Part shown: piece by piece, positions 1 through 64,000 of the stretch
Layout of the letters: each line of letters starts with the position of its first letter
Numbering within the stretch: position 1 is the stretch's first letter
Made by a program: the position numbers and the translations under genes
Source: a virus
DNA length: 64,000 nt
Reading direction: 5' to 3' (one strand)
UHGV virus genome: UHGV-1351772
Notes under the pieces: model-generated
Database searches by the model: none
The model's input: only the letters and a program-made list of their open reading frames with translations
What the model was told of the DNA's origin: nothing

Positions 1-897
1 CCCAACCAATTCCGCAATCGCGGCACGCACCCAAGCCGTTGTGGAGATGCTCGTGTCGTTTGAATCTTTCGGGGGTGTTGGTGACGTCGGCTTACCCGTA
101 AAATTCGGCGAATGTTTGTTAGCCTTTAACTGTAGTTCGTCATTCAACTGCTTAACTGTAGACGGTGTAGCAGCCTCCGTCACGGATTCGCTAGTCAGGG
201 TATTGTTAAGTTTAACGATACCTTTACCAGTCGTACTAGCGTCGATTAAGCCCTGTGCAGCGATTTTCTCCGCACGCAGTGCAGCTGATTCCGAGCGCGT
301 AGCTGCGCCTTCTGAGCTTTCTTTATCTTTCGTGACCTGCGCAGCAACCTTTTCCACTGCGCCCTTACTGGCCTCAACTGAAGCTGCGGTATTTGCGATA
401 CTGGTAGCCGTCTGTTGTACTTGCCCGGCTTTTTGCGTAACCGTTTCTGCTTTCTTAGTTACATCAGCCGCTGCAGCCGTCACCGATTGTTCGCTTGTAG
501 CGATAGCTTGAGCTTTCTCATTTACCGACTGTAATACAGTATCTACGGCAGTTTTCGCGGCTAAAACTTCAGCGTGTTTTTTGCTAACCTCAGCAGTTTT
601 AGTGGCAACGGTTCCCGCTTGCTCGCTAACTGTGGAAGCTAACGTGTCAGTTTGTTGCTTCGCTGTTTCTGCTAAGTCTTTTGCTTGTGTGGCTTCTGTT
701 GCAGACTGTTGCGATTTGGCCGCCGCCGTTTGTGCGTCAGCAACCGCGTTTCTGACGGTGTCAATATCCGCAACAATCTCGCGGACAGGTAACTGATAAT
801 CCCTTTCGTCTTTCGAAAAAAGTAAAACGCCTTCACCGATATCCCCGGTGTATGGACGTAAATCGTGTAAACGAATTTTCTTTACCGCTTTAGCCAT
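1..897 (-). CDS. tail fibre protein, N-terminal ~299 aa (partial; gene runs past window start)
   Basis: ATG at 897-895, open frame to position 1; Ala/Gln/Thr-rich coiled region then conserved fibre motif GKGIVKLNNTLTSESVTEAATPSTVKQL...NFTGKPTSPTPP...TAWVRAAI as in lambda Stf / P2 H-type fibres; absent from ORF track because no stop in window. Confidence 0.6.
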   Translation of the reverse strand, partial: MAKAVKKIRLHDLRPYTGDIGEGVLLFSKDERDYQLPVREIVADIDTVRNAVADAQTAAAKSQQSATEATQAKDLAETAKQQTDTLASTVSEQAGTVATKTAEVSKKHAEVLAAKTAVDTVLQSVNEKAQAIATSEQSVTAAAADVTKKAETVTQKAGQVQQTATSIANTAASVEASKGAVEKVAAQVTKDKESSEGAATRSESAALRAEKIAAQGLIDASTTGKGIVKLNNTLTSESVTEAATPSTVKQLNDELQLKANKHSPNFTGKPTSPTPPKDSNDTSISTTAWVRAAIAELVG

Positions 898-1099
898 GAT
901 ATTTAATTCTCTATCGGGAGCTAAAAGATCTGAGGAAGTGTTTTACCCCTCAACATTTTTATAAGCGGATTATTATACTGGTTTTAATCCATCATCTTCT
1001 AACGTGAAAGTGATGCCCAACTCCGCGCTTCATGATTTGGGATTGTTAAGTTTTGATAAAAGTTTGCTTTGGCCTCCATTACCGGTAAAACGGTCAAGT

Positions 1100-1660
1100 T
1101 CATGTAGCCGGGTTTTCTTCAACTGAGTCGTCATCTGGAACCTCAAAGGTAAGAACAGCATCATCACCAATACAGAAGATCGCATCATCTTCGTTTGCTA
1201 ATGCTCGTTCTGTTGTATCGAATAACGTTACCATAAACGCATTCATCCACGCAGGAGAATCGTCAGCAACGTTAACAGCAATGGGTTCGTTACCTAAGGT
1301 GATATCTGCAGCACGTAAATCTTCGGGTTGTAAGTTCGTTCCGCAGAATTCATTTACAACACCTAAAATGTCACGAAGGTTGTCTTCAGTACCGTCTAAC
1401 GAAATCAAAATAGGTTCAGACGCTAACACTTCGTCCGCATCCAAACGGTCGTAATAAACAACCACAGAAGCACCATCAGGTTTCCTGATTTTTGTAATCT
1501 CTGTCAGTGTGTTACGACGCGAAGTGGTCGGGGACGGGTTTGCCATAGTGTTGCTAATACGGATTTCGTTTAGAGACAACCGTGAACCGTTATCGTGGTT
1601 GATTAAAGCGACCACCAATTCGGCTGAGGCCAGACTTAAATCAGGTACGTAAGTAGTCAC
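1100..1660 (-). CDS. hypothetical protein, acidic C-terminus
   Basis: Track ORF 1100..1693 starts inside terminator hairpin; in-frame GTG at 1660 preceded by GGGAGG 5 nt upstream. Confidence 0.35.
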   Translation of the reverse strand: MTTYVPDLSLASAELVVALINHDNGSRLSLNEIRISNTMANPSPTTSRRNTLTEITKIRKPDGASVVVYYDRLDADEVLASEPILISLDGTEDNLRDILGVVNEFCGTNLQPEDLRAADITLGNEPIAVNVADDSPAWMNAFMVTLFDTTERALANEDDAIFCIGDDAVLTFEVPDDDSVEENPAT

Positions 1661-1692
1661 TAAAACCTCCCAGATCAAAAAAAAATAAAACA

Positions 1693-1720
1693 CCTACCGC
1701 CCATAGAATCGGGCGGTAGG
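1693..1720 (-). terminator. rho-independent terminator
   Basis: 10 bp stem cctaccgccc/gggcggtagg, 8 nt loop, U-run on minus strand (plus 1671-1690 A-run). Confidence 0.6.
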
Positions 1721-1746
1721 CGGTCATTTTACAGCTAAATATCAAA

Positions 1747-2121
1747 TCAGACCGTTAGTTCTCCACATAACTCAACGTCGATACCGAACGTCATTCCCAC
1801 TTCTTGAAGTTTGTTCGCCAGTAGGTGACGATGACAAAACTTACCTGCGGGACAATAGCACATCAAAACCAAATCTTCGTGTCTAAGCAACGAGACCAAC
1901 GTTTCGGCATCGGTATCTAACAGTCGTTCGAGTTTGTACAAATACTTTACCGTGTATTCACGCTCAGCGGCAGCGTCTTGGGCAGAATTTTTATACGCCA
2001 TTAAGAAATCCCAGTCGGGGGCGAGTTCCTTTCGCCCTGACTTCACAGTGATATCCACTGCGTGAAATCCTTTTTGCTTAGCTAACCGCCACTTAGCGAG
2101 TTGTAGCGTCCAGATACGCAT
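1747..2121 (-). CDS. conserved hypothetical protein, DUF488-like (CYCPAGKFCHRH motif)
   Basis: ORF track; motif resemblance recalled from memory only. Confidence 0.4.
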   Translation of the reverse strand: MRIWTLQLAKWRLAKQKGFHAVDITVKSGRKELAPDWDFLMAYKNSAQDAAAEREYTVKYLYKLERLLDTDAETLVSLLRHEDLVLMCYCPAGKFCHRHLLANKLQEVGMTFGIDVELCGELTV

Positions 2122-2321
2122 TAGGAACGAGTCTGCGATTCAGCCATCAGCGCACAACTTTTTACAGCCTGTGCATGAAGCTCTGTACCTGGTGTGTAAT
2201 CCTTTATACAATCCTGATACAATTCACGTTTTGTTTCTAGAACACGATTATCGTACTCAGCACTTGCTAGTGCACCTGCGATAAGGATAAAAACTAGAAT
2301 CGGCAACCAAATTTTCATCAT
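2121..2321 (-). CDS. small secreted peptide with cleavable signal (ALASA|EY), two Cys
   Basis: N-terminal hydrophobic signal MMKIWLPILVFILIAGALASA; paralog of adjacent 2318..2527 (RELYQDC...C vs RETLYREC...C). Confidence 0.4.
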   Translation of the reverse strand: MMKIWLPILVFILIAGALASAEYDNRVLETKRELYQDCIKDYTPGTELHAQAVKSCALMAESQTRS

Positions 2322-2527
2322 CCATCTCCCATACGTTTAGCGTATTCCGTACACGCCATTACTAATTCGGCGTAACGTGGATTATCTACAGTAGTACCTG
2401 ACATACATTCACGGTAAAGGGTCTCTCTACGTGATTCGTCAGACGTCTTAACGTAGAACATCAGCATCGATACAATCAGCGCAGTTGAAACAATTGCCGA
2501 GATGATATATCCGTCATTTATTTTCAT
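2318..2527 (-). CDS. small membrane-anchored peptide, paralog of 2121..2321
   Basis: N-terminal TM segment, conserved RExLYxxC...A..V..C core. Confidence 0.4.
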   Translation of the reverse strand: MKINDGYIISAIVSTALIVSMLMFYVKTSDESRRETLYRECMSGTTVDNPRYAELVMACTEYAKRMGDG

Positions 2528-3044
2528 CTATAAAACACCATGGTTCTGGATAAAACTCTGTAAGTAAATCAACGTAAAAACTATGTAAATTTGTTAGTGT
2601 TATAACGCACCCTAACAAATCATGCTCAGTATGGTGATAAATCACTACAGATGTTTCTGATACCCGTTTAACATGTATATGGCCCACGTCTTTAATGCTC
2701 TGATACAATCGTCCGAAATCGACCGTACCGACAGCATCAGATGAATCCGTAACCGAGTACCGTATACGTGGGGTTTCATTATTTACTAACGAAAGAAATT
2801 TCTCCACACTTTCAGCATGGATTTGTTCCATAAAGGATAAGTGTGGGAACACTTCTTTACGTAACGCGCTGCTTGAAATCTTAGCAAAAACCTGACGTTC
2901 CGTTAAGCGCATTAACTCGCCCAATTTCTTCAAGTCTTTGTTATAATTCAGAAAAGCAACCACCTTTTCATCGTGCGTAATAGGCGGCCATTCGACCGCC
3001 TTTGCCCGACGTTGCTTAAACCAACTCGCAAGTCGCGCTATCAC
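2514..3044 (-). CDS. hypothetical protein
   Basis: ORF track, compact operon context. Confidence 0.4.
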   Translation of the reverse strand: MIARLASWFKQRRAKAVEWPPITHDEKVVAFLNYNKDLKKLGELMRLTERQVFAKISSSALRKEVFPHLSFMEQIHAESVEKFLSLVNNETPRIRYSVTDSSDAVGTVDFGRLYQSIKDVGHIHVKRVSETSVVIYHHTEHDLLGCVITLTNLHSFYVDLLTEFYPEPWCFIDENK

Positions 3045-3046
3045 GC

Positions 3047-3739
3047 TTAGTAATCCTCTTCCTGATTCACTACCGATTGGATACGGGATGCGACTTCGTT
3101 AGTGTCCAGGTCAGTTTCGTCTACCTTATCCACAAGTTTCTGTACTTTACGTACATGTGATTCGGTAATATCAAAACGACCACGATCAGCTAACAGCAAC
3201 GTTACCATGTCCTTACGTGTAACCATCAGTTCTTCTTCAGGTAAGTGTAAGGATTTGTCTAACAGACCCGAATGCATGAAGTTTTCCAGTAAGCGTTCTT
3301 CTCCCTGGTCAAAATCATAACGTTCATTAGGTGCAGCAACGAAAGCATAACCGAAGTAGTTTTCTTCCGTCTCACGTAGCGACTTGATGATTTTGTCACC
3401 GTGTTGACAGAAATCACTTAACGTGTAGTCGTCAAGCGTTGCCACGATGGTTTCTGCTTGCACGCCGTTATCTGTTTCGTACAGATGCGCAACCCACAGT
3501 TTCCAGTTACGTGGCTCGTCAAACAAACCACCGATTAACATATCGGTAGCCGCCATGCGCATACGCGGTGACGTTGTAAATTGGAAACCACGACCTGCGT
3601 ACGGACCGATAGGACGAATAGAACTACCGACGAAAGTAATGCGGTTTAGCGCATTTTCAGCAATGGTGTGCGCAGTACGGTTAGCAGCGGCTTTCGGGTT
3701 ATACTTTTTGTTACGCGGTTTCTTTTGTTTGGTAGCCAT
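3047..3739 (-). CDS. hypothetical protein, basic N-terminus
   Basis: ORF track. Confidence 0.45.
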   Translation of the reverse strand: MATKQKKPRNKKYNPKAAANRTAHTIAENALNRITFVGSSIRPIGPYAGRGFQFTTSPRMRMAATDMLIGGLFDEPRNWKLWVAHLYETDNGVQAETIVATLDDYTLSDFCQHGDKIIKSLRETEENYFGYAFVAAPNERYDFDQGEERLLENFMHSGLLDKSLHLPEEELMVTRKDMVTLLLADRGRFDITESHVRKVQKLVDKVDETDLDTNEVASRIQSVVNQEEDY

Positions 3740-4221
3740 TATTTATTCTCAACTAATACTGTGTGGAATGCTTTATAAAGAGCCTGTCGTGCCTCAATTA
3801 ATACTGGACGATTAATCAAGCACATGTATCCGATTTTCCAAGACCAGTAAGACGTGTCATCGGTATTTAACCCGTAATCAGGTTCAAGATATACCAAATC
3901 AGTGTATGCATCTGGTATATAAAGACGACACAAACTAAGATTCCAGAAATTCGGTAAATCCGATTTTGCAAGTTCACTCATTAGCCGCATTGGAATCTGT
4001 CTTCCAATAGCGTCCGTTGCAAAAACGATATGCAGATTTCCAGGTGACTTAGAATACATACCGTGACCTTCACAACTCCACATTGTCGCCAGGTGCGGAT
4101 GGTCGTTGATTAGTTTACAGGTATCACGAACACCTTTTTCAATATAGCCGTTTTTAACTGCAAACTGAGCACGCTCTTTAAATGACGCTAATCTTTCTGC
4201 GTCAACGGAAAATTGAATCAT
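3739..4221 (-). CDS. hypothetical protein
   Basis: ORF track; start overlaps upstream stop. Confidence 0.45.
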   Translation of the reverse strand: MIQFSVDAERLASFKERAQFAVKNGYIEKGVRDTCKLINDHPHLATMWSCEGHGMYSKSPGNLHIVFATDAIGRQIPMRLMSELAKSDLPNFWNLSLCRLYIPDAYTDLVYLEPDYGLNTDDTSYWSWKIGYMCLINRPVLIEARQALYKAFHTVLVENK

Positions 4222-4682
4222 GACGGATTCTTCCCTAAAATTATCTCGCGCATTTCCAGATAGGTGTCAAACGGCACCACGGTGTCTTTATAACGTAGCG
4301 TTACGTAGGTTACAAAATGTTGGGGTGCCAGGAAAGGACGTTTTGGTGACCCGTCGTGATTGTAATACTGCTTCGGACGATATTTGTTGAAAATATCTTC
4401 CCGTGGGAACAATGATTTCTGAATAACCACTTCCCAACGGTGTGGCGTTTCCAAGAGCCCAATACGGATCAGCATACCGTCTACCCACCGGCTCATGTTT
4501 TCGGTTAATACGAAACTGACGTGGTGGTGCTGTACCTCTGCTAACGCGACTTCGGGTTCTTTATCCAGTCGCATTAATACCGCAAACAGTGGGCGATAAT
4601 CAGAATCGTACAAGTCACGGAAAGCAGTTTTCTCACGCTGTTTAAACAACTCAACAATTTCTTTAGATTCGAAGTAATTCAT
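4218..4682 (-). CDS. hypothetical protein
   Basis: Internal ATG at 4682 (MNYFESK) with GGGGA RBS and ATGA overlap with upstream stop; track start 4724 less likely. Confidence 0.4.
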   Translation of the reverse strand: MNYFESKEIVELFKQREKTAFRDLYDSDYRPLFAVLMRLDKEPEVALAEVQHHHVSFVLTENMSRWVDGMLIRIGLLETPHRWEVVIQKSLFPREDIFNKYRPKQYYNHDGSPKRPFLAPQHFVTYVTLRYKDTVVPFDTYLEMREIILGKNPS

Positions 4683-5074
4683 TTTGAAATCCCCAATTCG
4701 TAAGTAACTAAATCGAACAAACACATTTCCAGCATCGCTTGATACAACGTGTGTTCCCCATTACCCACAAAACCATTGTTCAACATTTTATACGTATCTA
4801 TTCCAAACATCGTCTTTACGTCTATAGGACGTTTTTCGAGAATACGTAATAGCGATATTTCCATTACAATCCAATAAGCAGGCTCAACCTTAATTCTGAA
4901 TAACGGATTGATTTTACTTATTGTTTTATCCCAAATATTAAACCAGCGAACCCATTCTGTGCTATTCTGGGGTTTACGCAATCTAAGACGCGTATACGGT
5001 GAGTTGTTATATTGGTCGATAAATGTCTTAATGACATCAGCTTTTCTTGACATTATACCTATTATTGCGGTCAT
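4679..5074 (-). CDS. hypothetical protein
   Basis: ORF track. Confidence 0.4.
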   Translation of the reverse strand: MTAIIGIMSRKADVIKTFIDQYNNSPYTRLRLRKPQNSTEWVRWFNIWDKTISKINPLFRIKVEPAYWIVMEISLLRILEKRPIDVKTMFGIDTYKMLNNGFVGNGEHTLYQAMLEMCLFDLVTYELGISK

Positions 5075-5120
5075 CTCTATATTCTCCTAATCATTAAAAT
5101 AGCCGCAGTTGTAAAAAAGA

Positions 5121-5642
5121 CTACGGGTTAAAAGGCAGCGGTTTGCAATCCCGCTTTTTCAACTCCTCTACTAACTCAGGTAATGTACACCAACGTTTAA
5201 ATTGGTTGTTAGCTTTAAAGTGGCTGAGAATCTCCTCAATGCGCTCAATAGACCACTTCCCTTTCCCTACGTTGTCTAGATCCTTACGTACCGAGAGCGT
5301 CTCAATGGTAAACGCTAACTCTGAACTATCCGAGTGGTCGTACAACAATCTTACTGGTGTTGGTTGGTGTAGCGTAACACGCCACCCTGACTCTTTAGCC
5401 CAGTAGACGTCTTTAATTCGACCGCTGACGTCAATTACGGAACTGATATAAGTCCAATCACTATCCAGTTTGTTCTTTTCGGCGGTTAATGCATCTTCTA
5501 ATCGTAATGAGTTAGGAGACGGAATCCACCAACCGTACTTACCGTAATAATCGTCTATTACAGTAATACCTTCGTAATACAGATATTGTGTTTTTGTATT
5601 AACGAATATTTCATCGCCAATTAAGACAGCGTTTATCTTCAT
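5121..5642 (-). CDS. hypothetical protein
   Basis: ORF track. Confidence 0.45.
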   Translation of the reverse strand: MKINAVLIGDEIFVNTKTQYLYYEGITVIDDYYGKYGWWIPSPNSLRLEDALTAEKNKLDSDWTYISSVIDVSGRIKDVYWAKESGWRVTLHQPTPVRLLYDHSDSSELAFTIETLSVRKDLDNVGKGKWSIERIEEILSHFKANNQFKRWCTLPELVEELKKRDCKPLPFNP

Positions 5643-6130
5643 CGTAAGTGTTTCCTGTAAAATAAGTCGTACGTTTGTGATGAAGCTGTATCAATAGAAC
5701 CTACCAATGGCATAATTTTCTTTTCTGATATTCCGGTTGCCCAAGCAGCTCGCGCAAAACCTCCGCCAGAACCCGTTGTCCAAACCGCATTTTTATTTAT
5801 TACAAACGTTTTAAACTTATCTGCTACTAATGTCAGCCAATGTGTTTCTTTAGCCGTAAAAATGACGATTTGATCGTATATTCGCTCTTTTTCGATAAGA
5901 TCCGCAAGCAAGGGCTCAACCTTCTTACGTTTATCCTCGTCTAAATATTCTTCTATAGCAGCGGTAATCGACATTTTCCAAAACTCGGTGTCCAGTACAC
6001 GTTCGCCCGTGTAGAAAACAAACTTGTTTTTGTGTTTATGCAGTTTGGGCAATTCTTTAACCGTACCAGCATAATCCACAAGTCGGTCAGCTAAAATGTA
6101 ATCCTTTGTTACCAATACCGTTGTCATCAC
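5639..6130 (-). CDS. HslV/proteasome-beta-like Ntn-hydrolase (putative peptidase)
   Basis: N-terminus MMTTVLV (cf. HslV MTTIVSV, catalytic Thr after Met removal) and TTGSGGGFARAAWA matching HslV [14 protein letters not shown]; size 163 aa like HslV. Confidence 0.5.
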   Translation of the reverse strand: MMTTVLVTKDYILADRLVDYAGTVKELPKLHKHKNKFVFYTGERVLDTEFWKMSITAAIEEYLDEDKRKKVEPLLADLIEKERIYDQIVIFTAKETHWLTLVADKFKTFVINKNAVWTTGSGGGFARAAWATGISEKKIMPLVGSIDTASSQTYDLFYRKHLR

Positions 6131-6154
6131 ACACCTCGAAGAAAAATAAAAGTA

Positions 6155-6178
6155 CCCTCTCTCCTAACGGAGAGAGGG
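6155..6178 (-). terminator. rho-independent terminator
   Basis: ccctctctcc/ggagagaggg stem, 4 nt loop, U-run on minus strand. Confidence 0.65.
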
Positions 6179-6185
6179 GCACTGC

Positions 6186-6455
6186 TTAAATCTTACGGCT
6201 GCTACCGTAGCAGCCACAACCGGCTGTCGTTTTCGCAGCACTGACAGGCGCTAACGCAGCCATCGTACCATCGGCCTTAACAATGTGTAAGTTATTTACG
6301 CGAGTCAGACCTTTAAAGGTAATCTTCACACCCTTACGTAAACTCTTCACATCAAATCCGTCGAGTTTGAGTGTTTTAACTTTTTCAGGTTTACCTTCTT
6401 CGTAATAGGAAAGAACATTACCTGTACGTTTTTCAACAATATAAATCTTACCCAT
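6186..6455 (-). CDS. small hypothetical protein with Ala-rich linker and C-terminal GCGCYGSS motif
   Basis: ORF track; own promoter-like motif upstream and terminator downstream. Confidence 0.45.
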   Translation of the reverse strand: MGKIYIVEKRTGNVLSYYEEGKPEKVKTLKLDGFDVKSLRKGVKITFKGLTRVNNLHIVKADGTMAALAPVSAAKTTAGCGCYGSSRKI

Positions 6456-6485
6456 TTTAGATTACACCATTTAGTTAAGTGAGAA

Positions 6486-6512
6486 CTCTCACATAGATGA
6501 AATATATCTTAA
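6486..6512 (-). promoter_or_regulatory. conserved promoter-like motif (minus-strand cAGATATAT...TAgGTGAGAG), copy 1
   Basis: Shared 27 bp motif ~30-50 nt upstream of a start codon; GTGAGA...TCTCAC inverted repeat just downstream. Confidence 0.45.
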
Positions 6513-6525
6513 AATTTTTAAACCG

Positions 6526-6837
6526 TTAACTGAACAAAGCAATGTTAACCGACTTACCAGGTAGCGGGAAATGCTGTAGTTCTATTGACTGAAGTTTCCT
6601 GTCAATAGTCAGTATTTCATCAACGTTGGGCGTAAGACGGAATACGGCGCGTGGTAGCGTGAAAGGTACGTTCGTCGAGCAGTTGTTTAACAGTAACTGA
6701 TCCTGAGAATAGTCAATTTCTACCACCCTCGCAATTACCCAACGTTCGTGAATCTCGCCACCCAGCGGTGCAGTTAGTGCCCGTTGCAAGCGCTGTGAAT
6801 TCGTTTCATCGGTATTAGTGTGGTTTTGGTTCGACAT
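6526..6837 (-). CDS. hypothetical protein
   Basis: Track ORF 6526..6948 overlaps upstream gene by >100 nt; internal ATG 6837 (MSNQNH) more plausible. Confidence 0.3.
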   Translation of the reverse strand: MSNQNHTNTDETNSQRLQRALTAPLGGEIHERWVIARVVEIDYSQDQLLLNNCSTNVPFTLPRAVFRLTPNVDEILTIDRKLQSIELQHFPLPGKSVNIALFS

Positions 6838-7132
6838 AAGTTTCCCCAAACACGTACGCAGATTCTGTTTCAAGCGTCGGTTTAGCGACACGCCACTTCC
6901 ATGCACCGGTTTCAGGATCTTGCCAGGACAACAAAAGAGAACCCTCACAGATTTCAGAGGTATCGACCTCAGGGTGGAACAGCATGAATTCGTTTTCGTT
7001 GTCGTCCACTACGACGAATTGACCTTCTTCTACCCTTTCGAACTTAGCAACGCCTACTACAGTTGCTGGCTCGCCAACAGTAAATACCATTTCTTGTTTT
7101 GGTAAATCACGGTGAATCGCACTTAACCACAT
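6815..7132 (-). CDS. small acidic hypothetical protein
   Basis: ORF track; D/E-rich. Confidence 0.4.
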   Translation of the reverse strand: MWLSAIHRDLPKQEMVFTVGEPATVVGVAKFERVEEGQFVVVDDNENEFMLFHPEVDTSEICEGSLLLSWQDPETGAWKWRVAKPTLETESAYVFGETYVEPKPH

Positions 7133-7202
7133 TTAAGCTGTTCCTCAATTAATTTTGTTTACGTGTGCATAATTAGACACGAAACCGTAAAAATAAATAC
7201 TC

Positions 7203-7226
7203 CCTCTCTCCGTTTGGAGAGAGGGT
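7203..7226 (-). terminator. rho-independent terminator (near-identical stem to 6155-6178)
   Basis: ccctctctcc gttt ggagagaggg, U-run on minus strand. Confidence 0.65.
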
Positions 7227-7230
7227 AAGT

Positions 7231-7737
7231 TTACAGTACGTTTTCTTCTCGATCGTCTACTAAAATCGAAGTAATCACATAACGCGCTAAACGACTGCGT
7301 GCTTCTTCCGTTTCTTCTTCAGAAGGTAACTGTTCGCCCGCAGGTGCACACAACGTTAGCCCAGACTCACGAAGCTGCTCGGTATAGTCTTCCACAGCGC
7401 TGTCGAACGTACCACGAATACCTGCTACCGCATCCATAATTTCGTCGTTCGGAATAATGGATTCTTTTAGCACGGCGTGAGCATCCGTAGGCTCCACCAT
7501 TTGCAGGTTCTGTTCTACCAACAACGCCTGTTTCGCTAAGCTGTCGGTGATAAAGCAAGATAGAATCTTTTCGAAATCGTCTAACGAGAATTCGGTGTCT
7601 TCAGATGCCCCGGTAATCAATTGCCCGTAGCGATTAAAGAATTCTTTACAACGTGTTTCGTAGTCAGCTTCTAAGTCGCGAACACCGAGATCAAAATCGT
7701 GCTGCTCCAGCTGATTAAAATCCAGAGTCTCTTTCAT
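7231..7737 (-). CDS. acidic hypothetical protein
   Basis: ORF track; strongly D/E-rich. Confidence 0.45.
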   Translation of the reverse strand: MKETLDFNQLEQHDFDLGVRDLEADYETRCKEFFNRYGQLITGASEDTEFSLDDFEKILSCFITDSLAKQALLVEQNLQMVEPTDAHAVLKESIIPNDEIMDAVAGIRGTFDSAVEDYTEQLRESGLTLCAPAGEQLPSEEETEEARSRLARYVITSILVDDREENVL

Positions 7738-7775
7738 CTCTAAGTCTCCAGTTAAGAGGTCATATTACCTGCTGG

Positions 7776-8003
7776 TTAGAGTGCCAACGTTAACCCGGTA
7801 TGGGTTTCTACTGAACCAACACCGTCACGCGCTTTTGCTTTGGCGATGAGTTTGTCAATCACGCGCTGATGGCTACGAGTAATGACTTTACCTGGATAAC
7901 CGATAATCAGCACGTTCTCAGTATTAATAACCGCCGAGAATTCGTTATCACCTGCGACGTAAGTAATCTTTTTGTCTTTGGTTACAATACGTTTGATTTC
8001 CAT
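7776..8003 (-). CDS. small hypothetical protein
   Basis: ORF track. Confidence 0.35.
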   Translation of the reverse strand: MEIKRIVTKDKKITYVAGDNEFSAVINTENVLIIGYPGKVITRSHQRVIDKLIAKAKARDGVGSVETHTGLTLAL

Positions 8004-8012
8004 TCAATGTCC

Positions 8013-8786
8013 TTAAAAGATAAAATGGCCAGTTAATGCTTCTACTTCAACACCAGGCATCGCCGGTGGTGCTGAGTATGGAAAAGTAAGACGCACGGCT
8101 GCACCCTTTAAATACGCAATACGGCAGTATGTGGTTAAGAGTGCATTCCCGTAAGTACAGTCGTTATAGAAGAAACCTTCGGTGGCAAACGTCTTTTCGT
8201 TGATTTTCGAATAGACTAAGATACCTTCAACTTTACCGTCTTTACGACAGCACAGCCCTTCGGCAGCCCCAATCGCTAACAAACCCAGGCAGTACGTATC
8301 CAAGCTGACATTAGCCACCTTAGGAATCGTAAACGTTTCTTCTAATGTTAGAGATTCAATATCATCTACATCAGGTAAATCGGTACGAACTTCAGGTTTT
8401 TCAGTAAACGTCAGCTCATAGTCGATAGACGTCGGTTGCATACTCAAAAACGCCATTAACTGATCGCGACGTTTTAGGTCGTTGGCAGGGTAGGTGATAT
8501 CAAACACCTCCACACTTAACAAACGTTTGAGTTGTGCGAAATTGATGTTCTTCTTCGCAAACACAACGATTGCTGACATGTAGAAAATCTTACCGTCAGT
8601 GCGGCCGGAGAAGATTCCTTGTAGCTGATTCGTGTTCGAAAGAATAATAAAGGTCGGATCTTCAGATTCGCGAATGACGTCCTTTTCCAGTAACCCTTTC
8701 CGTACACGGGTTAGCGAAACCATTTTGCCATCCACACCAATTGCTAAATGGTCATTACGATAATCGTGGATATCCACTATGCGCAT
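8013..8786 (-). CDS. hypothetical protein, translationally coupled to dam
   Basis: ORF track; ATGA overlap with dam stop at 8786. Confidence 0.45.
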   Translation of the reverse strand: MRIVDIHDYRNDHLAIGVDGKMVSLTRVRKGLLEKDVIRESEDPTFIILSNTNQLQGIFSGRTDGKIFYMSAIVVFAKKNINFAQLKRLLSVEVFDITYPANDLKRRDQLMAFLSMQPTSIDYELTFTEKPEVRTDLPDVDDIESLTLEETFTIPKVANVSLDTYCLGLLAIGAAEGLCCRKDGKVEGILVYSKINEKTFATEGFFYNDCTYGNALLTTYCRIAYLKGAAVRLTFPYSAPPAMPGVEVEALTGHFIF

Positions 8787-9601
8787 TAGAGCACTCCCAG
8801 TAATTCAGTCACCGTTTTCCGAGCGGCACCAGACGCACCCATATAGCGACCAACCTCAATACTGCGCCACTCAAAACCGTAATAAATTTCTCGGGTGAGT
8901 AGGGTGTCTGCATTTGACAGCACGACGCTGTTGCCACGTTCCACCTGCTGCTGTAGTAACTTGGCTAATTCCCGATGATCCGTTTGTGAGAATTCTTTAC
9001 GGTGGTATTGCGCATGTTTCGCGGTATCCGATAACGGAATATAAGGAGGATCAGCATAAATCACGGCATCCTCAGGTGTCCGCGCTAAGACAGAACGAAA
9101 GTCCTCACAAACAATTTCCAGATACTCAACTTCTGTGCAACGTTTAGCCCAATCCCGAATTTCTTCTAATGGATAATAAACGCCGTTCGGGTAACGTCCA
9201 AACGGAACATTGAACCCACCACTACTGTTATAGCGACACATCCCATTATAACCATGACGCATTAAGTATAAAAACATCGCGGCACGTTCAACCTCGGTCA
9301 TCGTTTTACCGCTATTAAACAGTTCACGACGTTCCATATACTTTACAGTGGCATTACCGTCTAAGAACAACGGTTGCGATGCAGCGATCAGTTCTTCAGG
9401 CTGTTCACGCGCAACACAAAGTAAGCGTATCAAATCGGGGTTAGAATCCGATAGAATATACCGGCTGTAATTCGTATTTAGGAAAACAGACCCTGCGCCC
9501 ACAAACGGTTCTACAAAGGTTGTACGTTTAGGTAAGACCTTCTGTAATTCACCCAAAACGCGTGTTTTCCCACCCATCCATTTAATTATCGGTTTCCGCA
9601 T
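8786..9601 (-). CDS. dam: DNA adenine methyltransferase (Dam family)
   Basis: N-terminus IIKWMGGK...FVEPFVGAGSV (AdoMet site) and DPPY catalytic motif, ~270 aa. Confidence 0.85.
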   Translation of the reverse strand: MRKPIIKWMGGKTRVLGELQKVLPKRTTFVEPFVGAGSVFLNTNYSRYILSDSNPDLIRLLCVAREQPEELIAASQPLFLDGNATVKYMERRELFNSGKTMTEVERAAMFLYLMRHGYNGMCRYNSSGGFNVPFGRYPNGVYYPLEEIRDWAKRCTEVEYLEIVCEDFRSVLARTPEDAVIYADPPYIPLSDTAKHAQYHRKEFSQTDHRELAKLLQQQVERGNSVVLSNADTLLTREIYYGFEWRSIEVGRYMGASGAARKTVTELLGVL

Positions 9602-10580
9602 TATATCCGCCTTGTAACGATGACACTTCGTCGACTAACACCAATTTGACATGATTTTTCTGACGCTCCCAACTGACGACGTTTTCGTCACGCACTAAAA
9701 CAAATTCGTATTCGTAGGGGCGAAATTTAAATAATTCGACGGCCAGGTGCCTGAATGCAGGGTTGTTATTGAAACACCCTATCTCTAATGGTGCCGCTGT
9801 TGTCGATGCAATTTGTAGGGCACGATACAACAAAGTCCGTCCGATACCACGACCCCGATGTGTCTCACTTACCGCAATGGCTTTTAATTCACATTCGTTA
9901 AGATTACGCAATTTAACTTGCACCGCGCCCACAATATCGTTGCCGTCCATCCAAACGTAAGTATGGTGGTTGACATGACGTACTAACTCCACCAACGTTT
10001 CGACTTGTGGCATGATTTGACGTGAGCGACTCACAGGGTCAGCGTTGATGTTTTCAACGACACTCGTACCCAAAAGCAACATAAGCTGTTCGCGTTGTGT
10101 GGCGGTTAACTCTTTATAAAAATCACCGGAGATGTTCTTCACGTTTGTTGGTAGAGCGATATCCAACAACGAGCGTGTACCTAAACGATACGTAGTGTGG
10201 GTGTGTCTAAATCCTAAGTCATTAAGCTCAGCGATTTCTTCTACACCACTGGCGATTCGATTAAGGTACGTAAAACCGGTATAGTCGAGTACCAGTAGCA
10301 GGTTCAGTTTGTTCAAACAACCCGGTACAATTTCATGCATGTACAAGCAGTGTAACGTTGGGTCGCCGTAAATGTGTTTTGTGATGATAAACCCTTGGAT
10401 TGTTTTTCCTTTTTGTAAAGAGAACGTATTCAGTTCACTATTGCACAACGCCTCACGAATCACCGCGCCGTTAGGGCCCGATAAACATGCCTGAAGTTGA
10501 GGGTTGCGAATATCTCTACGTGCTAACCGACCTACTGTTAAATCCGTGGCGGTATGTTTTATAATCTTCATAAAAGCCAT
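9582..10580 (-). CDS. GNAT-family acetyltransferase with ~170 aa N-terminal extension
   Basis: C-terminal half carries acetyl-CoA motif AIAVSETHRGRGIGRTLL; AAGGAG RBS 8 nt upstream of ATG 10580. Confidence 0.55.
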   Translation of the reverse strand: MAFMKIIKHTATDLTVGRLARRDIRNPQLQACLSGPNGAVIREALCNSELNTFSLQKGKTIQGFIITKHIYGDPTLHCLYMHEIVPGCLNKLNLLLVLDYTGFTYLNRIASGVEEIAELNDLGFRHTHTTYRLGTRSLLDIALPTNVKNISGDFYKELTATQREQLMLLLGTSVVENINADPVSRSRQIMPQVETLVELVRHVNHHTYVWMDGNDIVGAVQVKLRNLNECELKAIAVSETHRGRGIGRTLLYRALQIASTTAAPLEIGCFNNNPAFRHLAVELFKFRPYEYEFVLVRDENVVSWERQKNHVKLVLVDEVSSLQGGYNAETDN

Positions 10581-10644
10581 GTTAATTACTCCTTAAAAGG
10601 TCGTCTCAAAACAATACGCTAAAGTTGTAAAAACAAAAAAGAAA

Positions 10645-10662
10645 GGGGAACCGAAGTTCCCC
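10645..10662 (-). terminator. rho-independent terminator
   Basis: ggggaac cgaa gttcccc, preceded on plus by A-run. Confidence 0.6.
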
Positions 10663-10674
10663 AATTATTAAACA

Positions 10675-11346
10675 TCATGCAGAAGGGGCAGAGTTTGTAA
10701 AAGCAAGATTGGGTGTCAAGCCAGCTTTCCCTAATTTTTCATACAGGTAGTTGAAAAATCTGAGATGGGCATCGTAGTGGCCAGCCGCTACTCGCTGGCC
10801 GTAAACTTCTACCAAGTCAGGCGAAAACTTAATATGGCAGTTTTGTCTAGAGAACAAAGGTTGTTGCACCCCACCCTTAATTAAGATGCGATACTTTTTA
10901 CCGTCGTCTGTTACGGCGTGAAGAATATTTGTACTGAAATGGAAATAGATAGAAGGGTTAAAACACAACCAGGTGGCGGCATTGATTAGCAAGTCAGCTA
11001 ACTTAACAGCGATTTTGTCAAGTTCAGGCCCTTCAAACTTATGCATTAACCGCAGAAGAATTTCAGTAATAACCGTGCCTGTAAGTAATTTGTCTCTATT
11101 GAGACCAGGTGCAACCGCCAAAACATCACCATTATAAGTGCAGACAAGTGTGAATAAGTTGAAAGGCTGGTCTTGATAAAGTTCGAAAACCAGGTCAGTA
11201 TACGGGCTAAAAGTTAAGAATTTCACCCCGAGTATTTCATTAACGCAGGGTAAAAGCTCAACTTTCACAGGCGGTTGTGCTTCGTTAACTTTAGTCTCGT
11301 TCTTTACAGTTTCTTCAATTACGGTTTTACCAATTTTCGGTGGCAT
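10675..11346 (-). CDS. hypothetical protein
   Basis: ORF track. Confidence 0.45.
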   Translation of the reverse strand: MPPKIGKTVIEETVKNETKVNEAQPPVKVELLPCVNEILGVKFLTFSPYTDLVFELYQDQPFNLFTLVCTYNGDVLAVAPGLNRDKLLTGTVITEILLRLMHKFEGPELDKIAVKLADLLINAATWLCFNPSIYFHFSTNILHAVTDDGKKYRILIKGGVQQPLFSRQNCHIKFSPDLVEVYGQRVAAGHYDAHLRFFNYLYEKLGKAGLTPNLAFTNSAPSA

Positions 11347-11367
11347 GATAATACTCCTTCAGGTTGA

Positions 11368-11727
11368 TTAGTGCGTTGCGGTGTTAGTGATAAAACGCAC
11401 ATTCTTCGTGGTGCGTTTAATGGACGTGTTTGCAACGTAGTCCAACGCTGATTCTACGTGAACGGTTACTGAGCAACGACCCTTAACGGAATTAAAACTA
11501 ATCTGGTATTTCAGACGAATCGCATCAGCAACTTTCATCATAATCGGCAAACTTAAACGTTCTGAGTGATCGTTCTTAATAGACGAGATAACAGGTTGTG
11601 AAACTTTCGCAAGCTGGGCAAGTTCACGCTGAGTAATGTCTTTTGTGGTCAAATGACGAATTACGTAAGACAAGTGAAGACCGAATTTACGTTTTGCCAG
11701 AACGATGGAATTGTGATTGTAAGCCAT
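11368..11727 (-). CDS. helix-turn-helix DNA-binding protein (XRE-like)
   Basis: ITQRELAQLAKVSQPVISSI HTH-like segment; AAAGGAG RBS. Confidence 0.45.
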   Translation of the reverse strand: MAYNHNSIVLAKRKFGLHLSYVIRHLTTKDITQRELAQLAKVSQPVISSIKNDHSERLSLPIMMKVADAIRLKYQISFNSVKGRCSVTVHVESALDYVANTSIKRTTKNVRFITNTATH

Positions 11728-11776
11728 TGTAAATACTCCTTTAGGTTAACAAGTCGGTGTAAAGAGTTAATCATAA

Positions 11777-11803
11777 CTCTCACCTAAGTAAAATATATCT
11801 GAG
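11777..11803 (-). promoter_or_regulatory. conserved promoter-like motif, copy 2
   Basis: ctctcacctaagtaaaatatatctgag; upstream of HTH gene. Confidence 0.45.
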
Positions 11804-11818
11804 AAAAAATAAAATATA

Positions 11819-11840
11819 GGTACCACCGTTGGGTGGTACC
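11819..11840 (-). terminator. rho-independent terminator
   Basis: ggtaccacc/ggtggtacc stem, U-run on minus strand. Confidence 0.55.
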
Positions 11841-11847
11841 TAAGCGG

Positions 11848-12471
11848 TTAGTTTGCTAAAATGTGCGTAACAATCTCAGCGGCTTTCAAACGGTAATCGT
11901 CATTCTGCGTTACTGGTAATAATGCGTGAAGACAACCACCTTCTGTTAAGATGTGATGCGCGAAACGATAATGGTCGCGTAGGCCATCCCAACATTGATT
12001 GTCCATTAGATACTTAACCGTAAGTACCTCATCGTCCCAATTCTTACCTTGTTCTTCTACACGTTTCTTAAATCGCGCTAACGCTGTTGGGTAATCAACA
12101 TCAGTCCAAACATAAAGGTCGGGTGCGTGGAAATGACGAGTTAGCTTACGTTGGAAAACTACGTCCTTGCCATCTGTCCCCTGATAAACAATCGTTGAAG
12201 GGCAAAAACGATCGAAAATGACGACATCGTACTCGTCAACAACATGGTCTAACGTGTGAAGGAAGTCATCACACATTGCTTCAGCAATTTTTGTTTTCGA
12301 AGCAGACTGTACAACCAAGCTACGTGCACGAATACCCGCCTCGGTTTCAGACGTCGGATGGTTCCGAATACACACTTTTAATCCTGCGGACTCCAACATC
12401 GCTTTTACCATTTTACACAACGTTGATTTCCCAGAAAAATCAGGACCATCAATAGACACGGTCTTAAGCAT
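11848..12471 (-). CDS. thymidylate kinase / dNMP-kinase-like P-loop kinase
   Basis: Walker A GPDFSGKST at N-terminus, ~200 aa. Confidence 0.6.
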   Translation of the reverse strand: MLKTVSIDGPDFSGKSTLCKMVKAMLESAGLKVCIRNHPTSETEAGIRARSLVVQSASKTKIAEAMCDDFLHTLDHVVDEYDVVIFDRFCPSTIVYQGTDGKDVVFQRKLTRHFHAPDLYVWTDVDYPTALARFKKRVEEQGKNWDDEVLTVKYLMDNQCWDGLRDHYRFAHHILTEGGCLHALLPVTQNDDYRLKAAEIVTHILAN

Positions 12472-12502
12472 TATTGTTTTACCTTTACGCGCTTTTAGAT
12501 AA

Positions 12503-12525
12503 AAGGGGTGTAAAAAACACCCCTT
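12503..12525 (-). terminator. hairpin, probable terminator
   Basis: aaggggtg/cacccctt stem with A-rich loop. Confidence 0.4.
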
Positions 12526-12533
12526 AGTTTTAC

Positions 12534-13148
12534 TTACAATTCAAAATATGTGGAAATTAAGCTCTCAAGGTTACGTTCTTCGTACACTTCCTTACTCGTA
12601 GGGTAACCGACGGTATGGTATTTCGCTGTAAAAGAAATGGCCTTGTTTGCAACGACGTACCGGTCATCGATACTCACCTTTTCAGGATGCTTGAGGCTGA
12701 GCGTGACGGTACGTATATGGGTCACCTCAAAATCTTTGATGATAACGCGATCTCTGTGTCGTGAGATAGCAAAATTGCTACTGCCCGCCACGAACTCCTC
12801 ATAACCGCCGACCAATTTAAGAGCTGCTAAACATGCAGTATAAGCGGGATATTTATCAGCCAATAGTTGTTCTTTTGTTACAAAGAGTTTATAGTCTTCC
12901 TCATCGCGAAGGTATCTCAGCAATAATTGGGAACGGAATTTCGACAACAGTCTTTCGTACTGCGATTCCCAGAGTTTTCCATTTTCAGTGAAGAGATGAC
13001 CAACGGTATACTTTAATTTCTCACCTTCATAAATCAAAAGCGAATTTTTCGAGACAAAGCCCGCATTCTTTCTATTTTCGCCAATTTCATTTTCAGCAAC
13101 TTCAACTAAAGTGTAGTTGTTAGGGAGTTCAAAGCGCTTAATTTCCAT
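12534..13148 (-). CDS. hypothetical protein
   Basis: ORF track. Confidence 0.45.
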   Translation of the reverse strand: MEIKRFELPNNYTLVEVAENEIGENRKNAGFVSKNSLLIYEGEKLKYTVGHLFTENGKLWESQYERLLSKFRSQLLLRYLRDEEDYKLFVTKEQLLADKYPAYTACLAALKLVGGYEEFVAGSSNFAISRHRDRVIIKDFEVTHIRTVTLSLKHPEKVSIDDRYVVANKAISFTAKYHTVGYPTSKEVYEERNLESLISTYFEL

Positions 13149-13191
13149 AATTTATCTCTCTTTAAATTGGTGAGTTACCGACTCACTACGG

Positions 13192-13218
13192 TTGTCACAT
13201 TGATAATATCAATCTGTA
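13192..13218 (-). promoter_or_regulatory. promoter-like motif, divergent copy
   Basis: ttgtcacattgataatatcaatctgta; matches consensus at TCAC and TAATAT..ATCTG. Confidence 0.35.
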
Positions 13219-13248
13219 ATAAAATTTAGGGTAAAAAAAAGAAACCCG

Positions 13249-13268
13249 CCCCTACCGTTAAGTAGGGG
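13249..13268 (-). terminator. rho-independent terminator
   Basis: cccctac/gtagggg stem after A-run. Confidence 0.5.
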
Positions 13269-13275
13269 TAAGGTT

Positions 13276-13881
13276 TTATTGGTGATCAACAATCGGACCA
13301 CTCCACACTTCTGACGTTTGTGGTGCGGTGAGGTTAGCAGCCTGTGCAGACGTTACGCACAGCAAGACTAACCCTTGTTTAGCAAGATAGTGTTGCATTC
13401 TTGCTGCCTCCACGGAGGTGTCCACAATAACGAGCTCAGCGCCACGTAGAAGCGTTAGAGCCGCTTGTCCCTCCTGTGGCGTGGTTAAAGCATCACTGTC
13501 GTCCAGAATGCGTTTAAGGCGGTTATACGCCAACCCAGTTACATTACTCCGACCTGCACGAAGATCGACAACCATATTGTTGTATTCCCCCACCACTTGT
13601 TGCGTCGAATTGGGATAAAATCGAAACGCGGCACGGCGGCGTTTACGACGCACCTCAGAAATCGCGCGTTGTAAAACTAGTAAAACGTATTTCGGTGCCG
13701 CTTCGCTATTCGGACGACGCATCTTGGCTAAACGTGCAGCTAAATCCAAAATTTTCGTTAAGGGATAGCGATGTTTAAACCCGTCGCGTTCAATAGTAAC
13801 GCCACGCTTAGGCAACTTGCCCGTTTTGTTGATATACGATACTGTAATCAATAGTAATGAATCGAGAATCATCTCTGACAT
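13276..13881 (-). CDS. hypothetical protein
   Basis: ORF track. Confidence 0.45.
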   Translation of the reverse strand: MSEMILDSLLLITVSYINKTGKLPKRGVTIERDGFKHRYPLTKILDLAARLAKMRRPNSEAAPKYVLLVLQRAISEVRRKRRRAAFRFYPNSTQQVVGEYNNMVVDLRAGRSNVTGLAYNRLKRILDDSDALTTPQEGQAALTLLRGAELVIVDTSVEAARMQHYLAKQGLVLLCVTSAQAANLTAPQTSEVWSGPIVDHQ

Positions 13882-13895
13882 TACAAGGCCCTCTC

Positions 13896-14267
13896 TTAGA
13901 ACCCCTCAAGAACAGCTTTCACAAATTCATAAACTGTGCGTCGGTGTTCTTCAAGCGGATAAACAAACTTAGAATAATCGTTGTTCCAGACAACCGGATA
14001 GAGGTCGCCATCACAACTTAAATAGCTCTTACGAACCATGTAATAATCTAAACCTACACGGAAGTTTAACGACAGACTACCGTGTTTACTACAAACGTGT
14101 AGCTGGAGCGATTTCACACCGTCTTGAGTTGGTGATTCAATCGTTTCCGCATACAATACATCCGAACACTGTTCTATAGCGCTAACGACATCTCTGAGGT
14201 TGTTGTCTGCATCGATGGTCGCTTTTCGGAGAGCGTCGGTGTATTGCTGAAGTTCTCGATAGAACAT
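13896..14267 (-). CDS. hypothetical protein
   Basis: ORF track; start uncertain (overlaps 14174..14806). Confidence 0.35.
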   Translation of the reverse strand: MFYRELQQYTDALRKATIDADNNLRDVVSAIEQCSDVLYAETIESPTQDGVKSLQLHVCSKHGSLSLNFRVGLDYYMVRKSYLSCDGDLYPVVWNNDYSKFVYPLEEHRRTVYEFVKAVLEGF

Positions 14268-14806
14268 CCTGCTAATCTCCTGTCTCTACCGTATGGCAGA
14301 GGAAATGCTTTGTGTTCAAATTCTGCAACGACATACGCAGGATAGAACAAAAGGTATTTATAGAACGTAGACAACGTAACGTTTTTCTGGGTGGCTAAAA
14401 AGTAATTAAGATCGGGGTTGTCTGGAAAAGCAAAATGCAACCCTGTGTATACCTGACCTTTATACTCCCCATTAAAGGGTGTGACTGCACATCGTGGGTG
14501 TGTCGGCTCGACGTGTAACCAACGACTTCTTACGTGATAAACGCCACGGACTGTCGCGTTTCGTGTTTTACCCAAATAACGGCAACGGATATTCTTTTCC
14601 CACGCCGCACGTTGAGTGGGTGAACCCAGAGAAACAAACCGCGTTAAAGCTTCAGGTGTAAAGTAATCAAAAATGCCGGTCGGTAAACACCAACACGCTT
14701 TATCGATTCGTACCACTCTCCAACCAGGACGAAAACCCACAGCGTAACGCTCTACACCAAAAGTATATCTAGACCCGTCATGAAACGGTACTAATCTTGC
14801 AGCCAT
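14174..14806 (-). CDS. hypothetical protein
   Basis: ORF track. Confidence 0.4.
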   Translation of the reverse strand: MAARLVPFHDGSRYTFGVERYAVGFRPGWRVVRIDKACWCLPTGIFDYFTPEALTRFVSLGSPTQRAAWEKNIRCRYLGKTRNATVRGVYHVRSRWLHVEPTHPRCAVTPFNGEYKGQVYTGLHFAFPDNPDLNYFLATQKNVTLSTFYKYLLFYPAYVVAEFEHKAFPLPYGRDRRLAGCSIENFSNTPTLSEKRPSMQTTTSEMSLAL

Positions 14807-14807
14807 T

Positions 14808-15275
14808 TTAGATTTCCTTTATCATTTCCCTGCATTCGGTACGGAATCCCATTTTCTCATACAAGGAGATAGCTTTAACGTTGTTGTCTAACACATCCAG
14901 ACTCATCCAACCACAACCTTTGGACTTTCCGTATTCACGAACTTTGTCCATAAGCGCACGTCCTACCCCTTGAGAACGTGCTTCGGGAATCACATAGTAG
15001 TTCCCAATATAAACAAATGTGTCCTTCGAGCAAGAACCTATTGAGAACGTCATGAAACCCAGAAGTTGTTCGTTGTCATCCACGGCACACGCACAGAGAT
15101 AATCTTGGGGCCAAATCTCTTCTAAGTGTTCAATTGGGTTGAACGTGTCGCGACCGGTTAACTGACTAATACGCACTTTCTCTTCTGCGAACAACATGTT
15201 GTGCAGTTTGAGTACCTGGTCGCCGTATAACTTTCCGTATTTACTGTCGGGTTTGAGAATAATAGTGATACGCAT
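14808..15275 (-). CDS. GNAT-family acetyltransferase
   Basis: VIPEARSQGVGRALMDKV acetyl-CoA-binding motif, 155 aa. Confidence 0.6.
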   Translation of the reverse strand: MRITIILKPDSKYGKLYGDQVLKLHNMLFAEEKVRISQLTGRDTFNPIEHLEEIWPQDYLCACAVDDNEQLLGFMTFSIGSCSKDTFVYIGNYYVIPEARSQGVGRALMDKVREYGKSKGCGWMSLDVLDNNVKAISLYEKMGFRTECREMIKEI

Positions 15276-16408
15276 TATTTAACCTCAATCAGTGACAACC
15301 TGCACCACTCCAGTAACCCTTCCGCAACGCGCACTAACGAGGTAGTAAACGCATCTTCTAAACGCAGTGCGTTTTTATAACGTACGGTAGCGTCGCGTAA
15401 CTCCCGCCCTTCAAGCGACTTAAGTTCCTTACGCATACGCTGAATTTCGTCATAAATTCCTGTATACCCTACACTACGTCGTTTCGCACCACGCTGACGT
15501 AACGCTCGGATAATGTTTCTAACGGCGTCGAGTGCTGAACCGATTTCGTGCAAGTTCAGAGATTTGATTGTGTGGCCAAAATCACCATCGCGAGCAATCG
15601 CCCATTCAATCTTACCGCTGTCGTGTTCAACGACCACCACGTTACCTGGCCACGGATATGCTTTCACCGTTTTAAACGGATCGATAATACCAAACAACCC
15701 TGCGCTTCGTTTAATCGCCCAGTTCGTTGACCGACCCACTTTCTCCAAACCGCTCTCGGTAACTTTCTTGCTCTTACCGATTAACGTACGTGTTTTAACG
15801 GTATACTCGTTGACCATCGCATCCATTGCACTCAGGTTCTTACTGAACTCAATACATGCTTTTACGTTAGGCTTGTCTTCTAAACAAACTTTGGTTGTCC
15901 AACTTCCCGTGTCACAGTCAACCGGTTCTAAAGTGTCCTTGATACCGAGTAAACTTAAACGTGCTTCTAACTTCTGTAGCTTGCGCTCTAACGACGATGC
16001 TTTGGACGTCGCTTCTTTCAGTTCATTAATAACTTCTTTACCGGCGGCTTCCGCGAAGTCGATAAAACGTAAGGCCAATTGCTTAGAATGTTTACCTGCG
16101 AATTTTCCAGACGCTTTGGCTCCCGCCACTGCTGCTTTTCCAGCAACGCGTCCAACTCCCTTAACCGCTCTGCCGGTCGCACGCGCGACCGCTTTACCTA
16201 CCCCTGCGTAAGGCTCGGTGTCCGCAACAAATTGCGCGCGTTCCATCATCGCTGCAGACTCCAACGCAACGTGGACATCATCTAAAGCCCACCGTTTTCG
16301 GATAGCGACAACCGCCGGATAATTGTCTTTAACATTAAGCGATTCTAACTCGACCAAACGATCGTAGTCATCGCAAAGGACTTCTAAATCGGAATCTAAT
16401 GTTGACAT
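15275..16408 (-). CDS. hypothetical protein with Gly/Ala/Lys-rich repeat segment
   Basis: ORF track; GKAVARATGRAVKGVGRVAGKAAVAGAKASGK low-complexity region. Confidence 0.45.
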   Translation of the reverse strand: MSTLDSDLEVLCDDYDRLVELESLNVKDNYPAVVAIRKRWALDDVHVALESAAMMERAQFVADTEPYAGVGKAVARATGRAVKGVGRVAGKAAVAGAKASGKFAGKHSKQLALRFIDFAEAAGKEVINELKEATSKASSLERKLQKLEARLSLLGIKDTLEPVDCDTGSWTTKVCLEDKPNVKACIEFSKNLSAMDAMVNEYTVKTRTLIGKSKKVTESGLEKVGRSTNWAIKRSAGLFGIIDPFKTVKAYPWPGNVVVVEHDSGKIEWAIARDGDFGHTIKSLNLHEIGSALDAVRNIIRALRQRGAKRRSVGYTGIYDEIQRMRKELKSLEGRELRDATVRYKNALRLEDAFTTSLVRVAEGLLEWCRLSLIEVK

Positions 16409-16458
16409 CCTTTACCCCATTTTAAGCTAAAGCGGGGAGAAGCCCGCCCTGACTAACT

Positions 16459-17007
16459 TCATAATAAGCGTAGGTCTTCTAACCACTTAGATGCATCCGT
16501 AACATGATAATAACAAGGGATGTTCAGTGACTGTGCGTAGCGGACACCCATCGCCGTACCCCCTTTTGGATTTCCCTTTTTATCATGCTCAGCGTAATAA
16601 TAGACGGCGTCTACATGATCGTCCAAAGAATCACCGGATACAATATTTAAGTTTCGTCCATGCAACGCCCAAGCTATTTCCGATAGCTTATCAGGATTAG
16701 GGTGAAGCGATGCCACAATCCCACGATAACGGACGTCTTGTGGAATAACGCGAAAATCCACATTCGGATGTAACTTACGTAACCACAACTTACGTTCGTC
16801 AGGCAAATAGCAAATATGTGGACCTGGTTCAGTACGTGCTAACATAAACTGTAATTGGTCTGGTCCTTTGTAACAACCGCCTGACCGCGTTTCGATACTG
16901 TGCTGTTTATTACGAAGAATTTTGAACCCGCGTTGCAACACATCCAACATTTCATGCATCGTATCTTCGGGCGTTTCTCGAGAACCAATAATAGCAATTT
17001 TATACAT
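16459..17007 (-). CDS. SLOG/DprA-like Rossmann-fold protein (putative nucleotide-binding)
   Basis: N-terminal KIAIIGSRE and SGGCYKGPD resemble DprA/SLOG motifs; low certainty. Confidence 0.35.
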   Translation of the reverse strand: MYKIAIIGSRETPEDTMHEMLDVLQRGFKILRNKQHSIETRSGGCYKGPDQLQFMLARTEPGPHICYLPDERKLWLRKLHPNVDFRVIPQDVRYRGIVASLHPNPDKLSEIAWALHGRNLNIVSGDSLDDHVDAVYYYAEHDKKGNPKGGTAMGVRYAQSLNIPCYYHVTDASKWLEDLRLL

Positions 17008-17053
17008 TTGTCACCTCCATACTGAAGTTGTGAAGTGAAAAAAAAAGAAAGCA

Positions 17054-17080
17054 GGAGAGAACCTTTTCAGGGTTCTCTCC
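17054..17080 (-). terminator. rho-independent terminator
   Basis: ggagagaacc/ggttctctcc stem after 10 nt A-run. Confidence 0.6.
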
Positions 17081-17094
17081 TATCGGTGATGTTA

Positions 17095-17757
17095 TCACGC
17101 TTCTAAACCACTTAAAACGACGGTCTCGAGTAACGCTTTGCCCATCCAGACGTCCAACTCACCATCTAAGCCCCCTAAAGGACGTTTATTCAGTTCGTTG
17201 TTGTAATTAAGTCCGTCAAGGGTTTTATTCGTAATAATTTGCCCAATATGAAGCGGTAGAATAAATCGATTTCGTGCGCTATAAATAAACGAATCACATT
17301 CGTAAATTACCACATAGCGCTCGAGATCCTCATCATACTCAACGTGACACTGCGAGCCCGTGTCCCATGCACGCGACAAAACCATACCACGGTCTTGACA
17401 CATCTTCTCCACCGACACTTTCGCGGACTCTGCCCATTTATCGTAATTTTTAGGTTGGCCGTTTTCGAAATCGAACCAATCCAGATACTTACCGGGAATA
17501 TCAAGAAAGTCGTTCAATTGAAGTTTCGTGTAAGATATCATCACCGCGTCGTTAATATCATTGCGGTTAGTTAACTTTACTCGATACCGACCTTCCGGTG
17601 TGGGTGCGCCTATTAAAGAAACATCCACTTTCTCAGCCGAAAGCTTTTTACGTACACTGCCGCTATTACAGTAACTAACGAGGTTGAGTAAGTTCTGTCT
17701 ATGACCAACTTCAAAATCAATTACAAAAGACATACAAACTCCGCGGGGGTTAATCAC
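17095..17757 (-). CDS. hypothetical protein
   Basis: ORF track. Confidence 0.4.
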   Translation of the reverse strand: MINPRGVCMSFVIDFEVGHRQNLLNLVSYCNSGSVRKKLSAEKVDVSLIGAPTPEGRYRVKLTNRNDINDAVMISYTKLQLNDFLDIPGKYLDWFDFENGQPKNYDKWAESAKVSVEKMCQDRGMVLSRAWDTGSQCHVEYDEDLERYVVIYECDSFIYSARNRFILPLHIGQIITNKTLDGLNYNNELNKRPLGGLDGELDVWMGKALLETVVLSGLEA

Positions 17758-18149
17758 TAATACCCGTATAACGGGTACCGTGCGGTGATCTCATCACCAA
17801 CATAGAAAGTTAAACGTTGAACATTAATACTTTTATTTGCGTAGGGTACAGTTTCTAACGTTACCTTTACACTGGCAGAGCAACTACCCGGATCAACAAA
17901 CTGATATGTACGCCGTTTGATGTTTACCAAATAGTAGCCGCCTGCCGGGCACAATTCGGTTTTACCGTAATTTACCGTGGCGAACTCATCGTTTTGAACT
18001 GCAACAACTGGCTGGTCGGTAGATTTAAAAACGACGGGTTTATCGCCCGGCACTGTAGGTTCAAAACGACTAATATCGTGCGGTTTAAATTCCGCGAACG
18101 CGGAAAATGAAAGTAACGTTAGAAATAGGGTAATGACAGTTCGTTTCAT
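17757..18149 (-). CDS. secreted/periplasmic hypothetical protein
   Basis: N-terminal signal peptide MKRTVITLFLTLLSFSAFA. Confidence 0.45.
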   Translation of the reverse strand: MKRTVITLFLTLLSFSAFAEFKPHDISRFEPTVPGDKPVVFKSTDQPVVAVQNDEFATVNYGKTELCPAGGYYLVNIKRRTYQFVDPGSCSASVKVTLETVPYANKSINVQRLTFYVGDEITARYPLYGY

Positions 18150-18625
18150 CGGTCTACCTCATCAAGATGATCGCGTAGCCATGGCATCGACTCTAAGCGC
18201 GGAATCATATTCCGTGTGTTCGGCGAAAACCATAGCGCTTCACGATATTTCTTTTTGAAACGTTCCCAGTGATACGAGAAAGGTTTGGGTGTAAAACCGC
18301 GCTCTTTTAGCACCTCCTCCCAAACCAAGTCTTTAATAAAATCGTCCACTAAAATTAATACCAACACTTTCCATTTACTGCGTCGGTAGTGCCGTGTAAA
18401 AGATTTGCGGAGATCAGAAAAGTCCTCTCGACGACGAGAACGTACTGCTGGAGTTGCCTTCTCTTTAAATTGCGAACAAGGATTATGTTGTAGTATCGTT
18501 ACAGGAACTCCCCGAACACGGCCTGTACGTAAATCAACCTCGTGTGCGGGGATAACTTCAACGCAACGTAACACTTTTGCTTTATTGCCTTCCAAGCACC
18601 GCGTCTCATATTCGACACGAATCAT
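18146..18625 (-). CDS. hypothetical basic protein
   Basis: ORF track. Confidence 0.4.
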   Translation of the reverse strand: MIRVEYETRCLEGNKAKVLRCVEVIPAHEVDLRTGRVRGVPVTILQHNPCSQFKEKATPAVRSRRREDFSDLRKSFTRHYRRSKWKVLVLILVDDFIKDLVWEEVLKERGFTPKPFSYHWERFKKKYREALWFSPNTRNMIPRLESMPWLRDHLDEVDR

Positions 18626-18644
18626 TTTGGGCTCTCAACTGTTT

Positions 18645-19121
18645 CTAATAAATCTTATCCGCAACAGAGAGAAAGATGGGGGTGTTTTCAATAAAATCCA
18701 CCAAATATCCTTCTTCCGGCGGGGCGTATGACGAATCAACGTTACTGTTCGTCATACGAAAATACCGACGGGAGTCACTGGCAATAAACCATCGGTCTAT
18801 TTGGAAGCCTTTTTTGGAAAAGAAACACAGTCCGTCAATGTTTGAGGGATGCACACGACACATCACCATTTGACGATCTGAATTAAGTTGAACGTATTTC
18901 AGTAAAAAGGAACCTACACCGCTACGGCGAGAACCTTCGGCCACTACCAGATAGATAAGATTCCCCGGCTCCCAGATTGCAACCCCATGTGTAATATCAT
19001 CTTCAACGGCCAACGTGATTCTAACTGGCGTTTCCCGAATCGAATTTAAGTCTTTGACGTATTCACGTAATTCAGGAAATTTAGCGGAAATTTTGTCTTC
19101 GGTAATATCTAACTGCTGCAT
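18645..19121 (-). CDS. GNAT-family acetyltransferase
   Basis: VVAEGSRRSGVGSFLLKYV motif. Confidence 0.55.
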   Translation of the reverse strand: MQQLDITEDKISAKFPELREYVKDLNSIRETPVRITLAVEDDITHGVAIWEPGNLIYLVVAEGSRRSGVGSFLLKYVQLNSDRQMVMCRVHPSNIDGLCFFSKKGFQIDRWFIASDSRRYFRMTNSNVDSSYAPPEEGYLVDFIENTPIFLSVADKIY

Positions 19122-19774
19122 TATTGTTCCCCTATCGATAAAACGTTTTTAACAAATTCATCCCACGTGGTGTTCCCACCAGAAGTAAATAAACTGCTAA
19201 GTGGAACGTTTCGATGCTGTGGAATAATCGCATCGAGCTTCGTTACTGGAACTTCGCTCCATAAAGCCCAACCGTACAACCCTTCCACCGTTTTTCTCTC
19301 ACCTCGTAGGGATGGCACCCACCAGGTAAACTGTATGAATCTTTTACCACGACAGATTTTAAGGCTGGTAGTAAAACCGTGGTCTAACATCCGAACGTCG
19401 TCAAACTTACAATTAATCGAGAAAAGACCATAACGGGCAAGCAATCTCCTTATCTGTAACATTAGGTCGTTTTGGTATTTGTTCAGTGTGACAGTGTCTA
19501 CAAAAACCTGTCCCTTCCCGACCCCAAACCCTTTCTTTTCTAAATGCTCCGCCATTAAGGCAGACGTACTCCCCTCTACACCCGGACAATCTAGACTGCC
19601 GGATAAAGGTACTGCACGATAATAGCGATGGAGCGTCTCTTGAAAAGCCGCCGTAACAATTTTTTCCTCTTTAACGAAATCAACAATTTCCCCATTGGAG
19701 GTGACCAACGGTCCAACCTTCAGGTCCTGAATAGGTATCAGTAACGTTCTGGTCATTAAGCGTAATGGTTCCAC
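19121..19774 (-). CDS. hypothetical protein
   Basis: GTG 19774 with AGGAG 7 nt upstream preferred over track start 19801. Confidence 0.4.
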   Translation of the reverse strand: MEPLRLMTRTLLIPIQDLKVGPLVTSNGEIVDFVKEEKIVTAAFQETLHRYYRAVPLSGSLDCPGVEGSTSALMAEHLEKKGFGVGKGQVFVDTVTLNKYQNDLMLQIRRLLARYGLFSINCKFDDVRMLDHGFTTSLKICRGKRFIQFTWWVPSLRGERKTVEGLYGWALWSEVPVTKLDAIIPQHRNVPLSSLFTSGGNTTWDEFVKNVLSIGEQ

Positions 19775-19834
19775 AATAGCACTCCTTCTTTTAAGTCTCA
19801 CAGTATGTTTAAAAATTGTAAAAATAAAAAGAAG

Positions 19835-19860
19835 TAACCTCTACCCGAAGGTAGAGGTTA
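19835..19860 (-). terminator. rho-independent terminator
   Basis: taacctctacc cgaa ggtagaggtta, A-run upstream on plus. Confidence 0.65.
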
Positions 19861-19863
19861 ATG

Positions 19864-20442
19864 TTATTTCGTTGTTGGGCTTTCTGTCTTCGACTTAAGC
19901 TGGCCTGATTTCTCAAGCTTCTTCTCAACAACTTTTGTGGCTATCTCAAGAGACTTATAAGCCAACGTTTTAATCGGCCAAGTCGCAAAAACAACCAACG
20001 CAAAGAACGGTACCAACGTCACAATCAGAACATCTAAACTGTCTTCTGGAAAATGTTGATGCGTGTCATAACCCAGGAAACCGGTTACAACAACCGTCGC
20101 TAACGTCAGGAGGGCAATAATGAACTTCTGGGGAGCGGATAATTTCGGCCATAAGGTTAGCATGGTTTCTTTGCTAATCTCATCCCCTAGAGATTCCACA
20201 GCGTCAGTTGCCTGCTGATGGAATTGTTCTGATATTTTGCCTAAGTTATCGATTAGCGTCGGGCGTAAGTCGGAAAGAATCTTTGTTCCCGAACGGGTAA
20301 CGTCAACGTCGACGTCATCCCCATACGCCGCTTTCAAGAGTTTCGTTAACTGTTCAGACTGTTCTTTACTTAACTTTCTGTTTCCAGCTTGGATCAATAA
20401 GTCAAGTATTTCAGTGGGTAGTGCTTGTGTGCTCGGTTCCAT
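19864..20442 (-). CDS. membrane protein (two predicted TM helices)
   Basis: hydrophobic segments FIIALLTLATVVVTGFLGY and VLIVTLVPFFALVVFATW. Confidence 0.45.
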   Translation of the reverse strand: MEPSTQALPTEILDLLIQAGNRKLSKEQSEQLTKLLKAAYGDDVDVDVTRSGTKILSDLRPTLIDNLGKISEQFHQQATDAVESLGDEISKETMLTLWPKLSAPQKFIIALLTLATVVVTGFLGYDTHQHFPEDSLDVLIVTLVPFFALVVFATWPIKTLAYKSLEIATKVVEKKLEKSGQLKSKTESPTTK

Positions 20443-21086
20443 TATCGTTTTCTCCGACGCCTTCTCCGCCTGGAGGTCTTAGTCGACTTTTGTTTAGGCG
20501 GTAGCAGGCTGTTTAAGTTTAACAGATTTACCCTGACGAAAATATTTCCCACCGCCACAGCATCAATACTGTGCTCATCTAACGTTGTAATATCAAACAA
20601 AGCATGTTCGCGATAGAGCTTGGTCACGGCCCGAAACATATCGGTTTTATCCGTCCCCTTCGCTTCCACCCCAACGAATGATTTTACAATGATAGGATTG
20701 AAGCCGTGTAAAATTTTCTCCGGGTAAACGTCCCACAAAGTACGTCGCAACATTAATTGTAGTTCGACACCAGATTCATAAGCGGAGAGTTTTGCTCTCC
20801 GCATAAACGGTGTCTCTGTTGCAACGAAAGTTGGGCAGGCAATCCGAAGAAATTCACGGTAACAAGCTTCGAGCTTAACTAAACGATCGTCACGTTTACC
20901 GACACACTCTGCAAACGCATTTGGATGCGTTGGGTCTAATACATGCATGGTATCAGCCCAAACCACTTCGGCTTGATCGCTGCCGTATTCCCAATCCAAT
21001 ACTGCCATACCAAGATGGCTAGTACCGGGGTCTATTGCCGCGATTCTTACCATCTTATCTGGAAGTCTCGGCTCGGGTATCAACAT
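20442..21086 (-). CDS. RuvC-like Holliday junction resolvase with poly-Arg C-terminal tail
   Basis: VRIAAIDPGTSHLGMAV (cf. RuvC IILGIDPGSRVTGYGV), ATET and HSIDAVAVG acidic motifs; ATGA coupling to upstream gene. Confidence 0.5.
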   Translation of the reverse strand: MLIPEPRLPDKMVRIAAIDPGTSHLGMAVLDWEYGSDQAEVVWADTMHVLDPTHPNAFAECVGKRDDRLVKLEACYREFLRIACPTFVATETPFMRRAKLSAYESGVELQLMLRRTLWDVYPEKILHGFNPIIVKSFVGVEAKGTDKTDMFRAVTKLYREHALFDITTLDEHSIDAVAVGNIFVRVNLLNLNSLLPPKQKSTKTSRRRRRRRKR

Positions 21087-21973
21087 CAGTTAGCTGTCCC
21101 CAGGAAGAACGGTGCAGGCTGTCCGATACGAATGGTCAAAGACAATTTGTCATTCGTCTGTGCCAGGTTGGTAAACATCGAAATATAGTACAACGCCTGA
21201 ACACCGATCGCCTCGTTATAGCTGAATTTAGACCCAGTTGCAGAATCCCCGGACGCGACCTGGTCTAACCCTGAGCAGAGTGCCAGTTCAGAGATAATTG
21301 AACTACGCGGGCTACCACGCATAATGCTCGTTACGTTCATATATTCCTGAACATCAAAGTCTGTCCACGGAATAACCAGGTCAGCACCTGACTCCACATA
21401 ACGGCCATCTGGGATTGCAACGGTACCATCGTCGTCGTAATCGTAGTCCGGCAATACTTTCGGTACGGGGTTTAATTCCGTGTCTGTGTACACAAAGTCT
21501 TCGACGGTCTCAACACCGTTCTCACGCCTGATATCGTAATCGGTGGTTTTTACAGCGCGCATGTCGATGCGTTTTAAATAATACGCCCAGTATTCGCGTT
21601 TGTTAAACGTTTCCAAAGTACGAAAAGCGTAGTTCTTACGTTGTTCGTCAGACAGATCATTGTCTTTTGTACGCAGGACAAACGGAACGCGGGAAAACAT
21701 CCCGGAAGCAATAGGTTCTTTACCTACAGGCACAACGTCAGCCACCACATCAGAGGTGTCGACCATATGACCACGGTTGCCAATTGCCATGTACTGCAAA
21801 TGAGGACGCGCTTTACCGTCCGGCACTGGTGTTTGCATGAGTTTATAAAACTCATTCAGTGTGGATTTTTGCGGGTATTGCACGTCAGCACCGGTAATTA
21901 ATGCGGTAGCCAAACGCATCGCATTAAGCGTTACCGTCGAGAGTTTACCGTCGTAAACTTTGACATTAGACAT
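21086..21973 (-). CDS. hypothetical protein
   Basis: ORF track. Confidence 0.45.
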   Translation of the reverse strand: MSNVKVYDGKLSTVTLNAMRLATALITGADVQYPQKSTLNEFYKLMQTPVPDGKARPHLQYMAIGNRGHMVDTSDVVADVVPVGKEPIASGMFSRVPFVLRTKDNDLSDEQRKNYAFRTLETFNKREYWAYYLKRIDMRAVKTTDYDIRRENGVETVEDFVYTDTELNPVPKVLPDYDYDDDGTVAIPDGRYVESGADLVIPWTDFDVQEYMNVTSIMRGSPRSSIISELALCSGLDQVASGDSATGSKFSYNEAIGVQALYYISMFTNLAQTNDKLSLTIRIGQPAPFFLGTAN

Positions 21974-22493
21974 TGATTAATTCTCCTGGGCGGAACCCAT
22001 CCAACGCTAATTTCGTCACAAGAGACGCCAATTTGCGTGGGGTGGAATCAGTAAATACGACCGGAATCGTTCCTTTAAAAGACAAATGATTCGGGACGAG
22101 ACGAACATCATAAGAATCCAGCTCCTCTGAAATCGGCTCAATCATAATGTCGTCAGCACGCAGGTCAATCCCTGTTTGTGCAACGATATAATCAGCCAAC
22201 TCTTCGCTGGACGTTACTGCGCCTTTCGGTACACTCACCGGTTCATCGGCCAGGAACGTTGCCAAATCAACGCGAGTTAAAATGAATTCCTGGTTACCGA
22301 CAACGCCGTTACGGAAGACGGCAGCAACCTTTGATTCTAGTCCGTAACGTTGACGTTCTGCTAAAGTTAGTGGTTGAACGCCGTTTGCGTTAAACTCGAT
22401 GTTATCAGCAGTATAGGATAGACTAAATACGTAGTTAATCCGGTCTACTAAAATTTGTTTAGGTGCTTTCGTTAAATCGACACGATATGCCAT
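21966..22493 (-). CDS. hypothetical protein
   Basis: ORF track. Confidence 0.45.
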   Translation of the reverse strand: MAYRVDLTKAPKQILVDRINYVFSLSYTADNIEFNANGVQPLTLAERQRYGLESKVAAVFRNGVVGNQEFILTRVDLATFLADEPVSVPKGAVTSSEELADYIVAQTGIDLRADDIMIEPISEELDSYDVRLVPNHLSFKGTIPVVFTDSTPRKLASLVTKLALDGFRPGELINV

Positions 22494-22500
22494 GATTCTC

Positions 22501-24684
22501 TCACTTAGGTAGCTGGTCTAACGTAAACCCTTCGAGATCGTTAATTTTCACCTGTTCGTTTAACGCCCAGTCGTCAAGTGAAGACTTGACCTTAACAACC
22601 CCGGTGGTCGGTTCATTAATATCCACCACGACTTGCTGATTCACTCTCACACGGATACCCATGTAAATGTTCATCCGTAGTTTGATGTGTTGCGGCATGG
22701 ACAGCTCTTTAATCACCGGCGCTGCGGGAAGCACTTTGTCCGTCGTCATGTATTGGTGTCGCGTAACTGACTGTACGCCTAAGAGAGGTTCAATGATGGT
22801 AACTGTACCCTCCCCACTCATAGGGATATCCCCTAAGATTGGACAAAGCGGGTCCATAACGTCGTAAGAATCTGACCCCATCCGTGCAGCAAAATGTACG
22901 GTATACGACGAAAGCGTGGTCATTAATCGAACCATCGCGCGCTGTATTTCAGATTGCGAAATGGTTGCACGCGTTTCAAGGTTTGTTGCGGTGTTCAATG
23001 CATCGACTGCAATATCTTGCCACGTCTCTGCAGAGACCAACGTATAGTCTAACCCAAAGGTCTTAAAGAACTCGTCATAGTTACGATACTTTAACTTTAA
23101 ATCACAGCGATAATCACGATAATGGTAATCGAACAGCATTAAGCCCGCAGCACGATCGGGAATCTTACGCCGGTTTTGGCTGTAACGCCAACGGCGTCGC
23201 TTCTGTAAGATAATTTCATTAATCGTATCGTAAAGTTCGTCGGCACTGAGAATGGTCCCGACCACCTCGGTGTGGGTGTCGGTGTAGTAGTTAATCAGCG
23301 CATCGAAACGGTGTTCCCAACTCGGGATAAGATGTTGTTCCATTTCATCGAAGGGCACCCAACGTTTAATCAACACATCAAAAACGTTAAATACGGGGAT
23401 TTCTTCAAGGGCAACATCGGAGTAACCTTTATACGCCGCGTACAAAAACAGTGCCAACAGTTCTTTCGAACTTAACTTTAATGTATCGCCGTTCGTTGGG
23501 TTAAGAATCTCGTGGTAGATGTTGTATTTTCCCTTCGCTACCAAATGTACCCATTCATTAAAGAGGTTATGTGTGTATTCAAAACGCTCAATAGCTTCTG
23601 GGTCAACGGCGGTTACTTCTACGAGCTTCGTCGTTAAGTTAGGATATTGTGTCAGACTCAGTCGCGTGTCTAAGTCTTCTTGGTACTCTGGTTCGTACGC
23701 CGGGTTGTTATACGCTAACCCCACCTCTTTTTGGATTATGTCCGTAGTGGTAACAATATCCAAATCGCGTCCAGAGTCTTTCTCTGTGTAGTTTAAAGAT
23801 TGCTGATAACCGATAGGCAACGGTGTTAAGGTTGAATCGTCATCATCTTTCGGTTCGTGAATCTGCTGCGCAACATTATACCCAACCGCAGGCATTCCCC
23901 AGCCTGTCAGTAGCGCATCGATTTGCCAATCGAAGATCTCCTCTTTCCCTGAATTGCGTTCCCAGTATCGAATATTTCGATAAAGAATGAATTTTTGTTT
24001 CTGAGTCAGGTACGGCATAAACTCATGCAGTTCCTGGTGCGAAGCTAAAAATTCGGTAACGAAGAAAGAGTGTGTTTCTGTCGTATGCTGTAAAGAAGAA
24101 CGAATATAACCAATTATGCCCGGTAGCTGCGGAAACAACATGCAGTAGAAAGCTAACACAAACGCATCGTTGTGGACCTTCCAACCCTCAGCCATGTACC
24201 GGACGTGGGCTGCACGAATTCTCGCTTCCAGTCGGCTAATCAATGACGTCTCTTGTGATTCTACTAACGAACTGTCGTAGTACAAAATAGAACAATCGTC
24301 TACACGTAACGCGTAATTTAAATCGATTGGCGTAAAGACGCCGCGAATATAAACCGCGTATTCGGGATAAGTTGCGATCAACGCCTCGATATACTCGACA
24401 TTCGAACGAAAAACGTTAGAGGTCTTTTTATGACGGGACAGGTTGGCTGTCGTTAATTCTATCTGCTCTTGCGTGTCGAGCGACGTGATGTAAATGGGTT
24501 TATCCATTTCGTGACGTTGTCCTGCTAAATGCAGGTAGTATCGCCACGTACTACGGTTATCGGAAACGAAACCGCCGTTCTCGGTTATTGCCAGATTCAT
24601 CTGTTGTGCGATTGATTCTGATTTAATAATCAGCGATTTCGCCAACGCGATGTTCTGATCACGAAATATGTTAAATCTCTGCAT
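22501..24684 (-). CDS. large hypothetical protein (~727 aa)
   Basis: Track start 24741 would overlap divergent gene; internal ATG at 24684 (MQRFNIF) used. Confidence 0.45.
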   Translation of the reverse strand: MQRFNIFRDQNIALAKSLIIKSESIAQQMNLAITENGGFVSDNRSTWRYYLHLAGQRHEMDKPIYITSLDTQEQIELTTANLSRHKKTSNVFRSNVEYIEALIATYPEYAVYIRGVFTPIDLNYALRVDDCSILYYDSSLVESQETSLISRLEARIRAAHVRYMAEGWKVHNDAFVLAFYCMLFPQLPGIIGYIRSSLQHTTETHSFFVTEFLASHQELHEFMPYLTQKQKFILYRNIRYWERNSGKEEIFDWQIDALLTGWGMPAVGYNVAQQIHEPKDDDDSTLTPLPIGYQQSLNYTEKDSGRDLDIVTTTDIIQKEVGLAYNNPAYEPEYQEDLDTRLSLTQYPNLTTKLVEVTAVDPEAIERFEYTHNLFNEWVHLVAKGKYNIYHEILNPTNGDTLKLSSKELLALFLYAAYKGYSDVALEEIPVFNVFDVLIKRWVPFDEMEQHLIPSWEHRFDALINYYTDTHTEVVGTILSADELYDTINEIILQKRRRWRYSQNRRKIPDRAAGLMLFDYHYRDYRCDLKLKYRNYDEFFKTFGLDYTLVSAETWQDIAVDALNTATNLETRATISQSEIQRAMVRLMTTLSSYTVHFAARMGSDSYDVMDPLCPILGDIPMSGEGTVTIIEPLLGVQSVTRHQYMTTDKVLPAAPVIKELSMPQHIKLRMNIYMGIRVRVNQQVVVDINEPTTGVVKVKSSLDDWALNEQVKINDLEGFTLDQLPK

Positions 24685-24695
24685 CGGAGACCCCA

Positions 24696-27413
24696 ATGGA
24701 CGATATTTGTAAATTAACGGGCGACCCCGCCGTAGCTGCAATTCTTCGTAAAACTACGGGCCCAGCACCCCAGCAACAACGCGGTACGCGTAGCGAGGGT
24801 GGTTCTACGCCAACACGTCAGGAACTTGCAGGAATTGTAAGTTCGCGTATTCGTACTATCAAAAATGCGGAACGTATCTTTGATGCGTTACCTGAACTCG
24901 AAACGATTGTTACCATTGCAACTTCGAGCTTGCTGTCGACAAAAGACTTAATCAACACCACGTTGATTTACGACAACATCGCAGACATTCCAATTGACTT
25001 ACGCAATGACCTACTGACACCAACGCGTGATTATCATGATAACGTACGTCAATTACCTAAGAAATTATATCAGTGGATTTACGACGCGTTAAAAACAAAA
25101 GGCGCAAGTCCAGTGATGATAATCTCGGACAACGGATTTGACCAGTTGTTCGGTTTAGACGCCAAAGTCGCTACCGAGTCCGTACGTCATTCTCAAGCTG
25201 CCTTTTTCGAAGACCAGCTCGGTATTCTCGGCCCAATCAACGGGCAAGAAGACGGGCAACGCGTAGGTGTGGAATCTATACTGAGTCGTGTTCGTGGCCC
25301 TGTTAAAGGACCACAGTCGCTGAAAATCAATTTCAGTAACCACGATAAGATGTTCTCAGATAAGTTCGAAATGGACATCTCGATCACCGACAACCCACGT
25401 ATCACGTTACTACCCCATGCTTATCGTCGAATCGCTCATGAGAACGCACGTACTGGTCTCTACGGCCAATTAGAGCAAGCCGCATATGAAAAGCCTGCCA
25501 CACCGACAGGTGCTACGCCGTATGAAGTTAATCAACAGTTTAACGATCGTCAGCGTGACGCGGCTGAAAAAGGCTTCATTAACTTAGGCGATCTGAACGA
25601 AGCGTACAAAGGTACACCAAAAACTCAGACTTATGGTGATATTCCGATTATTTCGATGAATGAAAACAACCAAATCGAATATTTCGAATGTCTATTGCCT
25701 GCTGAGTCTACCGCACCGTTGGTTATCGGCGACGACGTTCGTAACCCTATTGGGTTTCTGACCATTATTGACGATATGGGTAACTTCATCAACTCACGTT
25801 CTTCACTTTACGGGGACGCGAACTTTATGAACTACCTTAATAACGACGGCATGACGGACAGTATTATCAACCGCTCTAATTTAGGTTTGGGTAATACCTC
25901 TCGTATAACGCCAGAGATCGCCAACCGTTTAAGTGCCCGTTGTAGCGAGATTGCTGAGAACGAATTTACCCGTGCGTTAAGCCAGGCATTGGGTGGAGCT
26001 GAAATCAGCATGAAAATTACCGAAACTTTCGGTCGTATTCTGCTGGCACGTCACCTCGCAAAACGTCACACACAGGTTGTCTATATCCCGGCTAATAACT
26101 TGTGCTACTTTGCAACGGACTTTAACGAAGATGGTATTGGGGTGTCTATCACCGAACGTTCCTTTATCATCTCTACGGTCAGGATGGCACTGTTGTTCGC
26201 AACGATGAACTCCTCAGTGTTGAACTCAGCACGTCACATGCAATACGACATTGAGTTATCGCCAGACGATATGAACGGTCAGAAAACGGTTGACCAAGTT
26301 AAATCAGATATTCTCAACTCCTATAACCGTCGTTTACCGATGTGGGGTGATATCAATGACGCTTGGTCAATGGGGGCTAATGCCGGGATTGCATTTAACG
26401 TGACGGGTAATGAATACTACGCCAGTCATAAAGTGTCGGTTTCGGACACAACGCCTGAGTATAAAGTGCCCGATCAACAAATCGATGAAAACTTACTCCG
26501 TCGTACTTGTCACATCGCGTGTGTAGACCCGGATCTTGTTTTGACGCCGGAAAACCTGGAATTTGCTTCACAGATTTATTCCAAGTCACTGCTGGTGACT
26601 CAGCAAATCGTGAAAAAACAAGAAATCCTATCTACGCCGTTAACACGCTACGTGACAAACAGTTTGCAAGCCTCTCCTAAGTTACAAGCAGAACTGATTC
26701 GTGTTATCGTTGAATATATTCGCAATCAGAATCCTAATGTAACAGGTGAAGACTTGACCAAACAGACGTCAGAGTATCTGGCGAAGTTCATCAATGGCAT
26801 GAAAGTCACCTTACCACCACCAGACACATCAGCTTCTTCTTCACAAGCGGATCTGTTTGATAAACGCTATGAGTTCATTGAGAAACTGGCGGATCTGGTT
26901 GTTACCGACGACATTTCGAATATGCTTCAGAATGAAGGTATCGAAATGCAGCCTGATGATCTCAAGACGATGATTAAATCGTTCTATACGCGTAACTGGC
27001 TGCGTAATCAAGGTATCGAAACCGATCTGTTTGATTTGATCTACGACGAAGATAAACGTGGTGAAAACGTCAAGATGATTTCTGATGAAATCGCAGCAGC
27101 ATCGAAGACGCTGATTCAGTTAGCTAAACGCACAACAGGTAAAGTTGAAACCTTAGCAAAAGCGGCTGATTTGAATCCTGAGGACGCCAATAGCTTCGGC
27201 GGGGGTAGCGACTTCGGTGGCGGCTCTGAAGACGACGGTGGCTTAGGGGGCGATGAGGACTTAGGTGGCGACGATATGGGCGGTGATGAAGACTTGGACA
27301 TGTCTGATGATGAAACGACGGAAACCGATACGACAACGGAAGAAGACGTTTCTGCTGAAGACACAGACGAGACGGATACCGGTACAGACGACAACGCCGA
27401 CGAAACTCTCTAA
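24696..27413 (+). CDS. large hypothetical protein with acidic Gly/Asp/Glu-rich disordered C-terminus
   Basis: GGAGA RBS before ATG 24696; C-terminal GGGSDFGGGSEDDGGLGGDEDLGGDDMGGDEDLD. Confidence 0.5.
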   Translation: MDDICKLTGDPAVAAILRKTTGPAPQQQRGTRSEGGSTPTRQELAGIVSSRIRTIKNAERIFDALPELETIVTIATSSLLSTKDLINTTLIYDNIADIPIDLRNDLLTPTRDYHDNVRQLPKKLYQWIYDALKTKGASPVMIISDNGFDQLFGLDAKVATESVRHSQAAFFEDQLGILGPINGQEDGQRVGVESILSRVRGPVKGPQSLKINFSNHDKMFSDKFEMDISITDNPRITLLPHAYRRIAHENARTGLYGQLEQAAYEKPATPTGATPYEVNQQFNDRQRDAAEKGFINLGDLNEAYKGTPKTQTYGDIPIISMNENNQIEYFECLLPAESTAPLVIGDDVRNPIGFLTIIDDMGNFINSRSSLYGDANFMNYLNNDGMTDSIINRSNLGLGNTSRITPEIANRLSARCSEIAENEFTRALSQALGGAEISMKITETFGRILLARHLAKRHTQVVYIPANNLCYFATDFNEDGIGVSITERSFIISTVRMALLFATMNSSVLNSARHMQYDIELSPDDMNGQKTVDQVKSDILNSYNRRLPMWGDINDAWSMGANAGIAFNVTGNEYYASHKVSVSDTTPEYKVPDQQIDENLLRRTCHIACVDPDLVLTPENLEFASQIYSKSLLVTQQIVKKQEILSTPLTRYVTNSLQASPKLQAELIRVIVEYIRNQNPNVTGEDLTKQTSEYLAKFINGMKVTLPPPDTSASSSQADLFDKRYEFIEKLADLVVTDDISNMLQNEGIEMQPDDLKTMIKSFYTRNWLRNQGIETDLFDLIYDEDKRGENVKMISDEIAAASKTLIQLAKRTTGKVETLAKAADLNPEDANSFGGGSDFGGGSEDDGGLGGDEDLGGDDMGGDEDLDMSDDETTETDTTTEEDVSAEDTDETDTGTDDNADETL

Positions 27414-27437
27414 ATAGCAAAAAAAATAATTCGAGCT

Positions 27438-27462
27438 TACTCCGACCCCAGAAGGGTCGGAG
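27438..27462. terminator. bidirectional rho-independent terminator
   Basis: actccgaccc/gggtcggagt stem, T-run on plus and A-run upstream. Confidence 0.65.
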
Positions 27463-27477
27463 TGGCTTTTCTTTTTT

Positions 27478-27777
27478 TCACCACGCTATCTCGTCTTTCT
27501 TAATAGCAAGGTCTAGCATCACTCCTATTGCTAAGGGATCGTTATCGTACGCCGTCAGTTTCGCTAACAGTTCCGACTGACCTGATTTCTTGACGGCTTT
27601 CAGTAGCTCATTGCGGGCATTATAGTAGATAAGCCAGTATCTACCGTGATTGATTTTGGTGTTTGAATGCTCTAATAAGTAGCGATTAAACTCCATGGTT
27701 GCTTTGGTTTCAGGTAACTCAAAACGAAAACGTGGGCTACGTTCGTAGTCTACATTAATAACGACATATTTAATCAT
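27478..27777 (-). CDS. hypothetical protein
   Basis: ORF track. Confidence 0.4.
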   Translation of the reverse strand: MIKYVVINVDYERSPRFRFELPETKATMEFNRYLLEHSNTKINHGRYWLIYYNARNELLKAVKKSGQSELLAKLTAYDNDPLAIGVMLDLAIKKDEIAW

Positions 27778-27835
27778 TTCCTCATTCCCTCACTATAGTG
27801 GGCGGCTATAATAAATTGGGGAATAAAAATAAAGG

Positions 27836-27855
27836 AGGAGAGCCGAAGCTCTCCT
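27836..27855 (-). terminator. rho-independent terminator
   Basis: aggagagc cgaa gctctcct after A-run. Confidence 0.55.
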
Positions 27856-27864
27856 GTGGGGCGA

Positions 27865-28113
27865 TTAGACAATAGCGGCAATACGTTCTTCTAACAACAA
27901 CTTCTCTGCGGCCATTACCTCCAGTTCCGCAGTGATCAGTTTCACTTGGCGATCGTCAATGAAAATTGGGCGTTTTTCAATGAACTGTTCGCGTTCGTGC
28001 ATCCGAACTTGGAGTTGGTATAACTCCAGATTAAGCTGTTGCTTTAAACGAGCGGCGGTATCAATCTCCTTTAACTCAATTTTTGTATTACTGTAATCAA
28101 CATAGGCTGCCAT
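27865..28113 (-). CDS. small coiled-coil protein
   Basis: heptad-like E/L/Q-rich sequence. Confidence 0.4.
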   Translation of the reverse strand: MAAYVDYSNTKIELKEIDTAARLKQQLNLELYQLQVRMHEREQFIEKRPIFIDDRQVKLITAELEVMAAEKLLLEERIAAIV

Positions 28114-28157
28114 GATACTGTCCTGTGGTGTCTATAGATTAGGGGGCACGAAGCCCC

Positions 28158-29810
28158 TTAGTAACGCACCGGTGCGGTAATTTCACCATTGCTAAGCAGT
28201 GTATAGGATACCGACGGGGTAGCCAGCTTCACAATAGCTTCAGGTGCGCGTTGGTTAATTGCTTCATAGATACCGACAATAGGTTCAAACGCATTACCGA
28301 AGGAGGAAATCTCTACGATATTGCGTCCTTTTGCAGACGGGTAATCCGCAGGCAGCTGGATAGTGTAAGTTACGCGGCAAATTTCAATAGCACGATCGTT
28401 AGATTTCAGACGGAAGTGCAGCTTACGAACAGAACGTGCAACCAGCAAGCACAGTTCGCGGAAGAAATCTGCAGCCGTGGTTACGCCATTTTCACCGATA
28501 GTGCGCGGGAACAGCGTGTCACGGAAGTATTCGAGATCGCTTAAGTTACAATCGAATTGTACAAATTTCGTACCTGGAATTCCTTTACCGTAGTTTGTCG
28601 CAACAGAAATCGCGTTATGAACCAAAACAGTGAGTGTTGCGTTAAACTGCTGACAAAACTCCACACAGCTTTGTTTCAGTGTATCCGGCTCCTCTGCCTG
28701 AGTATTGAAATATTGCAGTAGGCGCTCAGACATTTTACGGATGCGGAACACCTCATCGATCGTACGCTTCAGCATTTCTTCCGGATCGTCAATATCGCGA
28801 ATATCTTCGATACCATCGATTGCCTGGCGGGTGGCAGTATAAAATTCTTGAAGGTAAGTTTTGCTCGAATTCGTACTCACCATCGGGAACAATTTATACT
28901 CGCTTTCGGTTTTCACCATCACATCCGCTTCATCATAAACGCAATAATCGACGTCTTCATTATCGATGATTTCGTCAACCTTTTCTGACCAATTGTGATG
29001 GCTAGAATACGGTGAATTCTTGATGCGTTCATTGAGTTCTTTCGGCGTAAGAATATTTTTCTTAATCTGTTCTCTAAGTTCGTGATCTAAATAGTCTTCC
29101 ACAATTTCCACCCGGAAATGATCGATGATAGGTTTATTGTAACGTTCGACAAGTTCTTCGATAGTTTTCTCGTCGAGCTCACGCGGTTTGTTAGCTTCCA
29201 CCATAGACTGCGAAACAGTCGGTTTAGGCTGTGCCTGTTGCACGGGTTGCTGTGCAGGTTGTTGTGCAGGCTGGCCGAAGTTACCTTGCGGTTGCGGTGA
29301 TTGTTTCTGTGCCGCTGTGCGCGGATCGTAAGTTGACATTGGGATAGAACCCCCTTGTACCGCTGGTGCTGGTTGTGGACTACCATAGCCGCTGCCTGGG
29401 AAGCCAGACGCTGGCATCGCTAAGCTCGGAGACCCACCCATTGCTGGGCCACCAAAAGTGCTCGATTGCGCCATAAGCTGTTTAGCTTGCACCGCATACT
29501 GATTCGCCGTACGGAATTCCTGTTCCAGCTGGCTGTGAATACGCGGGTCCAGTGGCTGCATACCACGTCCCAGTAAGTCACTATACAGCGTCGATTTAAA
29601 AGTTGCCAGAATCGCCGATGCAGTTTCGTTATCTGGACGACGGTTGTATACAAACCACGTGGCGACGGTAACGGCATTATCCATGTATTTGTCGTCATTC
29701 AATCCAGCAGCACGTGCTTGATTACAAAGATACGATAAAAGTTCATCACGACCACTGGAGATCGTGCTATAGATGTGGTTACGAATTACGTCTTTATTGA
29801 CAGTTGCCAT
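28158..29810 (-). CDS. hypothetical protein with Pro/Gln-rich linker
   Basis: ORF track. Confidence 0.5.
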   Translation of the reverse strand: MATVNKDVIRNHIYSTISSGRDELLSYLCNQARAAGLNDDKYMDNAVTVATWFVYNRRPDNETASAILATFKSTLYSDLLGRGMQPLDPRIHSQLEQEFRTANQYAVQAKQLMAQSSTFGGPAMGGSPSLAMPASGFPGSGYGSPQPAPAVQGGSIPMSTYDPRTAAQKQSPQPQGNFGQPAQQPAQQPVQQAQPKPTVSQSMVEANKPRELDEKTIEELVERYNKPIIDHFRVEIVEDYLDHELREQIKKNILTPKELNERIKNSPYSSHHNWSEKVDEIIDNEDVDYCVYDEADVMVKTESEYKLFPMVSTNSSKTYLQEFYTATRQAIDGIEDIRDIDDPEEMLKRTIDEVFRIRKMSERLLQYFNTQAEEPDTLKQSCVEFCQQFNATLTVLVHNAISVATNYGKGIPGTKFVQFDCNLSDLEYFRDTLFPRTIGENGVTTAADFFRELCLLVARSVRKLHFRLKSNDRAIEICRVTYTIQLPADYPSAKGRNIVEISSFGNAFEPIVGIYEAINQRAPEAIVKLATPSVSYTLLSNGEITAPVRY

Positions 29811-29849
29811 TATTATACTCCTGTTACGTCTTTTCTATAATTTAATTCG

Positions 29850-31625
29850 TTAACGGCCAATCTTCGCAATGTCTTCTTCGGTTGCTTGGATCAACTCGTT
29901 GAGTTTTGGATTACGTACCATCACCAGTTGGGTGTTCGTCTTCATATACGGATTGAGAATACCCGATTTGAACGGTGATGATTTCGGAATGTAATACACG
30001 TTACCACATTCCAGATGAGATGCAGAGGCATGTTTTGTCCGGTCATTAAGGTTAACCGTCTTACCGCCCTTGCTGTTACGTTTTGATTCTGTTTCTGTCT
30101 GGCTGATAGCATGGGTTGAAACCCCCAGCACCATAGACTCGGTAGAAGCGTTGAAATAACTTACACCGCCATTGCCGGTAATGTTGCGTAATACCAGGCT
30201 GGTTACAATGTCTTTATTCAACGCACTGCGTATCATGTTCGCACAAGACTCCGGTGTTCGATTTTCCGTTTGTCCCAAGTGGAAACGAATCGCTGCGATG
30301 GTAGGCGTAAAGCCACGCTCACCCAATAACAGGTAATCTGTTACGGTCAGACGTTTTCCATACATTGACGGAATATCACCTTGTTTCGTAAGGCGCGTTC
30401 TCACCATCAACTTCGTCGCGTACCAGAAGAAATCAAACATATCCATATCGTCCGGGATATCGGGATCTGACATCATTAACTCGCCACGGAATGTTGAGTT
30501 AACGTAACGTTCACACTCCGTATAGTGCTTCGTCATGCTGTGTGCCAGTTCAATATCGGACGGTTTAAGTCCAACAATACTTCTCCCCAAAATCTCCCGC
30601 CAAATTGCGGAGGAATTCAGGTTTACAACATCGTCCTCCATTGCAAGTTCGTTAATCGCGGTAAACAACGGCGGTAAAGGAACAACGTTGCCGCTTTTAA
30701 TCGCTTGCTTTCCGCAATAATAGTGCGCTGCTTTAAAGAATGCAGAAATCGCCACGAGTAATAAGTGCTCGTTTTGATCCCATCCCGCTTTATCGAGATT
30801 TGGTAAAGCCTCTGCAGGAACCGTCACTACGTACATAATCGACCGATTATGTTTAGGCTCACCTGAACTGATTACTACTTTTTTATCGAGATCGATTTCA
30901 GGTACTTTGAATGCAGGATATATCTCCACATCCACGCCAGTATAACGTTTGATGGCTTCCTTAAATCCATAACGTCCGAATAGCCAGTACATTAACGGCT
31001 TTTCGTCCGTGTCAGGATGTGTGGCGTTTTTGGCTTTAAACAAATTGTTTGTTCCGGGTAAGAACAACTCTTCTTTCTTCCCATTCACTAAAATCCGTAC
31101 CGGGTGCTTACAGAATTTTAATGACGCTTTACGTTTAAAGTCAAAATTAACAAACACCCCGCCGTGCTCACGACAGATACCCGGCTGATGAATAACAGGT
31201 GCAACATGATACGTTGTTCCGTAATAGTTCATCAACCCACCACGACGAATGAAAGGCAAGTTAATCGGTCTTGAGATTGGTCTTGAGTCTCCAGGAATAC
31301 GGAACGACGACATGACCATATACGCATCGGTATTCGCGATAGACATCACCCCACGACGCTTATCCATCCTGCTGCTCTCTGAACGAGACAGCTTATAGAT
31401 AAAAGTTTCGAACGGCGACATTAAACGAACACCCAACACGGCCAAGCCTTCAGGAACACGAGGGTTCTCTACAGGATGGTAATCTAGCTCACGTTTCAAG
31501 ATACGATGTACACGATCGTGAATACCATCTTTGGCTTGTGTATAACCGACTCCTTCCGCAATCGCACGGTTAAAGGGTACTATTTTACCACTCTCTTTAA
31601 GCTTTTTGATTGCATCTTTAAACAC
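29850..31625 (-). CDS. hypothetical protein
   Basis: ORF track. Confidence 0.5.
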   Translation of the reverse strand: MFKDAIKKLKESGKIVPFNRAIAEGVGYTQAKDGIHDRVHRILKRELDYHPVENPRVPEGLAVLGVRLMSPFETFIYKLSRSESSRMDKRRGVMSIANTDAYMVMSSFRIPGDSRPISRPINLPFIRRGGLMNYYGTTYHVAPVIHQPGICREHGGVFVNFDFKRKASLKFCKHPVRILVNGKKEELFLPGTNNLFKAKNATHPDTDEKPLMYWLFGRYGFKEAIKRYTGVDVEIYPAFKVPEIDLDKKVVISSGEPKHNRSIMYVVTVPAEALPNLDKAGWDQNEHLLLVAISAFFKAAHYYCGKQAIKSGNVVPLPPLFTAINELAMEDDVVNLNSSAIWREILGRSIVGLKPSDIELAHSMTKHYTECERYVNSTFRGELMMSDPDIPDDMDMFDFFWYATKLMVRTRLTKQGDIPSMYGKRLTVTDYLLLGERGFTPTIAAIRFHLGQTENRTPESCANMIRSALNKDIVTSLVLRNITGNGGVSYFNASTESMVLGVSTHAISQTETESKRNSKGGKTVNLNDRTKHASASHLECGNVYYIPKSSPFKSGILNPYMKTNTQLVMVRNPKLNELIQATEEDIAKIGR

Positions 31626-31635
31626 GCCATGCTCC

Positions 31636-32646
31636 TTACGTTAGCATCCCTATAAATGCGACACCCGCCGCCAAATACGCAGGGACAGATTTAAATAGGT
31701 CTGAGCCGTCCTTACGAATGTAAGAACGCGTCTCGTAGAATTCTTTACGCGCCTCAGCCCGTGACTTCGCTTCCAATTCCTGTTGCTTGAATGCTAAAGT
31801 CAATCGCTCCTTTTCTAAAGCCATGCTCTGTAGTTGTTTCTTGTGTTCCAATTCTAGCTTGTCTTTTGCCGAATCCAAGCTTTCTAATTTTTCTTTGTAC
31901 TGCTCCTCTAAACGCTGCTTAATCTCAAAGAGACCGGGAACTGCTTCTTGCCATCGAAACGCGTCCGCCGCTGCCTCGTCCTTAAATAATCTAAACGGTG
32001 AAGTAATGTCGTCAAATTCAAAATGAATCATTCGACTGCCTTCCACCCTCGTTCCACCTCCTATTATCATGTAAACGCCCGGTTCATAATAGCGTGACGT
32101 TATTGGCTCGATTTTCATTTTCGTGCCGTAGAAACGTAGCCACCGATAGTTGTCAGGCTCATCGTAGCGCTGCACAACAACAACACCCAATGTAAATTCA
32201 GTGCGCTCACCTCCAGGGCGCATAGTTGGGGGTTTACTATCTAAGCGTATTGGTGTTGTTGAGAAAGCAAAGCCTAATTGCTTTAGTACAACCAAATCTC
32301 CTCGCAGCAACGCGCCAACATCGTTTACTGCATACTCTAACGTTACCTCTCCTTTTTCTTTCAATTGGGCGCAAAAGCGAGAAAATTGTTTTCCCGGCAT
32401 CAGTTCAGCAAACCCATTGAGATTCGCGCATCTTCCGTATGATTGATACGTCACGTAAACGATAACCCCATGCTCATCAGCGGGGTTTTTCGAAGCATTT
32501 AAAATAAAGCTACCGCCACTGGTTTCAGTGACGTGGATAGGCACGCCAGTGTTATTTTCAAACGTAACAAGTTTCCTCAATCCAGACGTTTGACATAACG
32601 AGCGTTCAGAGATACTGGGCACCACATCAATATCAAGACGTTTCAT
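31636..32646 (-). CDS. hypothetical protein with C-terminal coiled coil and hydrophobic anchor
   Basis: ORF track; promoter-like motif ~90 nt upstream. Confidence 0.5.
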   Translation of the reverse strand: MKRLDIDVVPSISERSLCQTSGLRKLVTFENNTGVPIHVTETSGGSFILNASKNPADEHGVIVYVTYQSYGRCANLNGFAELMPGKQFSRFCAQLKEKGEVTLEYAVNDVGALLRGDLVVLKQLGFAFSTTPIRLDSKPPTMRPGGERTEFTLGVVVVQRYDEPDNYRWLRFYGTKMKIEPITSRYYEPGVYMIIGGGTRVEGSRMIHFEFDDITSPFRLFKDEAAADAFRWQEAVPGLFEIKQRLEEQYKEKLESLDSAKDKLELEHKKQLQSMALEKERLTLAFKQQELEAKSRAEARKEFYETRSYIRKDGSDLFKSVPAYLAAGVAFIGMLT

Positions 32647-32735
32647 GGGAACCCAAGCTAAATTTTAATGATGACACATATCTTTAGTTTAAACTGTATT
32701 TTTTCCATACATACTCCTTTAAAACCAACTGGCCG

Positions 32736-32760
32736 TCTCCCATTAATAATATCTATCCAA
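32736..32760 (-). promoter_or_regulatory. promoter-like motif, variant copy
   Basis: tctcccattaataatatctatcc, closest to the 46862 copy. Confidence 0.35.
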
Positions 32761-32788
32761 AAAATAATAGAAAGAAAAAAAATAAAAG

Positions 32789-32812
32789 GTCTAAGCCCCG
32801 AAGGGCTTAGAC
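32789..32812 (-). terminator. strong rho-independent terminator downstream of the 764-aa structural gene
   Basis: gtctaagccc cgaa gggcttagac with long flanking A/T runs. Confidence 0.7.
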
Positions 32813-32827
32813 ACTTTTTATTCGGTA

Positions 32828-35122
32828 TTATTTACCAGCAGCAGCTTTGCCTTCGCCAGCAACGTTACCTGCTACACCACCTTCGGTTTGTTTCTGACCG
32901 TTCTGTTCAACAGAAACATTGTAAGCCAGTTTTTCTTCAACCAGTTTGGTGATGCCTTTAACCCAGATCAGACCAGTGATCGGGCAGTGGCAGATGTGCG
33001 CGTTACGTGGCTGTACGGCCAGCTCTTTAGAGGTAGAACCGTTACGCTGAATGTTGATGTTGGTAACCATGATCGGAGACCAGAAGTGGTTACCCCAGTT
33101 CAGCACGTTGTAGGAACCATCGTCCGCAGTCGGAACTTTCAGGAACCATTGCAGACGACGAGTCCAGGAACCGTCAGCTGCGTTGTAGATACGCCAGCGG
33201 TCATCGTTGGTGGTGATCACTTCGTATTCGTAGCGATCGCCCAGCAGACGTTGGTCGCCCTGTACCAGCAGCAGCATAGATGCAGTCGGTTCGTCAGTTG
33301 CAATAACAACTTTCGGCAGAATGTCCGGATCGGCAGTGTACAGACGCAGCGCAGGAATGAAGCGAGATTCCTGGATAGCCTGAGTTACCTGATTACCGAT
33401 ACGCTGTACCAGGCCCTGACGAGCGTTGATCAGTGCATCTTTGGTATCCAGGGACTGTACAACTTCATCAACGTTGTAGTCAGACTCTTTGAACCACGGA
33501 GCAACCCAGTGACGTCCCAGACCACGAATGGCCGGTTTGTCCCACGGAGTGATCATGCTTGCAGCAGCGTTACGTACCGCTTCGGTGTAAGACAGCGTCT
33601 GAGTGATAGCCAGCTGTTCGTTACGGATGTTAACTGCGGAAATCAGGTCGTCCAGACGTTCGGTATCGTCGTATTCAACTCCAACCGGAGACTTGGTCAG
33701 GATCGGAGAACCGTATTGCAGTTTGTAGTTTTCTTGTTCCCAGATTGGGTCAAGCAGCAGACCCTGGGTACGACGGTTTTCGTTGGTACGAGTACCATCG
33801 AAGCGCCAGCCCATCAGTTCAAGTTTCAGACCGTCCAGGATAACTTTGCCGGTACCAGATTTGGTATCAACTTTGTTACCGGTAGCGTCGTACAGACCTT
33901 CGATTTCCAGTTTGTGACCAGCGATGTCAACTTTACCACCGAACTGACCGGTAGTGAACAGAGACATGTTGATGGTGATCACATAACGCAGGGTGTAGGA
34001 GTTCTGACCAAGCGCTTGCAGTGCCGGAATAGCCGCACCAGTCCAGTCGGTAGTTTTCGCGTTCAGAGAGAACGCAGTACGACGGAATTGCAGTACCAGC
34101 TCACGGCCATCACCTTCAGCAGGACGCTGGAAGGTTGCGAACTGCATGTCACGAACGTGCAGTTTGATGAATTTACCTGCTTTTGCTTCTTCGGTCGGTT
34201 TACGTACGGAAATCAGCAGGCTGCCCAGAGCACAACCCGGTGCGATTTCATCAGTTTCGTCGTAACCTTCCTGAACGATACCCGGATGCGCAGACAGCTG
34301 GAACAGGTTCAGAGTGTCTTTAGCAAAGCTCAGGTAGTTAGTCGGGTACGGAGGTACACGACCCAGGCGAACAGATTCGTTCGGTACCAGTTCTTCGCTT
34401 ACGAAGTATTCAGCGTTTTCACCGGTTTCCATTACGTAAGGAACGATGTTGATCGCTTCGTCCTGAAGAACGGTGTGGTCAGTCAGCGCTTCGTGCAGGT
34501 TACGACGATGATCTTCAACAACGTCTTTGGTCAGTAACGCGTGCATGACACCACGAGAAACGGTGGTCACTTTGGTACGTACGGTAATACCAACGTCATT
34601 GGTGTCAACGGTGATGGTCGGGAACAGAGTCTCAGCGAAACGAGACTGAGTTTCCAGAGCACGTACGTTCAGCGTCCAGGTCAGACCCAGGTTTTTGTCG
34701 TAATCTTTGTTGGTGTAGTATTCCTGAGCAACAACCATACGCTCTTTGCCCCAGTCGCCGTTACCAGCTTGGGAACCAGGAATCGCAACGTCCAGGTTAA
34801 AACGGCTATGGAATTCTGGCTTAGCGTATTCTTGCGCTACTTTTTCTTGCAGGTCCATACCGTGACCAGCAGCACCCAGAATCATTGCAGAAGCAACTTC
34901 CGCAGCGTGGGACATTTTCTTGCCGCCAGCAAACGCGTTTGCGTAGTGCTGTGCAGCATCGTCACGCAGGGTACCAAAAACTTTCGTGTTGCTACGTACA
35001 GACTCACCAGCAACGATGGTGTTCCACATTTCGCCAGCACTGTTGTTACTAATGACGCTTTGTACCAGCGAGTTACCAGCTTGTACGAGTTTCTCCAGAT
35101 TAGAGATTCGGGTATCTTTCAT
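32828..35122 (-). CDS. major virion structural protein, possibly jumbo-phage-type major capsid protein
   Basis: 764 aa, strongest host-like codon bias in window, strong terminator, N-terminal S/A/G-x-E motifs typical of prohead-protease-processed capsid proteins; assignment is inference. Confidence 0.45.
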   Translation of the reverse strand: MKDTRISNLEKLVQAGNSLVQSVISNNSAGEMWNTIVAGESVRSNTKVFGTLRDDAAQHYANAFAGGKKMSHAAEVASAMILGAAGHGMDLQEKVAQEYAKPEFHSRFNLDVAIPGSQAGNGDWGKERMVVAQEYYTNKDYDKNLGLTWTLNVRALETQSRFAETLFPTITVDTNDVGITVRTKVTTVSRGVMHALLTKDVVEDHRRNLHEALTDHTVLQDEAINIVPYVMETGENAEYFVSEELVPNESVRLGRVPPYPTNYLSFAKDTLNLFQLSAHPGIVQEGYDETDEIAPGCALGSLLISVRKPTEEAKAGKFIKLHVRDMQFATFQRPAEGDGRELVLQFRRTAFSLNAKTTDWTGAAIPALQALGQNSYTLRYVITINMSLFTTGQFGGKVDIAGHKLEIEGLYDATGNKVDTKSGTGKVILDGLKLELMGWRFDGTRTNENRRTQGLLLDPIWEQENYKLQYGSPILTKSPVGVEYDDTERLDDLISAVNIRNEQLAITQTLSYTEAVRNAAASMITPWDKPAIRGLGRHWVAPWFKESDYNVDEVVQSLDTKDALINARQGLVQRIGNQVTQAIQESRFIPALRLYTADPDILPKVVIATDEPTASMLLLVQGDQRLLGDRYEYEVITTNDDRWRIYNAADGSWTRRLQWFLKVPTADDGSYNVLNWGNHFWSPIMVTNINIQRNGSTSKELAVQPRNAHICHCPITGLIWVKGITKLVEEKLAYNVSVEQNGQKQTEGGVAGNVAGEGKAAAGK

Positions 35123-35134
35123 TTGTTTAATACC

Positions 35135-35659
35135 TTAATGAGATAAATGACATGCGTATAATTGCGTCAGCACTTCGTTAGCGGCAAACTGCGTTGAGGT
35201 ACTGAAGCAGTCATCCACGACGCGAGTCTTGGTACGCATATATTTAAAAAGTTCTGCGCAGAACATCTTTTTCGCAGCGTGGTCTTCACCCGAAGAAAAA
35301 CCCGAACCGGACTTCGCTTCTGCAAATGACGCCACAATCGTATCACCACGTTGAGTAAACACCCAACGTACGCGACAAGGAATTGTTTCCCCATATAAAT
35401 CGTCAAGGGAAACCTTTTCGCCTGATTCGACCAGACGTAACACCTGATCATAATATTTACCTGGAAGCACAGGCGGAGCCATTAACGCTTTATAAATAGC
35501 AGAACGACTTACTTCAGGTAAGATAATAGAACTGAAACCATTCGGACAGTCATATAACCAGTTAAAGAACCCTGCCTGGAGCAATTCTATACTTTTAACG
35601 GCAGCGCCTTTATCTATGTTAGGTTGAACTTCCCACGGTGGACTAAAACGAATTTGCAT
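35135..35659 (-). CDS. hypothetical protein immediately upstream of structural gene
   Basis: ORF track. Confidence 0.45.
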   Translation of the reverse strand: MQIRFSPPWEVQPNIDKGAAVKSIELLQAGFFNWLYDCPNGFSSIILPEVSRSAIYKALMAPPVLPGKYYDQVLRLVESGEKVSLDDLYGETIPCRVRWVFTQRGDTIVASFAEAKSGSGFSSGEDHAAKKMFCAELFKYMRTKTRVVDDCFSTSTQFAANEVLTQLYACHLSH

Positions 35660-35672
35660 TTAAGGATGCTCC

Positions 35673-37235
35673 ATGAATAACAAAATGATGTTGATAACCG
35701 CCTTAGCCACATTATACGCTGAAAGTCTTCTGACCGATCCTGAAAAGGACCACGACATCATAAGAAAAGTGCTGTTAGAGGCTAAGCTTCCTGATTACGC
35801 AGAAGAAGGTGACGAACGTGCCGCCCTCGTCGAAATCAAGGATATCATCACATCCATCATAGACGGCGGTATGCCTTACGACCACACAAACGTCATGAAA
35901 CGTTTGAAACTGGCCACTACGCAAATACGTCCTCTATACGATACGATTACCAAATTCCTGGAAGATGATATTCCAGAAGAACCAGAAGCACGCATCGAGC
36001 ATCTTAATCGCCAAGTAGCACAATACTACTTTCAGTTACGTCAAGCTATTCAAGGCGTACAACTGAAACAAAAATTGGGTCGTACGTTAGGCGCACTGAA
36101 CGGCACTGAAACGCGTGTTGATTTACAAACGGCGCTCAACGACCTTAAGGATACCTTATCCACGTTCAGTGAACGCTCTCATAATAAGATTCCTTCTCTG
36201 GTAGGGGAATTGATTACTGATAATAAAGCACCTTTCGTGCATGTATTCGACTCTATCAGTAAGAAAGCGGCAGGGAACGGGTTGCGTACGGGGTGGAAAG
36301 CAATTAACCAAATGCTCGGTTGTAACAAAGGGATCACCGAAGAACTCTGGCTGATGCCTGCTCTTCCCTTTAACTGTAAATCATTATTCAGTTTATTGCT
36401 CTCTATTAGCATTCCTGTATTCAACACTCCAGAAAAGGTGATGGCGAATGTTAAAGGTGACCTACAACCGGTTATTCTGGATTTAAGTTTAGAAAACGAA
36501 TTGGATGTTAACTTGGCTTACGCGTATCAAGCACTTTACGGACACTTTGAAGGTACAGCTCCGGTAATGGTTGCACCTGAAACGGCAACTGACGAAGAAA
36601 AAGCGCTACACAATGCACAAATGTCAGATTACCTCTGTAGTAAAATGCGGGCAAACGGTTGGGAGTATATTTTCCAAAAACACACAAACTCCGATTTTAA
36701 AATTCACTATTTGAATGATTTGATTTTAGATTTAAAACGTCGAGGTTATCATGTAGCTGGAATACGCGGAGACTATTTCGGTACTATCAGCAAAGCAGGA
36801 CACGGTAACGGCATTGCGGGTAGTGACATTAAAGAAATTTATCGTATCGCGCGAAACATCCAAGTGGTACGTAATCGTGGTTTCCTCTTAGCACCACACC
36901 AAATCTCACCTGAAGGCAAAAAATTAAAAGCACTCGACCCAGCAAGTTTCTGTAAGAGCTTACCTGGTCGTGGTCTTTACGACAACTGCTCTAGCTTAGA
37001 CAACGAAGCTGACGGTGAGATGTATTTTAACAAACGTGTCGTCAGCGGACACAGCTATTTAGAAGTACAACGCGGTAAACACCGTACCATTATTGATACC
37101 AAAGAAGCTTATCATTATACTGTAATACCTTTCCGTGATGTTGGCATTTTGCCATGGGATTGTGATAAAGAAGAAACTGTAACAGCCTCGTCGATTAACG
37201 TATTTACCGGCGGCATGGGTGACGAACTCTTTTGA
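35673..37235 (+). CDS. hypothetical protein (520 aa)
   Basis: AAGGATG RBS; plus-strand island. Confidence 0.5.
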   Translation: MNNKMMLITALATLYAESLLTDPEKDHDIIRKVLLEAKLPDYAEEGDERAALVEIKDIITSIIDGGMPYDHTNVMKRLKLATTQIRPLYDTITKFLEDDIPEEPEARIEHLNRQVAQYYFQLRQAIQGVQLKQKLGRTLGALNGTETRVDLQTALNDLKDTLSTFSERSHNKIPSLVGELITDNKAPFVHVFDSISKKAAGNGLRTGWKAINQMLGCNKGITEELWLMPALPFNCKSLFSLLLSISIPVFNTPEKVMANVKGDLQPVILDLSLENELDVNLAYAYQALYGHFEGTAPVMVAPETATDEEKALHNAQMSDYLCSKMRANGWEYIFQKHTNSDFKIHYLNDLILDLKRRGYHVAGIRGDYFGTISKAGHGNGIAGSDIKEIYRIARNIQVVRNRGFLLAPHQISPEGKKLKALDPASFCKSLPGRGLYDNCSSLDNEADGEMYFNKRVVSGHSYLEVQRGKHRTIIDTKEAYHYTVIPFRDVGILPWDCDKEETVTASSINVFTGGMGDELF

Positions 37236-37239
37236 GTCT

Positions 37240-37257
37240 GGGGAGCTTCGGCTCCCC
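37240..37257 (+). terminator. hairpin with UUCG loop, weak terminator
   Basis: ggggagc ttcg gctcccc directly after stop of 35673..37235. Confidence 0.45.
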
Positions 37258-37340
37258 CTTATGACCCCTTATGCGTCTCGAAAAACAAAAAAAAACAGAA
37301 GGCTATTAATTATGAACGGGAAACAACTACTGAACTAAGT

Positions 37341-37363
37341 AGGGGGTGGTGACAACACCCCCT
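37341..37363. terminator. GC-rich hairpin (agggggtg...caccccct), terminal member of repeat series
   Basis: T-rich run follows on plus strand; same architecture as hairpin 3 of the two full units. Confidence 0.4.
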
Positions 37364-37378
37364 TTATTAGTTAGTAAC

Positions 37379-37540
37379 TTATCTCCTTACAGGTGGTTGG
37401 TGAACATTGTGGTTGTTAACCGTTTTCGGTGCCGCAACGAGGCCGAGACGAACATATTCGTCCATGCGTTGGTTAAACTGAATTTGTTTTTCACGATTTC
37501 GCATCGCGGTATTGGACATCTGTATTTGATATTCGTTCAT
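37379..37540 (-). CDS. small basic protein, paralog A (53 aa), not in ORF track
   Basis: Manual translation MNEYQIQMSNTAMRNREKQIQFNQRMDEYVRLGLVAAPKTVNNHNVHQPPVRR; AAAGG RBS-like. Confidence 0.35.
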   Translation of the reverse strand: MNEYQIQMSNTAMRNREKQIQFNQRMDEYVRLGLVAAPKTVNNHNVHQPPVRR

Positions 37541-37599
37541 TTTTCATTACCTTTCGTAATGTTGTAAAAACGTCAACAACTTTATGTGTTGACACCGTA

Positions 37600-37687
37600 C
37601 AGCAGAGACTGTTCCGCCAGTCTCTGCTGCTTTAACTTCTCTTTCGAAAAGTTAAAGCTATGAAAAGGGGTGCTTCACCACCCCTTT
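37600..37687. other. conserved three-hairpin structured element, copy 1 (candidate sRNA or intercistronic RNA structure)
   Basis: hairpin1 37600-37629, hairpin2 37629-37658, hairpin3 37664-37687 plus T-run. Confidence 0.4.
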
Positions 37688-37694
37688 ATTTTAT

Positions 37695-37865
37695 TTAGTA
37701 GTTACTTCTCCTTTCGGTGAAGATTTGTACTCGAGGATTATTAGAAGGTTTAAGCCTTTTATTTAATCCTAGCTGTTGAACTTCTCTTAATCGTTCATTA
37801 AACCTCGCTTGTTCTGCATAGCTGTTTGAGATAGAAGTAAAGATACGTGTATTGTTGTTAGTCAT
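37695..37865 (-). CDS. small basic protein, paralog B (56 aa), not in ORF track
   Basis: MTNNNTRIFTSISNSYAEQARFNERLREVQQLGLNKRLKPSNNPRVQIFTERRSNY; GTGAGG RBS 7 nt upstream. Confidence 0.35.
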   Translation of the reverse strand: MTNNNTRIFTSISNSYAEQARFNERLREVQQLGLNKRLKPSNNPRVQIFTERRSNY

Positions 37866-37921
37866 GTTAAAACCTCACACGAGTTGGGGATTAAGCTATT
37901 ACGCGGGTGTAATAGCAACAA

Positions 37922-38006
37922 GTAGGGACTGTACCGGCAGTCCCTACTGCTTTATCTTCTCTTTCGAAAAGATAAAGCGCCTATGGGGAGTGTTGGCGCA
38001 CTCCCC
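37922..38006. other. conserved three-hairpin structured element, copy 2
   Basis: hairpin1 37922-37947, hairpin2 37949-37978 (28/30 identical to copy 1, one compensatory pair), hairpin3 37985-38006. Confidence 0.4.
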
Positions 38007-38015
38007 TTTAGGTTG

Positions 38016-38168
38016 TTACCTCCTCTCAACTGCCAACTGGGTGTTTCTTGAATATGCAACTTTGGGCTGTGTTAACGTTGGTTGCGCTATTTCACTAACC
38101 CTTCGCTGAAACTCAAGTTGTTTTGTTGACAACTCGTTTAACCGTCGAAACAGCAGTTCATGTTTCAT
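38016..38168 (-). CDS. small basic protein, paralog C (50 aa), not in ORF track
   Basis: MKHELLFRRLNELSTKQLEFQRRVSEIAQPTLTQPKVAYSRNTQLAVERR; AGGTGA RBS-like. Confidence 0.35.
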   Translation of the reverse strand: MKHELLFRRLNELSTKQLEFQRRVSEIAQPTLTQPKVAYSRNTQLAVERR

Positions 38169-38212
38169 GAACTCATCACCTATGTCGATTTTGCGAAAAT
38201 AAATAAAGTGTA

Positions 38213-38238
38213 CCCCTAATCCTTTTCGGGATTAGGGG
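38213..38238. terminator. bidirectional rho-independent terminator
   Basis: cccctaatcc/ggattagggg stem with T-runs both sides. Confidence 0.6.
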
Positions 38239-38244
38239 TTGCTT

Positions 38245-39060
38245 TTATTTAGTCGCTACGTATTGAACATGGCCACATTCCTTACATTCCACGTTGGCTT
38301 TCGGGATTGTCAGGCCGGTTAAAGGAACACGTATTTGGTACTGTGCTCCACATTCTTCACAAACAAAATCGTGTTCTGGATAAACACGACCTTCTAATTT
38401 CTCTTCTTTCCTTAGTGTGCCTGCTAAGAACAGCATCGCACCTAACGCTTCATTAATCTGCTGTTCCCATTCTCCGTCTAACGGGTAAGCGAACGCACGA
38501 GTCAACGTTTCCACCATCTCTGGAGTATTACTTACATAAACGTGTTTCAGTTCAAACTCAACACGCTGTAAGCCAAACAATACGCGTGCTGTTACAGTAA
38601 CATTATCCAACGTTTGTGCAAATACAACGGGATTATCGTCGCCGTACATCGCGAATAACGCAGCACGTTCGTATTCGATATCACTCCACTCGATTAGTTC
38701 TACAGATTTAATCTCTTCCGCAATCGTAGCATTACCGAACGTTTCATGTTCCAATAATCCGACGATAACTTCATTCAACGATTTCAATTGCTGTAAACGA
38801 ATCACAGGATCGGTGTTCACGATAAGCAAACGATGCATTCTGGATTTCAACCAATTAATCGTTCCTTCTACACCGCCCCCAAACGAGCAGATGCTTATCA
38901 CTTCAGGTTCGCGAAGGATAAGAGTGGATTTTCCTGCTGCCGTACTCAAGTAGAGTTTAAAAGACTTATCGCTGGACTCTGCAACGATGGCAATGTCTTC
39001 AGTTGGAACAAAGTTTTCATTGCTCAGTCCACGCGGAAAATAATCTTTAATGGTAATCAT
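38245..39060 (-). CDS. hypothetical protein with C-terminal zinc-ribbon (CxxC...CxxC)
   Basis: FVCEECGAQ...VECKECGHV. Confidence 0.45.
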   Translation of the reverse strand: MITIKDYFPRGLSNENFVPTEDIAIVAESSDKSFKLYLSTAAGKSTLILREPEVISICSFGGGVEGTINWLKSRMHRLLIVNTDPVIRLQQLKSLNEVIVGLLEHETFGNATIAEEIKSVELIEWSDIEYERAALFAMYGDDNPVVFAQTLDNVTVTARVLFGLQRVEFELKHVYVSNTPEMVETLTRAFAYPLDGEWEQQINEALGAMLFLAGTLRKEEKLEGRVYPEHDFVCEECGAQYQIRVPLTGLTIPKANVECKECGHVQYVATK

Positions 39061-39090
39061 CTTTTATGCTCCAATTAATAAAAAATTAAG

Positions 39091-39106
39091 GGCACCCGAA
39101 GGTGCC
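39091..39106 (-). terminator. rho-independent terminator
   Basis: ggcacc cgaa ggtgcc after A-run. Confidence 0.6.
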
Positions 39107-39113
39107 TTATACA

Positions 39114-39257
39114 TTAACCACGACCAGTGCACTGTGCAACGGAGTTACCGTTGTCGATGCAAGTGTCGTAGCCTTTGTCGATGTCCAGATACAGGCAACC
39201 CAGAACAACAGCGATAACAACAGCGAAAATAGCTTTTTTGTGTTTTACAGAAATCAT
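39114..39257 (-). CDS. small lipoprotein-like peptide (47 aa), not in ORF track
   Basis: MISVKHKKAIFAVVIAVVLGCLYLDIDKGYDTCIDNGNSVAQCTGRG; AGGAG RBS 8 nt upstream; host-like codon bias. Confidence 0.4.
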   Translation of the reverse strand: MISVKHKKAIFAVVIAVVLGCLYLDIDKGYDTCIDNGNSVAQCTGRG

Positions 39258-39302
39258 GATATAACTCCTAATTAGGTATTCGATAAATGAGTATTACGTA
39301 AA

Positions 39303-39328
39303 CTCTCACCTAGGTAATATATATCTGA
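39303..39328 (-). promoter_or_regulatory. conserved promoter-like motif, copy 3
   Basis: ctctcacctaggtaatatatatctga upstream of lipoprotein-like gene. Confidence 0.45.
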
Positions 39329-39460
39329 AATCTTTTTGAATCCATATACCCTCTAGAACGCTCTAAAACGCATTCTGACGCAATTTTCTTTTTAAAGGGT
39401 AATTAGTCGTCTTAGCGGTTAAATGACTTCTGCGTGTCGTTTAGGAATAAATAAAAGGTA

Positions 39461-39488
39461 TTCCCGTTACCCATAGAGGTAACGGGAA
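39461..39488 (-). terminator. rho-independent terminator
   Basis: ttcccgttacc/ggtaacgggaa stem, A-run upstream on plus. Confidence 0.6.
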
Positions 39489-39492
39489 GTTT

Positions 39493-40299
39493 TTACAGAC
39501 CTTGCATCTTATCCATTACAGCGATTTCAGGATCGTTAATGCCCGTCTTCGAAGAAATCATAAAGCGCTTATCGCTAATAGCTTCTACAGATTCGCGAAT
39601 AAACAATGACTTTTCTTCCGCAACAGGGAGAATAGAATCGTTATCCTGCGGACCCACAAGCTGACAACTGAATGGCACATAGCTGTTGAAAGTCACATAA
39701 GGACCTAACTGCAAGACCGGATACACTTCATTAAAGTTATTTGATGTACCGCTGTCTGTAGAAATAACAGAATAGCGCACCACCGCACGAACCGCTGTTG
39801 TGTATTCAGGATCGCGGGCTTCACCCACCACGGTAAAACGAAACGCATTGAAGTCGTAGTCTTCCGACTCACTAAAGTGTGAAGGGAGAATACGTTCAAT
39901 ATACTGAGGATAGGTTTCTTGTTGCCCTGGAATAACCGCTGCAGCTAATTTCTGAGCATAGAAGTAACAATAAGCAAAGCCGTATTGCGCTTCTAAAGCA
40001 CCAGACACCACGGCAGTTGTGATCGCGTGCAGGAACAACAAATGGCCTAACGTCCCTTTTTCTTCGATTGGTAATAAGCGACAATTCTGTACACCGTCTA
40101 CGGTATAAATAACAGAAATCGTTTTGTCAGCACTGGACGCCATGATGTAGTCCAACTGGCGTTGTTCGCCACCAGGAATAACATTAAGGCAACGTTCTAA
40201 CAACTTCGACGGTTTCGAAAAATTCTCTTCTTCGAACTTGTCGATTTGAATTAACGTTTGGCCAGACATTCTGAAAGTAAGTAGATTACTCATTAACAA
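39493..40299 (-). CDS. hypothetical protein
   Basis: ORF track. Confidence 0.45.
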   Translation of the reverse strand: MLMSNLLTFRMSGQTLIQIDKFEEENFSKPSKLLERCLNVIPGGEQRQLDYIMASSADKTISVIYTVDGVQNCRLLPIEEKGTLGHLLFLHAITTAVVSGALEAQYGFAYCYFYAQKLAAAVIPGQQETYPQYIERILPSHFSESEDYDFNAFRFTVVGEARDPEYTTAVRAVVRYSVISTDSGTSNNFNEVYPVLQLGPYVTFNSYVPFSCQLVGPQDNDSILPVAEEKSLFIRESVEAISDKRFMISSKTGINDPEIAVMDKMQGL

Positions 40300-40325
40300 A
40301 TCCTTTAGGTTACGGACGACATAAT

Positions 40326-41645
40326 TTACGTAGCGGTTGTAAATTTTTCATTAGTCAACCACAACGTCAATTGACTAATGGTATTAAATTGTGGGGACGC
40401 CATCGAACCACCGTCAACGGCAGCTTGGAAAACTTCACCAACCAACGTCCCATAACGAGTGTATACACCGTAATTATTCGCATACAGATATTTTACTGCC
40501 ATACCCGGCTGCAATAAACCGTACGCTGAACGGTTCCAGGTCGTTGCGGTCAGTGTCCCTCTGGCGGCAGCCAACTTAGAACGACGAGGCTTATCTGTGT
40601 CGCTGAAGTGCTCATTTGGATCAATAGGCGCATTAACAACACCACCGGGGTACTGTGTAGGGTCTGCTGCCGAAACAAACGAATCTGACGTCGTTGCTGA
40701 AACGTCGCCTGGAGAGAAAGAACTTGCACGACCATCTAAGGCACGGATTGAACCCACGCGGTAACCCGTTCCCTGGTTTAACGCAAGAGCGTCTTTGTCT
40801 TCGAAGGTGTGAACATCACCACCACAAATCAGATAAATGACGTCACCTGCAATGTGACACGTTTTATCTAAATAGGCAACTTTCTCTCTTGGAAGGTTAA
40901 TTACCACCAGTTTCTTTTTTGCCGTAGAGAATTTCTTAGAATCCCACGGTTGAAAGATATGCCAACGGTGTTTATACAAAAAGACACCTAATCCTTGGCT
41001 ATACACACCGTAGCGGTTTTGAATGAAATCGAAAACCGAAAGAAAACTTTGCGAATCGGGAATCAAAATGTCGCGATAAGGCTGTTGTTCTTCTTCCTCG
41101 TATTCCACACCAACCAACTGACCTTCTGGTGCATCCCCAGTAGGTAACGTATCAGCAAGTAATGCACGAACGACACTTAATCCGTCGGTTTCGTGATAAA
41201 TCCCTCCTACCTGACGGCAACGAAGGAACCACATCGATTCGTCCATCAACTCCAACGTCACCACACCCAACCCTTTTTGGTCAGATTCACCCAAGAACAT
41301 CGTGGGCGATTCCATATCAGGATCGTGATTGTTAACTACGATTCCTCGGTAGTTCAGTTGCGCAATGGTTTTCTTGTTCATTGTCCGCATCAGGATTTTA
41401 ACTGATAAATCCCCTTCTGCCGACGACGTAAGAATACGTTGCTGGCTCAGTGGAATCACCACACTGAGGTGCGTGATGGTCGTTAAATCCTGAGCGAAAT
41501 TACTGGCATGGATTATCGACATGGTTTTGTAAACGTCAATCGTCACCCCACGAACCGTGATAAGGGGTACGTAGTCGATGGCCGGTAATCCCGCCGCTTG
41601 TGCAATGTGCACGTTTGCTATGTTCTGTAACCGACCAAACGACAT
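40326..41645 (-). CDS. hypothetical protein (439 aa)
   Basis: ORF track. Confidence 0.5.
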   Translation of the reverse strand: MSFGRLQNIANVHIAQAAGLPAIDYVPLITVRGVTIDVYKTMSIIHASNFAQDLTTITHLSVVIPLSQQRILTSSAEGDLSVKILMRTMNKKTIAQLNYRGIVVNNHDPDMESPTMFLGESDQKGLGVVTLELMDESMWFLRCRQVGGIYHETDGLSVVRALLADTLPTGDAPEGQLVGVEYEEEEQQPYRDILIPDSQSFLSVFDFIQNRYGVYSQGLGVFLYKHRWHIFQPWDSKKFSTAKKKLVVINLPREKVAYLDKTCHIAGDVIYLICGGDVHTFEDKDALALNQGTGYRVGSIRALDGRASSFSPGDVSATTSDSFVSAADPTQYPGGVVNAPIDPNEHFSDTDKPRRSKLAAARGTLTATTWNRSAYGLLQPGMAVKYLYANNYGVYTRYGTLVGEVFQAAVDGGSMASPQFNTISQLTLWLTNEKFTTAT

Positions 41646-42199
41646 TACAGAATTCCTCCACGTCTACGGTATATCTGTTCAATACGGTGCATAATCGTAT
41701 CGTTGAACTGATGCCGCTCTGTTTCCAATCGGACTTCGCCAAATAACGCTTGTACGGAAACCGCCATTGTTACTTCAGGTTTCTTAAAGTAACCGTAACG
41801 GTTCGCTACCGGGAACAGTTTACGCGCTAACGCATTAAACTGACGCAAGCCCTCCATAGGGACTTTACGTGTTGTCAGGTGTGGGGTCTGCATGTAATTT
41901 AGCCAATCGGCTAAGTGTTCCATGATATACCCGTACACGATAATCCCGTCATGTGGGTCGTGGACGTCTAACGCCGCGCCAGATTCTGCATAAACCGCAA
42001 CTTCGAAAGGTCGCATGTATACGGTCTTTTTATTGAGCAGTATCGCGCGTGCTTTTTTCTCGTCTTCCGGTAAGAACAACCCATGTTCCTGAGACATGTA
42101 CGTTGAAATCGTCGTCCATTCAGGGACACGCCACCCCACCCACTTGTGAAACAGCATAAATGCTGCGCTACGTTTTTCAGCCACGTTAATCCCTCGCAT
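41645..42199 (-). CDS. hypothetical protein
   Basis: Track ORF 41645..42286 overlaps upstream gene by 100 nt; internal start chosen, uncertain. Confidence 0.3.
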   Translation of the reverse strand: MRGINVAEKRSAAFMLFHKWVGWRVPEWTTISTYMSQEHGLFLPEDEKKARAILLNKKTVYMRPFEVAVYAESGAALDVHDPHDGIIVYGYIMEHLADWLNYMQTPHLTTRKVPMEGLRQFNALARKLFPVANRYGYFKKPEVTMAVSVQALFGEVRLETERHQFNDTIMHRIEQIYRRRGGIL

Positions 42200-43556
42200 A
42201 CCGTAACAACAAATACACCATCGGAATATAGTAGAACTGCGCATCCTTCGGCAAACGGTAAACTTCTTCAAACAACCGTAATGCAATTACCGTTGACAGT
42301 GGGCGTTTATTCAGATAGAGATATAAACCGTATTCTAATAACGAACTGTACGAACCCTCGTAGAACGTTGGGCTTAACAAATACGGTTCGTAAGTCAGTG
42401 GTAGAAATGCAGGGATTGATTCACCTTCATTACCCCGATAATTCTCCACTTCAACCGGTTCAAACTCCGTCCACTTCGGCCACTGTCCAGGGAAACGTTG
42501 CGCCATCCCATAGCCCGGTTTTAATTCATCGGTAAAGAATCGGGTATCCGAAATTAATGACCAGGTCACAGAATTCCGATGCTGCATCGTACGGAAGGTT
42601 TTTACCTGCCAGACACTAGAATCACGTTTGTAATCCGCTAAGAACGTTGGCGATTGATTTAACAACGCAGTCCAGACCGTTTCAATATCTTCCACACGCA
42701 TTGGTGGATGCGGATAAATTTGAATATCTTTACCAACGGTGCGTAAGCCTACAGAGCGTACGAACTGTGCCAAGAACACATCGTAGTACGCACGACTACG
42801 CAACCCATCGCTGTGTCGATCGTGCGGGAAAAGCAACGTTGCCGTTTCCCCATCGTAAAACCGTTTTACGTAAGTCTGTTCAATGTCTGCAATCGCATCA
42901 ACGACCTTCAAAAACGCACGATATTCTTTCGGTGTCAGTAACGTATCACCGCCCGTCCAGGCACGCTCAGAAACGTAATAATACTCACGGACCGTACACC
43001 GGCGAATGGTTTCTGCAACTTCTGGATCAACTTCAAACAACAGCGTATATTCAATGTTATACGTTGCAATTTTGTTATTGGACATCCGTATGACGTTCGT
43101 GACATTGAACAACGCGAACCGTCCGTCTCCAATCGGTGCAACGAAAAAACACCCTTCGTTGGGAATCACCGAGTTCGCCATTGTTGCGGCACCGGACATG
43201 GTAAACGTTTTGTTTGTTGTGTCCTGAGAACGATCTAACGGTGTGGTAACCCGCAATTCTAACCCGATGATTTTCTCTACTTGCTGGTCAGGCGTAAGTA
43301 CCTTCGAATCGAAGAATTTCTTCGCGTCGTTACGCCCTTTCAGGAAATTAAAGAAATCCACTGTCCAGGAAGACCCTTCCAGGTATTTCATCAGGTACTG
43401 TTTCGGTATACGCTCTAAATCCGTCACCGTTGTACGTGTCGGTTGTGTCACCACGTTCGTGGTTTCCTTCACACCGTCTTGTGGTTTATTCAACTCAGGG
43501 ATCGGGCGTTCCACCGGTTCGAAAGAAGACGGTTTATCACGCTTCGCTTTGAGCAT
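42186..43556 (-). CDS. hypothetical protein (456 aa)
   Basis: ORF track. Confidence 0.5.
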   Translation of the reverse strand: MLKAKRDKPSSFEPVERPIPELNKPQDGVKETTNVVTQPTRTTVTDLERIPKQYLMKYLEGSSWTVDFFNFLKGRNDAKKFFDSKVLTPDQQVEKIIGLELRVTTPLDRSQDTTNKTFTMSGAATMANSVIPNEGCFFVAPIGDGRFALFNVTNVIRMSNNKIATYNIEYTLLFEVDPEVAETIRRCTVREYYYVSERAWTGGDTLLTPKEYRAFLKVVDAIADIEQTYVKRFYDGETATLLFPHDRHSDGLRSRAYYDVFLAQFVRSVGLRTVGKDIQIYPHPPMRVEDIETVWTALLNQSPTFLADYKRDSSVWQVKTFRTMQHRNSVTWSLISDTRFFTDELKPGYGMAQRFPGQWPKWTEFEPVEVENYRGNEGESIPAFLPLTYEPYLLSPTFYEGSYSSLLEYGLYLYLNKRPLSTVIALRLFEEVYRLPKDAQFYYIPMVYLLLRYARD

Positions 43557-45045
43557 TCTCTGTTCCTCGCATGGTAATAATGGTCGAGTTCAGCACCGTC
43601 AATAACACACGGGCTTCTACGTTCGGAATCAGTTTATTAATGTCATCGATAACACTCGGCGGTAACACCGGCTTATCCCACCACCAATCAGGAACGTCCC
43701 ATTTCGGGAATAACCACTCAATTAATACTTTCGCTGCCTTCGGATATAACTGTAATGGCCAGAGGTTCATTCCACGCCAGTCAAACATGACCGATTCGGT
43801 TAAGTAATAACCCTTATTTACTTTCAGGTCACGACCTTTAAGCGAAAACGTATTTCCTTCCCAATGGTAGAAACGCGGTTCGATAATCTGTCCCTCTTCG
43901 AACAGCTCGATACGGAAAACACCCGTCTGTCCTGTCGGGTCGATCGCACGACAATGTTCGATATACGGTAGCAACGCTTCGTTCCACTCGTAAGGTAAAT
44001 CTTCCGTAGACATCACCTTCGGCGATAACATGTTGTCCGGTTCAAAAACAACATCTGTACCGAAAATCGGTAGGAGTTTATCTTTCAACGGGGAATGTGT
44101 ACGGTGGAACTGTTCTGTCGGTGACAGTAAATACGGTAAACGAATATACTGACGGGTTTCGTTAATCCACCAGGTTGAATCGAGATTCTTCTGTTGTGGA
44201 TGACGATACACCAGTTCTTCGTTAGACACCCACGGTGGGTCTATCTCTGGCCAATATTCATCAGGCAGCGGTGTCTGATTGATGATATACGGATACGAAA
44301 CCACAATCTCTTCAGGGCGCTGATAAGAGAAACGGATAACGAACGTTGCTTCCCAGTGGTTTTCATCTTTATCCCAAGCCGGTGTTTGAACATCGTATAC
44401 CGTTTCTAAACGCGTAGGTGCGTAACGTACCGCAATGGTTTCCTGACCGCCAGCAACATTAGCTGCGCGAAATACATCGGGCGTAAAATACGCTTTCAAA
44501 TAGGCTTTAAAATCGTCAAACGTTGATACTCGCGTTCCCGCAGCAACGTAGCAGGCATTCAACAATTTTAAAGCAGGTTTAGGGATATAATAGAACGCTT
44601 CTGACTCCGTCATAGTCGAATAACGACCCATGTCCACTAACGAGTCTAAACGGTTCGTCCAGCGCAATAACTCGTCACGTGAGGCACTGGTACGTCGTAA
44701 CGTTACTGTTACGTTATACATCGTTCTAACGGGCCAGGCGCGTACCTGATCGACGGAGTTTTCAAAGAAGTACGGTTCAGCCTGCTGACCAACCTGACGA
44801 TTGATTCTGGCCCACTCATCGCGTTCTTCTTCTACTTCAACGTAAACCTTTTCAGGTGAACTGTACTCTACTTCAGTACCGTCACCTAAAGTAGAATCCG
44901 GTTGATGGGCGCTATTGAATTCATCGAGGAAAACAACCGCTGCTGTATCAATACCAGACTCATTAAGTACACGTTGTATAACACCATCGATTATTGGTTT
45001 GCGAATGGTCGCGTCTAACGACGGAATTTCAAAATACTGTTGCAT
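43537..45045 (-). CDS. hypothetical protein (502 aa)
   Basis: ORF track. Confidence 0.5.
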   Translation of the reverse strand: MQQYFEIPSLDATIRKPIIDGVIQRVLNESGIDTAAVVFLDEFNSAHQPDSTLGDGTEVEYSSPEKVYVEVEEERDEWARINRQVGQQAEPYFFENSVDQVRAWPVRTMYNVTVTLRRTSASRDELLRWTNRLDSLVDMGRYSTMTESEAFYYIPKPALKLLNACYVAAGTRVSTFDDFKAYLKAYFTPDVFRAANVAGGQETIAVRYAPTRLETVYDVQTPAWDKDENHWEATFVIRFSYQRPEEIVVSYPYIINQTPLPDEYWPEIDPPWVSNEELVYRHPQQKNLDSTWWINETRQYIRLPYLLSPTEQFHRTHSPLKDKLLPIFGTDVVFEPDNMLSPKVMSTEDLPYEWNEALLPYIEHCRAIDPTGQTGVFRIELFEEGQIIEPRFYHWEGNTFSLKGRDLKVNKGYYLTESVMFDWRGMNLWPLQLYPKAAKVLIEWLFPKWDVPDWWWDKPVLPPSVIDDINKLIPNVEARVLLTVLNSTIITMRGTENAQSEA

Positions 45046-45096
45046 TGGCTTGTTCCTTCGTTATAGTCATATCACAGGCGCGAAATGAAAAAAAAT

Positions 45097-45120
45097 AAAA
45101 GGGAACCGAAGTCCCCTTTT
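45097..45120 (-). terminator. rho-independent terminator
   Basis: GC hairpin with cgaa-containing loop after long A-run. Confidence 0.5.
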
Positions 45121-45133
45121 ACGTTTATCCTAC

Positions 45134-45430
45134 CTATAACAGATAAGGTATACCTTCAAAGATAATCTCGTCGTTAGCGAAGCCAACAGACGCTTCCTCA
45201 CCCCCAGAGGTGGTTGCCCAAATCTCTGCCGCAAAACGCTGATTGTTAATCAACAGCCCACGGTTGTTTTCGAACAACACTATCAAGACCAACCTGACGC
45301 TTTTATCTTGATGTAAACGGCGTATAAAGGCGTGCTTTACAGAGGAAGGATACCAGGTGAAGCGTGCTATTTTCCCTTTCGCAACTCTACCTAAAAAGAG
45401 CTTTTCTAAGGTTACAAACTCAGTGCCCAT
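45134..45430 (-). CDS. hypothetical protein
   Basis: ATG 45430 overlaps DHFR stop by 11 nt. Confidence 0.35.
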   Translation of the reverse strand: MGTEFVTLEKLFLGRVAKGKIARFTWYPSSVKHAFIRRLHQDKSVRLVLIVLFENNRGLLINNQRFAAEIWATTSGGEEASVGFANDEIIFEGIPYLL

Positions 45431-45956
45431 CTCTTTTCCAAATCTGATAATGCCAACGTGGGACATCGCTATCCGGTTTGGAAGCGTGCGTTAAGTTATA
45501 AACCAGTCTAAACTTGTTACGATCGATTTCAGGAAAGAACGCATCTGCACCATCGACTTTAACTTCTACGCGTGACAAGTAAATCTTATCCACATAAGGT
45601 AACGCCTGATGGTAAATTTCTGCGCCGCCGATAATAAAGATTTCCTTAGGATAACCCTTTTTCTCAACCTCGGTTTTGAGGAATTCAATAATCGAACCCA
45701 TTTCACCCTTAAGGTTAAGCACCCCATCGATATCGGGCACACCACCAGGTCTTCTCGTTAACACGACATGGTGGCGATTTGGTAGGGGTTTATACCCTAA
45801 CGATTCCCATGTCTTGCTTCCCATCACAATAACTTTACCTGACGTAAGAGCCTTAAAATTCTTTAAGTCATCGGGAATACGCCACGGCAGTTTATTGTCT
45901 TTCCCAATTTCGTTATTCAACCCAGCAGCAGCTATCATCGAAACTGTAATTGTCAT
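45420..45956 (-). CDS. dihydrofolate reductase
   Basis: MTITVSMIAAAGLNNEIGKDNKLPWRIPDDLKNFKALTSGKVIVMGSKTWESLG... typical bacterial-type DHFR; start at internal ATG 45956 (ATGA overlap with upstream stop), not track start 46145. Confidence 0.8.
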   Translation of the reverse strand: MTITVSMIAAAGLNNEIGKDNKLPWRIPDDLKNFKALTSGKVIVMGSKTWESLGYKPLPNRHHVVLTRRPGGVPDIDGVLNLKGEMGSIIEFLKTEVEKKGYPKEIFIIGGAEIYHQALPYVDKIYLSRVEVKVDGADAFFPEIDRNKFRLVYNLTHASKPDSDVPRWHYQIWKRDGH

Positions 45957-46258
45957 TTCTTTATCTCCAGTGAGCCTCTTAAATGGCGTATAAAATCTTT
46001 TCGGGTATACCGACTCGTTTTGTACTGATCGGCTAAATGGTAAACGGTAACGTACCGCCCTTTGGCTTCCATATGCAAATGCGTTATATTGCCATCGTTC
46101 GTAGGGAGTGGTCTGATCAGAGGAATCATCAAATCCCCATTCCAACCAGGTTCATTAAGTCTCGGTATCAGTAATCGAATGTCTAGCCGTTTTACGCAGT
46201 ACACCACATTACTTTCCGGCAACTTAACAACACATATCGCATCGGCTTTGAGTTTCAT
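45953..46258 (-). CDS. hypothetical protein
   Basis: ORF track. Confidence 0.4.
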   Translation of the reverse strand: MKLKADAICVVKLPESNVVYCVKRLDIRLLIPRLNEPGWNGDLMIPLIRPLPTNDGNITHLHMEAKGRYVTVYHLADQYKTSRYTRKDFIRHLRGSLEIKK

Positions 46259-46260
46259 TT

Positions 46261-46812
46261 TTAACCTTCCTGGTATTGTCTAATTCCGTAATCAGGTAGA
46301 ATGTTTTCTACTGTGGTTTTCGGTACAACTGAAAGCTGGTTGTATAAATTCAACAAATCCTCGCGCAGTAACTTCTGCTCGATATCAAGTTTATAACAAG
46401 CCAGTTCTTTTTCTAGCGGTTTAAGTAATACAACGCGTGTTTGAAAACCGTCAATAGGCTCAGGAACACGATAACCGCGACGACGATAGAACGTTTCCAG
46501 CTTCGAATAATCACGAATGTATGTTTTCGTCAGTGTAGAATAACCTGCGTCTAACATAAACTTGTAGAACGGACGTAAAGCGATGAAACGATTATATTCC
46601 AGGTGCACCGGAATATAGAATTCGTAATTGCCGTAAGTGAGCGTGGAGAGTTGGGAACCATTACAATGCACACAGTTAATAAAAATAGCCAGTCCAATCA
46701 TTACCGGGCGTGGGACGATAAGAGTTTTATCGCCAAACTGAATGCGGAAAATTTCCTGCTGCAGGCTGGTTTCAGATACGACTTCAGCGTCTAAGATATT
46801 AAATTTGTTCAT
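46261..46812 (-). CDS. hypothetical protein
   Basis: ORF track; TAGGAG RBS; promoter-like motif upstream. Confidence 0.45.
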   Translation of the reverse strand: MNKFNILDAEVVSETSLQQEIFRIQFGDKTLIVPRPVMIGLAIFINCVHCNGSQLSTLTYGNYEFYIPVHLEYNRFIALRPFYKFMLDAGYSTLTKTYIRDYSKLETFYRRRGYRVPEPIDGFQTRVVLLKPLEKELACYKLDIEQKLLREDLLNLYNQLSVVPKTTVENILPDYGIRQYQEG

Positions 46813-46861
46813 TTCTATTCTCCTAAAGGTAATAAACTGGTCGTTAAAAGATTACAATGTA

Positions 46862-46888
46862 ATCTCACTAAGATAATATCTATCTGTG
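46862..46888 (-). promoter_or_regulatory. conserved promoter-like motif, copy 4
   Basis: tctcactaagataatatctatctgtga followed by AGATTACA/TGTAATCT palindrome. Confidence 0.4.
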
Positions 46889-46919
46889 ATTATTTTTAAT
46901 AGAAAAAAAAAAGAAAAGG

Positions 46920-46948
46920 GAGAACCACCCCATTACAAGGTGGTTCTC
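46920..46948 (-). terminator. rho-independent terminator
   Basis: gagaaccacc/ggtggttctc stem after ~20 nt A-run. Confidence 0.65.
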
Positions 46949-46966
46949 TTACTAAACAATCAGGGA

Positions 46967-48229
46967 TTATTTAGATTTTTCGTAAGCAGCGATACCTGCG
47001 GAGATATAGCCGTTCAGACCGCTGGCCAGGTGTTTCTGGGTAGAAGCAATAATTTTCTCATTAAAAGAGAGACTACGTTGAACACTGGTAATGTGGCGAC
47101 GTAACTTACGCACATTGTCGGTCAGTTCTGGTTTTTCATCGATCTTGACTTTATCGATTTCTTTCAACAGATTACCGATTTTATCTTCAAAGGACTTACG
47201 TGCGCTTTCGACTTTACGATAAGCCTGAACGTTTTTCTCGATCTGTTTACCCACTTCGTTGAAGAAGGCATTGATCTTAGCCAGTTCGCCAACAGACGGA
47301 GTTTTCACGCTGGTTTCAACGCTTTTCTCAGCTTCGACAAAGGTATAACTAAAGCCACCTTCTTCATCGTACTCGACTTTCGCAGAGACGTTGCCGAGAT
47401 GATATTCGATAACTTCTTTTTTGGCGATCGCTTCGAAAACTTTCTTCAGTTCTCCATCAAAAGAAGCATCGCCTTTAAGGGCTTTATCAACCATGCCAGC
47501 AGCATCAGTGGCTAAAGAAGGGACTTCATTACTATAGAAATTAGAAACTCTGTGCAGATCGTCTTTCAGTGACGGGATATCGTTGCCAACGAACTTGCCA
47601 TCGATAGACAGAGACTTGATAAAGCCACCAGAGATTTCATCTTTCTTCTGTTTGCCCAGCTTACGAATAACTTCATCGTATTTCTTAGCACGCGCCTGGA
47701 TAGATTTACCCTGGTTGTGGAATTTCAGCCAGCGATCTTTGATCTTACGACCCTGTTCTTTCAGCCAATCCCAGATACGACCAATGAAGGCTTTAATGTC
47801 TTCCCACAGGGATTCACGAGCAACCTGACGACGGTTACGAGAACCGTAGGATTCGTGAGCAACAGAAGAACGGTGTTCGAAGTTCCAACGAGAACGGATA
47901 GATTCCTGAGCAACGTCCAGCGCAGTCGCAGCGTCGTCCGGCATATCTTCTTCGGCGTCCATCGGTTCTTCACCGTCTTCGCCAGCACCTTCACCGTCAG
48001 CAGCAGCCTGAGCTTCATCCAGAACATCCAGCTGAGCGTCAGTTTCGTCGCCGTCTTCTGCCAGCAGTTCAGCGTCAGCGTCCAGAGCTTCGATCGGTTT
48101 GGTGTCATGCTCGATATCGGCCAGAGTGCCTTCTACGGATTCTGCTGGCAGTTCGATGCCGTCTGGAACTACAGTAGAAGTAGACTCCATAGACTCACGA
48201 GCAATTTTGTTTTTGTAGAAATTCGCCAT
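46967..48229 (-). CDS. abundant virion-type protein, tandem paralog 1 (420 aa)
   Basis: Shares N-terminus MANFxK..ARESME, central KKYxExxRKLGKQKKDEISGGFI and C-terminus GLNGYxxAGIxAYEKSK with 48312..49583; acidic N-terminal region; strong codon bias. Confidence 0.5.
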   Translation of the reverse strand: MANFYKNKIARESMESTSTVVPDGIELPAESVEGTLADIEHDTKPIEALDADAELLAEDGDETDAQLDVLDEAQAAADGEGAGEDGEEPMDAEEDMPDDAATALDVAQESIRSRWNFEHRSSVAHESYGSRNRRQVARESLWEDIKAFIGRIWDWLKEQGRKIKDRWLKFHNQGKSIQARAKKYDEVIRKLGKQKKDEISGGFIKSLSIDGKFVGNDIPSLKDDLHRVSNFYSNEVPSLATDAAGMVDKALKGDASFDGELKKVFEAIAKKEVIEYHLGNVSAKVEYDEEGGFSYTFVEAEKSVETSVKTPSVGELAKINAFFNEVGKQIEKNVQAYRKVESARKSFEDKIGNLLKEIDKVKIDEKPELTDNVRKLRRHITSVQRSLSFNEKIIASTQKHLASGLNGYISAGIAAYEKSK

Positions 48230-48248
48230 TTTAAGCTTTTCCTCTAAG

Positions 48249-48267
48249 GGGAACGTATTGTTCCCCT
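48249..48267 (-). other. inter-paralog hairpin (ggggaac aatac gttcccc)
   Basis: Lies between the two paralog genes without a clear U-run on the minus strand. Confidence 0.35.
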
Positions 48268-48311
48268 GATGATTTATTTCAAGAACTGTACGGAACTACG
48301 AATCTAAATGA

Positions 48312-49583
48312 TTATTTAGATTTTTCGTAAGCACCGATACCAGCACCCAGGTAGCCATTCAGACCGCTAATAACGGTGTTAGCAACATAGCTAACTGCGC
48401 GGTTCAGGGTCTGGTAGTTCTTAACAGACCAATCGGCAGCTTGACGTGCGTTACGCAGGCCATCCCACTTGCTATCGTCTTTTTCGTTGTTCAGCGCCTT
48501 AGCAGCATTCTCAGCAGCCTGTTGCAGCTTCACGATTTCAGAATCGTAAGCACGGAAATCTTTCAGTACGGCTTCGAAGCCTTTACCGATCGCTTCCAGA
48601 GCAGAAGCAGCGCCAGCCATTTCAGAAACAGACGGAGTTTTCACGTCTTTATCGTCAGAAGCGTCGCCGGTGCTCATGAATGCGATTGCAGTGAACTTGT
48701 GGCCGCCAGCCAGTTCTTTAGTACCAGCCTGAATGTAAGCGTTGCCCGGCAGTGCCAGCAGTTTAGACGCATCACCTTTTTCAAAGTTCGGCAGAGTGTG
48801 TAGTTTAGAAGCAGCTTTACCAAACAGTTCTACCGGCTGATCACCACGCATTGCCTTGAATGCGTCATCGTCACCTTTGGTAACGGCAGTCACAGCTTCA
48901 CCAGCTTGTTTTTCCAGAGCACCGATGGAACCTTTAGCTTTACCAGCGGTAACTTCTTTCGCAATAGCGATAGAGCCAGCAGCATCGAATTTACCTTCGA
49001 TAGACAGCTTGGTGATAAAGCCACCAGAGATTTCATCTTTCTTCTGTTTGCCCAGCTTACGCAGCATTTCCTGATATTTCTTCGCACGTTTCTGTGCGGT
49101 CTTACCGACGTTGAAATATTTCAGTTTCAGGTCTTTGATCTTCGCAATCACTTCTTTACAGAACTGAATGAAACGATCGTAAAGATCTTTCAGGGTTTCT
49201 TTCCAACCTTCCTGTGCAGCAGCAGTCATACCACGACCACGGCGATAGGATTCGCGAGCCAGTTTAGTACGTTCCAGGCACCAACGACGTGCGATGGATT
49301 CCTGTGCCACTTCGTGCAGGGCAACCGCTTCTTCCGGCATTTCTTCACCGTTAGCAACGGCTTCTTCCGCCTGTTCGATAGCGTCTTCAGTACGCTCGGT
49401 ATCGGCAGCCAGGGTTTCACCGTCGGTTTCCAGCTGATCGAGCTGACCGTCGATAGATGCTACGTCCGCAAGTTGGACGTCCAGGTTCTCTTCTGCCGGT
49501 TCAACGTTGCTGATACCGTCGATTACTTCATCGGCCGCTTCCATCGATTCACGAGCGGCGCGAGTTTTTGCGAAATTTGCCAT
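48312..49583 (-). CDS. abundant virion-type protein, tandem paralog 2 (423 aa)
   Basis: See paralog 1; AAAGGAAA RBS. Confidence 0.5.
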   Translation of the reverse strand: MANFAKTRAARESMEAADEVIDGISNVEPAEENLDVQLADVASIDGQLDQLETDGETLAADTERTEDAIEQAEEAVANGEEMPEEAVALHEVAQESIARRWCLERTKLARESYRRGRGMTAAAQEGWKETLKDLYDRFIQFCKEVIAKIKDLKLKYFNVGKTAQKRAKKYQEMLRKLGKQKKDEISGGFITKLSIEGKFDAAGSIAIAKEVTAGKAKGSIGALEKQAGEAVTAVTKGDDDAFKAMRGDQPVELFGKAASKLHTLPNFEKGDASKLLALPGNAYIQAGTKELAGGHKFTAIAFMSTGDASDDKDVKTPSVSEMAGAASALEAIGKGFEAVLKDFRAYDSEIVKLQQAAENAAKALNNEKDDSKWDGLRNARQAADWSVKNYQTLNRAVSYVANTVISGLNGYLGAGIGAYEKSK

Positions 49584-49642
49584 TTCGTTTATTTCCTTTG
49601 GTTATATAACCCAATTACACGCCCCTAGAATGAGGGGCCCCC

Positions 49643-50203
49643 TTAGGGACGTGCGATTTTCAAAAACACTGCTAACGACGAGATCATGTCGGACAACCCG
49701 TTCGGGCGCGTCATCCAGCGTGCCAGCAGTTCATGGTCTGCATAAGATAAAAGACGTTTGCTACACTCAACGGATTGGTGAGCAGAGCCCATATTACGTA
49801 CAGTACCTCGGCGACCAAACGCAGCAGCTAATAGACGCGAGCCTAATGCACCCGTCTGTTCAACATTCTTCGTGTTACGAACATCGTTCATATACGACGA
49901 CAGCAAAGTCGACCACTGCCCTAACGTCACATTACGTCGCTTACCATCCAGCAAGAAATCTACACTTTCGTTATAAAACGTATTAAAGGTAAATCCGACC
50001 TGCGGATATTCGTCATATAATACTTGCTGCAAAGAATCAGCAGCCATCAGACGAAAGTACGGTAAAATAACGGCGGCGGCTTCCAGTGTTTTGTGAATAA
50101 CCTCGTCATCGTGTGTGTCGATTGGGTTTTTCGATAAAATCGACATGTAGGATTTAATGCGCTCTACAGCAACATTAAATTCAGGACTATCGTGCTCAAA
50201 CAT
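49643..50203 (-). CDS. hypothetical protein
   Basis: ORF track. Confidence 0.45.
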   Translation of the reverse strand: MFEHDSPEFNVAVERIKSYMSILSKNPIDTHDDEVIHKTLEAAAVILPYFRLMAADSLQQVLYDEYPQVGFTFNTFYNESVDFLLDGKRRNVTLGQWSTLLSSYMNDVRNTKNVEQTGALGSRLLAAAFGRRGTVRNMGSAHQSVECSKRLLSYADHELLARWMTRPNGLSDMISSLAVFLKIARP

Positions 50204-50220
50204 TCGCCTCTCCTAACGGT

Positions 50221-51156
50221 TTACGCTAAACCGTATTTCTTTTCAAGACGCTCACGCTTGTGCTTGAGTTCCATCAGATGCTTTTCACTGATTTCAATCA
50301 GTTTCTCAATGTAGGCATCACCCTTACCTTCTGCGACTTGCTTTTTGTAAAGTAAGATACGCAGTTCCGCCGCTTTCGCCGCTTCTACACACTCGTCGTA
50401 CTTATCCATCTGCCGTTCAGCGATATTCAAACGTACGCGCAATATCAGCGAGATTGGGAACGGTACACTGCTCATTCCCAGTGGGTCAACGGAGCTCGAA
50501 CCGAACTGTTGCGCCAACTCACCGTAAGTTTCGTCGTTAAAGATCGCTTCAGGAATTTCCGCATAATCCGCTTTCAGTTTATTCAGCGGCGTTGCCAGCA
50601 CACGGACAGCAATGCAGTAAGAAATAGAACGAGTATTGAGGTATTGAAGGTCATTCGGACCGACGCCTTTTACTTCAATATTCGAGCCTTCTACGGCGGC
50701 TATTTCTTCCGCGGTTACGTAGTTAAGTAAGGTGGCACTGTAACCTGTAAAGAAGTCAATCAGGTCAAGCAGTCTGAGCACCGTTAATTTATTAAACGTC
50801 ATTGAAGACGTGACTAACGCTTTACCAATGTCACGCGTAATACATTGGTCTAAGAAAGAACGCAATTGTAGCGTGTTTTCCATCGAGGCAACGATGTATT
50901 CCAGCATCGAAGGATTACGGAGACCTTTGGCTTCCAGACCGGAATTCCGCAGGTATTTAACCAAATCATCCGACATGTCCTGCACCGTTTTCGATTTAAA
51001 CGGCTTGCCTTCTTTCGACGCTACCAGCTCTTGCAGAGACTGGAAACGCGGTAAAAGTTGTTCACCAATCGCATCGCAGTTTGATGAGAGTTGGTTTTTC
51101 AAGTTTGTTGCTTCAAAGCTCGGCAACAACATAGCGAGCATATTCGGGATTGCCAT
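50221..51156 (-). CDS. hypothetical protein
   Basis: ORF track. Confidence 0.45.
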   Translation of the reverse strand: MAIPNMLAMLLPSFEATNLKNQLSSNCDAIGEQLLPRFQSLQELVASKEGKPFKSKTVQDMSDDLVKYLRNSGLEAKGLRNPSMLEYIVASMENTLQLRSFLDQCITRDIGKALVTSSMTFNKLTVLRLLDLIDFFTGYSATLLNYVTAEEIAAVEGSNIEVKGVGPNDLQYLNTRSISYCIAVRVLATPLNKLKADYAEIPEAIFNDETYGELAQQFGSSSVDPLGMSSVPFPISLILRVRLNIAERQMDKYDECVEAAKAAELRILLYKKQVAEGKGDAYIEKLIEISEKHLMELKHKRERLEKKYGLA

Positions 51157-51166
51157 GCCTTACCCC

Positions 51167-52273
51167 TTAAAGAACTGGCTGAGCGCCAGAGCGATACGCT
51201 TCGATGATTTTATTTACATCGGCGCTACCAGACTTCGATTTACTAAAGTCAGATTTATCGAGTTCCTGAGAGCCGTTCTGACCACGGGTATAAATAGTGA
51301 CGCGATTCCAGGTGGTGTCCACAACAACGTAGTAGACGGTCAAGGTGTCTTTGAACACACGCTGACGGATATTGAAATCGTCAAATTCGCCACCTAGCTG
51401 TGCGGTCAAACCGTCGATGGTGTCTTGAGAAACCACCATAACGGAAGAAGCGTTATTGATAGACGGTGCCAGAGACAGCAAACCAGATAACCAGTTACCG
51501 TTCTTCTTCTCCACCATCTTACGGTAATAACCGGACTTATCGCGATAACGGTTCTTACGATATTCTTCTACCAGGTCGTTACAGAACGCAATGTCTTTTA
51601 CGTAACTCAACGCGCCAACGCGTGCACGCAGCCAACGTTCCCAGAATGTTTTCGTCTGGTCACTGAACGCAATCAGTGTTTCAATTTGTTCGGTCGGTAA
51701 GGATTTCACATCCAAACGTAAACGCATTGGGAGTTCGACTTTATTACCGTCACGTTCGAATGTTACTGAGAACATCTTCCCGTTGGACAACCCTTCTTGA
51801 TCGAAAAGCTGTTTAATCGGATCACCTTTCCCACCACTGACTGAACCTTTTGATTCTTGGGCAACCCGTCGGGAAGATTCACCGACCGCAATGCCGATTT
51901 TATCGTATGACGGTAAACCATAACGGGCAGATTCGCCGACCGCAAGCGCTGCTAAGCGGGAACCGCTGCGGACTGCATTATCGAGCGCACTACGACGTGT
52001 GCTGACCTGATCCAGTGTGCCGATAATATCGACATCCGGTACACCAGTTAACAGGGAGATAGCCGTTAGTTGGTTTCCTGCCAGCAAAATTTGGATTTTC
52101 TCCAGAATTCCCGGAAGGTAATCTAAACCCAGCAGGCTTTGTTCGACTAAGGTAATGTGCTCGTTATAGAGCACTGAGTTAAATTCCTCCATCGACTCCG
52201 CACGTGAACGAAACAGCATGGGAAGTCTGGAGAGGAAAGAGACAACGCTTGTCTCAAACGTTTTTTCTAACAT
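51167..52273 (-). CDS. hypothetical protein
   Basis: ORF track. Confidence 0.45.
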   Translation of the reverse strand: MLEKTFETSVVSFLSRLPMLFRSRAESMEEFNSVLYNEHITLVEQSLLGLDYLPGILEKIQILLAGNQLTAISLLTGVPDVDIIGTLDQVSTRRSALDNAVRSGSRLAALAVGESARYGLPSYDKIGIAVGESSRRVAQESKGSVSGGKGDPIKQLFDQEGLSNGKMFSVTFERDGNKVELPMRLRLDVKSLPTEQIETLIAFSDQTKTFWERWLRARVGALSYVKDIAFCNDLVEEYRKNRYRDKSGYYRKMVEKKNGNWLSGLLSLAPSINNASSVMVVSQDTIDGLTAQLGGEFDDFNIRQRVFKDTLTVYYVVVDTTWNRVTIYTRGQNGSQELDKSDFSKSKSGSADVNKIIEAYRSGAQPVL

Positions 52274-52299
52274 TTTCCTAATGAACTCCGGAGTTAAAG

Positions 52300-53598
52300 A
52301 TGAGTGACGAGACAGATAAGAACGATCCGGGGTATGACCCGAATACTGATTACGACGATTCTCTCCACAATCCGAATAATGCGGACGCAGTGCCTTCGGT
52401 CGCAGGGTATTTCGACGGACGGATTAGTAATGCTAACCCCCCGACGCCTTACGACGCTAATACTGAACTTACGGCATGGAACGATCGTATCCGTCTTACT
52501 GTAGGTTTGGGTCTTGCTGCGCAGCGTTTGACCAACCCCTACATGGGGTTCAACCATATGATGGCGTCTAACCCCACGCCAATCAACCGAGAATACGGTG
52601 GACTAACTTTTATTACCCGGCCCGATTTTAACCTGTGCTACGACAACATTGCTAAGTCTCGTAAAATGTCGAACATGGCAATGCAGCCAAAGGACTCCAT
52701 AGATTATTCGATTTTAGCTGCGCTTGACCCCGATTTTGAACTCGGATTTACGGACGCACCTATGGAAAACGGTAGGCGGAAGAATCGCTTAGGTACGCCG
52801 TTTATGCCTCAAGTAAAATTCGATAATCTACAAGCGTTCATACCAATACTCAGTACGCAGCTGATTAGCCTTAGTGGTGCACCCGATCAATCTATTGATA
52901 ACTGGATGGCAAGTGAAGGTTTAATGCGTGAACAGTGGGGGATGGTTGACTCTACCCACGAAGTTAACAACAGCTTTTCCATCAGCATGTCATTAAACAA
53001 CCCCTATGGCGACCCATTGATGAAAATGATGGGTGTGTGGCTGGAGTATATGTCTGGTGTGAAAATGGGTAAATTCCGTCCGAAAATGCGTAACTCCATT
53101 CAACGCAGAATCGATTATCAGTCGCGAATCTACGGGATGCGTTACGATGCCTTAGGGAACATCACCCGTTTCTGGACGATTTGCGTCGCTTGGCCGATGA
53201 ACGATAACGCGGGACAAATGGCGAACGTTGATAACTCCAAACCGCAGTTAAACGACGACGTTACGATTACTATTAACTGGCAAGCTATCGGTGCGCGGTT
53301 TAACGATCCATTATACATGGAAATGTTTAACCGCACCGTTTCCATTTTTAATCCGGATATGCTCCCGCAGCCAGGCTCTATTCAATCGGGCAACTTCATC
53401 CCGATTGCTAGTGACCAATTAGTACCCATCGCGCCACAATTGCTGCCGTTGTTTAACTATTACGGTTATCCACACATCGATTCCGTGCGACGCAAACTTA
53501 CCTGGTATGTTTACCAGGCAGACTACCAACATATTCTCAAGAAAGCGGGATTACTGGATAACGCTAATGCCGCTTCACTACCGACAGGTAATAACTGA
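52300..53598 (+). CDS. hypothetical protein (432 aa)
   Basis: GGAG RBS; ATGA coupling to downstream gene. Confidence 0.5.
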   Translation: MSDETDKNDPGYDPNTDYDDSLHNPNNADAVPSVAGYFDGRISNANPPTPYDANTELTAWNDRIRLTVGLGLAAQRLTNPYMGFNHMMASNPTPINREYGGLTFITRPDFNLCYDNIAKSRKMSNMAMQPKDSIDYSILAALDPDFELGFTDAPMENGRRKNRLGTPFMPQVKFDNLQAFIPILSTQLISLSGAPDQSIDNWMASEGLMREQWGMVDSTHEVNNSFSISMSLNNPYGDPLMKMMGVWLEYMSGVKMGKFRPKMRNSIQRRIDYQSRIYGMRYDALGNITRFWTICVAWPMNDNAGQMANVDNSKPQLNDDVTITINWQAIGARFNDPLYMEMFNRTVSIFNPDMLPQPGSIQSGNFIPIASDQLVPIAPQLLPLFNYYGYPHIDSVRRKLTWYVYQADYQHILKKAGLLDNANAASLPTGNN

Positions 53599-56552
53599 TG
53601 AGTTCTACGACTTACGATACTTTGGCAAAGAACATATTGTTGTTTGCCCACCATCCGGCAGCGATGCAAACACTGCTCTTGAATCAGCTTCTGGATGTAG
53701 AAGACGCCGAAGGCCAAATAGTGTTACGTGACCCAACAGACCCTGTTGTTTATTTGGCGGAAATGGGGACAATGTTGGGCCATGCAACGCTTATGGGGTT
53801 GCAGGAATCAGTGCCAAAGACATTTCCATCGATGGCGCAAACGTACGATGACCTGTTCCGACATATGTCCGATGTGGACTACGTTGATGTGTTCGCCCAA
53901 CCTTCAACCACCGAGCTGTTGTTATTAATCGATGTTGATAGTTTAATCTCCAAGGCGTACCCTTTACAGATTGCGGGTGTGCGTAAAGTTGTTATCCCAC
54001 GAGACACAGTTTTCACGGTGTCAGGTTACACCTTTGCCATCCAGTACCCGATTGAAATCAGGGTACTTCCTTACGGTACCAATGAAAACCCGGCGTTTCA
54101 GGTTCTTTGGATTACCGAAACACAGTCACCTATTTCTCCTGTGTCGACGAATGCGCTGGATTGGGAGTTGACGTCGTCTAACACCACGGCCTCGCAACTA
54201 CTGGCAATCCATATCCCGGTCATGCAGTATGCGGTGAAAAACGAAAGTGACACCGTTGCTGGGAAAAATACCTTTGTCATGACCCGTCATTACACTAACA
54301 AATTTTTCTACGTAAGGGTATGGATGAAATCAACCAACGATAACAAGTGGGTTGAAATTCAGCATACGCACAGTCGTGACGTTTACGACCCCAACACCCC
54401 AACCGCGTTAATCCAGGTCGGTGACGGTGTTATACGGTGTACTATCCCCTCGATCTACATGGCGAAGAACTTGGTCAGCGGCGAAATTCGTATGGATATC
54501 TACACGACCTTAGGGCCTTTAAGTGTCGATATCTCGGCTTATCCGTCTGACGAATACACGTTCACGTTGCGTGATTTAAACGGCGAATATGACGAAAACT
54601 ACGTTAACCCGATTAAGAGTTTTTCCATCAAACAGATGGCTGCAAAAGCAGGTAAAATGTTGTCAGGTGGTCGTAGCCAGCTCACCTTCGAAGATTTACG
54701 TACACGTGTAGTCAATAACGCTGTAGGTGCACGAAAACTCCCTGTAACGGAGAAACAATTAGAAGCAACGGTTTCTGACTACGGTCTAACGTTGTCGAAA
54801 CCAAACGACTATGTTACTAGCCGTACATACTTCTTAACGGCACCGATGCTCGAATCGACAATTCCCAATGTCAGTTCTCCCATCGGGACAATCACGGCAC
54901 CGTTCTATTTCTCCTGGAATGAATTGGTTAATCTACCAACGGTAAAGGTTAACGGTAATCGCCTGACGATTCTTCCTGACACACTTTATCGGTTCACCGA
55001 CACCAGCTTGACGGTTGATGCGGAGATGACGGTCTTGGCAAAAACCATGCGTAAAGAAGATTTGATTAATGCGGCCAACGCTAATCGTTATCTCTTTACA
55101 CCATTCCATTACGTTGTGGATATCAACAACAAAGCCATTGACGTTCGTATTTATCAATTAGATAAACCGACGTTAAACTCCAAACGCTTTATCGCCACTA
55201 ACGTAAGCACGGAACTCAGTGTGGTAACAGCCGACTACACTATCGAAAAGACCGAAGCCGGTTATGTATTGCGTACCGTAACGAAGTCAGAGGCACCTTA
55301 TCAAGCACTGACCGACGATCAAGTTTTTGCACAGCTATCGTTCCGTCCACGTAACGCAGACAACACTTTAGCGTACATCAACGGTACGTTAGTCGGTAAA
55401 CAGGGTAGTGAGCGCGTATGGGAATTCCTGCTGGAAACCAACCTAGACGTTGACCGTAACGACGAATTAATGCTAACGAATACACGCATTAGTAGTAGCA
55501 CACCCACGGAAACGCCTGTACCGCTGATGACGGACTTCAACCTGTTCTACGGCTGCACCGGTTATTATCCTGGTAATTACGAACGTGCGGAAATGGATGC
55601 GTTAATCACTGCCCCGTCACGCGATGCTATTGGTATTACTCACGAGATTTTCAAAATCGAATTGGGTAAAGCAATGACGTACTACTGGCGTAAAGCGCGT
55701 GCTGTTACTGACAGCATTAACTACCAGTATTACGAAAAAGACGTGATGGCAACGTGGGAAATCGATGTGGTTAAACGCGATGAGAACGGTGTACCAATCT
55801 ACACCTACGACGCAGGTCGCACGCCACCACTTCAGATTACGTACGAGCATCGTAAAGGTGATCCTAAACTTGACGAGGCTGGACAACAGATCGTCCTACA
55901 TCGTGAAGGAGACTTAGTTAAAGACGAATTCGGCAATCCGAAAATTGCGAAATCGCGTTCTATCAAATTCCGTAGTGAGATGGCGGTATTCGATGCGCGA
56001 TATAAATTCGCGACGACGCCTTCTGCAAAATCGTATCTGAACGAGGTTATCGAAAACATCGTTAACTACGTTACGGTAATACTGCCAACTTTGAAGCCTA
56101 TGTTGTTAGAACGTACCGAAGGTTACTTTGTGCCGATTACAACAATGGGGTATATCGACGCCCGTACCGAGGACGGGGTAGTAACGCCTGTCCCTGCGGA
56201 AAACCAGTTCACCGTGCGTTATTACCTAACAGCTGCTAACCGTAATAACACCGAGCTCTTAACGCAGATTCGTAAGAAAACGTCTCAGGTTATCAATGAT
56301 TACTTGGGTAGTCATCTAACAATCTCTGCAACAGAAATCGGTAATGCATTGAGTGAAACCCTCGATGCGTCTATTATCGGTGTTGAACTCGATGCTATGG
56401 GACCAGATAAAGACATGCGTCTCTTTACCGTTGTTTCGGAAGCATCAAGAGCAACTATAGGTAAAAAGCTGGACATTGAGGCCAGCGGCGACATCGGACT
56501 TAAAGACGATATCGTTATTGTCTATAACCGTCACGATACTACCGCCGATTAA
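53598..56552 (+). CDS. large hypothetical protein (984 aa), possibly structural
   Basis: ORF track; no catalytic motifs recognised. Confidence 0.5.
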   Translation: MSSTTYDTLAKNILLFAHHPAAMQTLLLNQLLDVEDAEGQIVLRDPTDPVVYLAEMGTMLGHATLMGLQESVPKTFPSMAQTYDDLFRHMSDVDYVDVFAQPSTTELLLLIDVDSLISKAYPLQIAGVRKVVIPRDTVFTVSGYTFAIQYPIEIRVLPYGTNENPAFQVLWITETQSPISPVSTNALDWELTSSNTTASQLLAIHIPVMQYAVKNESDTVAGKNTFVMTRHYTNKFFYVRVWMKSTNDNKWVEIQHTHSRDVYDPNTPTALIQVGDGVIRCTIPSIYMAKNLVSGEIRMDIYTTLGPLSVDISAYPSDEYTFTLRDLNGEYDENYVNPIKSFSIKQMAAKAGKMLSGGRSQLTFEDLRTRVVNNAVGARKLPVTEKQLEATVSDYGLTLSKPNDYVTSRTYFLTAPMLESTIPNVSSPIGTITAPFYFSWNELVNLPTVKVNGNRLTILPDTLYRFTDTSLTVDAEMTVLAKTMRKEDLINAANANRYLFTPFHYVVDINNKAIDVRIYQLDKPTLNSKRFIATNVSTELSVVTADYTIEKTEAGYVLRTVTKSEAPYQALTDDQVFAQLSFRPRNADNTLAYINGTLVGKQGSERVWEFLLETNLDVDRNDELMLTNTRISSSTPTETPVPLMTDFNLFYGCTGYYPGNYERAEMDALITAPSRDAIGITHEIFKIELGKAMTYYWRKARAVTDSINYQYYEKDVMATWEIDVVKRDENGVPIYTYDAGRTPPLQITYEHRKGDPKLDEAGQQIVLHREGDLVKDEFGNPKIAKSRSIKFRSEMAVFDARYKFATTPSAKSYLNEVIENIVNYVTVILPTLKPMLLERTEGYFVPITTMGYIDARTEDGVVTPVPAENQFTVRYYLTAANRNNTELLTQIRKKTSQVINDYLGSHLTISATEIGNALSETLDASIIGVELDAMGPDKDMRLFTVVSEASRATIGKKLDIEASGDIGLKDDIVIVYNRHDTTAD

Positions 56553-56569
56553 GAAAAAAATAATAAAAG

Positions 56570-56597
56570 TTACCCTACTCCTTCGGGAGTAGGGTAA
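56570..56597. terminator. bidirectional terminator, UUCG tetraloop; identical sequence repeated at 61930-61957
   Basis: ttaccctactcc ttcg ggagtagggtaa flanked by A-run and T-run between convergent genes. Confidence 0.7.
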
Positions 56598-56603
56598 TCT
56601 TTT

Positions 56604-58274
56604 TTAATCAATCAATTTATTGAACTTCCCACCTTTCACAAGTGGGTTGGACTTGGCACGCTTCAACACCGTTGCCATAGACCCTGCGGCCTTGCACCAC
56701 ATGTTAATCATGTTTGCACTGTGCGCAACAGAATCCCAGACATTGCGGTCAGGGTTTAACACCATCATCGTGGTCAGCTCACGACCGTGAAGGTTAAAGT
56801 TTTCCCCTCGCGTCACTTGGTCTTTAAACGCCTGTTCCATCGCCTGCCATTTCTGACTGTCGACGCCAGAACGTGATTGGCGTGCCATCTCTTTCAAGGT
56901 TTTTACAACCTGATCGACACGTTTCTCCAACACCTTATACTTGTCTAGCGCAGTATTCGCTACGCCATCAGAGATACCACTACGTGCCAGTGTAATCAGA
57001 CATGCCAACAGCTCACGGTAATCCCCGTTACTTAAGCTCAACTCCTGGCGCATCATCTCCAGGTTTGTTGTGGAGCCAAAGAAAGAGTTAGCACCGATTG
57101 ATGCAATCATCCAACCGTTGTCTAATTCACGTGTGGTATAACCGAGAAGCTCAACCTTGTCTTTTACACGCAAAATTGGACCAGGACTACCTTTCTGTCG
57201 TCCAAATTCCGTGGCAGTATATTCAATTCGGCCATTGATCTCGCCTAACGCACGAACCAGATGCACAGCGGCGACTTGGTTCTCTTGCGATGTGCCTACC
57301 TTCGGATTATTCGACAGGTAATACGTTTTGATGTCTTTCAGCGACTGGTCTAAGTCCTGAAGCGCACCGGCAAAACTGTCAAGAATCGTGCTCATTAAGT
57401 TGAACTGAATATCTGACGGAATGTTCACCCCAGCACGTTTCACATCAGGCGGCAAACCGTTATAGACTTCCTCAGCAACCCCGAAGTCAAATACACCGTA
57501 ACCGATGTTCGTCCGAAGCAGCGTATCGAGCAGATCCTGAATAACCTGCAGCTCATTCTGCCGACGTTTAAGATGGTTCTTAAACGTATCGATAAACGGT
57601 GATTTACCTAACGCAGCGGCGAGTTTATTTAGAAACTCTTCAGCTTCCATGTTCACGAAAACGTCGTCAGCCAGCGAAAGAGATAACTCCAGGTTGCTTA
57701 ACTCGCTGTCTTTCAAACCTTTTGACAGTACCAGATAAACTTCTTTCAGTACGGTTGTTTTCAGGCGCTCTGTGAAAGGAACATCGGCCAACTTCTCTTC
57801 CAGTTTCTCGCGATAGTCGTTCCCGTCAATGTTCGCAGCACCTGCAAAAGGAACGGCGTTGCTGATAATCCAACTGAGGATTTTCATTATCCCCATCATC
57901 ACCATCACGATGAGGCTAATCTTACCAAAATTAGCGTAAGACTCTAATGCCACCACCGTTTCTTTCTGGTGTGTTTTGGAATAATTCGACGTCAGGACAC
58001 TTTGTACAGCCTTTGGGATCGTACCAGGACGCAACGATTCAGTCGCTACAGCAACATCACGGTTCAACCCTGCTTTACGTATTTCCCGTAAGATCGCTTC
58101 AATCTGCGCGATAAGGCGAGAGCCGTAAATCAGGTCTGCTTCATTACGTTGCATGTAGAGATTGAGTTGGCTAACAGAATCGATGCGTTCTTCCATGCGC
58201 TGTTCTAACAGTGCAGGAAGTTCATCGAGTTTCCATTGCGGTTGCGCAATGTTTGCTGTCATCTCCATACTCAT
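56604..58274 (-). CDS. membrane-associated hypothetical protein
   Basis: Internal ATG 58274 (ATGA overlap with upstream stop); hydrophobic segment ISLIVMVMMGIMKILSWIISNAVPFAGAA. Confidence 0.4.
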   Translation of the reverse strand: MSMEMTANIAQPQWKLDELPALLEQRMEERIDSVSQLNLYMQRNEADLIYGSRLIAQIEAILREIRKAGLNRDVAVATESLRPGTIPKAVQSVLTSNYSKTHQKETVVALESYANFGKISLIVMVMMGIMKILSWIISNAVPFAGAANIDGNDYREKLEEKLADVPFTERLKTTVLKEVYLVLSKGLKDSELSNLELSLSLADDVFVNMEAEEFLNKLAAALGKSPFIDTFKNHLKRRQNELQVIQDLLDTLLRTNIGYGVFDFGVAEEVYNGLPPDVKRAGVNIPSDIQFNLMSTILDSFAGALQDLDQSLKDIKTYYLSNNPKVGTSQENQVAAVHLVRALGEINGRIEYTATEFGRQKGSPGPILRVKDKVELLGYTTRELDNGWMIASIGANSFFGSTTNLEMMRQELSLSNGDYRELLACLITLARSGISDGVANTALDKYKVLEKRVDQVVKTLKEMARQSRSGVDSQKWQAMEQAFKDQVTRGENFNLHGRELTTMMVLNPDRNVWDSVAHSANMINMWCKAAGSMATVLKRAKSNPLVKGGKFNKLID

Positions 58275-58714
58275 ACCAGCTCGCCTCGCGTTTCTTCCAT
58301 ATAGAATTTCACCGTTTCCATGAAACGTTCCAGCCACAGATTAACGGTATCCCATACATCGTCGCCCAAGGCTTCATTGAAAATCTCACGGACAGAGAAG
58401 TTTTCAATAGCGCGACGGCCGCCCCAAGCGCTATCGTAGCGGTTACAAAACAGTGCCACTGTCAAATCTTCAATACTGCCCAGATCGACACAATAAAGCT
58501 CGTTTACGTCCGAAACAACATTTTTCATCAGCGGGCGAAGCTTTAGCTGCGACACTTCATTCGACCCAAACGGGCCATTATCGGGCATATCGGTATTATA
58601 AGCCAAAGCGAATGCGACCAGGCCAGTCAGCGCGCGTTGTGCCTGTACACCTTTACCCTCGTTCGTACGTTTAAAGTCCAGAACCAGGGAATTTAAAGAA
58701 ACTTTATGCGTCAT
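58271..58714 (-). CDS. hypothetical protein
   Basis: ORF track. Confidence 0.4.
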   Translation of the reverse strand: MTHKVSLNSLVLDFKRTNEGKGVQAQRALTGLVAFALAYNTDMPDNGPFGSNEVSQLKLRPLMKNVVSDVNELYCVDLGSIEDLTVALFCNRYDSAWGGRRAIENFSVREIFNEALGDDVWDTVNLWLERFMETVKFYMEETRGELV

Positions 58715-58728
58715 GATTTTACCTTTAC

Positions 58729-60063
58729 TTATTCGACATTAAACATGGCTGAAGCAATACGAAGATCGTTCGACATATACTTCCCAATCGCACGCTGGTA
58801 ATCAACTGCAGCACGTGAGCGACGACCCTTCGGCGTTAAAGTATTCCAGATAAACTGATACAAGTTATCTTTATCTTTTACGGTTTCTAATAACTTGTCG
58901 ATAACCGCAATACCATCTAAAATACGTTTACGTTGCTCGTTAGCCGCCTTCGTATTTTTGTCTTTAATCGTATTGAGTTCTTCAACGAGTGTACGTCGCA
59001 TTGCCTCAAAACGCTGCTGCGGCGGATCGTAAATGGTGTTATCCGGGTCATTTAAGATCATTCCGAACGTCACGGAAATCACTGGAATAATTGGAATCGT
59101 AGAAGAGACTATTAACGCGGTCACGCGGAAAAGTTCTACTGTCAAATGGACACCCATGTTCATATACGCTGAGTTCCGCAGCAAATAGAACGAACTGGTT
59201 TCCATTTTATACAGTGCAGAGGCCAGATAAGGAGCGCCTCCGAAACGGGAAGCAAAATCATCCGCAGCACGTTCCCACGTCCTGTTAGCAAAGCCTTGAC
59301 TACCGCTAATGAACGGACGATCTAATAACAGCTGTGTGACCAAGTGCATGTAGACGTTTTCTTTTTTGTACTCAGTACAAATCGTTTCTGGCTGATTCAC
59401 TTTCGTGTTCAGCATCTTCTCTACGTCTTTAACAATGCGCAAGCGGACAGTTTGGTCTTCTGTTTCCATGATGCGGTTAGCCGCAGCATCTGCCAGCAAA
59501 TCAGTCACCACGGTACGCATTAGCGTACGGAAATAATAATAGATGTGGCCGACTTCATGAAGAATCACCGAGGCGATTTCCAGATCGGTCAGATTTAATT
59601 TTTCCAGCAGCACCGGGGTAAGATAAAGCGGAGAACCCACTTTGCTTAAATCGCCACTGATTTTTGCGCTGCTGTCATCGATTGATGTGTTCAGTTCGTT
59701 TTCTTTGATGAACTTACTGTACATATCCAGGTCTTTGTTACCTGCGTACAGTGCGCGAGTCATCGATGCAATGATTGGACTGTTTGCATCCAATTTCGGT
59801 GGTTCTACGCCTGCAAAAGCAACGTCAACAAGACCCAGTTCGCTACCGTTCTTAAAGTGAATCGTAATGCCGATATTCTTAAATACCCAATCCGAAACCC
59901 CGGCACTTTCGTAGCCAGCAGGACTGAAATCGCCTGCTCCACGAAACTTAGCAATAATATCAGCCAATTCTGCCAGCTTCTTTTTGTCTTGGAATTTAAT
60001 CGATTCTGCGGCTACAACCTTTGCATCCGCAACTGATGCAATGTGATTTTGCCAATATCCCAT
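58729..60063 (-). CDS. putative zinc metallopeptidase (HExxH) with C-terminal hydrophobic segment
   Basis: ASVILHEVGHIYYYF motif; ATG 60063 with AAGGAAA RBS preferred over track start 60096; single-motif call. Confidence 0.35.
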   Translation of the reverse strand: MGYWQNHIASVADAKVVAAESIKFQDKKKLAELADIIAKFRGAGDFSPAGYESAGVSDWVFKNIGITIHFKNGSELGLVDVAFAGVEPPKLDANSPIIASMTRALYAGNKDLDMYSKFIKENELNTSIDDSSAKISGDLSKVGSPLYLTPVLLEKLNLTDLEIASVILHEVGHIYYYFRTLMRTVVTDLLADAAANRIMETEDQTVRLRIVKDVEKMLNTKVNQPETICTEYKKENVYMHLVTQLLLDRPFISGSQGFANRTWERAADDFASRFGGAPYLASALYKMETSSFYLLRNSAYMNMGVHLTVELFRVTALIVSSTIPIIPVISVTFGMILNDPDNTIYDPPQQRFEAMRRTLVEELNTIKDKNTKAANEQRKRILDGIAVIDKLLETVKDKDNLYQFIWNTLTPKGRRSRAAVDYQRAIGKYMSNDLRIASAMFNVE

Positions 60064-60134
60064 TTGTGTTTCCTTTTGAGAAATTACATTACCCACAAAT
60101 CAGTATAGCAGCCGCTAGATTTGAGAGTGAAATC

Positions 60135-61916
60135 ATGAATAACTATTACGCACCGGAAGACGTTATTGCCAAGGAGTGCAAGTTTGTTTCTTACGCAACC
60201 GATCAGCAGAAAGAAAACGACTTCGTGCTCATAAAGGAGGTCGTCCATACTAAAGATGGCAGATATATCCCACGAATTGTCATGCGTGAAAATCTGAAAC
60301 GGCCCATCTACATTACTTTACCACAACATCGTAACCACAAGGAAAAGAAAGAATACGAAGAACGTAGTAAGTGCCAGGAATATTTAACAACGGACGTAAT
60401 GATGTCCTCAACCATACAGATGGGTCTGGGGATTCGTTTTCCCGATAAAAAGAAACCACTCCGTCAGGTTTGTACTTCACCGTATGTTTACTGGGCTGAT
60501 TTGCCCATTACTAGCTGGATTAAAGAAAAGTACATACGTAAATGGCCTAATGCTGTTTCACCTAACCGCATCTGTGTATACGACGTGGAAACTCGAGAAG
60601 AAGACAAGTCTCGAGACCCCTGGATTATGAGTTTTGTTTTAGACGACGAAATTCATTTCTTTGCTACGAAAGACTACGTCACCCGTTGCGGACGTGAAAA
60701 CTTTGAAGCGCGACTCGTCAAACGTGCTCAAGAATTGCTTTCTAAAATCGCTTTTCGTGGAAAAGACGAGAACGACAACCCTATCGTTAAATACAAAAAC
60801 GTTATCGACGGTTACAAAATCTTCGTTTACGAATGTCTCAATTCGGGTTGTTGTATTCAACGGATGTTTGAGGAAATTCACCCTCGTCTCCCTGACTTAC
60901 TCGTCGCATGGAACCACGAGTTCGATATTTCACGTATGTTAGAAGCTTTAGAAGCAGCGGGCATTCCACCGGAAGACGTCTTCTGTCATCCAGACGTGCC
61001 GAAACAGTACCGTCGTGTCTACTTTAAGAAAGACGAAGCATCGAAGAAAACGGAATCAAAGTCATTAACAAAAGCGCCTTCGCAACAGTGGCACATTCTT
61101 TATTGTACGGCGTCATTCTACTGTGTAGATGCAATGTGTCTATTCCGTTCATTGCGTGTACACGAGGGACAACGCCCCTCTTACAAACTTAACGCGATAC
61201 TGGAAACCGAGTTGGGTTTAAACAAGTTGGACTTACCAGAACTACCCTACGAGGAAAAGTTGGAATGGCACTTAAAGGCGCAGAAAGATTTCCCGTTAGA
61301 ATACTGCGTTTATAACATCTTCGATAACTTGATGATTGTTCTGCTGGATAAAAAGACGAACGATCTGTCTTCTGCTATTTCAGTTTTGGCGGGTTATTCG
61401 ATGTATGATATTTTCCCTTCTCTACCGAAGCGAATCTGTATTGCATACACGTATTACCTCTATGAACAGGGTCTGGTTATCGGTTGTGTGGGTAGCGCGA
61501 TGCGTAACGATTTCGACAATGAAGTCATTGGGACGGATGGTTGGATTGTTACATTGACTGCGTGTATGAACGCAGAGAATGGGCTACGAAACATCATCAA
61601 GGAAGTTGATGATTTCTACACGGCTTTCCGTGGGCAAACTGCGGATGCTGACTTAACCCAGGCATACCCATCTGCAACGAACATGATGAACCAGTCTCGT
61701 GAAACAACGTTAATCGAGCTATTGAGCATTCACGGTGTTCCTGAAGAGGTGCGGCGTCGTGTCGGTATTAACCTTACTGCGGGGCGTGTCAATGCAATGG
61801 AAATCGCGACAGATTTCTTCCTGTTGCCCGATAAAAACGACGTCTTAGAAGCTTTTCTACGTAGACAAGGAGAAACGATTACCGATCCTTTTGAATATAT
61901 CAAAGCTGCAAAGTAA
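60135..61916 (+). CDS. family-B DNA polymerase, N-terminal portion (3'-5' exonuclease domain through motif A)
   Basis: Exo I ICVYDVETRE, Exo II VAWNHEFDISRML, Exo III YCVYNIFDNLMI, motif A DADLTQAYPSA with T4/RB69-like spacing; motifs B and C absent; ATG 60135 used because track start 60021 overlaps divergent gene. Confidence 0.6.
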   Translation: MNNYYAPEDVIAKECKFVSYATDQQKENDFVLIKEVVHTKDGRYIPRIVMRENLKRPIYITLPQHRNHKEKKEYEERSKCQEYLTTDVMMSSTIQMGLGIRFPDKKKPLRQVCTSPYVYWADLPITSWIKEKYIRKWPNAVSPNRICVYDVETREEDKSRDPWIMSFVLDDEIHFFATKDYVTRCGRENFEARLVKRAQELLSKIAFRGKDENDNPIVKYKNVIDGYKIFVYECLNSGCCIQRMFEEIHPRLPDLLVAWNHEFDISRMLEALEAAGIPPEDVFCHPDVPKQYRRVYFKKDEASKKTESKSLTKAPSQQWHILYCTASFYCVDAMCLFRSLRVHEGQRPSYKLNAILETELGLNKLDLPELPYEEKLEWHLKAQKDFPLEYCVYNIFDNLMIVLLDKKTNDLSSAISVLAGYSMYDIFPSLPKRICIAYTYYLYEQGLVIGCVGSAMRNDFDNEVIGTDGWIVTLTACMNAENGLRNIIKEVDDFYTAFRGQTADADLTQAYPSATNMMNQSRETTLIELLSIHGVPEEVRRRVGINLTAGRVNAMEIATDFFLLPDKNDVLEAFLRRQGETITDPFEYIKAAK

Positions 61917-61929
61917 AAAAAAATAAACG

Positions 61930-61957
61930 TTACCCTACTCCTTCGGGAGTAGGGTAA
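61930..61957. terminator. bidirectional terminator, identical copy of the 56570 hairpin
   Basis: ttaccctactcc ttcg ggagtagggtaa. Confidence 0.7.
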
Positions 61958-61962
61958 TACTT

Positions 61963-62472
61963 TTATGCCGCGTTGAAGCAGTAAGCCAGTAAGTGTTGCA
62001 GCTCTGGATCGGTCACACGTTGTACCAAACGTCCAACGTTGTCACGCTGAGCAAAGTTTGCTTTATCCTGAGAATTTGCGAAACGTACTAACATGTTGAT
62101 AAACACGACGTATGTTTCACGTTCAGCGGAATCGTAAAACCAATCTAAATGGTAGTTCACATTCGGATAGTAGAAGATACCACGTTTGTGTTTAATTGCA
62201 GCTTCAACGAACACGTTGAACGCATCAATGAATGCTTGGCCACGCAGTTCAAATAACGTACGGAACGATTGATGCAGCTTACGGAAAGCGTCGTCAGCTT
62301 CTGGGGTATCTTTCGGTTTATTTTGGCTAATTGCCCCGCCAGCCTCATCGAGCTGAGTAGCAATAAGTCGCACCTGGTACGCATCATCCTGACTGTAAGT
62401 TACCGCATTTTCCTCAGCGCGTCTTACCGCTGATGGGCGTTCATCTTGTGTCGAAATATCTTTAGTTGCCAT
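61963..62472 (-). CDS. hypothetical protein
   Basis: ORF track. Confidence 0.45.
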   Translation of the reverse strand: MATKDISTQDERPSAVRRAEENAVTYSQDDAYQVRLIATQLDEAGGAISQNKPKDTPEADDAFRKLHQSFRTLFELRGQAFIDAFNVFVEAAIKHKRGIFYYPNVNYHLDWFYDSAERETYVVFINMLVRFANSQDKANFAQRDNVGRLVQRVTDPELQHLLAYCFNAA

Positions 62473-62485
62473 TGGCTAATAATCC

Positions 62486-63787
62486 TTACGTAATGTGGAT
62501 CGATGGATTAAATTCGTGTACCACTGTCTCTTTACCGTGCATCGCGGCCATTGCCACGGACATAACGTTAGAGAACGCCGAGGATATATCCGCAGCGATT
62601 GCGCGAGGTTCTTCCCCTTTATTCGCAGACGAACACGCTGTGCAGGTGTCGATGTGGCCATACTGACATAAGATGGGTCGGCGTAACCGCACCACTTTAC
62701 CTAACTGCTGTTTTAAATATTCCTCAGTCAGTGGTGTCAGTTTACCATTAACCATCGCATTCATCCCAACGTAACGTTTTACGTTATCATCGGTAATCAC
62801 AACCGGATACGTTAGTTTCGTTCCACAGTCACCAGGGACGATTCGGTGGTTCTGGAAAATCATCTGGATAATACGTACCTGCTCACCCCCTTTCGCTGTT
62901 TCCGCACCACGAGAGAACGAACCTTCACGGATAGAGTTGAATTTCGCGACCAGGTTTTCCATCCCCGCCTTATCAACTTCAACTAATGCGTTCGGAATGA
63001 GCGTGTAATGGCCCCCTTCCTGAAAAGACGATTCAATACCGTACATCAGCATTAATTTACGTCGACGCATCCGCGATTTCGGCGAGTTATAAAACTCAAT
63101 AGATTGGTCACCCGACAACCACTCTTTATCTAACTCATCCAGCGCTTTTTCAATCTTAACGATAACGGCAGGATCGTCTAACTCGTCTTTGTGCTTCAAC
63201 AGTAACGCATCGCGGATTTTATACGCATCAGGATGCACCGTGAGGCTTCGTAACGTACCTGTTGGTGCAATACCTGACGTGAGCGGTGCGAGCTCGTGTA
63301 AGCCGCTTACAAAGCGCTCAATCATACTCGGTCGAATTGCACCTTCGTTTTCTGGCTCATCGGTTTCATGGTCTAAACAACGACGATGCATCTCTTTGCG
63401 ATATTCCAACGGGTTTTGTGAAATCGCCAGATAAGGTAAGCGTGTACCAAATGCATACCAGATAACAATCCAGTTAAAAACGTATCGTCCTACTGTCGTG
63501 GGAATAGGACCGTCTAAACCGGGATAATCGTCAGGGCGTAGCTCGAACTGTTCTTCAGGGACAAACAGCTCCTGGTCCTTTACACCGTCAGTAATCGGTT
63601 CCCAACTGCCCTTACCGTCTTCTACAGCGTAATAATGCGGTAAGCCGTCGATATACGTTATATCAAACACTTCGGGTTCTTCGCGCCCTGTTGGAAACAC
63701 CGACATGTTAAAAATAGCAATACGCCAAACCAATCGACGCCAAGCTTCTGCTTTACATGCCGCTACTAAGAACTCAAACCTCGTCAT
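62486..63787 (-). CDS. hypothetical protein
   Basis: ATG 63787 with GAGGAGG RBS; track start 63805 is TTG. Confidence 0.45.
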   Translation of the reverse strand: MTRFEFLVAACKAEAWRRLVWRIAIFNMSVFPTGREEPEVFDITYIDGLPHYYAVEDGKGSWEPITDGVKDQELFVPEEQFELRPDDYPGLDGPIPTTVGRYVFNWIVIWYAFGTRLPYLAISQNPLEYRKEMHRRCLDHETDEPENEGAIRPSMIERFVSGLHELAPLTSGIAPTGTLRSLTVHPDAYKIRDALLLKHKDELDDPAVIVKIEKALDELDKEWLSGDQSIEFYNSPKSRMRRRKLMLMYGIESSFQEGGHYTLIPNALVEVDKAGMENLVAKFNSIREGSFSRGAETAKGGEQVRIIQMIFQNHRIVPGDCGTKLTYPVVITDDNVKRYVGMNAMVNGKLTPLTEEYLKQQLGKVVRLRRPILCQYGHIDTCTACSSANKGEEPRAIAADISSAFSNVMSVAMAAMHGKETVVHEFNPSIHIT

Positions 63788-64000
63788 CGTGCTCTGCCTC
63801 CTCAACCTGATAAATCAGCCGTAGGCTTTTTAATGCAGGTTGTAAAACAGTAATGGGTTGTAACCCATCATTATTAAGTTTCTCTAAGTTCGTCGAAAGA
63901 TCGGCATAGGCGTCATCGAAGTCATCGTTATCGATAATCGAAAGCCCTACCGTGTACATCTCGAGCAATTCTGTTTCGCTATAATCCTCGACGTCAAACA
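63774..64000 (-). CDS. acidic hypothetical protein, C-terminal part (gene starts beyond window end)
   Basis: Frame remains open to position 64000; track start 63968 is TTG. Confidence 0.3.
   Translation of the reverse strand, partial: FDVEDYSETELLEMYTVGLSIIDNDDFDDAYADLSTNLEKLNNDGLQPITVLQPALKSLRLIYQVEEAEHDDEV

Follow-up and report, generated by a model that had tools for sequence, protein, structure and literature searches.

A 47-codon gene behind an early-type promoter in SPN3US-like jumbo phages encodes a predicted single-pass membrane protein with an invariant cysteine loop

INTRODUCTION

The Sp and Imm proteins of phage T4 are small, early proteins anchored in the inner membrane, and their periplasm-facing part acts on an incoming phage. 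The Hok/Gef toxins, of ~50 amino acids, combine an N-terminal transmembrane (TM) helix with a short periplasmic C terminus that carries cysteines. In nucleus-forming jumbo phages, events at the envelope after injection (exclusion, early vesicle biology, and lysis) are almost uncharted.

Here, we analyze a 47-codon open reading frame (ORF) in a 64,000-nucleotide stretch of virus genome UHGV-1351772 (the window). The window comes from a member of the SPN3US/Erwinia Machinavirus group of jumbo phages; this phiKZ-like, nucleus-forming phage (chimallivirus) is represented in metagenome and uncultivated-virus collections only. A first-pass annotation, made from the sequence alone, had described the ORF as an independently transcribed gene for a lipoprotein-like peptide and had pointed to outer-membrane spanins and superinfection exclusion factors of similar size.

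The product recalls several described systems, each in part. With T4 Sp and Imm, which are about twice as long, the likeness is one of functional analogy only, and no Pfam or PHROG similarity to Sp/Imm-type exclusion families was detected. The window protein shares with Cor/Llp-type exclusion lipoproteins and Rz1 its small size, a basic/hydrophobic N terminus, Cys residues in a part predicted to be exported, and a lipobox-like VLGC; however, the family has no Pfam, PHROG, or NCBIfam match to the Cor/Llp type, and its lipobox Cys is not conserved. Unlike Rz1-type o-spanins, to which it shows no homology, the family also lacks an i-spanin partner, a lysis cassette, and prolines. In contrast to Hok/Gef, its polar loop is strictly conserved, and its gene is an early-type phage gene with a normal Shine-Dalgarno (SD) sequence, not controlled by antisense RNA.

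RESULTS

The sequence features listed in the first-pass annotation are all present, including the ORF with its AGGAG ribosome-binding site and, in the part of the product predicted to be exported, two further Cys residues (Table 1). All orthologs retain an SD-like AGGA/GGAG ahead of their start codons. Homologs were found in 61 phage records and fall into 32 protein clusters; these 32 came from an alignment-based search, whereas a search with the single protein sequence returned one cluster only. Compared with near-identical genomes, the ORF differs only synonymously (pN of 0; pS of 0.06 to 0.16), and dN/dS against other lineages is 0.03 to 0.4. The ORF is under purifying selection. Its codon adaptation index (CAI) is 0.858, at the upper end of the values for the phage's own genes, compared with 0.55 to 0.71 in the other five frames, and none of 2,000 synonymous shuffles reached this value. 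The reference set was the phage's own long genes, and the codon bias that had been called host-like is measured here against the phage. Selection (dN/dS) and frame-specific codon adaptation rule out a chance or antisense ORF. Together with the homologs, they lead us to conclude that the 47-codon ORF is a genuine protein-coding gene.

Table 1. Features of the 47-codon gene and its surroundings in the window
Feature	Coordinates	Strand	Details
gp65-like gene	39493..40299		268 aa; upstream neighbor of the 47-codon gene; soluble product
Hairpin terminator of the gp65-like gene	39461..39488	-	12-bp stem with 6 GC pairs, then a T-run
GC-containing conserved block	39344..39387	-	Holds three repeats of ~10 nt that resemble 'AGA-GCGTT'; lies upstream of the promoter
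Chimallivirus early-type (virion RNA polymerase) promoter	39303..39337	-	AAAAAGA-TTTCAGATATATATTAC-CTAGGTGAGAG; 35-nt element AAAAAGATTTCAGATATATATTACCTAGGTGAGAG
5' leader	39258..39302	-	Carries the Shine-Dalgarno AGGAG; read off the sequence
AGGAG ribosome-binding site	39269..39265	-	7 nt before the ATG
CDS	39114..39257	-	47 codons + TAA; product MISVKHKKAIFAVVIAVVLGCLYLDIDKGYDTCIDNGNSVAQCTGRG
Basic N terminus	in CDS 39114..39257	-	Residues 1-8 (KHKK)
Predicted apolar helix	in CDS 39114..39257	-	Residues 9-24
Cys21	39197..39195	-	Inside the predicted apolar helix
C-terminal tail	Cys33, 39161..39159; Cys43, 39131..39129	-	Residues 25-47; ends in CTGRG
Intrinsic terminator or attenuator	39077..39106	-	GGCACC-UUCG-GGUGCC + CUUAAUUUUUUAUU; between the 47-codon and gp70-like genes
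gp70-like gene	39060..38245		271 aa; downstream neighbor of the 47-codon gene

To judge from position and sequence, the gene is the positional ortholog of gp66 of Salmonella phage SPN3US (SPN3US_0066; AEP83899.1), which is annotated as hypothetical and about which a literature search found nothing. As in SPN3US, it follows the orthologs of gp64 (virion structural) and gp65 and precedes those of gp70 and a helicase gene. The protein matches PHROG 8574 over its whole length (E value of 3.4e-23; residues 1 to 47 against profile positions 1 to 47 of 47), as do all seven aligned orthologs, and it has the C-terminal C-x9-C-T-G-R-[GS] of that family. Annotated orthologs such as ChrisDB gp82, Huxley gp81, Caitlin gp76, and Kwan gp81 are 45 to 48 amino acids long and share its position; together with SPN3US gp66, they are 43 to 56% identical to the window protein and have in common the C-x9-CTGRG end. 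Given this orthology and PHROG membership, the gene is an already catalogued hypothetical gene rather than an overlooked one, and we infer a function for it below. Its orthologs are annotated coding sequences in GenBank relatives, and its absence from the ORF track, noted in the first-pass annotation, can reflect a length cutoff only. The identical product has been gene-called in public assemblies, and the exact protein is indexed in ~2,400 blocks of a public assembly collection, suggesting that the phage is widespread.

Across 32 family sequences, C33, G37, S39, C43, T44, G45, and R46 are invariant. The spacing of the two invariant Cys residues is fixed, and the rest of the tail varies. The constants of the family are thus a basic N terminus, an apolar helix of ~18 residues, and the C-terminal C-x9-C-TGRG loop; the window protein adds an acidic juxtamembrane stretch, DIDKG. 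Sequence searches of Pfam, NCBIfam, and PDB gave nonsignificant matches only, with no homolog of assigned function. A profile search of 1.84 billion representatives gave 11 matches and no larger superfamily; one of the 11, the low-complexity, eukaryote-like repeat protein P0034, is regarded as spurious. Within the SPN3US/Erwinia group, early accessory genes form an island of variable content, whose sole membrane protein is the 47-residue product.

The promoter-like motif noticed in the first-pass annotation (39328..39303) is part of a 35-nt element at 39337..39303, in which the exact 17-mer TTTCAGATATATATTAC occupies 39330..39314. In 100 shuffles, a 31-nt version of the element was never matched by chance. 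SPN3US, ChrisDB, SPAsTU, Caitlin, and others have the 17-mer unchanged. In the window and at all 17 related loci, it lies on the gene's strand, 56 to 1,326 nt upstream, with at most one mismatch; every ortholog examined, SPN3US gp66 included, has the early-type promoter upstream. Near-identical DNA among GenBank phages is limited to the ~100-nt promoter region. A 40-nt version of the element occurs at 408 places in 105 records, every one a phiKZ-like phage, with 4 to 7 copies per SPN3US-like genome; the 64-kb window holds two copies of the motif.

Open literature texts did not yield the early-promoter sequence in its exact form, and the class was therefore established by reading the phiKZ DNA upstream of gp54 and gp68. 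A near-identical motif precedes phiKZ gp54, gp58.1, and gp68 (the nvRNAP subunit gene). The phiKZ promoters (PHIKZ054 and PHIKZ068) share with the window the core TTT(C/G)AGAT(A/T)TATATTAC and an upstream A-run, and like the window's motif, theirs is intergenic and tens of nucleotides upstream of the start codon; the downstream CTAGGTGAGAG is conserved in the SPN3US group, whereas phiKZ lacks it. At the 47-codon gene, …TTTCAGAT-TATATTAC stands upstream on the coding strand. According to PMC8244752, the early motif stands at the primary transcription start site (TSS) of PHIKZ054 and is an extended -10, rich in AT, whose upstream part is T-rich; the AT-rich, -10-centered motif has been assigned to early promoters of the virion RNA polymerase, vRNAP (PMC7598289, PMC8244752, PMC11512511). 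A scan with the sigma-70 consensus found no site at 39303-39340, and a host-type promoter was therefore rejected in favor of a phage early promoter. The motif is thus a real conserved element, of the phage early (virion RNAP) class rather than sigma-70-like. Going by PMC7598289, transcription would start a few nucleotides downstream of TATATTAC, at ~39305-39310. The promoter class suggests that expression of the gene begins with the onset of infection. Transcript data for SPN3US-group phages were not found in the searchable literature.

The transcription unit is bounded on its 5' side by the hairpin at 39461..39488, an equivalent of which follows the gp65 ortholog in seven of seven aligned relatives. 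Between this hairpin and the promoter, the columns of the repeat block (39344..39387) are conserved across seven lineages, and the flanking intergenic DNA is not; SPAsTU and pEa_SNUABM_4 have a gene of ~134 amino acids between the block and the promoter. On the 3' side, the terminator that had been proposed at 39091-39106 is present: a GGCACC-TTCG-GGTGCC stem-loop (39106..39091) is followed by CTTAATTTTTTATT, with a minimum free energy (MFE) of -11.6 kcal/mol. It is identical in nine of nine same-species genomes, although the spacer downstream varies. Phage Huxley has the same architecture and keeps the UUCG loop, but its stem differs (GGTAGCC/GGCTACC). An Rfam scan of 37000-40500 found no credible RNA family. 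With an early-type promoter directly upstream, a strong SD sequence, and a conserved hairpin terminator behind it, the gene appears to form a monocistronic unit of ~200 nt in the window lineage, in agreement with the earlier proposal of an independently transcribed small gene. SPN3US gp66, in contrast, lies in an operon and overlaps gp67 (TAATG); in other lineages, the gene is 1 to 3 genes into an operon behind a promoter of the same type.

Charge and hydrophobicity are distributed in the same way throughout the family. The N-terminal flank of the apolar segment has a net charge of +2 to +4 and the C-terminal tail one of -2 to +2, and the N-terminal value is the higher in each of the 37 sequences. 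The family median for the apolar run is 18 residues; the window protein has 16. An AlphaFold2 (AF2) model of the window protein (pLDDT of 86) consists of an uninterrupted helix from residue 4 to residue 35 and a short helix at residues 40 to 44.

DISCUSSION

We favor, with moderate confidence, the view that the gene encodes a tiny, early inner-membrane protein of N-in/C-out topology with a periplasmic disulfide loop and, more tentatively, a role at the envelope, for example, in superinfection exclusion. The virion-packaged phage RNA polymerase would transcribe the gene within minutes of DNA injection, and the product would enter the inner membrane through a single apolar helix of ~16 to 19 residues, its basic N terminus staying in the cytoplasm and its C-terminal tail of ~21 to 23 residues facing the periplasm. 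There, a C33-C43 disulfide would close the loop C-x-DNGNSVA-x-C, with the invariant TGRG behind it at the terminus. The loop may be the functional surface; its partner would be either a conserved part of the envelope or some part of related incoming phages, and the outcome could be superinfection exclusion or a block to secondary injection, as with T4 Sp. The exclusion-type role is put forward by analogy with Sp and would be a plausible fit to the predicted early expression.

Two alternatives turn on position 21. In one, which would apply to this phage and the other Cys-bearing lineages, VLGC ends a type II signal peptide: Lgt and LspA would lipidate and cleave the protein at Cys21, and the 27-residue mature form, with Leu at +2, would be sorted by Lol to the outer membrane, where the lipopeptide would exclude superinfecting phage by blocking the receptor or otherwise. 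The window protein does combine a basic n-region, a 12-residue h-region, and a Cys within the 15 to 35 range, and its VLGC passes a permissive, PS51257-style regular expression, as do 16 of the 37 family members (16 of the 18 that have this Cys). Residue -1 is A or G in 17 of those 18, one member (Kwan gp81) is labeled 'Lipoprotein' in UniRef, and early expression would suit an exclusion factor. However, the strict lipobox [LVI][ASTVI][GAS]C occurs in none of the 37, the window protein included, because Leu stands at -2 and not at -3; a single one of the 18 Cys-bearing members has Leu at -3. The Cys itself is absent from 19 of the 37 members, which keep everything else and have V, S, A, T, I, L, or W instead (V in gp66 of SPN3US, the best-studied relative), with at least six gains or losses on the family NJ tree. 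Such repeated switching of localization is hard to square with an invariant 15-residue loop and a single function. Moreover, the apolar segment runs 3 to 5 residues past this position in all members, and no known lipoprotein, Cor/Llp, or entericidin family is matched. We therefore doubt that the product is a lipopeptide, although this is possible: of the earlier lipoprotein claim, an envelope-directed peptide that passes a permissive rule stands, and the possible lipobox is weakened. Most likely, Cys21 is a tolerated membrane-embedded residue rather than a lipidation site conserved in the family, and permissive lipobox rules and the UniRef label over-call lipoproteins on single-pass microproteins, a caution for annotation. 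In the other alternative, signal peptidase I would cut after residue 20 of a Sec signal peptide and release a soluble, disulfide-bonded peptide of ~27 residues whose target would lie in the periplasm. Counted from position 21, 28 of 36 members have a small residue at -1 and an allowed one at -3 (A-x-A, A-x-G, V-L-G), a pattern that a site for signal peptidase I or II would show as well. They include members without the Cys, for example, SPN3US (AFA↓V) and Huxley (AFG↓S), but the rule is broken in eight (e.g., LVT↓V, LLV↓S, LAI↓V). A c-region that would break the helix is lacking; hydrophobic residues follow the putative site (LSITV, LYLSV, GMMTV), where a +1 residue of V, W, I, or L is unusual. 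The median apolar run of 18 is typical of signal anchors, and the modeled helix continues through the site without interruption. Cleavage and release thus seem quite improbable.

A membrane protein of this size could also serve in lysis, as an Rz1-like outer-membrane spanin, as a unimolecular spanin, or as a small holin or antiholin. Size and Cys content resemble those of o-spanins, and PHROG gives weak matches, confined to the hydrophobic segment, with an Rz-like spanin family (best E value of 0.042; four of seven members) and a holin family (E value of 0.055; one member). The former, however, is nonsignificant and is to a TM-anchored i-spanin family, not to lipoprotein o-spanins. An early-class promoter precedes the gene in every lineage. 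No i-spanin partner was seen: the neighbors lack an N-terminal TM segment plus coiled coil, and no embedded or overlapping arrangement is present. Neither an endolysin nor a holin lies nearby, the context being virion-structural, hypothetical, and helicase genes. The tail has no prolines and no C-terminal TM segment; unlike in T1 gp11-like unimolecular spanins, its 23 residues are polar, with no second hydrophobic segment. The outer-membrane spanin suggested earlier thus finds no counterpart here, and any role in lysis is highly improbable. It is also conceivable, if unlikely, that the N-in/C-out topology is right and the role is another one, namely, that of a Hok/TisB-like membrane-active peptide or a modulator of the host inner membrane (its energy state, division, or secretion) in early take-over. 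Hok/Gef toxins are likewise small N-in/C-out peptides that have cysteines in the periplasm, and both early expression and the position as sole membrane protein of a variable island of early accessory genes would suit this role. Nevertheless, the protein resembles neither Hok/Gef nor any toxin family in sequence, and its invariant polar loop of 15 residues, a rarity among pore-forming peptides, argues for a specific binding partner. Hok_Gef and entericidin were absent from the Pfam matches even at E values up to 10, and with nonsignificant matches only in Pfam, NCBIfam, and PDB, entericidin-like or Hok-like kinship finds no support.

Returning to an exclusion-type inner-membrane protein, we tentatively suggest, as a possibility that we rate low, that gp66/PHROG 8574 is a dedicated early envelope factor whose loop, C-x-DNGNSVA-x-CTGRG, binds incoming-phage machinery or a host envelope protein. 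Its scope, with the same reserve, might be the enterobacterial nucleus-forming jumbo phages and the ejection or penetration machinery of their relatives. If so, it would be the first superinfection-exclusion or envelope-remodeling factor identified for chimalliviruses; two recent reviews, by a text search, name no exclusion factor of the gp66 kind and do not mention a membrane protein. As the one constant membrane protein of a variable island, with an unusually invariant loop predicted to be periplasmic, in a phage that appears to be widespread, the gp66-type gene, with its short construct of 47 residues and SPN3US as genetic model, is a cheap and well-defined candidate for functional tests.

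A similar Cys-loop unit, Y-N-x-C-I-x-N-G-x-S-x-x-Q-C, was observed in an unrelated protein of 381 amino acids, which has hydrophobic N-terminal segments and carries four copies of the unit in its C-terminal part.

Identity and coding evidence of the 47-aa gene

The first-pass annotation had described an independently transcribed 47-codon ORF with an AGGAG ribosome-binding site, set between a promoter-like motif and a terminator. Reading the sequence directly, we located each of these items (see the table). The ORF is a real gene. Compared with four near-identical genomes, pS is 0.06-0.16 and nonsynonymous differences are absent; dN/dS is 0.03-0.07 between close lineages and 0.1-0.4 between distant ones. 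Codon adaptation, with the phage's own long ORFs as the reference, is 0.858 (reference genes average 0.752 ± 0.043; the five alternative frames score 0.55-0.71), a value attained by none of 2,000 synonymous shuffles.

Coordinates of the 47-aa gene, its signals, and related features
Feature	Coordinates	Strand	Remarks
GC-containing block, ~44 nt	39344-39387	-	three ~10-nt "AGA-GCGTT"-like repeats; just upstream of early promoter
Early promoter element, 35 nt	39337..39303	-	AAAAAGATTTCAGATATATATTACCTAGGTGAGAG
Shine-Dalgarno AGGAG	39269..39265	-	7 nt 5' of ATG
CDS, 47 codons	39257..39114	-	product MISVKHKKAIFAVVIAVVLGCLYLDIDKGYDTCIDNGNSVAQCTGRG
Hairpin terminator	39106..39091	-	GGCACC-TTCG-GGTGCC, then CTTAATTTTTTATT; downstream of CDS
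271-aa gp70-like gene	38245-39060	-	downstream of 47-aa gene
Second early-promoter copy	11804..11777	-	ATATTTTACTTAGGTGAGAG; 2 mismatches

In DNA and tblastn searches, the window groups with SPN3US (Seoulvirus) and Erwinia Machinavirus-type jumbo phages. Its gene order (head-tail joining protein; 179-aa protein; 439-aa gp64-like "virion structural protein 7"; 266/268-aa gp65-like protein; 47-aa gene; 271-aa gp70-like protein; several ~50-aa genes; DnaB-like helicase on the opposite strand) agrees with gp62/63-gp64-gp65-gp66...gp70-gp71/72-gp73 of SPN3US. This makes the ORF the positional ortholog of SPN3US gp66, annotated as a 47-aa "hypothetical protein," and it matches PHROG 8574 end to end (E value, 3.4e-23). 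It had been called missed; it is indeed absent from the ORF track, a length-threshold effect, but public annotation has no gap, since orthologs are annotated in ChrisDB, Huxley, Caitlin, SPAsTU, pEa_SNUABM_4, and others. The gene is thus already catalogued (SPN3US gp66, PHROG 8574), in a family that is uncharacterized.

The gp66 family is found in phages of Salmonella, Escherichia, Erwinia, and Proteus. When 1.84 billion representative proteins were searched with a family profile, just 11 matched; the seven at E ≤ 1e-10 are all 45-51 aa, indicating that the family is restricted to the SPN3US/Erwinia jumbo-phage group. Identical copies of the ORF occur on 220- to 225-kb uncultivated-virus and metagenome contigs. 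A public assembly collection indexes the exact product in 2,399 blocks, including one NCBI assembly (GCA_042601545.1), and gene calling there also reports a 47-aa gene, yet DNA and tblastn searches found no GenBank phage close at the DNA level to this ~220- to 225-kb phage. These observations suggest that an uncultivated SPN3US-like jumbo phage is widespread.

An early promoter upstream of the gp66 family

The promoter-like motif reported at 39303-39328 lies within a conserved 35-nt element. It stands as a promoter, but of the phage early class: a sigma-70 consensus scan gave no match at this site. Searched as a 40-nt element, it occurs at 408 places in 105 phage records, exclusively in phiKZ-like phages, including EL, 201phi2-1, OBP, Goslar, PCH45, and CR5, with 4 to 7 copies per SPN3US-like genome, mainly in unannotated DNA. 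In phiKZ, the core lies directly upstream of gp54, gp58.1, and gp68 (2, 1, and 2 mismatches, respectively); gp68 encodes a subunit of the nonvirion RNA polymerase (RNAP). Differential RNA-seq of phiKZ is reported to place the early-gene promoter motif at the primary transcription start site (TSS) of PHIKZ054, the motif being an extended -10 with a T-rich upstream part (PMC8244752). According to reviews, all jumbo phages that encode an RNAP have, as the early promoter for the virion RNAP, an AT-rich motif of ~10 nt centered near -10 (PMC7598289; PMC11512511). From this distribution, the phiKZ copies, and the literature, we identify the element as a chimallivirus early promoter; its TSS position and early timing we infer.

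The intergenic layout is kept across genera: the terminator of the gp65 ortholog, the GC-containing block with GCGTT repeats, the near-invariant promoter ATTTCAGATATATATTACCTAGGTGAGAG, a leader of ~45-55 nt, the Shine-Dalgarno sequence, and ATG. In the window and in 17/17 related loci, the conserved 17-mer (0-1 mismatch) precedes the ortholog by 56-1,326 nt on the coding strand, with 0-3 co-oriented ORFs intervening; the gp66-family gene is thus part of an early unit in each lineage.

The GC-containing block is kept in seven lineages, while the intergenic DNA around it is not conserved. A second promoter or leader, of the middle or late class, is one candidate role for the block; an operator is another. 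A gene of ~134 aa (annotated "putative DNA ligase" in SPAsTU) occupies exactly the interval between block and promoter in SPAsTU and pEa_SNUABM_4, and the AGAGGG of the block serves as its Shine-Dalgarno sequence. The 64-kb window has only two copies of the early-promoter element. The second immediately follows a hairpin terminator, ~50 nt 5' of a gene for a 119-aa helix-turn-helix DNA-binding protein (11368..11727).

Terminator and transcription unit

The proposed terminator is present just 3' of the stop codon. Its hairpin has a minimum free energy of -11.6 kcal/mol, with a z-score of only -1.35 in a 51-nt context, and is identical in 9/9 same-species genomes; the spacer beyond it differs. 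With its own promoter and its own terminator, in line with the proposed independent transcription, the 47-aa gene of the window phage is a monocistronic unit of minimal size. Some transcription may still read through into the 271-aa gene, since that gene has no other recognizable promoter upstream. In Huxley, the ortholog also directly precedes the gp70-like gene, and the hairpin has a GGTAGCC/GGCTACC stem with the identical UUCG loop. In the SPN3US, SPAsTU, ChrisDB, Caitlin, and Asesino-like loci, the gene is a member of a polycistronic early operon, and its stop codon overlaps the next start (TAATG or TAAGATG).

Membrane topology and the question of lipidation

The 37 distinct gp66-family sequences gathered for comparison have in common a basic N-flank carrying a net charge of +2 to +4, an apolar run (13-22 residues; median, 18), and a tail with invariant C33, G37, S39, C43, T44, G45, and R46. 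The product reads as an exported or membrane peptide. The positive-inside rule holds in 37/37 sequences, which would leave the N terminus cytoplasmic and expose the C-terminal ~21-23 residues to the periplasm. The two invariant cysteines at fixed spacing in this extracytoplasmic tail suggest a putative DsbA-made disulfide closing the loop C-x-DNGNSVA-x-C. A 381-aa library protein, P0033, one of the 11 profile-search matches, has hydrophobic N-terminal segments and four tandem AYN-x-CIGNG-x-S-x-x-QC units; their resemblance to the periplasmic loop is consistent with the latter being a small autonomous disulfide motif. P0033 is non-phage-like and has a subthreshold Pfam match to plant thionin.

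The peptide had also been proposed to carry a possible lipobox, VLGC. This sequence does pass a permissive PS51257-style pattern, as do those of 16 members in all, and UniRef names Kwan gp81 "Lipoprotein," probably through such a match. The strict lipobox [LVI][ASTVI][GAS]C, however, occurs in 0/37 members because Leu is at -2 rather than -3, and the Cys is not conserved: position 21 is Cys in 18 members, whereas the other 19, SPN3US (AFAV) and Huxley (AFGS) among them, have V, S, A, T, I, L, or W there. On a neighbor-joining tree built without this column, which is indicative only given the short sequences, the state changes at least six times. With or without Cys, 3-5 hydrophobic positions follow position 21 in all members, and AlphaFold2 on the family alignment gives a continuous helix from 4 to 35 and a short helix at 40-44 (mean pLDDT, 86). 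We read Cys21 as a tolerated membrane-embedded residue and lipidation as not a family property. That the Cys-bearing members, including the window protein, are lipidated seems unlikely to us. One point does count against the anchor model: relative to position 21, the residue at -1 is small and that at -3 is allowed in 28/36 members. Cleavage by signal peptidase I is therefore a second rival, which we hold less probable still.

Candidate functions

Searches of Pfam, NCBIfam, and PDB sequences gave no significant match for the 47-aa protein, and no homologues of known function were found. Gene content between the gp65 and gp70 orthologs differs by lineage, with small soluble proteins as the products; the 47-aa gene is always present and encodes the sole membrane protein of this stretch, except in Asesino-like Erwinia phages, where an 81-aa protein with two transmembrane segments is encoded just upstream (L013, 3705-3950; L016, 3675-3920). 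In the window, no counterpart of it adjoins the 47-aa gene.

Inferred early expression, the invariant periplasm-facing loop, and conservation in Salmonella, Escherichia, Erwinia, and Proteus phages point to a possible early role at the envelope that involves a specific binding partner. By analogy with T4 Sp, superinfection exclusion would be the most economical guess, with a Hok-like membrane-active or host-takeover role as an alternative. Two recent reviews covering nucleus-forming and jumbo phages mention no exclusion factor that is a membrane protein. We find no support for the suggested outer-membrane spanin role: the promoter is of the early class, the locus has neither an i-spanin partner nor a lysis cassette, the tail lacks prolines, and the sole similarity to a PHROG lysis protein is nonsignificant and limited to the hydrophobic segment.

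Neighboring genes

The 271-aa protein has a weak match to PHROG 10180 (no assigned function) and ends in two CxxC pairs (CEECG...CKECG), a zinc ribbon-like tail common to SPN3US gp70; its Erwinia counterparts (ChrisDB gp84 and Huxley gp82) have an acidic tail instead. Farther downstream, at 37379-38168 (minus strand), three tandem, mutually related small ORFs (53, 56, and 50 aa) share a Q-F-N-Q-R-V core with SPN3US gp71/gp72, to which they are related, and are divided by long perfect bidirectional hairpins with 11- to 12-bp stems. Genomes that are otherwise near-identical differ in how many such small genes, from 1 to 4, they carry between the 271-aa gene and the helicase. Terminator-like hairpins are strongly enriched across 37000-41000 (21 versus 3.8 ± 2.2 expected from shuffles), several being palindromic enough to score on both strands.

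Follow-up and report, generated by a model that had tools for sequence, protein, structure and literature searches.

Gp53 and gp54 of the giant Salmonella phage SPN3US ('paralog family A', high-abundance E proteins) are well studied by mass spectrometry, genetics and cryo-EM, and each of them is present in >600 copies per capsid (PMC5694885). The S80 protease gp245 cuts gp53 at ARE-12, AQE-95 and AQE-125, and gp54 at AQE-124 and ARE-137 (PMC10052503, Table 2). The mature C-terminal domains (~31 kDa) stay in the virions, also in >600 copies each (PMC5694885, PMC10052503), and in protease-deficient capsids gp53 and gp54 are the main components of the inner shell (PMC7552025).

The inner-body proteins of phiKZ (gp92-gp97, gp162 and gp163) belong to the family PF12699 and comprise 5-8 paralogs of ~100-200 copies each. 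The inner body is visible in phiKZ, whereas none has been reported for SPN3US-like phages. In the phiKZ genome the PF12699 genes gp92-gp97 follow gp91, which encodes a capsid vertex-binding protein, and N-terminal fragments of gp93 and gp162 line the capsid wall (PMC11297242). In the case of gp93, the part bound beneath the hexamers spans residues 14-84. The PF12699 proteins of Goslar and phiKZ are abundant and injected, and are reported to pass into the early-infection (EPI) vesicle; what they do has been called an unsolved mystery (bioRxiv 10.64898/2026.04.21.720040). The functional logic is alike in T4, where the internal proteins IPI-IPIII and Alt are abundant, packed with the DNA, targeted through their N-termini, cut after Glu by the S80-related protease gp21 and injected (PMC5694885).

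The gene pair and its relatives

The 64-kb stretch of viral DNA analysed here (the window) carries two adjacent genes (Table 1) whose products of 423 and 420 aa align over their full length with 33% identity (BLASTP, E 9e-53) and are, therefore, paralogs. A first-pass annotation had described this pair together with the sequence blocks shared by its products. Both ORFs exist as given, and every quoted block was found in the two proteins: the N-termini MANFAKTRAARESME / MANFYKNKIARESME (11/15 residues identical), the central block KKY[QD]E[MV][LI]RKLGKQKKDEISGGFI and the C-termini SGLNGY..AGI.AYEKSK. The inserts said to distinguish the paralogs were also recognized in the alignment, as a 16-aa acidic insert in the N-terminal region of the 420-aa protein and a ~25-30-aa insert in the middle module of the 423-aa protein.

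The two proteins exceeded the gathering cut-off of PF12699 (27 bits), the 423-aa protein with 243.6 bits (E 5.2e-72; residues 44-414, positions 2-387 of the 387 in the model) and the 420-aa protein with 187.8 bits (E 4.7e-55; residues 42-411). They also matched the PHROG family phrog_2497, 'internal head protein' (E 5e-147 and E 1.4e-120, respectively). Membership in PF12699 was apparent from the HMM score, from the predicted helix-rich fold and from the location in a head-gene cluster adjoining a gp91-like gene.

The proteins are one-to-one orthologues of SPN3US gp53 (68% identity) and gp54 (63% identity), although 63-68% identity to the characterised proteins leaves room for differences in copy number and in the exact use of the cleavage sites. 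As in SPN3US, the genes stand in tandem in the same order, with gp48-gp52 on one side and gp56 and DHFR on the other, the lengths are similar (425/419 aa in SPN3US) and each protein combines an acidic propeptide with a basic mature domain. The window lacks an equivalent of SPN3US gp55, which follows directly after gp54. Identical gene order is also found in Asesino, where the 423-aa protein groups with gp70 (73-74% identity) and the 420-aa protein with gp71. Among the matches listed, phages of this clade accounted for 66 records and 128 places, nearly each record having exactly two. The lineage of the window is related to SPN3US and is seen as ~222-kb 'plasmids' in enterobacterial isolates, a form of the lineage that has already been described. 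Carriers include E. coli 98232 (plasmid-like element NZ_CP173450.1) and a strain of Enterobacter ludwigii (NZ_CP134650.1).

With this family membership and orthology established, the duplicated internal-head or ejection proteins proposed in the first-pass annotation can be named, and both genes can be annotated with confidence, on homology, as encoding internal head (ejection) proteins of the gp53/gp54 type. The pair thus represents already-known biology, being the counterpart in this genome of the well-studied SPN3US proteins.

The relationship to phiKZ is visible by profile methods only. Comparison with phiKZ gp93 using hhalign gave a probability of 95.8% (E 7.6e-9), and the phiKZ family resembles the pair in its PF12699 membership, in its helix-rich C-terminal domain and in its position directly after the gene of the gp91-like vertex protein, although only two paralogs are present here. 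The search of BFVD returned 105 matches at E<=1e-3, and those bearing a name were internal head or virion proteins from jumbo phages, phiKZ-like ones and others, including 201phi2-1, PhiPA3, Psa21, RSF1 and PhiEaH1. Sequence searches of solved structures with the single proteins and with a 61-sequence profile gave no meaningful match, and the profile failed to recover even the gp93 and gp162 chains in the phiKZ structure 8y6v. PhiKZ gp86, from the vertex-binding complex (PDB 8y6v chain G), had 11% identity and a score no better than that of de novo designed bundles, which is too little to establish homology; by position, gp86 corresponds to gp47 of SPN3US and not to gp53 or gp54 (PMC5694885). 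Neither Pfam nor PHROG linked the two proteins to the internal proteins of T4, and the resemblance to the T4-type class appears to be one of functional analogy only.

The hairpin located past the gp54-like gene likely marks the end of the transcription unit, as judged from its match to the terminator consensus. The stem-loop in the intergenic spacer may have a role in RNA stability or processing. Upstream of the pair, the ORFs at 53598..56552 and 52300..53598 had been candidates for tail sheath and tube. They are orthologues of gp48 and gp49 and the SPN3US sheath is gp256, so this assignment was rejected.

Table 1. Features of the gene pair and of other genes in the window (a slash in a site marks the predicted cut)
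Feature	Position	Strand	Details
SPN3US gp52/phiKZ gp91 orthologue (vertex-binding protein)	49643..50203	minus	PF25618 (PhiKZ_gp91) E 6.6e-07; immediately upstream of the pair
Shine-Dalgarno-like AGGAA	49593..49597	minus	~9 nt upstream of the gp53-like ATG; read from the sequence
gp53-like PF12699 internal head protein gene, 423 aa	48312..49583	minus	ORF, ATG start; SPN3US gp53 orthologue
Predicted acidic propeptide, gp53-like protein, codons 1-125	49209..49583	minus	A-x-E sites ARE-12/S, AQE-95/S, ARE-111/S, AQE-125/G
Predicted basic mature domain, gp53-like protein, codons 126-423 + stop	48312..49208	minus	32.0 kDa, pI 9.31, net charge +10
9-bp stem-loop (AGGGGAACAATACGTTCCCCT)	48247..48267	minus	Within the 82-nt intergenic spacer; no T-run on the coding strand
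GAGGA ribosome-binding site of the gp54-like gene	48240..48244	minus	Stem-loop 48247..48267 directly upstream
gp54-like PF12699 internal head protein gene, 420 aa	46967..48229	minus	ORF, ATG start; SPN3US gp54 orthologue
Predicted acidic propeptide, gp54-like protein, codons 1-139	47813..48229	minus	A-x-E sites ARE-12/S, AQE-109/S, AHE-126/S, ARE-139/S
Predicted basic mature domain, gp54-like protein, codons 140-420 + stop	46967..47812	minus	31.7 kDa, pI 9.24, net charge +8
Intrinsic-terminator-like hairpin and T-run	46905..46948	minus	13-bp stem with 6 GC pairs; 19 nt past the gp54-like stop; consensus match
Small lipoprotein-like ORF, 47 aa	39114..39257	minus	Fop 0.94; SPN3US counterpart gp66
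Major capsid protein gene, 764 aa	32828..35122	minus	SPN3US gp75 orthologue, 78% identity

Propeptide cleavage sites and predicted fold

The acidic character ascribed to the N-terminal regions in the first-pass annotation was evident from their composition: residues 1-125 of the gp53-like protein contain 24.8% D+E (net charge -19, pI 4.23) and residues 1-139 of the gp54-like protein 27.3% (net charge -27, pI 4.07). Counting of A-x-E motifs in the single propeptides revealed only a modest enrichment over shuffled sequences (p 0.02-0.07) and was dropped as an argument. Since the enrichment by count was marginal, the case for cleavage was built on positional conservation, using the paralog alignment across related phages that had been proposed earlier and that compared 61 family members. 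In gp53-like numbering, the A-x-E site was conserved at E12 in 61/61 members, at E95 in 55/61, at E111 in 60/61 and at E125 in 55/61. The remaining A-x-E motifs were not conserved, and none of the conserved sites lay within the mature domains of the 61 homologues. These exactly four conserved sites also align with sites of phiKZ gp93, where all four fall on [SAG]-x-E and ARE-12/S falls on SLE-13/S, and this adds modestly to what has been published on the family.

All five sites mapped by mass spectrometry in SPN3US gp53 and gp54 keep an A-x-E motif here (ARE-12, AQE-95 and AQE-125 in the gp53-like protein, AHE-126 and ARE-139 in the gp54-like protein); SPN3US gp54 AQE-124 aligns to AHE-126 and ARE-137 to ARE-139. 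E-111 of the gp53-like protein is the equivalent of a site mapped in SPN3US gp54 (PMC10052503, Table 2). The mature N-terminus predicted for the gp53-like protein, GWKETLKDLYDR, corresponds to GWKETLKDLFER, a semi-tryptic peptide of SPN3US, and that of the gp54-like protein, SLWEDIK, matches the SPN3US peptide SLWDDIK (PMC10052503). By analogy with SPN3US, the main maturation cut would fall after E-125 in the 423-aa protein and after E-139 in the 420-aa protein, not at residue 12, with removal of the whole acidic region and predicted mature N-termini at G126 and S140. Two further conserved internal cuts would occur in each propeptide.

The A-R-E motif at residues ~10-12, singled out in the first-pass annotation as a prohead protease site, is present in both proteins, and A-[RQ]-E occupies this position in 61/61 family members. 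The proposal agrees with the cleavage of SPN3US gp53 at ARE-12 (PMC10052503). The motif is that of the S80 protease of jumbo phages, A-x-E here and broader (S/A/G-x-E) in phiKZ. The consensus of T4 gp21 is L/I-x-E, versus A-x-E here, and the comparison with T4 is for this reason an analogy. Thus, of the earlier likening of the site to those of T4-like and jumbo phages, the jumbo-phage part held and the T4 part was reduced to analogy. T4 gp21 likewise cuts after Glu, the cited papers saying only that much. The targeting peptides of T4 comprise ~10-20 residues, whereas the propeptides here have 125-139 residues and four cuts.

The gene of the S80 prohead protease was absent from the 64-kb window by tblastn, which was expected because this gene is distant in SPN3US; a gp243 counterpart was absent from the window as well. 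One 222-kb relative, 91% identical over the genes of the pair, carries a gene for an 'S80 family phage morphogenetic serine protease' of 81% identity. The seven remaining mapped gp245 sites of substrates encoded in the window, in gp45, gp47 (two sites), gp50, capsid protein gp75 and portal gp81 (two sites), all keep A-x-E in their window orthologues. The site of the capsid protein is AQE-134/YYTNKD here versus ATE-130/YYTNKD in SPN3US. As a separate observation, the published SPN3US gp50 site ATE-127 was not matched to the GenBank protein, whose sole A-x-E is ATE-145; a propeptide of ~145 residues would agree with the published mass of 15.8 kDa, and the sole A-x-E of the window orthologue is AQE-140.

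The resemblance between the N-termini of the paralogs was also analysed at the nucleotide level. Their first 48 nt are identical at 31/48 positions and the same residues are often encoded by different codons. Recent gene conversion was rejected on these grounds, and selection on the peptide seems to explain the similarity better. The SPN3US paralogs share all of their first 15 residues (40/48 nt identical), whereas here 4/15 differ, and gene conversion is possible in that phage. Among the sequences compared, N-terminal identity is not a conserved property of the pair; only M-x-N-F...A-[RQ]-E-S appears to be. That the identical N-termini of SPN3US are not general to the pair is a further addition to the published description.

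The AF2 model of the gp53-like protein (mean pLDDT 82.6, pTM 0.81) is dominated by long helices of 45-57 residues (119-175, 319-366 and 372-417), with a middle module that contains beta strands. Residues 34-77 are predicted as a single long helix, unlike the extended, capsid-bound phiKZ gp93, a point against the cement role considered below. Low-confidence linkers at residues 16-28 and 109-114 adjoin the sites E12 and E111.

Synonymous codon choice

Codon bias was assessed as Fop, the fraction of enterobacterial optimal codons, which takes synonymous choices only, with the genes of at least 150 aa as comparison. The optimal-codon set was that of E. coli/Salmonella, taken from general knowledge; it may not be that of the host, which was judged to be enterobacterial from the relatives of the phage. 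Fop was 0.815 for the gp53-like gene, 0.749 for the gp54-like gene and 0.861 for the 764-aa capsid gene (z = 5.8, 4.6 and 6.7, respectively), against a mean of 0.508 (sd 0.053, max 0.643) in the other genes of this size. CTG accounted for 83% of the Leu codons versus 20% elsewhere, and the chi-square summed over 18 amino acids was 404 (df 41, p 3e-61). The codon index run over the window genes, a check that the first-pass annotation had named, therefore sets the pair and the 764-aa gene apart as outliers, in agreement with its claim that they have the strongest host-like bias.

That annotation had held most other genes to be AT-rich at third positions. This was not the case, since GC3 was 0.451 in the two genes and 0.453 in the other 70 genes, and several favoured codons end in A or T (GCT, TCT, ACT, GTT and GAA). 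It had also allowed that the bias might reflect amino-acid composition only, which did not hold with a measure that is independent of composition because it takes synonymous choices only. A by-product of GC content or of composition was rejected on both counts, and no tRNA genes able to explain the codon usage were present within the 64-kb window. The bias claimed for the small lipoprotein-like gene was observed (Table 1); its lipobox cysteine is not conserved in SPN3US gp66.

In SPN3US the same three genes, the pair and the capsid gene, head the list of codon bias. In two genera, then, synonymous codon choice singles out the capsid protein and the pair, with few other genes, as the most-needed products. 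The extreme bias gives indirect support for high abundance, and the view of these proteins as very abundant virion components is in line with the >600 copies of each SPN3US orthologue per capsid (PMC5694885).

Roles in the head and after ejection

The pair very probably encodes high-copy internal head (ejection, E) proteins of an SPN3US-like jumbo phage. The observations made here concern membership in the family, orthology, the conserved sites, the charge asymmetry, codon choice and the predicted fold. Both proteins would be produced at very high levels in the late phase of infection, with a codon choice tuned to host-preferred codons, good ribosome-binding sites and a strong terminator at the end. 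The ~46-kDa precursors and the capsid protein would assemble together to form the prohead, in which the SPN3US proteins make up a T=1 inner shell with loose connections. An S80 protease, the orthologue of SPN3US gp245, presumably encoded outside the window, would cut after Glu at four A-x-E sites (E12, E95, E111 and E125 in the 423-aa protein; E12, E109, E126 and E139 in the 420-aa protein), so as to detach and fragment the strongly acidic N-terminal region. The ~32-kDa basic, helix-rich C-terminal domains would be kept in the DNA-filled head and injected with the genome. Abundance, cleavage, inner shell, virion retention and injection are carried over in this account from the literature on the orthologues only. 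Part of the N-terminal fragment (residue 13 onward) may stay attached to the inside of the capsid wall and cement it, a role taken solely from phiKZ gp93 and gp162. For the virion of this phage, for such a cement role and for the action of the mature domains after injection, we infer from these relatives.

One rival reading is that the proteins serve primarily as scaffolding (core) proteins like T4 gp22, which would form the inner shell as a template for the T=27 capsid and would then be degraded and expelled. In protease-deficient capsids the SPN3US orthologues do assemble into an inner shell with T=1 (PMC7552025), no dedicated scaffold has been identified in giant phages, and heads become unstable when the incorporation of gp53/gp54 is lost (PMC5694885). 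The multiple conserved N-terminal cuts would fragment the region as in scaffold degradation, and the very high inferred expression equals that of the capsid protein. However, the ~31-kDa mature domains of SPN3US persist in virions in >600 copies each (PMC5694885, PMC10052503), phiKZ and Goslar inject their PF12699 proteins (bioRxiv 10.64898/2026.04.21.720040), and complete degradation of the mature domains is not expected here because conserved A-x-E sites are absent inside them. A primarily scaffolding role is, therefore, doubtful. A protein that acts first like a scaffold and later as cargo is compatible with the internal head (ejection) protein reading and is not a true rival of it.

The marked charge asymmetry bears on a different role, in which the mature domains would be mainly DNA-condensing and charge-neutralising (histone-like), masked by the acidic propeptide until packaging. 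The propeptides have pI 4.1-4.2 (net -19 and -27) versus 9.2-9.3 for the mature domains (net +10 and +8), and the orthologues sit in the DNA-filled interior (PMC7552025); we consider this unlikely as the main function. Alternatively, the ejected mature domains could act on membranes, forming pores or remodelling them in a ClyA-, BAR- or ESCRT-III-like manner, and contribute to the construction or lining of the EPI vesicle, which PF12699 proteins have been reported to enter (bioRxiv 10.64898/2026.04.21.720040). ClyA-family alpha-pore-forming toxins and IpaD recurred in the Foldseek search of the PDB, at E 1-4 and TM 0.12-0.27 only; the Pfam match to BAR_3 was weak and below threshold (E 0.0013), and the weak profile match to Snf7 (E 0.015) was located in the propeptide region. 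No significant structural or sequence similarity to ClyA-family, BAR or ESCRT-III proteins was obtained with Foldseek, Pfam or profile searches, and a membrane role of this kind seems very improbable.

Within the internal head (ejection) protein reading, cleavage could also serve to give each protein two jobs, the fragments 13-95/13-109 between the first two cuts acting as wall cement and the 600+ copies of each C-terminal domain being delivered to the host to act on the EPI vesicle or on the injected DNA. This is a speculative proposal with a small chance of being correct, and the locus in the window makes the role of the PF12699 mature domains no more tractable than it is in SPN3US, phiKZ or Goslar. 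If it were true, the PF12699 family would gain a function for what is now termed an unsolved mystery of chimallivirus biology.

Identity and surroundings of the gene pair

The first-pass annotation had placed two adjacent ORFs of 423 and 420 aa exactly where they were found (see table), and every sequence block quoted for them (the N-terminal one, the central KKY.E..RKLGKQKKDEISGGFI and the C-terminal GLNGY..AGI.AYEKSK) was present in both proteins. These are paralogs aligning over their full length (33% identity, E 9e-53). Both matched PF12699 ("phiKZ-like phage internal head proteins"; 243.6 and 187.8 bits, cut-off 27) and phrog_2497 ("internal head protein"). The window DNA is ~76% identical to that of three phages that share its gene order, SPN3US (Seoulvirus) of Salmonella and Asesino and phiEaH2 of Erwinia, and the GenBank locus tags relate the pair to SPN3US_0053 and SPN3US_0054. 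The proposed paralog alignment across related phages was run with six sequences and gave one clade per paralog, the 423-aa protein grouping with SPN3US gp53 and Asesino gp70 (68% pairwise identity to SPN3US) and the 420-aa protein with gp54 and gp71 (63%). By tblastn against 50,697 phage records, the family was located at 128 places in 66 records; nearly every listed record with the family has exactly two, indicating that the duplication is older than the clade. Judging from their sequences, the two genes are new orthologues of an already characterised protein pair, and the earlier proposal of duplicated internal head or ejection proteins is thereby supported. SPN3US gp53 and gp54 form "paralog family A", similar to pfam12699, and their conserved N-terminus with A-x-E at residue 12 had been noted by those authors (PMC5694885).

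Features of the window discussed in the text (Fop, fraction of optimal codons)
Feature	Coordinates	Strand	Fop	Remarks
Major capsid protein gene (764 aa)	32828..35122	-	0.861	SPN3US gp75 orthologue
47-aa ORF (MISVKHKKAIFAVVIAVVLGCLYLDIDKGYDTCIDNGNSVAQCTGRG)	39114..39257	-	0.94	highest Fop in the window
420-aa internal head protein gene	46967..48229	-	0.749	ORF
Stem-loop, 9 bp, GC-rich	48247..48267			inter-paralog spacer, directly 5' of the second gene's ribosome-binding site
423-aa internal head protein gene	48312..49583	-	0.815	ORF
Upstream neighbour gene	49643..50203			match to PF25618, phiKZ gp91 vertex-binding protein
gp50 orthologue	51167..52273			sole A-x-E, AQE-140

The 82-nt spacer between the two genes holds the stem-loop, followed by a GAGGA ribosome-binding site. 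This stem-loop lacks a T-run on the coding strand; it may serve in RNA stability or processing, or act as an attenuator that fixes the ratio of the two proteins. A 13-bp hairpin with a long T-run lies 19 nt downstream of the pair. In phiKZ, gp91 is directly followed by the internal head protein genes gp92-gp97, and in the window a gp91-like gene likewise lies upstream of the pair. SPN3US gp55 (251 aa, codon-biased, Fop 0.71) and Asesino gp72 are encoded directly downstream of the gp54 gene, whereas no counterpart is present at window positions 46813..46966, just 154 bp that contain the putative terminator. In the closer relatives L005 and L007 (NZ_CP173450.1), a 58-aa ORF lies within a longer spacer where SPN3US has gp55.

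Codon usage and probable abundance

Fop was calculated from synonymous choices only for the 73 non-overlapping ORFs called in the window, using the E. coli/Salmonella optimal-codon set generally given for Enterobacteria, the host being inferred from relatives. As the first-pass annotation had claimed, the pair and the capsid gene have the highest values among genes of at least 150 aa, the other 51 averaging 0.508 (sd 0.053, maximum 0.643). CTG accounts for 83% of the Leu codons in the two genes vs 20% elsewhere, and Thr, Ser, Ala, Ile and Gly codons are shifted similarly (summed chi-square 404, df 41, p 3e-61). An effect of amino-acid composition is ruled out, since synonymous choices alone were scored. 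The contrast drawn with AT-rich third positions in the other genes was not found: third-position GC is 0.451 in the pair vs 0.453 in the others, so that the bias, which itself stands, is codon-specific and not an effect of base composition. Structural genes of phages commonly show such bias. Ordinary Fop values were obtained for other virion genes of the window, including those of the portal and the gp45 and gp47-gp51 orthologues. The same three genes top the list of 44 SPN3US genes (0.851, 0.835 and 0.802). The contrast with the other virion genes agrees with copy numbers in the literature (1,560 capsid subunits; over 600 of each ejection, or E, protein) and lends indirect support to the suggestion of very abundant virion components; the estimate for SPN3US gp53 and gp54 is above 600 per capsid for each, with a spectral count exceeded only by the major capsid protein (PMC5694885).

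The 47-aa ORF also appears to be highly expressed. It encodes an N-terminal hydrophobic segment and a lipobox-like VLGC, matches phrog_8574 (unknown function) and is the orthologue of SPN3US gp66, which, in contrast, lacks the lipobox Cys. A small membrane-anchored protein is therefore, on sequence, more likely than a conserved lipoprotein; the host-like codon bias reported for this gene held, and its lipoprotein-like label is less likely to apply.

Predicted prohead protease sites and maturation

In SPN3US, the cuts made by the S80 prohead protease gp245 were mapped by mass spectrometry to ARE-12, AQE-95 and AQE-125 of gp53 and to AQE-124 and ARE-137 of gp54, leaving the mature N-termini GWKETLKDLFER and SLWDDIK, respectively (PMC10052503, Table 2, Fig. 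3). A-x-E is kept at all these sites in the 423-aa protein (ARE-12, AQE-95, AQE-125) and in the 420-aa protein (AHE-126, ARE-139), and the predicted post-cut sequences, GWKETLK and SLWEDIK, differ little from the SPN3US peptides. Among 61 homologues aligned from a large protein database, exactly four A-x-E positions were conserved in both clades (423-aa numbering): E12 (61/61), E95 (55/61, or 61/61 if S/A/G is allowed at P3), E111 (60/61) and E125 (55/61). Ser occupies P1' at E12, E95 and E111; at E125 this position holds Gly or Ser. The A-R-E near residues 10-12, proposed earlier as a prohead protease site, lies at the invariant A-x-E position E12 and coincides with a mapped gp53 cut. Conservation across the clades is poor for the other A-x-E motifs, ten in the 423-aa protein and the remainder in the 420-aa protein, with the partial exception of A-Y-E three residues from the C-terminus (15/15 gp54-clade and 21/46 gp53-clade sequences). 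Both proteins end in A-Y-E|K-S-K (codons 46967..46978 and 48312..48323), where the protease might trim the last three residues. Motif counts exceed the shuffled expectation only marginally, so it is where the motifs lie, and not how many there are, that makes the case for protease sites. Against phiKZ gp93, a profile-profile comparison (probability 95.8%, E 7.6e-9) gave SLE-13|S, GME|S, ALE|N and SLE|D as counterparts of the four sites, all fitting the phiKZ S/A/G-x-E motif.

A-x-E is also kept at the mapped sites of other gp245 substrates encoded in the window: gp45, gp47 (two), gp50, the capsid protein and the portal (two). For SPN3US gp50 (L004, the SPN3US sequence, 10908..12026), the published ATE-127 does not fit the GenBank protein, whose sole A-x-E, ATE-145, agrees with the stated 15.8-kDa propeptide; the likely cause is the paper's residue numbering or another choice of start codon. 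The S80 protease gene was not found within the 64-kb window; in a 222-kb relative with 91% identity across the pair, a protein of 81% identity is annotated as S80 family morphogenetic protease.

The acidic N-terminal regions described by the first-pass annotation correspond to predicted propeptides of 125 aa (pI 4.23, net charge -19; 423-aa protein) and 139 aa (pI 4.07, net charge -27; 420-aa protein), and the predicted mature domains are basic (32.0 kDa, pI 9.3, and 31.7 kDa, pI 9.2, respectively). For the 423-aa protein, AlphaFold2 with the 61-sequence alignment as input gave a confident model (mean pLDDT 82.6, pTM 0.81), with long helices at 34-77, 84-100, 119-175, 319-366 and 372-417, and a middle module combining beta strands with short helices. 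Its two stretches of low confidence (16-28 and 109-114) adjoin sites E12 and E111. The family profile also matched yeast Snf7 (ESCRT-III) weakly (E 0.015-0.05) over residues 8-84 of the acidic N-terminal region (423-aa protein, window 49209..49583), a similarity that is probably compositional and due to coiled coil.

[quoted passage not shown] In protease-deficient "mottled" SPN3US capsids, gp53 and gp54 make up most of a T=1 inner shell, which is lost at maturation, although both proteins remain in the head (PMC7552025).

Lineage and significance

In the deposited-phage collection, no phage covers this region at high identity (best protein identity 73%). Closer relatives (88-97% protein and 91% DNA identity) occur as contigs of 220-227 kb in numerous assemblies of Salmonella, Shigella and E. 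coli isolates, also in Enterobacter, and one on a metagenome scaffold; two complete genomes, of E. coli and Enterobacter ludwigii, record the element as a circular plasmid of ~222 kb (NZ_CP173450.1, NZ_CP134650.1). The lineage matches the "Seoul-like" persistent jumbo phages described in bacterial assemblies in a 2025 preprint (bioRxiv 10.1101/2024.12.31.630880).

A 2026 preprint on phage Goslar describes thousands of PF12699 copies per virion and their injection into the host, and calls the role of these proteins "a key unsolved mystery" (bioRxiv 10.64898/2026.04.21.720040). This locus does not bear on what the mature domains of PF12699 proteins in general do after injection. The observation of the gene pair is confirmed and represents known biology, its novelty being low because the genes are new orthologues of a characterised pair.

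Follow-up and report, generated by a model that had tools for sequence, protein, structure and literature searches.

A conserved gene cassette in a phiKZ-like jumbo phage probably encodes head-internal proteins, among them a predicted M48-like zinc metalloprotease

We analysed a 64,000-nucleotide stretch of the virus genome UHGV-1351772 (the window) and find that three adjacent minus-strand genes, which we refer to as A, B and C, are the counterparts of a trio of head-protein genes in phiKZ-like jumbo phages. The main outcome for the window is a correction. A sequence-only reading had proposed that this operon is a membrane module acting in lysis control, superinfection exclusion or anti-defence, but the orthologous proteins are head proteins, two of which are cut by a prohead protease, and the cleavage motifs are conserved here. 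Being the counterpart of a head-protein trio, A-B-C would therefore not serve in lysis or exclusion as a membrane module, and its products are probably head-internal virion proteins, of which A very probably has the core of an M48-like zinc metalloprotease.

The open reading frames of the window place A, B and C close together on the minus strand, and a terminator closes the unit. The features of the locus are as follows.

58729-60063, minus strand: gene A, 444 aa from its ATG, carrying the HEVGH motif
58271-58714, minus strand: gene B, 147 aa
56604-58274, minus strand: gene C, 556 aa
60064-60134, no strand assigned: divergent intergenic spacer, 71 bp, between A (minus) and a DNA polymerase fragment gene (plus, ATG at 60135)
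56569-56598, no strand assigned: bidirectional intrinsic terminator with a 13-bp perfect stem, a 4-nt loop and T-runs on both strands

The coordinates of the three co-oriented reading frames and the ATGA coupling of B and C agree with the earlier description; the start ATG of C shares ATGA with the B stop codon (a -4 overlap), and this overlap is also kept in related loci. Because residues M1, G2 and W4 of A are invariant among homologues, we place its start at the ATG, which has AAGGA 5-6 nt on its 5' side, and not at an alternative GTG at 60096 that would yield 455 aa. The divergent region is present at 60064-60134, although it is 71 bp long and not 72 bp as had been given, and sigma-70-like sites within it are not above chance (6 observed, 6.4 expected). 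phiKZ-like phages use their own RNA polymerases for transcription. The terminator sits between the convergent genes C (minus) and a gp48 homologue (plus, 53598-56552), and its description as duplicated is correct since the 20-nt core CCTACTCCTTCGGGAGTAGG recurs identically at 61934-61953, for which the chance expectation is 0. The UUCG loop ascribed to it holds for the plus-strand reading, whereas the operon's own strand reads CGAA.

The order of genes in this region (vRNAP subunit, gp43, divergent DNA polymerase, A, B, C, and convergent gp48) is that of SPN3US gp42-gp48, and the same order is present in Stratton gp57-gp64. The A-B-C trio corresponds to phiKZ gp84-86, Goslar gp67-65 and CR5 gp46-48. 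The cassette is found in about 77-79 of 80 IMG/VR jumbo-phage loci, and in most of the 80 an A-family gene is followed by a gene for 130-168 aa and then by one for 340-585 aa. The position of this small-then-large gene pair, directly downstream of a gp84-like gene and adjoining the DNA polymerase gene, is conserved in the window.

The location of the products is taken from these orthologues. Mass spectrometry of purified SPN3US virions and of heads without tails classed gp45, gp46 and gp47 as 'Head'. The prohead protease trims gp45 and gp47, whose spectral counts are similar in virions (1016 and 1313, respectively) and in heads (1024 and 1225). Components of the vertex-binding complex were identified by cryo-EM as gp85 (a dimer) and gp86 in phiKZ (PMC11297242; PDB 8Y6V), and as gp66 and gp65 in Goslar (bioRxiv 10.64898/2026.04.21.720040). 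In both phages these proteins are resolved on the inner capsid face beneath the pentons, with the gp85-type protein as a dimeric core and the gp86-type protein as the peripheral part. Aberrant empty Goslar capsids are without the vertex complex, which the authors regard as not an integral component of the shell. The A homologues, phiKZ gp84 and Goslar gp67, are absent from both published capsid maps. In the window, [A/S/G]-x-E motifs occur at the positions mapped in the orthologues, as AAE-20 in A and as ATE-79 and ALE-111 in C, each followed by S. A, B and C are probably all head proteins, an assignment carried over from orthologues sharing 41-71% identity with them. SPN3US gp45 is listed as 'head, unknown function', and we found no assignment of a protease fold to it in the literature.

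Four elements of A bear on its function.

59545-59559, minus strand: HEVGH, predicted zinc-binding/catalytic motif, A residues 169-173 (H169, E170, H173)
59260-59274, minus strand: ERAAD, with the predicted third zinc ligand E264 in an M48-type ExxAD (from sequence alignment and invariance)
60004-60063, minus strand: predicted N-terminal propeptide, 20 residues, MGYWQNHIASVADAKVVAAE, with a prohead-protease cut after AAE-20
59050-59151, minus strand: hydrophobic segment, A residues 305-338, with a 19-residue Kyte-Doolittle maximum of 1.96

Sequence and modelling both make it very probable that A is an M48-like zinc metalloprotease. HEVGH is invariant (100%) in 140 diverse members of the A family, among which the median identity is 25% and most positions other than the catalytic and zinc ones vary; HExxH is present in 145 of 146 representatives, and the lone exception is a C-terminal fragment. 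In the structure model HEVGH lies within the helix at 160-200, and in alignment it coincides with HELGH of ZMPSTE24. A third zinc ligand, for which a search had been suggested, is predicted at E264: both E264 and D268 are 100% invariant in the 140 members, and the ERAAD stretch aligns to ZMPSTE24 residues 412-442 (RRFEFQADAF...), which contains the glutamate zinc ligand of that enzyme. In M48 enzymes the third ligand is a Glu in ExxAD, 60-90 residues downstream of HExxH; the spacing of 91 residues between HEVGH and E264 is slightly above that of the solved enzymes. The three-dimensional model gives the catalytic domain a fold of the M48 (gluzincin) type, which was one of the folds named for checking in the sequence-only reading. 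The A family comprises 2015 cluster representatives at E<=1e-3, and its profile matches ZMPSTE24 at E 1.3e-4 with both motifs aligned. Pfam M48 is the sole recurrent family match (18 of 40 A-family members at E<=0.01, best 2e-5), although A itself scores 17.0 bits (E 0.0053) against PF01435, below the gathering cut-off of 20.3, and is therefore a distant M48-like relative and not a family member by the curated rule. The predicted core zinc and catalytic residues, H169, E170, H173 and E264, do not vary within this phage family, large as it is.

The predicted propeptide cut in A matches the position mapped in SPN3US gp45, which is cleaved at ASE-20 (PMC10052503), and 99% of the 140 A-family members retain E20 in the context [S/A/G]-x-E followed by [A/S]. 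By eye, neither a signal peptide nor a hydrophobic segment is present at the N-terminus of A, which is occupied by the propeptide. The hydrophobic stretch described as C-terminal is real but lies about three-quarters of the way along the protein, with about 105 more residues, modelled as helical, after it. It includes a 24-residue charge-free run with central prolines, and in the model two helices, 303-320 and 325-337, form a hairpin in this region. In 96% of the 140 members the 19-residue hydrophobicity maximum exceeds 1.6, and the family-mean peak falls at residues 311-338. Inside a lipid-free capsid such a segment could be a buried protein-protein interface.

Homology identifies B as the orthologue of SPN3US gp46 (69% identical) and as a member of the Goslar gp66/phiKZ gp85 family. 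When the B clade was compared with the Goslar gp66 clade by hhalign, sets without overlap gave 94.1% (E 1e-7) and looser sets 99.5%, although against the single phiKZ gp85 sequence the match was weak (12%). An iterative HMM built from B reaches Goslar gp66 at 4.5e-26 and phiKZ gp85 at 5.3e-13, and the B profile gives one match per locus in 79 loci with 0 in a reversed-database control.

Two elements define the N-terminal part of C.

57942-58274, minus strand: predicted N-terminal propeptide, 111 residues, with sites at ATE-79 and ALE-111, each followed by S
57846-57935, minus strand: hydrophobic helix, C residues 114-143, at the N-terminus of mature C (Kyte-Doolittle maximum 2.31)

On alignment C is the orthologue of SPN3US gp47 (41.5% identical) and, via iterative profiles, a probable member of the phiKZ gp86/Goslar gp65 family. 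The match with gp47 starts at 44887, the position to which the gp47 start was revised by mass spectrometry. An iterative HMM from C matches phiKZ gp86 over its full length (3.7e-17) and Goslar gp65 (7.6e-38), with one reversed-sequence match at 1.7e-4, and 65 of the 85 C-profile matches lie directly downstream of a B match; direct hhalign of C with gp86 and gp65 was not significant, and fold searches were uninformative. SPN3US gp47 is cleaved at AVE-75/79 and ALE-111, and residues E79, S80, L110, E111 and S112 of C are invariant in 19 homologues. The propeptide of C is about 72% identical to that of gp47 and the mature part about 31%, as compared with 69-84% for the genes neighbouring C. C had been called a membrane protein; the hydrophobic segment of about 30 residues is real, but the label depends on a single helix just past the propeptide cleavage site. 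A hydrophobic segment is present in 71% of C-family members, mostly at residues 75-125, and in 88% of these an [ASG]xE motif lies within 40 residues upstream of it.

We consider it likely that A-B-C is a conserved set of head-internal genes from a phiKZ-like (Chimalliviridae) jumbo phage in the SPN3US/Erskinevirus lineage, and that it functions along the following lines. Transcription of the cassette would run away from the DNA polymerase gene and stop at the bidirectional hairpin terminator. The propeptides would bring A and C into the prohead and would then be removed by the prohead protease, after which dimers of B and mature C would assemble beneath the vertices. A would be carried in the head at a copy number similar to that of C, and physically linked to C-type proteins, as suggested by natural fusions of a C-like domain to an A domain (P0137, P0176, P0188, P0123, P0167 and P0127; 0 matches in reversed controls). 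A would be a latent, active zinc protease acting most likely after head assembly, at or after ejection, when its hydrophobic segment would lodge in either the inner membrane of the host or the early infection vesicle, where A would cleave a target. A more speculative version, which we think rather unlikely, is that A and C, stored as a pair beneath the vertices, leave together with the genome and enter the inner membrane of the host. The protease would there cleave envelope or defence proteins of the host, or aid in pinching off or maturing the lipid vesicle of early infection, which in nucleus-forming phages shields the injected genome. If this were true, the divergence of mature C relative to its neighbours would reflect an arms race with the host.

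It is extremely improbable that A and C are instead produced during infection and placed in the host inner membrane, not in virions, with the protease there setting lysis timing, excluding superinfecting phage or destroying a defence protein. Each does carry a segment of strong hydrophobicity, membrane proteases occur among the M48 relatives (HtpX and Ste24), and one database entry labels a member of an identical cluster 'integral membrane metallopeptidase'. However, the orthologues of A and C are recovered from both purified virions and heads without tails, and the prohead protease cuts them; the cleavage motifs are conserved here, and E20 is almost always kept; the B and C families are seen within capsids by cryo-EM, no N-terminal signal peptide is evident in A by eye, and the cassette lies among virion-protein genes and not lysis genes. 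For the orthologues, this explanation is largely refuted. The SPN3US authors proposed an ejection role for gp47, and A and C may both be ejection proteins that stay in the head after maturation, leave with the DNA and use their hydrophobic helices to insert into the host envelope or early vesicle, the vertex position of C being mere storage, which we regard as possible if on balance unlikely. SPN3US gp47 is essential, 47(am1) particles look normal but are non-infectious, and mature gp47 opens with a predicted transmembrane helix (PMC5694885), although a defective vertex complex predicts a non-infectious particle equally well. Hydrophobic segments are widespread in the A and C families (96% and 71%), but phiKZ gp86 is without a hydrophobic helix; the empty aberrant Goslar capsids without vertex complex fit ejection, whereas in heads filled with DNA the capsid wall carries phiKZ gp86 and Goslar gp65 in ordered form. 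The low identity of mature C relative to its neighbours is the pattern of a host-exposed protein. Against this, the phiKZ inner-head proteins gp89 and gp162 stay within the phage head, and in the literature we found neither a report of injection of A, B or C orthologues nor an injection assay for gp45/gp84/gp67 or gp47/gp86/gp65.

It is improbable that A works within the capsid as another head protease, dependent on zinc, which would trim or release internal proteins (the vertex complex, inner body or ejection proteins) once the main prohead protease has done its work or at the onset of ejection. In SPN3US heads 14 cleavage sites have been mapped, and every one conforms to the A-x-E motif of gp245, the prohead protease of the same type as phiKZ gp175, so that no orphan cleavages are left for a second protease, and about 80% of the head proteins are uncut (PMC10052503); the conserved hydrophobic segment would also be left unexplained. 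Some observations do accommodate it, in that the A orthologue gp45 is packaged in SPN3US at a spectral abundance near that of gp47, fusions to C-like domains put A beside vertex-type proteins, and propeptide removal could equal zymogen activation; M48 enzymes are described as kept latent by plugs (PMC13655028). Highly improbable, too, is a structural pseudo-enzyme, with the M48-like fold serving as a head scaffold and no catalysis. The score of A is under the Pfam M48 threshold, but H169, E170, H173, E264 and D268 are all 100% invariant at a median identity of 25%. Pseudo-enzymes usually lose catalytic residues.

The A family spans phiKZ-like jumbo phages of at least 12 host genera. The literature and most database records label its proteins 'hypothetical' or 'head, unknown function', yet they have a predicted M48 zinc-protease core. 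A packaged protease of this type, perhaps membrane-inserting, is a mutable candidate for building of the genome-protecting vesicle in early infection, and amber-mutant genetics and virion proteomics already exist in SPN3US.

SPN3US (Seoulvirus) gp45-gp46-gp47 have the same order, orientation and neighbours as A-B-C, with identities of 70.6%, 69% and 41.5%, respectively, and with cleavage motifs at equal residues (E-20 in A; E-79 and ALE-111 in C), and mature C begins with a hydrophobic helix as does mature gp47; the window phage, whose genome measures about 225 kb, belongs to another lineage. In phiKZ (gp84-gp85-gp86) and Goslar (gp67-gp66-gp65) the equivalent trio adjoins the DNA polymerase gene, direct BLAST shows gp84 and gp67 to be homologues of A, and a 4-nt overlap joins Goslar gp66 to gp65 as it does B to C, although phiKZ gp86 is shorter (422 aa) and Goslar gp65, unlike C, is a 934-aa internal duplication. 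With peptidase family M48 (Ste24/ZMPSTE24, HtpX, BepA and Oma1) A shares 16-20% identity over 126-168 aligned residues, but unlike in those enzymes its N- and C-terminal helical domains are large and phage-specific, and it has neither the multi-span membrane chamber nor the TPR domain seen among them; A would, by analogy with its orthologues, be packaged in a lipid-free capsid, whereas M48 enzymes are made as cell-envelope proteins. Phage T4 loads the Alt enzyme and anti-restriction proteins into its head by the capsid-targeting route, for injection. The T4 internal proteins (IPI-III, Alt) have no sequence or fold relationship to A, but they carry a short capsid-targeting sequence where A has its 20-residue N-terminal propeptide, predicted to be cut by the prohead protease, and the SPN3US authors explicitly liken the propeptide to these 10-20-residue T4 sequences.

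The three minus-strand open reading frames that the sequence-only reading had placed at 56604-60063 were confirmed with trivial corrections, and we refer to the genes and their products as A, B and C. An upstream GTG was rejected as the start of A because M1, G2 and W4 are invariant among homologues. The features of the region are as follows.

58729-60063, minus strand: A, 444 aa counted from the ATG
A residues 169-173: HEVGH motif
A residues 305-338: strongly hydrophobic stretch
58271-58714, minus strand: B, 147 aa
56604-58274, minus strand: C, 556 aa, its ATG overlapping the B stop codon as ATGA
C residues 114-143: strongly hydrophobic stretch
71 bp between A and the DNA polymerase fragment gene (ATG at 60135): divergent spacer
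56569-56598, both strands with T-runs: predicted terminator hairpin with a 13-bp perfect stem

The divergent region is real, although its length is 71 bp rather than the 72 bp given previously. The hairpin at 56569-56598 is predicted to be a bidirectional terminator between convergent genes, and its earlier description as duplicated is borne out by a 20-nt core, CCTACTCCTTCGGGAGTAGG, present in identical copies at 56574-56593 and 61934-61953, where chance would give none. Both copies lie at convergent junctions, one between C and a gp48 homologue and the other between the DNA polymerase fragment gene and a gp43 homologue, and the hairpin looks like a bidirectional terminator used twice. A sigma-70 promoter scan gave no excess over the chance level, and is uninformative here because the phage transcribes with its own polymerases.

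The region has ~70% DNA identity to Erwinia phages Stratton and phiEaH2, the products of most neighbouring genes are 69-84% identical to Salmonella phage SPN3US proteins, and the genes follow the order of SPN3US gp42-gp48 and Stratton gp57-gp64: vRNAP subunit, gp43, DNA polymerase fragment, A, B, C, gp48. A 225-kb IMG/VR genome encodes a protein 99% identical to A, and the clusters holding the exact A and C proteins have 384 and 123 members respectively. The exact proteins are also present on ~223-228-kb contigs inside the assemblies of many Salmonella, Shigella and E. coli isolates; sequencing of such isolates thus often captures the phage as well. These identities, the synteny and the enterobacterial occurrences together indicate that the window derives from a phiKZ-like (Chimalliviridae) enterobacterial jumbo phage. 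The polymerase gene (60135-61916, plus strand) is the orthologue of SPN3US gp44, with 75% identity; as gp18 and gp44 are described in the SPN3US paper as the two DNA polymerase subunits, it encodes just one fragment of a split polymerase. The gp43 homologue (61963-62472, minus strand, 169 aa) is likewise unusually diverged, with 47% identity to its SPN3US counterpart compared with 74-75% for the flanking genes, and gp43 is scored as non-virion in the SPN3US supplement. In the Erskinevirus relatives the A and B orthologues are separated by an additional gene of ~124-137 aa (Stratton gp61, L001:5378-5791; phiEaH2, locus L019), which is absent from both the window and SPN3US.

The SPN3US orthologues of A, B and C are gp45 (70.6% identity), gp46 (69%) and gp47 (41.5%), and the match to C starts at SPN3US nucleotide 44887, which is the gp47 start as revised by mass spectrometry. 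All three were scored as head proteins by mass spectrometry of purified virions and tailless heads, and the spectral counts for gp45 and gp47 are similar to each other (1016 for gp45 and 1313 for gp47 in virions, and 1024 and 1225 respectively in heads). The SPN3US prohead protease gp245, which cuts at [A/S/G]-x-E sites, cleaves gp45 at ASE-20 and gp47 at AVE-75/79 and ALE-111 (PMC10052503). Corresponding motifs are found in the window, at AAE-20 in A and at ATE-79 and ALE-111 in C, each followed by S, and close homologues show no variation at these residues. SPN3US gp47 is essential, and amber mutant particles look intact and are non-infectious (PMC5694885). The sequence-only reading had suggested a membrane-associated module that could act in lysis control, superinfection exclusion or anti-defence; such a role at the cell membrane is contradicted by the orthologue virion data and we reject it.

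The C propeptide (residues 1-111) is ~72% identical to that of SPN3US gp47 and the mature part (residues 146-556) only ~31%, against 69-84% for neighbouring genes. A similar disparity is seen even with P0037, a close relative (93% and 59% for the propeptide and mature part respectively). By these comparisons the mature C domain is a fast-evolving outlier.

The same trio is present in phiKZ (gp84, gp85 and gp86, of 413, 149 and 422 aa), adjoining its polymerase gene, and in Goslar (gp67, gp66 and gp65), where gp66 and gp65 overlap by 4 nt as do B and C. In phiKZ, cryo-EM resolves a gp85 dimer and processed gp86 as a complex that lies against the inside of every non-portal vertex (PMC11297242), and Goslar gp66 and gp65 have been placed in the same way, also by cryo-EM (bioRxiv 10.64898/2026.04.21.720040). 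We examined homology to these proteins in a set of 2,293 ORFs taken from part of the window and from 85 related loci. An iterative profile of B picks out a single ORF of 130-160 aa at each of 79 loci, including Goslar gp66 (E 4.5e-26) and phiKZ gp85 (5.3e-13), with no matches in a reversed-sequence control, and hhalign comparison of the B and Goslar gp66 clades gives 94% probability with non-overlapping sets and 99.5% with looser sets. Membership of B in the vertex-binding complex family is thus established at the level of sequence. The iterative C profile finds phiKZ gp86 along its entire length (3.7e-17) and matches Goslar gp65 twice (7.6e-38); 65 of its 85 matches lie directly downstream of a B match, and there is one reversed-sequence match at 1.7e-4. 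No significant result was obtained when hhalign compared the C clade directly with phiKZ gp86 or Goslar gp65 as individual sequences, the C model retrieved only generic helical bundles in fold searches, and phmmer searches of PDB sequences with B and C gave nothing relevant. C is rated a probable member of the same family, its link being weaker than that of B. In Goslar gp65 (L004:6737-9541) the C-family profile matches both residues 1-392 and residues 566-913, and the second unit starts with ALE and then a hydrophobic helix, like the start of mature C. Such a pattern points to an internal duplication, in line with the report that the extra Goslar domain occupies the place of phiKZ gp28 (bioRxiv 10.64898/2026.04.21.720040).

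The assignment of A as a protease had formerly depended on a single motif. A itself scores below the cut-off against Pfam M48 (E 0.0053; 17 bits against 20.3), and the sole NCBIfam match, also sub-threshold, is to HtpX; M48 is, however, the only Pfam family matched recurrently by A relatives (18 of 40 at E<=0.01, the best at 2e-5). In an AlphaFold model built with 28 homologues (pLDDT 75, pTM 0.77), a small sheet (strands within 126-148) is accompanied by a long helix that contains HEVGH, and E264 lies on a helix further along the chain. A profile made from 40 diverse family members matches ZMPSTE24 in the PDB (E 1.3e-4) with the HExxH motifs aligned, and RTWERAADDF of A is aligned to RRFEFQADAF, the stretch that contains the ZMPSTE24 glutamate ligand, thereby locating a candidate third zinc ligand at E264. 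Repeating the word-indexed protein search with the A alignment brought in no additional relatives, so that an exhaustive profile search was needed; it gave 2,015 cluster representatives at E<=1e-3, and nearly all of the matches span the full length. Among 140 representatives with a median identity to A of 25%, G137, H169, E170, G172, H173, E264, D268 and R351 are 100% invariant, which argues for a working enzyme and not a relic, and the prohead-protease site residue E20 is kept in 99%. The 19-residue hydrophobicity maximum exceeds 1.6 in 96% of them, with the family-mean peak at residues 311-338. The recurrent M48 matches, the ZMPSTE24 alignment and the invariant residues uphold the protease call, and A is predicted to be an M48-like zinc metalloprotease. 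We also considered whether A is a pseudo-enzyme, and rejected this as unlikely given the invariance of the putative catalytic residues.

Several observations connect A to C-type proteins. A C-like domain lies directly ahead of the A domain in six fused metagenomic proteins, P0137 (domain E 8e-16), P0176 (1e-10), P0188, P0123, P0167 and P0127; reversed controls gave no matches, and Pfam detected nothing in the added portions, which the C-family profile did match. At several loci a C-like paralogue is just upstream of A. Together with the similar spectral abundance of gp45 and gp47, these arrangements suggest that A moves with, or docks onto, C-type proteins. An unassigned density near Goslar gp65 resembles a different fold, according to the Goslar authors. 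A single 1162-aa ORF in an IMG/VR locus (L085:4231-7719) contains two M48-like units.

A pathway can be proposed from features that are either shown here or transferred from orthologues: residence in the head, propeptides with prohead-protease sites, membership of the vertex-complex families, and an M48-like catalytic core. The propeptides would send A and C into the prohead, a step suggested by the SPN3US authors' likening of propeptides to T4 capsid-targeting sequences (PMC5694885). The prohead protease would then cut off both propeptides, B and C would assemble beneath the pentons, and A would be kept as a latent protease that is active after maturation. M48 enzymes such as HtpX, Ste24 and BepA typically act on membrane or envelope proteins, and it is hard to see what the conserved, charge-free hydrophobic segment of A would do inside a capsid that lacks lipid. 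For these reasons, and because gp245 already explains all cleavages mapped in SPN3US heads (PMC10052503), we hypothesize that A would most likely act after ejection, at the host envelope or the early infection vesicle.

It is possible instead that A serves as a second protease inside the capsid, but this would leave it without orphan cleavage sites to explain. A further reading is that A and C are purely a pair of ejection proteins, extending the SPN3US authors' proposal that gp47 is ejected and bears a transmembrane helix at its N-terminus (PMC5694885). This fits both the hydrophobic helices and the divergence of mature C from gp47 relative to its propeptide and neighbouring genes, although it has to account for the homologues being ordered against the capsid wall.

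Metallopeptidase labels are already attached to relatives of A in a few database records. The Serratia phage Yaphecito record reads 'putative M48 family lipoprotein protease', and a metagenome-derived (MAG) Caudoviricetes protein that shares a 90%-identity cluster with A is called 'integral membrane metallopeptidase'. Literature searches on phiKZ gp84 and on a link between M48 and Chimalliviridae returned nothing, and no paper discussing the label was found. The finding of the sequence-only reading is largely re-explained, and the cassette and its head location are already known from SPN3US, phiKZ and Goslar; within that cassette, A is a little-noticed and testable putative enzyme that nucleus-forming jumbo phages carry in their heads.
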